NCBI GenBank assembly: GCA_963706575.1
Contig: CAVPNL010000019.1
Location: 1 to 21,594, forward strand
Reading direction: 5' to 3'
Length of the DNA: 21,594 nt
Source: an uncultured delta proteobacterium
GTDB lineage: Bacteria > Desulfobacterota > Desulfobacteria > Desulfobacterales > JAHEIW01
Shown here: piece by piece, positions 1 to 21,594 of the stretch
Position numbering within the stretch: position 1 is the stretch's first letter
Layout: each line of letters starts with the position of its first letter
The notes under the pieces: model-generated
Told to the model about the DNA's origin: nothing
Database searches by the model: none
Seen by the model: the letters and a program-made list of their open reading frames with translations, nothing else
Program-made: the position numbers and the translations under genes

Positions 1-1
1 G

Positions 2-1547
2 CTGCCGTTTAAGATCAATGCCGAAAAGGATATGACATTTCTGCAAACGGCATCTTTGACATGCTCACATCACGCCTGTCAAAGGAGGGCGAGGTGGTCG
101 TGATCGGCCGGCAGGAAGCCGAAAGCGCGGTCGAGGCGCTGGGTGGCCCCGCTGCCGTTAATGAGTCTCTGGCCCGCAAAATCGGCTCCCAGCTAAATGC
201 GGATTACACCCTGTTTGGCAGTTTAACCGTTTTTGGAGACAGCATCAGCATTGATTCCAAAATGGTGGATGTTTCCGGAAACAGGCCCACCACGAGCTTT
301 TTGAACAAAGCCAGGATCTGGGCGGGGTCATTACCAAAATCAACCAGATCGCGGTAGAGATCAATGCCAATGTATTCGGCCGACAGGCAGAAGCGGCCTC
401 AAAAACAGCACCGCCGGCTAAAGTATCTGAACCGGCTCCAAAAGATGATACCCATGCTCACCCTGAAAAGCTTTTGAAAGGGCGCGGCGCAGAAGGCGAA
501 GGCGGTCCCATTATCATGACGGGCGAGGAAAAAGAGGCTCGAGGATTCTGGCGCAGCCCCAGCTTTAAGTACCTTATTAACGGCATTGCTCATGGGAGAT
601 GTGGACGGCGACGGCAAAACAGAAACCGTGGTGGTGACGCCCCATTCGGTAATGGTTACCCGCTTCGAAGACGGCAAATTTTTTAAGGTCCATGAAGCCG
701 ACGAAAACAAGGGGGCCTATAATATCGGAGTGGATGTCGCCGACATCAATGGAAACGGGCCTGCTGAAATTTTTGTAACCAGCCTCAACCTTCAGCGAAA
801 CACGCTTATTTCCTTTGTGCTGGAATATGCAGGCAAGGGTTTCGATAAAATCGTTGAAAATGTTCGCTGGTATTTTCGCGTAGCCGATCCGTCGGCGAGA
901 GGCAAAATTTTGCTTGGACAGAAACACAAATACGACAATGCGTTTACCGGCGGCATTTACGAAATGATCTGGCAGGGCCATGAATACGTTCCCTCGGGTA
1001 CGATAAATCTCGGTGACGCCGCTAATGCGCTGGGGCTTACACTCGGTGACATCACCAATGATGGCGAGGAAACTACCATTGCTTACAACGACTCCGACTA
1101 TCTTCGGATTATCGATCCCGGCGGCAAAGAGCTCTGGAAGGTAGGCGAGCGTTTCGGGGGCAGCACGCTTTACTATCAGATCCCGCGAGACAACCTGGGC
1201 GGCATCTCCAACCCGAAATATTATCCCATGCGGATCGTTGTCCGCAAAAACAAGACCGGAAACGACAGCGAGATCATTGCCGTTAAAAATCATGATCTTG
1301 CTTTCAGAAGACTTGAACAGTTCCGCAAATTCACAAAAACGCACATCCAATCATGGTCCTGGGATGGGTTCGGTCTGAGACCGATCTGGAAGACGCATCA
1401 AATTTCAGGATTCATCGAGATTTCGCCGTCGGTGATTTTAACAACAACGGGCAGCCGGTACTGATCGCGGCCCTCGTCATGAGTGAGGGAACCACCGTCC
1501 TGACCGACGCGAAAAGCCGTATCATCGCCTACGGCCTGCCGGATTAA
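2..1547 (+). CDS. FG-GAP/VCBS-repeat protein with N-terminal CsgG/TolB-N-like domain; 5'-truncated by the window, four apparent single-base frameshifts
   Basis: Joining frames at ~45-47 (A run), ~298-302 (T run), ~590-591 and ~1416 gives one coherent protein: LPFKINAEKDMTFLQ|NGIFDMLTSRL...TSF|FEQSQDLGG...NGIA|MGDVDGDGKTE...DINGNGPAE...GDITNDGEE...GFI|RDFAVGDFNNNGQP...YGLPD*. Repeated GD.DGDG-like motifs match FG-GAP/VCBS repeats. Merges ORF-track pieces 61..357, 474..686, 586..1464, 1353..1547. Confidence 0.75.
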
Positions 1548-1697
1548 CAGCGGTCAAGTGTGTGCCGGTTAAAAATTCTAGGATTGTGTCCCAGAAATAT
1601 TGTCTAAAATATTGTTAAATACTGAGGCTTGCTATCCGCCCGTCATTCCCGCGCGAGGCGGGAATCCAGGCTTCTTTGAAACTGGACTCCCGCCTGC

Positions 1698-1879
1698 CAG
1701 ACTGTTTCACAATTTAAAAATGGCATAGATAGCTATTTTGTCATTCCGGGCTTGACCCGGAATCCATTGCAGTTGTAGGGTTTTGTGTTTCTGGATGCCG
1801 GATCTGTCATCCCGGACCTGATCCGGGACCGGCATGACAGTCAGGATTCATGCACTTTTTTGCATTATGACACAGTCTG
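1698..1879. mobile_element. 182-bp MITE with 16-bp terminal inverted repeats and 4-bp target duplication
   Basis: CAGACTGTTTCACAAT (1698-1713) vs ATTATGACACAGTCTG (1864-1879): 14/16 inverted match. CTGC is directly repeated at 1694-1697 and 1880-1883. No coding capacity. Confidence 0.85.
1740..1838. repeat. Second REP-like family (GTCATTCCGG..CCGGAATCC) inside the MITE, with a third copy nested in the right unit
   Basis: GTCATTCCGGGCTTGACCCGGAATCCA 1740-1766; inverted unit TGGATGCCGGATCT (1792-1805) ... CCGGCATGAC (1829-1838) whose loop holds GTCATCCCGGACCTGATCCGGGA (1806-1828). Confidence 0.8.
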
Positions 1880-1963
1880 CTGCGCGGGAGTGACAATCAT
1901 TGCAGGGAGGGTGGTAAAATAAAAAAGCATCAATGGGAACGTGGGAAACGATGCGCGATTCAT

Positions 1964-1997
1964 AAAAAAAGCCCGGGGTAAAAATACCCCGGGCTTT
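1964..1997 (-). terminator. Rho-independent terminator of the porin gene (possibly bidirectional)
   Basis: Perfect 13-bp stem AAAGCCCGGGGTA (1968-1980) / TACCCCGGGCTTT (1985-1997), 4-nt loop; A7 at 1964-1970 gives a U tract on the minus strand, about 40 bp after the stop codon. Confidence 0.9.
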
Positions 1998-2039
1998 GTG
2001 TTCATTGCCTTCTAAACAGCGCTGAAACTAAAGACGCAT

Positions 2040-3179
2040 TTAGAAGTCGATCTGCCATTTGACGCTGAAGTAGGTTGAGTCACCTTCTTCTGTACCATTG
2101 GCATTGTCCTTCAGATCGATATAGCCGATTTCCGGAATGATGGAGACACCCGGTGCAGCGGTATAGTTCAGGTGCGCATAAAAAGCATAGGTTTCGTCCT
2201 TATTGTCACCGTCGCCTTTGACATCATCCTCGGTGTTTTCATAGCCGACGCCGCCCTCGACAGCCAGCTGGTCGGTAAAACGAAAGCCGATAACACCTAA
2301 CAGAAGCAGGGTATCGTTATCATCCCATTCGCCATCACCATTGGCCTTGCCGGTGTTCCTAGCATTAGCCCTGTTGGTAACCATACCCAGATCGTTAATA
2401 TTCAGACCGTAACCGACGTTGGCTTTGATATAGGCCGGACCCATATTGAATCCGCCGCCGGCGGTAACTATCCAGGCGTTAAGTTTGTCGTCGGGTGAAC
2501 CGGTATTTCCATCACCTTCCATGTCATAGCTCGCAAAAGCACCACCGACATCGAAGAAGAACGCATCGGCTGCAAAGTGATAATTGGCCTCGATGATGGG
2601 CATGTAGTAATCGATGTCTGCATCGCCGGTATCAGCGTTGAGCTGAGGCTCAACCAAGGCGATGTGCAGGTTTTGGCCCTCGCCGATGATCAGCTTGACC
2701 TGATCATCGCGGTGGGAAATGACACCGCCCGCACCTTCCGCACCGGCCATGCCGGCATCGTTAACCTGTTGACCACTGTAAAAATAGTTCAGCGGACGCC
2801 AGTCTCTTCCGAGGCGCAGTCTGAGGCTCGAATTAATCTTCCACTGGCCCCAGAGCAGCCTCACGCCGACGGCGTCGCTGAAAGAGGTCTCGAAGCGTCC
2901 CTGGACGGGATCGCCCTTGACTCTCGCGCCAATACGGGAGGTTCCCAGCTTATCCCAGAACAGCCCCGAGTCATCATCGTCTTGAGTCCAATCGGGTCCA
3001 TTATTACCGGTCTGGGTTGTCCAGGTACCATCTTGAAAGGTGTTGGTGGTCGCATCTTTTGAGTCCCACGTATGATACGATGTCTGCATACGGGCGCTGC
3101 CGTAAAAGTCCCACTCCAGTGCCATGGCCGGTGAAGCGATCAGGGCCAATGCAGCAATAGCTAAAATAATTTTCTTCAT
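2040..3179 (-). CDS. Outer-membrane beta-barrel porin-like protein (379 aa)
   Basis: Sec signal peptide MKKIILAIAALALIASPAMA, alternating aromatic/Gly beta-strand pattern, acidic loops, C-terminal YFSVKWQIDF ending in Phe; strong RBS AAGGAGG upstream; own promoter and terminator. Confidence 0.85.
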   Translation of the reverse strand: MKKIILAIAALALIASPAMALEWDFYGSARMQTSYHTWDSKDATTNTFQDGTWTTQTGNNGPDWTQDDDDSGLFWDKLGTSRIGARVKGDPVQGRFETSFSDAVGVRLLWGQWKINSSLRLRLGRDWRPLNYFYSGQQVNDAGMAGAEGAGGVISHRDDQVKLIIGEGQNLHIALVEPQLNADTGDADIDYYMPIIEANYHFAADAFFFDVGGAFASYDMEGDGNTGSPDDKLNAWIVTAGGGFNMGPAYIKANVGYGLNINDLGMVTNRANARNTGKANGDGEWDDNDTLLLLGVIGFRFTDQLAVEGGVGYENTEDDVKGDGDNKDETYAFYAHLNYTAAPGVSIIPEIGYIDLKDNANGTEEGDSTYFSVKWQIDF

Positions 3180-3220
3180 CTTAATTTTCCTCCTTAACGG
3201 ATAATTAAAGTTTAACGCTT

Positions 3221-3254
3221 TTGCCTAATAATTAACTCACATTGCCTAATAATT
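3221..3254. promoter_or_regulatory. 13-bp perfect direct repeat in the porin leader, 21-bp period
   Basis: TTGCCTAATAATT at 3221-3233 and 3242-3254. The repeat is seen directly; the regulatory role is inferred. Confidence 0.45.
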
Positions 3255-3403
3255 TCCTGTGCTGCGCTGAATGTTGAATCGGTGCGGTTTCACCTCCTTC
3301 CCGCGCGATATTTGGCCGGCATCAGAGGGATTATATAAACCGTTTTCCATAGGTCCCCTTGCAGCCTTACGATATACTGATGCCGAACATGGAAATTCTA
3401 AAA

Positions 3404-3433
3404 ATCATAGAATGATGACAGGGGCGTTGTCAA
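3404..3433 (-). promoter_or_regulatory. Sigma70-type promoter for the porin gene
   Basis: Minus strand TTGACA (3433-3428), 18-bp spacer, TATGAT (3409-3404); implies a leader of about 220 nt. Confidence 0.7.
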
Positions 3434-3579
3434 GCTTTTTTGTGATTTATTTAAGGCTTCTAAATTATTGAAAATCCGCTTATCATGAACATCAAAATAA
3501 AAATCTCTGATAGCGGCGAATTATTCCTTCGAAGTGAAGCCCCGCTGGAATAAAATATGGCGATAAAAAGTGATCTTTA

Positions 3580-3637
3580 ACCACGAAAGCACAGAATTGA
3601 AATCACGACATTAAAAGCAATTTTTCGTGCTTTCGTG
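3580..3637. repeat. Gene-less inverted pair of the CACGAAAGCAC repeat (same family as the GxxExxY flanks)
   Basis: CACGAAAGCAC 3582-3592 and GTGCTTTCGTG 3627-3637 are perfect reverse complements. ACCACGAAAGCAC (3580-3592) equals 8545-8557; TTTTCGTGCTTTCGTG (3622-3637) equals 9025-9040. Confidence 0.8.
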
Positions 3638-3720
3638 ATAATTTTTTTGCGATTTAACGTTCGGCACCCTATGGCTCACAATTTATTTTAAAGCATCGAC
3701 AACCGTGCAAACTCCTTGAT

Positions 3721-5517
3721 TTAAACAACACGCTTAAACGATTTTTCCAGGGTGTCCAGATTCCAACGGACCCAGGTGGGCCGCCCGTGGGGGCAATGGG
3801 ACGGGTTTTCACAGTCATCCAACTGCTGAAGCAGCTTCCGGATCTGTTGGCCGTCAAGCGTCTGATTGGCCCGCATGGCCCCATGGCAGGCCATCACCCT
3901 GCGGCACTCATCCAGAACCTCCTTCAAACCCGGTGAACCGCCCGCCGCCGCGGTTTTCTCAACGATTTCATAAATCAGGGGTCTGACGTCCCGCCCGGCA
4001 AGCAATAGCGGTACCGCCTTGACGACAAAGGTATTTTTGCCAAACGGTTCAATCTCCAATCCCAGGATCTTTAAATCCGACATCATCTGTTCCAGGATCT
4101 CGGCCTCGCTGAAATTTAACTCAAGGGTTTCGGGCACCACAAGCTTCTGGGCGGCAGATGGCTGATCGGCGGCACGCCGCTGGAGCTGTTCATAGAGAAT
4201 GCGCTCATGGGCGGCGTGGTGGTCGATGAGCACCAGACCGGCATCGGATTCACACACAATATAGGTGTTGTGCAGCTGGCCGACCACCCTTAAAGCGCTA
4301 AAGCCCTTGGTGTCGAAGATCGGCTCCTGGCCCCCCTGGCTAGTGACTGGTGGCAGCTCGCTGCTGGCTGCTGGCTGCTGGCTACTGGCTGCTGTTCTCG
4401 GTCCTCTGTTATTAATTCCGAAATCCGAAATCCGAAATCCGAAATCGCCTTTGACCGCCTCTGAAACCTGTCCGTATTTGGGTGTCGTATTGGCCGCCGG
4501 ATAATTCGATCGGCCCCATTGTAAGCGATCGACTTCATACAGCCTCTGGGCGATGGCGCTTTTTACGGCTTCATGCACCGCGTGCGGGTTTACAAAGCGA
4601 ACTTCATTTTTGGTCGGATGCACGTTGACATCCACCTGATCAAAAGAAATTTCGATAAAAACAACAGCGATGGGGAATTGCCCCTTGACCAGGCGCTGCG
4701 CAAACCCCTTAAAGATACCGTGCTGAATCGTCCGGTCGCGTACGAACCTGCCGTTGACAAAAATGTAGAGCCCCCGGGAGGTGCGGCGCGTCACCCGCGG
4801 AGAACAGATCCAGCCGGATATCGAAAGGCCGTTGCGCTTAAATTCGATGGCATGCAGATCCGGCCGGGAATCTTTGCCAAGCACATCCGCCACCCGGTCG
4901 AGATGCTGTGAAACCGGCGGCCAGCTTTTAACCGTTTTATTGTTATGGCTCAGGCGAAACTGCACCCCGGGACGGCCCAGGGCCATCCGGGCAACGGTAT
5001 CGGCGATGTGGCTCATTTCGGTGCCGACCGTTTTTAAAAATTTTTTGCGGGCCGGTGTGTTAAAAAATAGCTGCTTGACCGAAATCATGGTTCCCAGCGG
5101 GGCCCCGACCTCGGAAACACTTTTTATTTTGCCGCCGTCGACAATGATCTCCGTGCCTGCATCCGAGGCCTTATCGCGGGTAATCAGTTGAAAGCGCGAT
5201 ACCGAGGCAATACTGGGCAGGGCTTCGCCCCTGAAGCCCAGGGTGCGGATGGCAAACAAATCATCAGCGCTGGATATTTTGCTGGTGGCGTAACGCTCGA
5301 TGGCTAAAAGCGCATCATCGTGATTCATGCCGACGCCATTGTCGGAGACCTGAATCAGGGACTGGCCGCCTTTTTCGACTTCTACGATAATGCGGGTGCT
5401 TTCGGCATCCAGCGCATTTTCCAACAATTCTTTGACCACTGAAGCCGGCCGTTCAACCACCTCACCGGCCGCAATTTTGTTGGAGAGGTTTTCGGGTAAT
5501 ATTCTAATATTGGCCAT
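3721..5517 (-). CDS. mutL: DNA mismatch repair endonuclease MutL
   Basis: KIAAGEVVERPASVVKELLENALDA, GFRGEALPSI, VDVNVHPTKNEVRF; C-terminal endonuclease motifs DHHAAHERILYE, ACH and CPHGRP. Confidence 0.98.
   Translation of the reverse strand: MANIRILPENLSNKIAAGEVVERPASVVKELLENALDAESTRIIVEVEKGGQSLIQVSDNGVGMNHDDALLAIERYATSKISSADDLFAIRTLGFRGEALPSIASVSRFQLITRDKASDAGTEIIVDGGKIKSVSEVGAPLGTMISVKQLFFNTPARKKFLKTVGTEMSHIADTVARMALGRPGVQFRLSHNNKTVKSWPPVSQHLDRVADVLGKDSRPDLHAIEFKRNGLSISGWICSPRVTRRTSRGLYIFVNGRFVRDRTIQHGIFKGFAQRLVKGQFPIAVVFIEISFDQVDVNVHPTKNEVRFVNPHAVHEAVKSAIAQRLYEVDRLQWGRSNYPAANTTPKYGQVSEAVKGDFGFRISDFGINNRGPRTAASSQQPAASSELPPVTSQGGQEPIFDTKGFSALRVVGQLHNTYIVCESDAGLVLIDHHAAHERILYEQLQRRAADQPSAAQKLVVPETLELNFSEAEILEQMMSDLKILGLEIEPFGKNTFVVKAVPLLLAGRDVRPLIYEIVEKTAAAGGSPGLKEVLDECRRVMACHGAMRANQTLDGQQIRKLLQQLDDCENPSHCPHGRPTWVRWNLDTLEKSFKRVV
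4339..4446. repeat. 7-bp tandem arrays inside the mutL linker
   Basis: GCTGCTG x5 (4360-4394, one copy GCTACTG), degenerate heptamers on either side, and TCCGAAA x4 (4417-4444); translated as DFGFRISDFG and AASSQQPAAS. Confidence 0.9.
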
Positions 5518-5554
5518 TTTTGTTCCTACAACAATTTTCGTATGTTCACTTTCA

Positions 5555-5678
5555 ATCGCGGCTGGAAGCCGCTCCCACAGGCCGCTCTCACATCTAATTC
5601 GAATCCATCAATATTAGTGGGAGTGGCCTGCGGCTGTGGGAGTGGCCTGCGGCTGTGGGAGTGGCCTCCGGCCACGAT
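5555..5678. repeat. GTGG-type REP cluster downstream of the RAYT gene
   Basis: ATCGCGGCTGGAAGCCGCTCCCAC 5555-5578 (inverted REP), partial copy 5581-5592, two truncated 19-bp units GTGGGAGTGGCCTGCGGCT (5617-5635, 5636-5654) and full GTGGGAGTGGCCTCCGGCCACGAT (5655-5678). Confidence 0.9.
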
Positions 5679-5693
5679 TCCTATTAATAACCT

Positions 5694-6155
5694 CTAAACA
5701 GACCACCTGCAATACCAATAAGGGTATTCGTGAAAGTCATCAACTAACTTAGCACGTACTGGGTTATTTAGAGTGTAAAGCACTACTTCATTTAGGTCTT
5801 CATCCTTTCGCAATGCGTGATCATGATATTGCGGCTGCCAGAAAACGCCATGCCTTTTTAGCAAAGCATTTATCTTTTTGGCTGTGTAGCTTTTTAAACT
5901 GTGCAATAGCCGATCTAACGAATCCTGCCGCAAGGCAACAACAAAGTGCAAATGGTCAGGCATGATTACGGCGGCATCGAGTGTAATTCTTTTCTGAGAT
6001 TCGAGCCAGTGCAAACTGGATAGAACAATTTGAGCTGCTTCAGGGTGATTCAATACCGGCCTTCTTTTATGTACCGCCGTTGTAATCAGATAAGGCTGAT
6101 TTTGAATGGAAGTGCGGCCTTTGCGCAGTGAGTGAGAGCCCTTTTGGGGTTTCAT
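5694..6155 (-). CDS. rayT: REP-associated tyrosine transposase (RAYT, Y1/HUH family), 153 aa
   Basis: YLITT, IMPDHLH (HUH), SLKSYTA, FWQPQYHDHALR, Y..NNPVRAKLV, YPYW motifs; flanked both sides by REP pairs. Start moved to ATG 6155 because the longer ORF-track N-terminus just translates a REP. Confidence 0.92.
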   Translation of the reverse strand: MKPQKGSHSLRKGRTSIQNQPYLITTAVHKRRPVLNHPEAAQIVLSSLHWLESQKRITLDAAVIMPDHLHFVVALRQDSLDRLLHSLKSYTAKKINALLKRHGVFWQPQYHDHALRKDEDLNEVVLYTLNNPVRAKLVDDFHEYPYWYCRWSV

Positions 6156-6188
6156 TTGTTTTAGGATAATTTGAGGGTTTCTTTTTGA

Positions 6189-6258
6189 ATCGCGGCTGGA
6201 AGCCGCTCCCACTCCATACAAAATGACAATGTTTGTGGGAGCGGCTTCCAGCCGCGAT
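6189..6258. repeat. Inverted REP doublet (REPIN-like) upstream of RAYT
   Basis: ATCGCGGCTGGAAGCCGCTCCCAC 6189-6212 and its exact reverse complement GTGGGAGCGGCTTCCAGCCGCGAT 6235-6258; identical to 5555-5578. Confidence 0.93.
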
Positions 6259-6261
6259 CCT

Positions 6262-6444
6262 TTAATCCTGTTTCTCTTTCAAGGTTTTCAGAAGATACTC
6301 TGCATCCATCGGCGATAGATCGAATTTCAGGCAGGCTTCCTCGATAAGCTTGGATGTTTGGGCCTCCGGATTAAATTTACGTTCTTCAGAGATCCATTTG
6401 ACGGCTCTTCTTAAATCTTCACCTTCGGGTTGTACGGTGGTCAT
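6262..6444 (-). CDS. Small helical hypothetical protein (60 aa)
   Basis: RBS AAGGAG before ATG, same strand as neighbours, natural-looking sequence (PEGEDLRRAVKWIS...IEEACLKFDLSP). I recall similar unannotated proteins in Desulfobacterota; not verified. Confidence 0.75.
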   Translation of the reverse strand: MTTVQPEGEDLRRAVKWISEERKFNPEAQTSKLIEEACLKFDLSPMDAEYLLKTLKEKQD

Positions 6445-6487
6445 AACGGCAGTCTCCTTCGTCAGTGGTCAATTGGCCGAACATAAA

Positions 6488-6583
6488 AGCATAGCGCATG
6501 GCGCAGAGCGCAAAGAGTTAAAAAAAGAAAAATAGGCAAATAGAAACGCTATGCCGCTTTGTTTCATGCGCTTTGCGCTTTGC
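6488..6583. repeat. Heptamer (CGCAnAG) inverted-array element, copy 1
   Basis: AGCATAG CGCATGG CGCAGAG CGCAAAG (6488-6515) facing inverted units ..CATGCG CTTTGCG CTTTGC (to 6583); 6544-6571 matches 12009-12036 at 27/28. Confidence 0.8.
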
Positions 6584-8044
6584 TACAGGTCGGGTTTTTT
6601 TTTGTGAAAATCCGTGGCCTGTTCGAAATTATAGGCCACTTTAAAAAGCATCTCTTCGTTAAAATGCTTGCCCATTAATTGCAGCCCGATGGGAAGGCCC
6701 TGTTTTGAAAATCCACAGGGGATCGACATACCGGGGATCCCGGCCAGGTTTGCCGAAATGGTGAAAATGTCCGACAGGTACATGGTCAGCGGGTCATCAA
6801 CCTTCTCACCGATTTTAAATGCCGGGGTCGGGGCCACCGGGCATAACAGCACATCGCATTTTTCAAACGCTTTGGCAAAATCCTCCATGATCAAAGTCCG
6901 CACCTGGGAGGCTTTGCCGTAATAAGCATCGTAATAGCCGGCCGAAAGGCAGTAGGTCCCGATAACGATGCGCCGCTGAACTTCGGGACCGAAACCATGA
7001 GAGCGCGTGCTGCGGTACATTTTAATCATGTCGGTTTGATTTTTGTCCCGCATGCCGTATTTAACGCCATCGTAGCGCGCCAGATTTGAGCTTGCCTCTG
7101 AGGGCGCAATCACATAGTAAACGGCCACAGCATATTCGGTATGCGGCAGGGACACCTCCATTTTTTCAGCACCCAGATCCTCGATCACCTTGACAGCGCT
7201 ATCGACTGCCGCCGACACTTCGGAATCGATTCCCTCAGTGGCGTGTGTACTCTCTGGGGATACCCACCCGGACGCCGTTTAATCCCTTTTGTAAAGCAGC
7301 GGTATAATCAGGCACCTCCCGGGAAACGGACGTAGAATCTGCAGGATCATAACCGGCAATTGTCTTGAGCATTATGGCGCAATCCGAGACATTCTTTGCC
7401 AGGGGCCCGATTTGATCCAGAGAGGATGCAAACGCCACCAGTCCGTATCGGGATACCCGTCCGTAGGTCGGCTTCATGCCCACCGTGCTGCAATATGACG
7501 CCGGCTGCCGGATGGACCCGCCCGTATCCGAGCCTAAAGCGCCCAGGCACATATCGGCGGCAACCGCAGCTGCCGAGCCGCCGCTGGATCCGCCCGGCAC
7601 ATAGGCCAGATCCCAGGGGTTGCGGGTAATTTTGTAACCCGAGTTTTCGGTGGACGAGCCCATGGCAAATTCATCCATGTTTGCTTTACCGGCAATTACC
7701 GCCCCCGCTTTGTTGAGTTTGCCGATTACCGTGGCATTATAGGGCGGCACAAAATTTTCAAGAATTTTAGAGCCGCATGTCGTTGGCACGCCCCGGGTGC
7801 AGATGACATCTTTGATGGCAAGCGGAATTCCGGTCAACGACTCACAATGACCGCTGGCAATCTTTTGATCTGCTTCTTTCGCCTGTTCCATTGCAGTTTT
7901 TTCCGAGACCGTAATAAACGCATCAACTTTTCCTTCCACTGTGTCAATGCGATCCAATACCGCGCGGGTTAACTCCACCGAAGATATTTCTTTGGTTTTT
8001 AATAACCGGTGAGCCTTTTCTATTGTTAACTCAAATAATTCCAT
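6583..8044 (-). CDS. gatA: Asp/Glu-tRNA(Asn/Gln) amidotransferase subunit A, one apparent frameshift near 7243-7249
   Basis: Amidase signature [41 protein letters not shown]. ORFs 7235..8044 and 6583..7218 join if one base is removed in minus-strand TACACAC: ...IPREY(T)[13 protein letters not shown]... Confidence 0.95.
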
Positions 8045-8081
8045 AATACCTTTTCGTTTTTTTCTTTTAACAATATTTTGT

Positions 8082-8228
8082 ATGATGCGTTTGAAAAAGG
8101 TTCAATTTTGTTCAATTTCAAGGAAAGCGAGGATTTTAACCACAGGCATACTTGGTTGTATGTCGAGGATTAAAACCGGAGCTTGACACAGAAATTGGGC
8201 AAAAGGGGGCCTTTTTCAAATGCATCAT
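8082..8228. mobile_element. ~147-bp MITE between gatC and gatA
   Basis: ATGATGCGTTTGAAAAAGG (8082-8100) vs CCTTTTTCAAATGCATCAT (8210-8228): 18/19 inverted match; internal imperfect hairpin TTTTAA..GCATAC / GTATGT..TTAAAA. The outer AT may be a 2-bp duplication or part of the TIR. Confidence 0.82.
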
Positions 8229-8512
8229 CCGACGACCTTGGGAACCACAAAACTACCATCTTCTTTTTCAGGCGCATTTGCCAGTGCCAGCTCACGATCG
8301 ATGTGTTCCTTTTCCTCGTCGTCGCGAAACGCATTGGTCAGAGAGATGGCGTGCGAAGTCGGTTTTATGTCTTTGGTATCGACCTGGTTCAATTTTTCAA
8401 TGTATCCCAGGATTTCGTCAATTTGGCCGGCAAACTTCTCGATGGATTCCTCATCCAAATCCAGGCGTGCGAGGTGGGCAACGTACAGCACTTCTTCTTT
8501 GGTTATTTTCAT
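8225..8512 (-). CDS. gatC: Asp/Glu-tRNA amidotransferase subunit C (95 aa)
   Basis: MKITKEEVLYVAHLARL...ILGYIEKLNQVDT...FRDD...ALANAP...FVVPKVV; directly upstream of gatA. ATG at 8512 preferred over TTG at 8518. Confidence 0.96.
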   Translation of the reverse strand: MKITKEEVLYVAHLARLDLDEESIEKFAGQIDEILGYIEKLNQVDTKDIKPTSHAISLTNAFRDDEEKEHIDRELALANAPEKEDGSFVVPKVVG

Positions 8513-8541
8513 CAGCAATCCCTTAGATGCATTTTAATGCT

Positions 8542-8577
8542 AATACCACGAAAGCACGAAAATTAAAAAACACGAAA
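8542..8577. repeat. 36-bp inverted repeat downstream of the GxxExxY gene (three CACGAAA units)
   Basis: AATACCACGAAAGCACGAAAATTAAAAAACACGAAA; 33/36 identical to the reverse complement of 9010-9045. Confidence 0.9.
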
Positions 8578-8578
8578 A

Positions 8579-9001
8579 TTAATTTACAACACGTTTTATT
8601 TCTAAAGTGGGTTTTGCAAAATTTAACAGTAAACCCACTTCTAAATCGGTAGCCTTAAGATATGATATTAGCTGGGCAAAATGGGCGTCAGTAAGTTCTT
8701 TTACAGCCTTTAGTTCAACAATTATTTTCTTTTCGATGATAAGATCCAACCGGTGAGTTCCGACTTCTTTGCCGTGGTATTCAACTTTGATTTCTTTTTG
8801 AAATTCAAAATTAATATTCGTTTCTGACAATTCTATTTTTAAGGCTTCCTCATAGATAGACTCTAAAAACCCCGGTCCCAATTCTTTATGGACCTTAATT
8901 GCCGCACCAATAATAGCTTCACTTAATTTTTCAAATACGTGTTTTCCCTTGGTTTTTATATTTGGTTTAAAGTCAGGTTCTCCATGATGGATTATTTTCA
9001 T
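8579..9001 (-). CDS. GxxExxY protein (PD-(D/E)XK nuclease superfamily)
   Basis: IIGAAIKVHKELGPGFLESIY (GxxExxY), RLDLIIEKKIIVELKA (D...ExK), QLISYLKAT...GLLLNF; markedly AT-rich. Start uncertain (GTG of VFEKLS is an alternative). Confidence 0.93.
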   Translation of the reverse strand: MKIIHHGEPDFKPNIKTKGKHVFEKLSEAIIGAAIKVHKELGPGFLESIYEEALKIELSETNINFEFQKEIKVEYHGKEVGTHRLDLIIEKKIIVELKAVKELTDAHFAQLISYLKATDLEVGLLLNFAKPTLEIKRVVN

Positions 9002-9009
9002 ATTTAATA

Positions 9010-9096
9010 TTTCGTGCTTTTAGATTTTCGTGCTTTCGTGGTATTCACATCACTGTAATTTCGTGTTTTTAGGTTTTCGTGGTAATTCACATCACT
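9010..9096. repeat. Upstream inverted repeat of the GxxExxY gene plus a shortened tandem duplicate
   Basis: TTTCGTGCTTTTAGATTTTCGTGCTTTCGTGGTATT 9010-9045; second version TTTCGTGTTTTTAGGTTTTCGTGGT 9059-9083; ATTCACATCACT repeated at 9043-9054 and 9085-9096. Confidence 0.88.
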
Positions 9097-9871
9097 TCAT
9101 TACCAGGATGGGTTTCATACCTTCTTTTTTTAATTTATCCATCACGCTCAGCGCCTCAGATTTGCGCTTATACTCTCCGATTCTAACCCGAAACCAGATT
9201 CCTTTTCCGGGTATCTTGCCGATCGCCCGATAGGCCGGATATCCGCTTTTTTTTAATTTCTGGACCAGCCGATCTGCATCTTTTGGATCTTTAACGGAAG
9301 CTGCCTGGATGGTGTATACAGGGCCTGCAGCATTTGTCGGAGTAACGGCAGGAACTTTTCCCTTTTTCTTGGCCGGCTTTTTGATTTGAGAACTTGCTGC
9401 AGGTTCCGGTTTTTGCGTCCCTGCTTTTTGAGAAGCCGATTTTTCAGATGCCGCTTTTGGAACGGTTTCCTTTATGGGCTCCTGGGGACCGGTTTTTTCG
9501 GCCGGTTTTTCGATCTTATCTTTTACAACCTCCGGCTTTTGAAGCGCCGGAACGTCCGGATCTACTTTGTTTTCTTTAAGCGCTTCATAAAACTCGAGCT
9601 TGGTTTTATCCTTTACGGTAACCGGCCTTTTCGGTGCCGGCGCTTTTTTTTGATCGCCGCCGTCACCCTCTTTCGAGGCTTCTAATTTTTTTTCAAGGGC
9701 AGCAATATCAAATTTGACCGGGGCCGTACCTCTGCCGACCAATATCCCCAGTATGAACATCCAGGCACACAGAAAAAAAATTAAAAAAATCCACCCCGCA
9801 ATTTTGCGGCGCGACAGGACAATAAAGGGTTTTTTTAATTCCGGCTCTTTGCGTTTATTCTTTTTTCTCAT
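9092..9871 (-). CDS. SPOR-domain cell division protein (FtsN/DedD-like architecture)
   Basis: Basic N-tail, one TM helix ending GILVGRG, LEFYEAL motif, Lys/Pro/Ala-rich linker, C-terminal SPOR domain (YTIQAASVK...WFRVRIGEY); follows argS, a common arrangement. Confidence 0.9.
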   Translation of the reverse strand: MRKKNKRKEPELKKPFIVLSRRKIAGWIFLIFFLCAWMFILGILVGRGTAPVKFDIAALEKKLEASKEGDGGDQKKAPAPKRPVTVKDKTKLEFYEALKENKVDPDVPALQKPEVVKDKIEKPAEKTGPQEPIKETVPKAASEKSASQKAGTQKPEPAASSQIKKPAKKKGKVPAVTPTNAAGPVYTIQAASVKDPKDADRLVQKLKKSGYPAYRAIGKIPGKGIWFRVRIGEYKRKSEALSVMDKLKKEGMKPILVMK

Positions 9872-9894
9872 TGTTGAATTTTATGCTTTGGGTC

Positions 9895-9957
9895 TCGTGG
9901 CTGGGAAGCCACTCCCACAAACCATCAACAAGCGGTGGGAGCAACATCCTGCCGCGA
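9895..9957. repeat. Degenerate REP doublet of the RAYT-associated family
   Basis: TCGTGGCTGGGAAGCCACTCCCAC 9895-9918 and GTGGGAGCAACATCCTGCCGCGA 9935-9957; same orientation pattern as 6189-6258. Confidence 0.82.
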
Positions 9958-10021
9958 AAACAGTCATTGCTGACGCCATCCGACGGACTTGCGGGTAAAG
10001 ATGGAAATTTAAAGTCCGGTT

Positions 10022-11686
10022 TTACATACTGTCCGGGGCAGAAACGCCCAGCAGCGTCAGGCCGTTTCGGATTACTTTTTGAACCGCTAAAACAAGATTG
10101 AGCCGACCGCAGCGCAACAACGAGTCATCGACTAAAACCCGGTGCTTATTGTAGTAAGTATGAAAGGCCGATGCAAGGTCCATCAAATAATAGGTCACAC
10201 GATGCGGCTCCATGCTTCTGGCGCTGCCTGCCAGGACATCCGGATAGCGCGCCAGGGCTTTAATCAAATCAATTTCTTCGGGTGCCTCCAGGCGAGCCAC
10301 GGCCTTGTCATCCCAGGAAACCTCGCAGGTCCCCCGTTCGTTTCCCTTGCGCACGATGCTCGAGATGCGGGCATGCACATATTGAACATAATAAACCGGA
10401 TTATCATTGGTTTTTTGCTTGGCGACTTCCAGATCAAAATCAAGGGCGCTTTCATAATGGCGGGTCAAAAAGATGAAGCGCGCGGCGTCCCGGCCCACTT
10501 CGTTGATAACCTCGCGCAGGGTCTCGAATTTGCCGGCCCGTGTCGACATGGCAACCGGTTGCCCGGCTCTGAGCAAATTCACCAGCTGCACCAAAATGAC
10601 ATCAAACTGATCCCGCCGATGCCCGGAGGCTTCAACGGCGGCTTTCATCCGGGGAATGTAACCATGATGATCCGCTCCCCAGACGTCGACCACCCATTCA
10701 AACCCACGGTCATACTTGTCCTGGTGGTAGGCGATGTCGGATGCAAAATAGGTCGTTTCGCCGTTGGCTTTAACCACTACCCGATCTTTTTCATCACCGA
10801 AATCGCTGGTTTTAAACCACAGGGCCCCGTCTTTTTCGTAAATAATCTGCTGTTTGCGAAAATTATCAAGAATCTCATCCACGCGGCCGGAATCATATAA
10901 GCTCTGTTCACTGAACCAGCAGTCAAATTCGACCCCGAATAATTTTAAATCGTCCCGAATGCCGTCCAGTATGTTCCCGGCGGCAAAGCGCGCGCATTCC
11001 ATAACGGCGTCTTGTTCCGGCTCGCTTAAAAGGGCATCGCCTTTGCGTGTTTTGATGCCGGCAGCCAGATCACGAATGTAATCCCCCTGATAGCATTCAT
11101 CCGGGAATTTGACTTTTTGGCCCCACAGCTCCTGATAGCGCAGAAAAACCGATTGGCCTAAAGTCTTGATCTGGCGGCCCGAATCGTTGATGTAATATTC
11201 CTTCTGGACATCATAGCCGCAAAAAGAAAGAATATTAGCCACCGCGTCACCCACGGCAGCACCGCGGCCGTGTCCGACATGCAGCGGCCCTGTGGGGTTG
11301 GAGCTGACATACTCGACCTGAAATTTTTGACCTTTACCGATATCGGTTGCACCGTAAGCGGTATCGGCTTCATGGATCTCACGCAAAATCGGGTGCCAGG
11401 CCGACGGTTTGACAAAGAAATTAATAAATCCCGGTCCGGCGATTTCAGCCTTTTCGATCAATTCCTGCGGATCTTGAATGTGAGCAATGATGGTTTCCGC
11501 AATTTTCCGCGGCGCCATTTTTTGAACCGCTGCCATCACCATGGCAATATTGCTTGAAAAATCACCATGGGCGGCAGCCCTGGGCTCTTCAACCTCAGCC
11601 TCGGGGATGTCCGCTGACGGCAGATCCCCTTTTTGATAGGCGATAGTAATCGCGTTGAGAATTAGTTCTTTTATTTTGTGTCTCAT
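10022..11686 (-). CDS. argS: Arginine--tRNA ligase
   Basis: [35 protein letters not shown] (HIGH), [35 protein letters not shown]. Confidence 0.98.
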
Positions 11687-11730
11687 TTATAATTTGCTTT
11701 TTTTGTTTTTTTGCTTTTCATACGCTAAAC

Positions 11731-11764
11731 CCAATACTCCAGCACTCCATTTCTCCAATACGCC
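11731..11764. repeat. Octamer tandem array (AnnACTCC type), single arm
   Basis: AATACTCC AGCACTCC ATTTCTCC AATACGCC at 11733-11764; resembles the right arm at 13257-13280. Confidence 0.65.
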
Positions 11765-11897
11765 AATGGTGAGCGCGGCGAAATAAATTCTATTGCGTGA
11801 TAGATAAAGACTTTTGCGGACCAAGTCAAGATGCTTTCCCCGGGCATGGTATTACCCCCCCTCGGCTGCCCTAAAATTGCGGATTCATAAATTTTAT

Positions 11898-11926
11898 TTG
11901 CTTGATAGGTGCTTAAATGTTAAGTT
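11898..11926 (+). promoter_or_regulatory. Possible sigma70 promoter for the glycosylation cluster
   Basis: TTGCTT (11898-11903), 17 bp, TAAGTT (11921-11926) preceded by TGn; weak consensus match only. Confidence 0.35.
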
Positions 11927-11945
11927 TCAGCACCTTGAAAGATAT

Positions 11946-12048
11946 CGCATAGCGCTAAGCGCAAAGCGCAGAGCGTTAAAAACATGAATTCCCCACTCTT
12001 TTTCATCAAAACGCTTTGCCGCTTTGTTTCATGCGCCATGCGCTATGC
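11946..12048. repeat. Heptamer inverted-array element, copy 2
   Basis: CGCATAG CGCTAAG CGCAAAG CGCAGAG CGTTAAAAA (from 11946) ... AAACGCTTTGCCGCTTTGTTTCATGCGCCATGCGCTATGC (12009-12048). Confidence 0.8.
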
Positions 12049-12136
12049 CCTGTTGCCCGCTGAGAATGCAGCTCATCAAGGTAAAACGAAAAATGGCTAT
12101 TTGCAGATGGAAACTTAATTACACGAGGAAATCCAA

Positions 12137-13180
12137 TTGAGCCTTAAGCAAAAACGCGTACTGGTCACAGGCACATGTGGTACGGTGGGCAGGGAATTGA
12201 TTCGTCAACTTCTGGCAAATCAACCGATAGGCGAACTCATCGCGCTTGATCACAATGAAAGTGAGCTTTTTGCTCTTGAACAGCAGTTTGCCGAATACGG
12301 TCATGCTAATTTCTTTTTAGCCGATGTTCGCGATCGGGACAGACTAAATGACAAAATGAAAGGCATCGATTGGGTGTTTCATACAGCGGCGTTTAAACAC
12401 GTTCGCCAGTGTGAACGATCCCCTTTTGAAGCGGTGCAAACCAATATTCTGGGGGTTCAAAACATCATTTACGCTGCCATTGAGAACAATGTTGAGCGGG
12501 TTATCTTTACCAGCTCGGATAAAGCCGTTAATCCGACAAATGTCATGGGAACATCAAAGCTGATGGGCGAACGCTTAATCACCGCCGCCAACAGCAACCT
12601 GCGGGGCGACGGCCCCATCTTTGCCTCCACCCGGTTTGGCAATGTTTTAGGCTCCAGCGGCTCGGTGATTCCCATTTTTCACAACCAGATCCGCAGTGGC
12701 GGACCGGTCACATTGACCGATCCGGAAATGACCCGCTTTATTATGAGCATCGAAGAAGCCGTGCAACTGGTAATCGACTCAGGGCTTCAATGCAAAGGTG
12801 GCGAAGTGTTTGTGACCAAGATGCCGGCGATTCGAATAAAAGATCTGGCTGAGGTCATGATGGAAGAATTGGCAAAGACTTACGGCCACAAGACAGAAGA
12901 TATAGAAATCCAGATTGTCGGCCACCAGCCGGGTGAAAAGTTATACGAAGAGCTGTTAAATATGGAAGAAACCAGACGTTCATGGGAACTGGCACGCTAC
13001 TTCGTGGTTCTTCCGGCCTTTAGAGAGATTTACCGTGATATCGTTTTTGAATACCCGGACATAACATCAAAGGAAGTAACCAGCGCGTATCATTCCGGTA
13101 TGCAAACCCCGCTTACAAAAGCCCAACTGGTTAAGTTTCTAAAGAAAAACAAACTCTTAGAGCCTGGAATGATGGAATGA
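12137..13180 (+). CDS. Nucleotide-sugar 4,6-dehydratase, PseB/FlaA1/CapD-like extended SDR
   Basis: VLVTGTCGTVG, HTAAFKHV, TSSDKAVNPTNVMGTSK, TRFGNVLGSSGSVIP, MTRF, PGEKLYEEL; TTG start after GAGGA. Confidence 0.92.
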   Translation: MSLKQKRVLVTGTCGTVGRELIRQLLANQPIGELIALDHNESELFALEQQFAEYGHANFFLADVRDRDRLNDKMKGIDWVFHTAAFKHVRQCERSPFEAVQTNILGVQNIIYAAIENNVERVIFTSSDKAVNPTNVMGTSKLMGERLITAANSNLRGDGPIFASTRFGNVLGSSGSVIPIFHNQIRSGGPVTLTDPEMTRFIMSIEEAVQLVIDSGLQCKGGEVFVTKMPAIRIKDLAEVMMEELAKTYGHKTEDIEIQIVGHQPGEKLYEELLNMEETRRSWELARYFVVLPAFREIYRDIVFEYPDITSKEVTSAYHSGMQTPLTKAQLVKFLKKNKLLEPGMME

Positions 13181-13280
13181 AGGAATAATGGGATATTGGG
13201 TGGGAAGATAATTTTCAGACTGAACCCCGGAACATTTAAGTTATTCGTTTTTAACCATTATTCCAACATTCCAGTATTCC
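13166..13280. repeat. Octamer inverted-array element overlapping the dehydratase stop codon
   Basis: GGAATGAT GGAATGAA GGAATAAT GGGATATT (13166-13197) facing ATTATTCC AACATTCC AGTATTCC (13257-13280). Confidence 0.8.
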
Positions 13281-13337
13281 AAGATATTAACCTTAACGAG
13301 GATTTTAATTAGAATTAGCGGATACGAGGCAGGGTAA

Positions 13338-14486
13338 ATGCGAATACTGATTTTGGGCGGAGACGGCTATCTGGGATGGCCCACCGCCATGCATCTCAGC
13401 GCCCACGGCCATGAAGTCGCCGTGGCCGACAATTACCTGCACCGACGATTGTGCCGGGAAGAGAAGGTGGATTTTCTCTATGAGGTCCCGGAGCTCGATG
13501 AACGCGCATCCCTGTGGCAGTCGGTTTCAGGACATGGCATTGATGTCCATATTGGAGATCTGAGCCAGTGGGATTTTGTCACCGAGATATTCGAAAAATT
13601 TAGCCCGCAGGCCGTTGTGCATTACGCCGAGCAGCCGGCGGCCCCTTATTCCATGCTCAATCGGCAGACTGCCACCCTGACCTTGCACAATAATTTATCG
13701 GTAACGGCCAACGTGATTTTTGCGGTGCGGGAATTCTGCCCGGATGCACACATCATTAAACTGGGGACCATGGGAGAATACGGCACTCCCAATATTGATA
13801 TCGAAGAAGGCTGGCTGGAAGTCGAGCACAAAGGTCGGCGACACACCTTTTTATATCCACGGCAGGCCAGCAGTCTGTATCACACTACCAAAATCATGGA
13901 CACTGATCTGTTGTGGTTCTACGTCCGGACCTGGGGGTTGCGGGTAACCGACCTGATGCAGGGCCCGGTTTACGGTCTTTTTACCGATGAAACCCAAAAA
14001 GATGACCGCCTGCTGCCTTTTTTTAGTTATGACGAAATTTTCGGAACCGTGCTGAATCGATTCGTGGTGCAGGCTGTAGCGGGGTATCCCCTTACGGTTT
14101 ACGGTGAAGGCGGTCAGACCCGAGGCTATTTAAACATCAAAGATACCTTAAATTGTGTGCGCCTGTCTGTTGAAAACCCTGCTGAACCGGCTGAACTGCG
14201 TATTTTTAACCAGTTCACGGAAACCTTCAGTGTCAATGGTCTTGCTGCAAGGGTCCAAGAGGCTGGAGCCAAACTCGGATTAAATGTCGCAATTCAGCCT
14301 ATCGAAAATCCTCGGTTTGAGGCTGAAGCGCATTATTACAACCCCACTCATACCGGCCTTTTCGATCTGGGGCTAAAGCCCCACTATTTGTCTAAGGGAG
14401 TACTTTCAGAAATGATGGAATTTGTCATCCAATACAAAGATCTAATCAATAAAGATCAAATCTGTCGAAATGTGAAATGGAACTAA
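13338..14486 (+). CDS. sqdB: UDP-sulfoquinovose synthase (SqdB/SQD1/Agl3 family)
   Basis: ILGGDGYLGWPTAMHLS, HYAEQPAAPYSM, KLGTMGEYGTPNIDIEEG, YHTTK (YHxxK), TDLMQGPVYG, YDEIFGTVLNRFVVQAVAGYPLTVYGEGGQTRGYL, FNQFTE, NPR.EAE.HYYN are characteristic of this family. Confidence 0.92.
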   Translation: MRILILGGDGYLGWPTAMHLSAHGHEVAVADNYLHRRLCREEKVDFLYEVPELDERASLWQSVSGHGIDVHIGDLSQWDFVTEIFEKFSPQAVVHYAEQPAAPYSMLNRQTATLTLHNNLSVTANVIFAVREFCPDAHIIKLGTMGEYGTPNIDIEEGWLEVEHKGRRHTFLYPRQASSLYHTTKIMDTDLLWFYVRTWGLRVTDLMQGPVYGLFTDETQKDDRLLPFFSYDEIFGTVLNRFVVQAVAGYPLTVYGEGGQTRGYLNIKDTLNCVRLSVENPAEPAELRIFNQFTETFSVNGLAARVQEAGAKLGLNVAIQPIENPRFEAEAHYYNPTHTGLFDLGLKPHYLSKGVLSEMMEFVIQYKDLINKDQICRNVKWN

Positions 14487-14578
14487 ACAAAAAAAACAAA
14501 CGAAAGAGCGCTGATCCTGGCTTCGCTCAAATTAAGGAAACAAGTGCCGCTTAATTTTAACCCTTTAGGAATTATAAG

Positions 14579-15622
14579 ATGTCAACATTAAGAATCTTGG
14601 GCTGCATGGTGGGCGTTTTCGGGCTATTTGTAACATTTTATATCCACCGCGGCACCCGCTGGAACCGGCTCAATTTTATCTTTTTTATGCTCCTGAATTT
14701 AAGCCTGATTGCCGTTACCATTAATCCCAACATTCTAAATGCGCTAAGAGATGCGCTGGCTCTGCATAAGGCTTACCGGGGAAGAATAATTGCCCTGTTG
14801 ATTGTTTCGAATATTTTCTTACTGTTCTACATTTTCTTCACAAAACTAAAAGTAGATAATATTCATTTTCAGTTTGACCGCTTGGTCCGCTCATTGGGAA
14901 CAAGAGAAATTGAAAAAAGCGCTGATTTTTCCCAGCAAATGAAGCCCATTATGATCCTAATCCCTGCTTATAATGAGGCCGAAAATTTGGAGGCTCTGCT
15001 GCCAAGGATTCCGAAGCAAATCGAAGGCATTGATGTTGGCATCCTGGTGGTCGACGATGGCAGTGATGATGGAACTTTTCCTATAGCGCAAAGCAATGGC
15101 GCATTCGCTGTCAAAAACATGATCAACCGGGGCGGCGGCGCAGCATTGAGGCTGGGATACGATATTTTACAAAAAGCAGCTGTTCGCTATTGTGTAACCA
15201 TGGACGCCGATGGGCAGCACCGGCCGGAAGATATCGCCTATCTGATATTGCCCATTATCGACGGACAATATGATTGCGTGATCGGATCACGAATTCTTGG
15301 CAGCAGAGAATCCGGCAGCCGCTTAAGAATTGCGGGGGTTTATATTTTCGGCAGAATTGTGACCACACTGTTAGGCAAAAAGATTACCGATCCCTCCAGC
15401 GGTTTCAGGGCTTTTCGCATGGATGCCGTCAAAGCCATCCGACTGCATGAAGATCAATATCATACCAGTGAACTTATAATTGAAGCTGTCAAACAGGGCC
15501 TACGCATCGGCGAAGTACCCATAACCATTTTAAGACGCAAATACGGCCAAAGCAAAAAGGGAAAAGATCTAATCTACGGCATTCATTTTGCCCGCATCAT
15601 CATTAAGACATGGTGGCGATAA
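14579..15622 (+). CDS. DUF2304-like membrane domain fused to a DPM-synthase-like GT2
   Basis: About 105-aa N-terminus with three hydrophobic helices, then IPAYNEAENL, VVDDGSDDGT, NRGGGAALRLG, TMDADGQH, IGSR, DPSSGFRAF, EVPI. DUF2304 label is by recall of architecture. Confidence 0.85.
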   Translation: MSTLRILGCMVGVFGLFVTFYIHRGTRWNRLNFIFFMLLNLSLIAVTINPNILNALRDALALHKAYRGRIIALLIVSNIFLLFYIFFTKLKVDNIHFQFDRLVRSLGTREIEKSADFSQQMKPIMILIPAYNEAENLEALLPRIPKQIEGIDVGILVVDDGSDDGTFPIAQSNGAFAVKNMINRGGGAALRLGYDILQKAAVRYCVTMDADGQHRPEDIAYLILPIIDGQYDCVIGSRILGSRESGSRLRIAGVYIFGRIVTTLLGKKITDPSSGFRAFRMDAVKAIRLHEDQYHTSELIIEAVKQGLRIGEVPITILRRKYGQSKKGKDLIYGIHFARIIIKTWWR

Positions 15623-15645
15623 ACTTTTTGTTCGTTGATTTCAGC

Positions 15646-16575
15646 ATGGTGCACACATCAAAGAAAAATGAAATTTCTAAATCGATTCGCGCTAGAATGC
15701 CCAATTTTCTCATCGTGGGAGCGGCCAAATCAGGTACGACATCACTGTATGCGTATTTGAAACAACATCCTGATATTTTCATGCCTGAATGGAAAGAGTT
15801 GTCCTTTTTCACCGGAGATGAGTATACACCGCTGCATAAAGTCAAAAAGCCTCGCTATTATTACACGGTTTTTGCCAAAGTAAAAAACGAGTCTGCTATC
15901 GGTGAAGCTTCAACAAGCTATTTGTACGATAAAACCGCTGCTGCAACGATAAAAGAAAAATTGGGCGATATCAAAATTATTATTGCCCTCAGAGATCCGG
16001 TATCCATGAGTTATTCGTTATACAACCATCAGGTCCGTAAAGAGGGAGAAACAACAGACAGTTTCGAGGAAGCCCTGGCAAAAGAAGACGACCGGTTTGC
16101 AGACGCTGATTTCAGGAAAAAATGTTATGGCTGGCATGCGAATTACTACTACTATCAAAGGGCATTATATTATAATCAGGTAAAACGGTACTTGGAAACA
16201 TTTGGCAAAGAAAATGTCTTTATCATTTTATTTGAGGAACTCGTTGGAGAAACGTTAGGTGTTGTACAAAGCGTATATCGTTTTTTAGAGGTAGACGATA
16301 CCTTCATTCCTAAAATAAAAATCCATAATCCAGCCGGGGACATTTTAAAAATTCCACGGTTCTGGGAAGATAGCGGGTTATTTTTAAAAACATTCCAATT
16401 TGTCTTTTCAAAAAACCTGGCTAAAAAAATACCCCATCTGGTTAGAAATGTCGGCCGGAAACCACCCCAGCCAATCAATCCGGAAACTGCAAAAAAGCTC
16501 AGAAAAAAATTTTATGAAGACATCTGTAAGCTGGAACAATTGACTGGAAAAGACCTTTCCACCTGGAAAAATTAG
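15646..16575 (+). CDS. PAPS-dependent sulfotransferase 1
   Basis: PNFLIVGAAKSGTTSLYAYLKQHPDIF (5'-PSB loop), KELSFF, GEASTSYL, LRDPVSMSYS (3'-PB). Start uncertain: ATG 15610, 15646 or 15697. Confidence 0.9.
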   Translation: MVHTSKKNEISKSIRARMPNFLIVGAAKSGTTSLYAYLKQHPDIFMPEWKELSFFTGDEYTPLHKVKKPRYYYTVFAKVKNESAIGEASTSYLYDKTAAATIKEKLGDIKIIIALRDPVSMSYSLYNHQVRKEGETTDSFEEALAKEDDRFADADFRKKCYGWHANYYYYQRALYYNQVKRYLETFGKENVFIILFEELVGETLGVVQSVYRFLEVDDTFIPKIKIHNPAGDILKIPRFWEDSGLFLKTFQFVFSKNLAKKIPHLVRNVGRKPPQPINPETAKKLRKKFYEDICKLEQLTGKDLSTWKN

Positions 16576-16624
16576 TCCCCACCCGCGTTTTATATGGAGT
16601 GAATGCTGTTGTAGTGATTGTGCC

Positions 16625-17602
16625 ATGAACCCAAACAACATGACGAAAAATAAAATAAAACTATCCGTAATCGTTCTTTTTTATTTCGGTGATCGCTGGA
16701 TAAAGGCGTGTGCCCAATCACTTGAAAAACAATCGCTTCCAAGGTCAAAGTATGAAGTCCTTCTGGTGGATAACGGGGGGTCAACCCCGTCAGTTAAAAA
16801 TTATGAGAACCGACCCCAGGTCAAAGTTCTGCATTTTGACCAGAATTTTGGTTTTGCCGGTGGTAATAACAAAGCATTAGCCCATGTGAATGGTGACATT
16901 ATTTTACTAATGAATCAGGATGTTGTCGTTCACTTCAATTGTCTCGAAGAAATATTGGTTGCCTTCGAAGATAATCCCCAGGCCGGTATTGTTTCGGCGA
17001 ATATGTTGATGATATCGTCTGATGATCATCCGGACCAACACGCAGCGATTGGCAAAATGGTAGGACAATACAAGCTAACACGCTTGGGTTATGCATCCTA
17101 TTCTATTCAGGAAACTGATGCGGATATAATACCCGTTGAATTTGTATCCGGCAACGCCATGGGTTTTAGGAGACATCTCCTTAATGATGTCGGAAATTAT
17201 TTATTTGATGCCAGACTGAAAAGTTATGCCGAGGATTTGGATCTATCCATCAGGCTAAAAAAAACGAAATGGGGAATGTACGTACGCCCAAAGGCTGTTG
17301 TATATCACTATCGCGATGAGGCTTTCTCCGGAAGTTTGCTGTACCGGTTTAAAAAATTGACGCATATATCCAGTAACCGTTTATGGGTTTATTTTAAAAA
17401 TTATTCATGGGGCAAATTTTTAGTCAAATTGCCTGCGCTTTTATGGGGAATTCCGTCTAAGGTGGGTCGGCTGGATGCTGATCGCAAATTTCACACAGGA
17501 AAATTTGTAGTTGCCTTTGTATTAATACCATATATTTTTATTTATTTCTGTTTCAGGGCATTTCAATTATCAAAGAGCCCAAAGCATCTCGAATTTATCT
17601 GA
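16625..17602 (+). CDS. Family 2 glycosyltransferase (rhamnosyltransferase-like subgroup)
   Basis: LSVIVL, EVLLVDNGGS, NFGFAGGNN, LLMNQDV, VSGNAM, YAEDLDLSIR, VYHY; hydrophobic C-terminus. Confidence 0.9.
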   Translation: MNPNNMTKNKIKLSVIVLFYFGDRWIKACAQSLEKQSLPRSKYEVLLVDNGGSTPSVKNYENRPQVKVLHFDQNFGFAGGNNKALAHVNGDIILLMNQDVVVHFNCLEEILVAFEDNPQAGIVSANMLMISSDDHPDQHAAIGKMVGQYKLTRLGYASYSIQETDADIIPVEFVSGNAMGFRRHLLNDVGNYLFDARLKSYAEDLDLSIRLKKTKWGMYVRPKAVVYHYRDEAFSGSLLYRFKKLTHISSNRLWVYFKNYSWGKFLVKLPALLWGIPSKVGRLDADRKFHTGKFVVAFVLIPYIFIYFCFRAFQLSKSPKHLEFI

Positions 17603-17606
17603 GCAA

Positions 17607-18593
17607 ATGAATCGATCAAAACCAAAGTGGAAGGGGTTGCTAAAATTCCTTGGCCCTATTTTTTTTATTTTCATTATCATCCGAGTTGTCGACCCCAAAG
17701 CTGCCATAGCGCTTATCAAAGAAATCGATCCAGGATTAGCATTAACGAGCATTCTCTTAACTCCGTTTATAATTGCCATACTGACTTTCAGGTGGTGGGT
17801 CATATGCCAACGCTTGGGGATCGCATCTTCTGTAACAAGGCTTTTTCAGATAAATTACATCTCCTGGTTCCTCAGCGTCGCTCCTTTGGTGGGCGTCTCT
17901 GCCCTGGCAAAAATTCTCTACCTTAAAGAGGAAGGCAGACCTGCCGGTAAGACCGCGCTTTCAGTGACCCTGGACAAATTATTCGATGTTTTCGGTCAAG
18001 TATTTTTTAGTTTTTTTGCATTGATATATTTCCCCGAGATCTTCCTCAAAGATATGCATCGTTGGATTCTTTTCGCCACCGGGTTCATAGCAATAATTTT
18101 TGTTTTAATATTTTGGAGCAAACTATGGTCGCTGGCAATGGAGATTCTGAAGCGATATAGTGGTAAAAGAATTCAAAGGATTGGGGAAAATCTGGAAAAT
18201 GAACTTTCAGAATTCTGGTCGCGATTCGATTTGAACTTTCTAACAAAAATCCTTGCCATTTCGATTGCTTTAGGACTTATCCGGTCGCTGGTTCTTTACC
18301 TGCTGGCGATTTCATTGAATATCACTGTAAGTTTTATCTTTATAATTGCATGCAGAGCCCTGATTGGCATCGTCAATGCAATTCCTGTCTCCATAAATGG
18401 CTTGGGAACGCGCGATGCGATTCTTTTGTTTGCACTTCCGCTCGTGGGCGTTTCCAAAGAAGCAGCAATCGCCCTTGGCTTTGTTGCTTTTTTATGGACG
18501 ATCGGTTCCAAGTTTTCGGGCGTCGTTTTTTGGTTCAAACATCCGCTGCCGGTTAGCGGAATGAATTCAATTAAAAACAAACGGATCCCATGA
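17607..18593 (+). CDS. UPF0104 / lysylphosphatidylglycerol-synthase-TM flippase-like membrane protein
   Basis: About 8 hydrophobic helices, RW after TM2, SVTLDKLFD, IPVSINGLGTRDA. Confidence 0.85.
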   Translation: MNRSKPKWKGLLKFLGPIFFIFIIIRVVDPKAAIALIKEIDPGLALTSILLTPFIIAILTFRWWVICQRLGIASSVTRLFQINYISWFLSVAPLVGVSALAKILYLKEEGRPAGKTALSVTLDKLFDVFGQVFFSFFALIYFPEIFLKDMHRWILFATGFIAIIFVLIFWSKLWSLAMEILKRYSGKRIQRIGENLENELSEFWSRFDLNFLTKILAISIALGLIRSLVLYLLAISLNITVSFIFIIACRALIGIVNAIPVSINGLGTRDAILLFALPLVGVSKEAAIALGFVAFLWTIGSKFSGVVFWFKHPLPVSGMNSIKNKRIP

Positions 18594-18667
18594 CCCGATA
18601 TGATGGGTATGAGGCAAATGATCTGATTTAAACAAAACGTGCTTGTTTTGATTACGGAATTCGAATT

Positions 18668-19630
18668 TTGAAGTTGAACGACTCGAAAAATATCCCAATT
18701 ATCATGATTATTGGACCTCCTCGCTCCGGGACCTCAATCCTGGGCAGGGTTTTAGACCAGCATCCTTTGATTTCTACCTGGGTAGAACCTTACTATATCT
18801 GGGAGCATCATTTCAGAGACGCGCATGATGATGAAGTGACGCTTGAACAGGCAACCGAAGAAATCCGGTTTTGGATCCGAAGGGCCTTTACCAAATACTT
18901 GAAGGTGCGTCGAGTTGAATACGTTGTCGATAAGTCGCCTCGCAACTGTTTAAAATTGCCTTTTATCCAAAAAATTTTTCCGGAGGCTTACTATATCTTT
19001 ATTTTAAGAGATGGCCGTGACACCATTCTTTCAATATTATCGCAGTGGGAAAGAAAAAAAGAAATTTTCGTAAAAGATAGCGGCCGTGGCCAATGGAGGA
19101 ATCGGGTATATATATTCAGGCGGTGGTTGAGTCGCAGGCCGACTTGGCAATTCAGTCTGCAATCGATTCTTTTTGAACTGGGGCCACCCAAGAATTGGCT
19201 AAAGAGGCAATTTTTAAACGATATCCGATGGGATGGTAGATTTGGTTGGGGTCCACGCTTTAAGCACTGGCAAAAATTTATTGACCGGGTAACCCCTCTG
19301 GAATTCTGTGCCTATCAATGGGTTCACTGTGCCAGAGGTATTTTGGATAATATTTCATTAATCCCTGAAAATCAGCGCTTTATTCTTAAATATGAAGATT
19401 TTATTCGTGATCCGCAGTCATCTATTAAGAATCTATTCTCCTTCTTAAAAATAGATTTACCGGATGGATACATGGATGCGTTGCCTCAAATCTGGGCGGA
19501 CAACTCAAACAAATGGTGCGAAGCATTCTCATCCACCGAATTAAAACGGATCGGCCCGATCATCGGTCAGACGATGAAAGAAATGGGTTACGAAAACGAT
19601 GCGTCATGGTACGTTGGTCTTGACTCATGA
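18668..19630 (+). CDS. PAPS-dependent sulfotransferase 2
   Basis: IIGPPRSGTSILGRVLDQHP, VDKSPRN, ILRDGRDTILS, LKYEDFIRDP, terminal MGY; TTG start. Confidence 0.9.
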   Translation: MKLNDSKNIPIIMIIGPPRSGTSILGRVLDQHPLISTWVEPYYIWEHHFRDAHDDEVTLEQATEEIRFWIRRAFTKYLKVRRVEYVVDKSPRNCLKLPFIQKIFPEAYYIFILRDGRDTILSILSQWERKKEIFVKDSGRGQWRNRVYIFRRWLSRRPTWQFSLQSILFELGPPKNWLKRQFLNDIRWDGRFGWGPRFKHWQKFIDRVTPLEFCAYQWVHCARGILDNISLIPENQRFILKYEDFIRDPQSSIKNLFSFLKIDLPDGYMDALPQIWADNSNKWCEAFSSTELKRIGPIIGQTMKEMGYENDASWYVGLDS

Positions 19631-19669
19631 ATACAATACTTTTTTTGTGTAGTGAAGAGAACCTAACAT

Positions 19670-20602
19670 ATGAAAAAACCTAACCTTTTTATTGTTGGAC
19701 ACCCAAGATCAGGTACATCATCACTGCATTCTTATTTGAAGCAGCATCCAGAAATATTCATGACGGTAATTAAGGAGCCCAATTACTTTGCCCATGATTT
19801 TCGTCTCGAAAGTGATAATTTCCACAAGAAAAAATTGTATTTTCCATTTAGATCAGAAAGACAATACTTAAGGCTTTATAAAAAATGGACAAATGAAAAG
19901 ATAGCAGGAGAAGCATCGGCAACGAATTTATGCTCGAAAGTATCCGCTCAAGAGATAAAGCGTTTTAATCCGGCTGCTAAAATTATTATGATGTTCAGGG
20001 AACCGGTTGAATTTTTGCATTCATTTCATTCAGCAGCAAGATTTGCACTCGGCGAGCATTTTGAAGATTTTAAAACAGCTATGGCGGCTGAAAAAGAGAG
20101 AAGAGAAGGACGGGGTTTTGCCAAGCGGGTCATCACGCCTTCATGGTTATTCTATTCTGAATTTATAAAATATACAGAACAAATTCAAAGATTTTTAACC
20201 TATTTCGATCAAGCCCAAATCAAAATAATCATTTTCGATGACTTCAAGATCAATACCCCTGGAATTTACAAAGACGTTTTGGAATTTTTAAGTGTTGATC
20301 CAAATTTTCAACCGGCTTTTGATATCGTTAATCCCAACAAGCAGCTCAGATGGCCCCTTTTAAAAAAATACACCTTAGATTCTCCTTATTTCCGCAAAAC
20401 CTTGAGACTGTTTTTTTCCGACGACCTGTATGCCGAGCTGAAAAATTTTTATAAGGATAAAATAGTAAAACATGAACCCAGGACAGCTCTGGATGAAACA
20501 TTTAAAATTGAATTGATGAAAAAATTCAGGCTTGAAATTGAGAAATTAAGCGATTTTTTAAATAGAGATCTAGTTACGCTATGGGAGTATGATAAAGTTT
20601 GA
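19670..20602 (+). CDS. PAPS-dependent sulfotransferase 3
   Basis: KPNLFIVGHPRSGTSSLHSYLKQHPEIF, KEPNYF, GEAS, FREPVEFLHS; same subtype as sulfotransferase 1. Confidence 0.9.
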   Translation: MKKPNLFIVGHPRSGTSSLHSYLKQHPEIFMTVIKEPNYFAHDFRLESDNFHKKKLYFPFRSERQYLRLYKKWTNEKIAGEASATNLCSKVSAQEIKRFNPAAKIIMMFREPVEFLHSFHSAARFALGEHFEDFKTAMAAEKERREGRGFAKRVITPSWLFYSEFIKYTEQIQRFLTYFDQAQIKIIIFDDFKINTPGIYKDVLEFLSVDPNFQPAFDIVNPNKQLRWPLLKKYTLDSPYFRKTLRLFFSDDLYAELKNFYKDKIVKHEPRTALDETFKIELMKKFRLEIEKLSDFLNRDLVTLWEYDKV

Positions 20603-20651
20603 ACTTTAGATAATAAAGTCAATTGCAACAAAATATAACTTCGATACAGAA

Positions 20652-21594
20652 ATGAAAAATTCAAATCAAACTGCCGTTAAAAAACAGCACGGTGGTGAGG
20701 CACGCCCACCCAACAAATTTTCTCTGAATCCTTCAATTTTAAGAACAGCAGCAATGTTCCTGTGTTTCGCTATCCTGGGCTTTTTACTTTATTCCAATAC
20801 CTTTGAAAGCCCATTTATTTTTGATGATAACCGCAGAATTGTAGAAAATGAGAGCATTCGAATAACTGAGCTTAACGCGGAAAACCTGATTGAGGCCGCA
20901 TTTGGCAAACAATCTCCAAAGACACGAGCCATTGGCAATGTTACGTTTGCTTTAAATTATTACTTCAACCAGTACAACGTGGAAGGCTACCATCTTGTCA
21001 ATATCGTTATACACATTTTAGCCGGTATATTCCTCTTCATTTTTGTCCAAACCACCTTAAAGCTTCCTTCACTTAAAACTGAAGTTGATCACCCTTTCAT
21101 GGTTGCCTTTTTTGCGGCTTTGCTTTGGCTGGTTCATCCGATCCAAACCCAATCGGTTACCTATATCGTGCAGCGGATGAACAGTCTGGCAGCCCTGTTT
21201 TATATTCTTGCTTTTTGGCTCTATGTGAAAGGACGCCTTGCGGCGCAACCGGGCAAAAAATGGGGCTGGTTCGGCGGCGCTGCACTGGCATGGCTATTTG
21301 CACTGGGGAGCAAACAAAACGCTGCCACCTTGCCGTTTTTTGTTTTTCTTTACGAATGGTATTTTTTCCAGGATTTTAGCGCAACCTGGTTCAAATCAAA
21401 TCTGAAGTATCTGATGTTTGCTGTTGTTTTATTCGGTGTAGTCGCCCTTTTGTACCTGGGCCTGGAGCCCTGGGAAAAGATAGAGAAGTTGAAAGACTTT
21501 TCTAGAGGTGAATTTACCCTGGCCGAACGCATTTTGACCCAGCCCCGGGTCATTGTTTATTATTTGAGCCTTATTTTTTTCCCGCACCCATCCA
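20652..21594 (+). CDS. TMTC-like GT-C membrane glycosyltransferase, 3'-truncated (absent from ORF track)
   Basis: Manual translation from ATG 20652 is open to the window end: ...LLYSNTFESPFIFDDNRRIVEN...TFALNY...GYHLVNIVIH...LLWLVHPIQTQSVTYIVQRMNSL...ALGSKQNAATLP...TQPRVIVYYLSLIFFPHPS. FxFDD, YH..N...H, HP and SK motifs match the TMTC N-terminal domain. TPR repeats would lie outside the window. Confidence 0.88.
   Translation, partial: MKNSNQTAVKKQHGGEARPPNKFSLNPSILRTAAMFLCFAILGFLLYSNTFESPFIFDDNRRIVENESIRITELNAENLIEAAFGKQSPKTRAIGNVTFALNYYFNQYNVEGYHLVNIVIHILAGIFLFIFVQTTLKLPSLKTEVDHPFMVAFFAALLWLVHPIQTQSVTYIVQRMNSLAALFYILAFWLYVKGRLAAQPGKKWGWFGGAALAWLFALGSKQNAATLPFFVFLYEWYFFQDFSATWFKSNLKYLMFAVVLFGVVALLYLGLEPWEKIEKLKDFSRGEFTLAERILTQPRVIVYYLSLIFFPHPS

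What the first reader, a model, noticed from the sequence alone, without database searches (positions are those of the whole stretch)
8542..9096. GxxExxY nuclease gene packaged between its own inverted repeats: candidate REPtron-like mobile system using a PD-(D/E)XK enzyme
Seen: an AT-rich 140-aa gene wedged between SPOR and gatC, bracketed within 10 bp of its stop and start by 36-bp inverted repeats (33/36) built from CACGAAA units. Known: GxxExxY proteins are predicted PD-(D/E)XK nucleases with no function I know of; RAYTs are flanked by, and spread, their REPs. Inference: the same gene-plus-cognate-repeat logic as the RAYT locus about 2.4 kb away, with an unrelated catalytic fold. No target duplication visible.
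Basis: partly seen in the sequence, partly recalled or inferred. Interest (0 to 1): 0.82.

Follow-up and report, generated by a model that had tools for sequence, protein, structure and literature searches.

The report
Nuclease gene inside its own hairpin
A small nuclease-fold gene of unknown function sits between two inverted arms that also occur as dozens of gene-less hairpins in the same genome, and each branch of the gene family has its own arm sequence, so the protein likely recognises and cuts its own repeat family, although part of the hairpins' spread is likely due to a second, unrelated mobile element that carries them.

Summary
Observation confirmed: a 140-aa GxxExxY gene (8579-9001, minus) lies between 36-nt inverted arms (33/36), 1 nt from its stop and 8 nt from its start. 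The arms recur as 23 gene-less hairpins in this assembly. 95 of 133 homologues have such arms (2 of 600 control genes), and arm sequence follows the protein tree. Gene-sized CACGAAA arm pairs in 401 genomes enclosed only this clade's gene (5 of 5 with a gene). The gene is an old, patchy resident of the SPOR-gatC junction, lost there by internal deletion at least twice and swapped by recombination between co-assembled strains. It is not a jumping gene and shows no target duplication. Against the simple reading: the cognate gene was found in 3 of 25 family genomes although all 25 hold the repeat; the young hairpin copies ride inside a separate cross-phylum miniature element; four-helix-bundle genes show the same layout. 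It works like REPIN-RAYT but is not a member (no HUH/Y1 enzyme). No paper in my searches describes the pairing; this scan has noted it before in at least 335 other genomes. Nuclease-driven mobility is inferred, about 50%.

The parts
8579..9001 (-). GxxExxY / PDDEXK_3 gene, 140 aa, predicted RecB/Cas4-like PD-(D/E)XK fold with E47, D86, E96, K98 and Q110-xxx-Y114 intact
9010..9045 (-). upstream arm: three CACGAAA units at offsets 0, 8 and 24, ending 8 nt before the ATG
8542..8577 (+). downstream arm, inverted copy (33/36), 1 nt after the stop codon
9054..9095 (-). partial tandem duplicate of the upstream arm plus the SPOR stop codon; not present in the G003, G019 or L113 alleles
9092..9195 (-). 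3' end of SPOR: cluster of 9 differences from the otherwise ~99% identical C6 allele; inferred recombination tract beside the element
3581..3638 (.). degenerate gene-less doublet of the same CACGAAA arms between the porin gene and mutL

Best explanation
The gene and its two arms form a cassette whose arms also stand as gene-less hairpins across the genome, and the protein likely binds the phased CACGAAA units and nicks or cuts beside them, which would let host repair copy the hairpin into new AT-rich gaps between genes. Shown: the layout, the clade-specific arms, the intact active-site residues, the dispersed polar doublets, their gain and loss between relatives, the birth of gene-less doublets at this junction by internal deletion, and allele replacement by recombination. 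Inferred: binding and cutting by the protein, and that cutting drives insertion. A PD-(D/E)XK enzyme hydrolyses DNA and, unlike a HUH transposase, is not known to rejoin it (established knowledge, recalled), so imprecise ends and no target duplication are expected and are what is seen. The gene itself seldom moves: it stays at a few sites for long periods, is lost often, and is likely regained from the population by homologous recombination. A second layer is shown: some doublets sit inside an unrelated miniature element, which likely amplified the youngest copies.
For: Arms at 95 of 133 homologues vs 91 of 1058 cross-paired flanks, 1 of 665 shuffles and 2 of 600 control ORFs. Arm type changes 15 times on the tree of 105 labelled proteins vs 59 or more in 200 shuffles; 36 of 37 members of the window's clade are labelled CACGAAA across about 13-15 flank contexts. 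Arm-first search of 401 genomes: 9 distinct loci; the 5 that enclose a gene all enclose this clade's GxxExxY gene (one frameshifted), the other 4 are hairpin arrays or nested hairpins. In 73 full-length doublets the two outer units are 95-100% conserved while positions 8, 16-19 and 24 are complementary in only 0-15%, the pattern of protein-binding words, not of a helix. E47/D86/E96/K98 are kept in 138-141 of 142 genes; 5 of the 6 genes with a change there lack arms (5 of 38 unarmed vs 1 of 95 armed; mostly one clade). Three of the four paralogues in this assembly each have a different arm; the armless one has active-site changes. Phylum sample: the commonest arm class is abundant in 32 of 86 gene-bearing vs 11 of 164 other genomes; by family 21 of 43 vs 3 of 47. 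Near absence from phages (0 of 50,697) and plasmids (7 of 72,556), as reported for RAYTs.
Against: No activity is shown. The cognate gene was found in 3 of 25 family genomes while the repeat is in 25 of 25 (most genomes are incomplete and in 10 of them gatC was not found). Within families the association is not significant (14 up, 9 down, 1 tie). The young copies in the two gene-bearing relatives (10 of 20 and 10 of 16 share flanks) are composites with the ends of another element (9 of 20 and 10 of 16), so they do not prove nuclease action. Four-helix-bundle genes, with no known nuclease site, have the same arms-plus-gene layout in this very region. Co-variation of arm and protein is partly expected from linkage alone, and the arm labels were set after looking at the data.
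Confidence: 0.5

Rival explanations
1. Passive cargo: the hairpins are moved by other enzymes (the carrier element's transposase, RAYTs, host recombination), and GxxExxY genes, like four-helix-bundle genes, are small genes that were captured between arms and inherited with them.
For: A 22-nt end conserved across many phyla bounds a 65-nt minimal element that carries phased doublets of 10 types in 48 of 112 loci and also precedes a ~480-aa transposase-like ORF. A fragment of that ORF lies in G019. Repeats persist without the gene. Same layout with TIGR02436 genes.
Against: Carrier ends were detected beside only about 31 of 125 doublets and 3 of 133 genes, though decayed ends would be missed. 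CACGAAA arms enclosed no other gene family. Ten arm types at one spot of the carrier imply that doublets insert on their own. Arms and active site are lost together in one clade.
Confidence: 0.22
2. Homing-like selfish gene: the nuclease cuts gene-less doublets (as cruciforms) or the gene-less allele, and repair from a gene-bearing copy installs the gene; doublets are targets and deletion relics, not products.
For: The gene-bearing and gene-less alleles differ by a short SNP tract beside the junction (9 differences in the last 120 nt of SPOR vs 14 in the 1380 before; post-hoc p about 5e-6). Deletion remnants keep the gene's first and last bases between the arms. Tandem gene-arm-gene arrays occur.
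Against: Doublets outnumber genes by tens to one and stay empty; the C6/C20 alleles hold an unrelated hairpin, not a cognate target; the direction of the swap is unresolved; genome-wide doublet spacers do not resemble gene ends.
Confidence: 0.15
3. RNA-level element, like ORF-bearing intervening sequences of 23S rRNA: the arms pair in the operon transcript, are processed by RNase III or bound by the protein, and tune mRNA stability.
For: The arms pair in the predicted transcript with the gene in the loop (z -6.8). The Coxiella IVS has terminal inverted repeats with tandem heptamers around a four-helix-bundle ORF and is excised by RNase III (PMC4990558, passages). 33 of 42 doublets with called neighbours lie between co-oriented genes.
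Against: Inter-unit positions are systematically non-complementary. At the polar position the sense strand shows A-C (14) more often than G-U (8) of 33. No Rfam match in the window. It does not explain how doublets reach new sites.
Confidence: 0.1

Closest known systems
REPIN-RAYT systems / REPtrons and TIRtrons (PMC3116915, PMC3733652, bioRxiv 10.1101/2021.07.10.451892; passages read)
   Same: Single-copy, non-jumping gene flanked by its own repeat; gene-less inverted doublets of about 60-100 nt in extragenic space; several paralogues each with its own repeat flavour; gene loss with slow decay of repeats; rare on plasmids.
   Different: Enzyme is PD-(D/E)XK, not HUH/Y1. Arms are phased 7-mers, not self-palindromic REPs with a GTAG-type foot. 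The gene lies inside one doublet. The gene is missing from most genomes that hold the repeat.
ORF-bearing intervening sequences of 23S rRNA, Coxiella IVS with S23p (PMC4990558; passages read)
   Same: Small ORF in the loop between inverted repeats that contain tandem heptamers; the four-helix-bundle version of this layout occupies the RAYT site in the C6/C20 alleles.
   Different: Here the element lies between protein genes, the ORF is a nuclease-fold protein under purifying selection, and gene-less copies are dispersed.
Cas4 / RecB-family nucleases (SSO0001, PDB 4ic1)
   Same: Best structural match (Foldseek E 6e-4, TM 0.55; VIA Z 8.0, rmsd 2.7 over 97 residues); RecB motifs I-III and QxxxY (motif names from PMC8610317, passages).
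   Different: No Fe-S cysteines, 140 aa only, no cas genes nearby; Z 8.0 is tied with several restriction-type folds, so it fixes the fold class and not the activity.
MITEs
   Same: Short, non-coding, inverted arms, polymorphic presence, can arise by internal deletion of a gene-bearing copy.
   Different: No target duplication or sharp ends found; the parent gene is not a known transposase. The carrier element found here is the MITE-like layer.

Membership tests
GxxExxY / PDDEXK_3 (TIGR04256, PF13366) | HMM score above the curated cut-off | tested here: met
   153 bits vs 35; 147 bits vs 22
PD-(D/E)XK nuclease superfamily | Fold and E...D...ExK catalytic residues | tested here: met
   Model pLDDT 88.3; top matches are Cas4 and restriction-type folds; E47, D86, E96, K98 conserved
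PD-(D/E)XK nuclease superfamily | Metal-dependent phosphodiester hydrolysis | not testable with these tools
   No solved or assayed family member found
REPIN-RAYT / REPtron | HUH/Y1 tyrosine transposase | tested here: not met
   Only PF13366/TIGR04256 hit; Y1_Tnp and NF047646 hit the separate gene at 5694-6221
REPIN-RAYT / REPtron | Gene flanked by a cognate repeat that is dispersed as extragenic inverted doublets | tested here: met
   24 inverted pairs (23 gene-less) and 12 singles in G000; 95 of 133 homologues armed
REPIN-RAYT / REPtron | Gene single-copy per repeat type, resident at a fixed site, rare on mobile DNA | tested here: met
   One cognate gene per carrier genome; same junction in 9 of 38 clade members at 74-100% identity and in G486; 0 phages, 7 plasmids
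REPIN-RAYT / REPtron | Repeat population depends on presence of the cognate gene | tested here: inconclusive
   Phylum-level association strong, within-family not significant; 3 of 25 family genomes have the gene; young copies confounded by the carrier
REPIN-RAYT / REPtron | Enzyme binds and cleaves its repeat | not testable with these tools
   Needs biochemistry
Insertion sequence / classical MITE | Target-site duplication and sharp ends | tested here: not met
   None seen at this junction or at filled/empty doublet sites; relatives are 76-97% identical there, so short old duplications could be lost
rRNA intervening sequence | Insertion in a 23S rRNA helix | tested here: not met
   Lies between SPOR and gatC; no Rfam match in the window

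The most novel reading that the evidence does not exclude
A new class of prokaryotic mobile DNA in which a stand-alone 120-140 aa PD-(D/E)XK nuclease, with no strand-transfer chemistry of its own, recognises phased heptamer arms and drives the copying of its hairpins through host repair; a dozen orthogonal enzyme-arm pairs coexist in one genus, and the hairpins colonise other small mobile elements as carriers.
Probability: 0.35. Interest if true: 0.88.

Novelty: new variant of a known kind. Interest (0 to 1): 0.72.

Why it matters
GxxExxY is a very large family (7,971 of 8,000 scored candidates hit) listed as of unknown function. This gives it a concrete substrate to test: its own arms, with natural non-cognate controls in the same genome. 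It also names the likely source of a major share of the unexplained intergenic hairpins in sediment bacteria. If the nuclease does move them, a hydrolytic nuclease would be doing a job so far known only for HUH transposases, and the many enzyme-arm pairs would be a natural code of small sequence-specific nucleases.

Tried and rejected
Literature: searches for GxxExxY (3 papers, 2 listed), PDDEXK_3/PF13366/TIGR04256 (2 papers), REPIN+RAYT+nuclease+inverted repeats, four-helix bundle+inverted repeats+intervening sequence, REP+restriction endonuclease-like+domesticated+MITE, non-autonomous hairpin terms and REPtron/TIRtron+endonuclease showed no listing that describes the pairing; the library lacks most subscription journals and I opened no supplements. 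No solved relative by sequence. Holliday-junction-resolvase (Hjc) identity: matches were mid-table (Z 6.3 and 5.3), so not favoured. Viral contigs gave one weak hit. Promoter and terminator scans were at chance level. Search for a target duplication failed. I first read the young copies in G003 and G019 as proof of nuclease-driven spread and withdrew that after finding the carrier ends. The four in-genus remnants were first counted as four losses; two share a breakpoint and three form a clade, so I count one event plus an independent one in G034. The carrier's ORF has no Pfam or NCBIfam family and only unnamed atlas neighbours; calling it a transposase of the unclassified ISNCY kind is inference and recall, and a listing search did not settle it. 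Sequencing runs were contigs only and cannot show expression; joints that skip the gene in run X2 have short sides and probably come from doublets elsewhere. The oligomeric state of the protein was not predicted and remains open.

Full report
Observation. The ORF at 8579-9001 (minus) encodes 140 aa and is a clear GxxExxY/PDDEXK_3 member. It lies between SPOR and gatC. Arms at 8542-8577 and 9010-9045 agree at 33 of 36 positions, 1 nt from the stop and 8 nt from the start; gene GC is 0.33 against 0.48 for the genome. None of 600 control ORFs reaches the same inverted-repeat score and 2 reach about half of it. A RAYT with its own palindromes ends 2.3 kb away. An extra partial copy of the upstream arm, with the SPOR stop codon, lies at about 9054-9095.

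The arms are a genome-wide family. The assembly holds 46 exact and 10 one-mismatch half-sites (reversed control: 0 at up to one mismatch), arranged as 24 inverted pairs and 12 singles; 23 pairs are gene-less doublets of 58-142 nt and one encloses the gene. In 125 doublets from seven genomes of the genus, 92 pair an A-type arm with a G-type arm against 16 symmetric ones, so the doublet is a polar unit copied whole. In the 73 full-length A/G doublets the outer CACGAAA units are 95-100% conserved while the bases between units are free and mostly non-complementary. That points to protein-binding words more than to an RNA helix (inference). For G003 I fetched 20 of the pairs listed, for G015 20 regions, for the others up to 30 loci each.

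The pairing is family-wide and clade-specific. Of 142 full-length homologues collected from relatives, the phylum and metagenomes, 133 had enough flank; 95 have inverted arms, against 91 of 1058 cross-paired flanks and 1 of 665 shuffles. The set is biased: 80 loci came from a search seeded with the window protein. Arm type changes 15 times on the tree of the 105 labelled proteins against 59 or more in 200 shuffles, and 36 of 37 members of the window's clade carry CACGAAA arms; kin share labels, so this alone does not prove co-evolution. These genes sit in about 13-15 different neighbourhoods. Searching from the arms instead, 401 genomes of the order gave 9 distinct gene-sized arm pairs in the 354-475 nt range; the five that enclose a gene enclose this clade's gene. 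Three of the four paralogues in the assembly have three different arms; the fourth has none and has lost active-site residues.

The protein. The model is confident (pLDDT 88.3) and matches PD-(D/E)XK folds, best the Cas4 protein SSO0001; the lead over restriction-type folds is slight. E47, D86, E96 and K98 are kept in 138-141 of 142 genes, and Q110-Y114 forms the QxxxY motif named for Cas4/RecB enzymes in PMC8610317 (passages); Q110 is replaced in the two neighbouring clades. Synonymous changes outnumber replacements 2-2.5 to 1 against three orthologues. A 2012 survey lists the family's function as unknown (PMC3424549, one passage).

History of this junction. The assembly contains three versions of the region, evidently from co-binned strains (C19, C6, C20). 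Only C19 has the gene; C6 and C20 hold an unrelated hairpin. Among relatives the gene is at this junction in G003 and G019, in five metagenome loci at 74-78% identity, in L113, and in G486 of another family, so it is an old resident. G004, G008, G012 and G020 keep both arms around the last bases, and in two cases also the first bases, of the gene; G034 shows an independent remnant. Gene-less doublets are therefore born by internal deletion. C19 and C6 differ at 9 of the last 120 nt of SPOR against 14 of the 1380 before, which marks an allele swap by recombination whose direction I could not fix.

Do the doublets move, and who moves them? Of 40 doublet sites of G005 and G019, 27 could be placed in G000 and 21 of these lack the doublet. 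Three were polarised: one gain, one loss, one mixed; no target duplication or sharp end was found. Across 250 genomes of the phylum the commonest arm class is abundant in 32 of 86 gene-bearing and 11 of 164 other genomes, but within the 24 families that have both states the trend is 14 up, 9 down, 1 tie; this test compared any GxxExxY gene with one arm class. In the own family the repeat is in 25 of 25 genomes and the cognate gene in 3. Young, flank-sharing copies occur in the two gene-bearing relatives (10 of 20, 10 of 16) and hardly elsewhere (2 of 21, 0 of 21, 0 of 16, 0 of 15, 0 of 14). But their shared flanks are the ends of another element: a 22-nt end found unchanged in many phyla, bounding a 65-nt minimal unit, preceding a ~480-aa ORF of no named family in several loci, and carrying phased doublets of ten types in 48 of 112 loci. 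Carrier ends were detected beside about 31 of 125 doublets, in opposite orientation in G003 and G019, and beside 3 of 133 genes. The carrier's ORF was found in 3 of 41 genomes, as a fragment in G019 and not in G003. So the youngest amplification is probably the carrier's work, while the repeated entry of many arm types into the carrier, into each other and into carrier-free sites still needs its own cause.

A second caution. At the RAYT site, C6 and C20 carry a four-helix-bundle gene (TIGR02436) between phased inverted arms, whose gene-less form is the hairpin at their SPOR-gatC junction. The Coxiella rRNA intervening sequence has this layout with tandem heptamers and is cut out by RNase III (PMC4990558, passages). 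The arms-plus-gene layout is thus not confined to nucleases.

Mechanism and verdict. I commit, at 0.5, to a RAYT-like partnership: the nuclease likely binds its phased arms and cuts beside them, host repair completes insertion, the gene stays put and is regained by recombination, and a separate carrier amplifies some copies. Rivals are passive cargo (0.22), homing (0.15) and an RNA-level role (0.10). It works like REPIN-RAYT as described in PMC3116915, PMC3733652 and bioRxiv 10.1101/2021.07.10.451892 (passages) but fails membership for lack of a HUH/Y1 enzyme. Seven literature searches listed no paper on the pairing; other papers named there were seen as listings only. This scan's own notes report the same pairing in at least 335 genomes and nesting in carriers elsewhere; those are unchecked leads, and the numbers above are my own. 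What this locus adds is the deletion series, the allele swap and the separation of the carrier's contribution.

Noticed in passing
window 5545-6258: RAYT gene (5694-6221) with GTGGGAG-type palindromes on both sides; 17 exact copies of the palindrome in the assembly. The C6 and C20 alleles have a four-helix-bundle gene with its own phased arms at this same site.
   Followed up: partly
window ~7245: gatA is split by one extra base relative to the intact C6 and C20 alleles; probably a sequencing error in contig C19.
   Followed up: yes
G000 contigs C19, C20, C6 (also C10/C5, C24/C6, C9/C6, C25/C15, C16/C17/C21): The assembly holds several co-binned strain versions of the same regions at 89-99% identity; their intergenic gaps differ by many unrelated hairpin elements.
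   Followed up: partly
L365:1-1522 (also L443, L375, L410, L392, L487, L489): A ~480-aa ORF with no Pfam or NCBIfam family directly behind a 22-nt end that is conserved across many phyla; the same end bounds 65-280 nt miniature elements with CTA at both ends that host many hairpin types. Looks like an uncatalogued insertion-sequence and MITE family.
   Followed up: partly
window 1720-1890, 6489-6583, 8082-8228, 11947-12048, 13165-13281: At least four further hairpin or phased-repeat families in intergenic gaps; several are absent from the C6/C20 alleles.
   Followed up: no
L036, L037, L040 (G004, G008, G007): A different GxxExxY paralogue with CACGAAG arms lies just downstream of gatA in three relatives, and another lies between argS and SPOR in G025 (L026): this operon is a hot spot for such cassettes.
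   Followed up: partly
L294, L295 (G037); L497, L498: Tandem arrays of CACGAAA doublets, up to four in a row; G037 has 232 half-sites and no cognate gene was found in its 83% complete assembly.
   Followed up: partly
L004, L057, L074, L076, L080: A genus-level GxxExxY clade without arms and mostly with altered active-site residues, possibly a domesticated non-nuclease form.
   Followed up: partly
L021 SPOR-gatC junction (G024): Start of what looks like a GIY-YIG nuclease gene (label recalled from the motif, not tested) behind a palindromic repeat, truncated at gatC.
   Followed up: no
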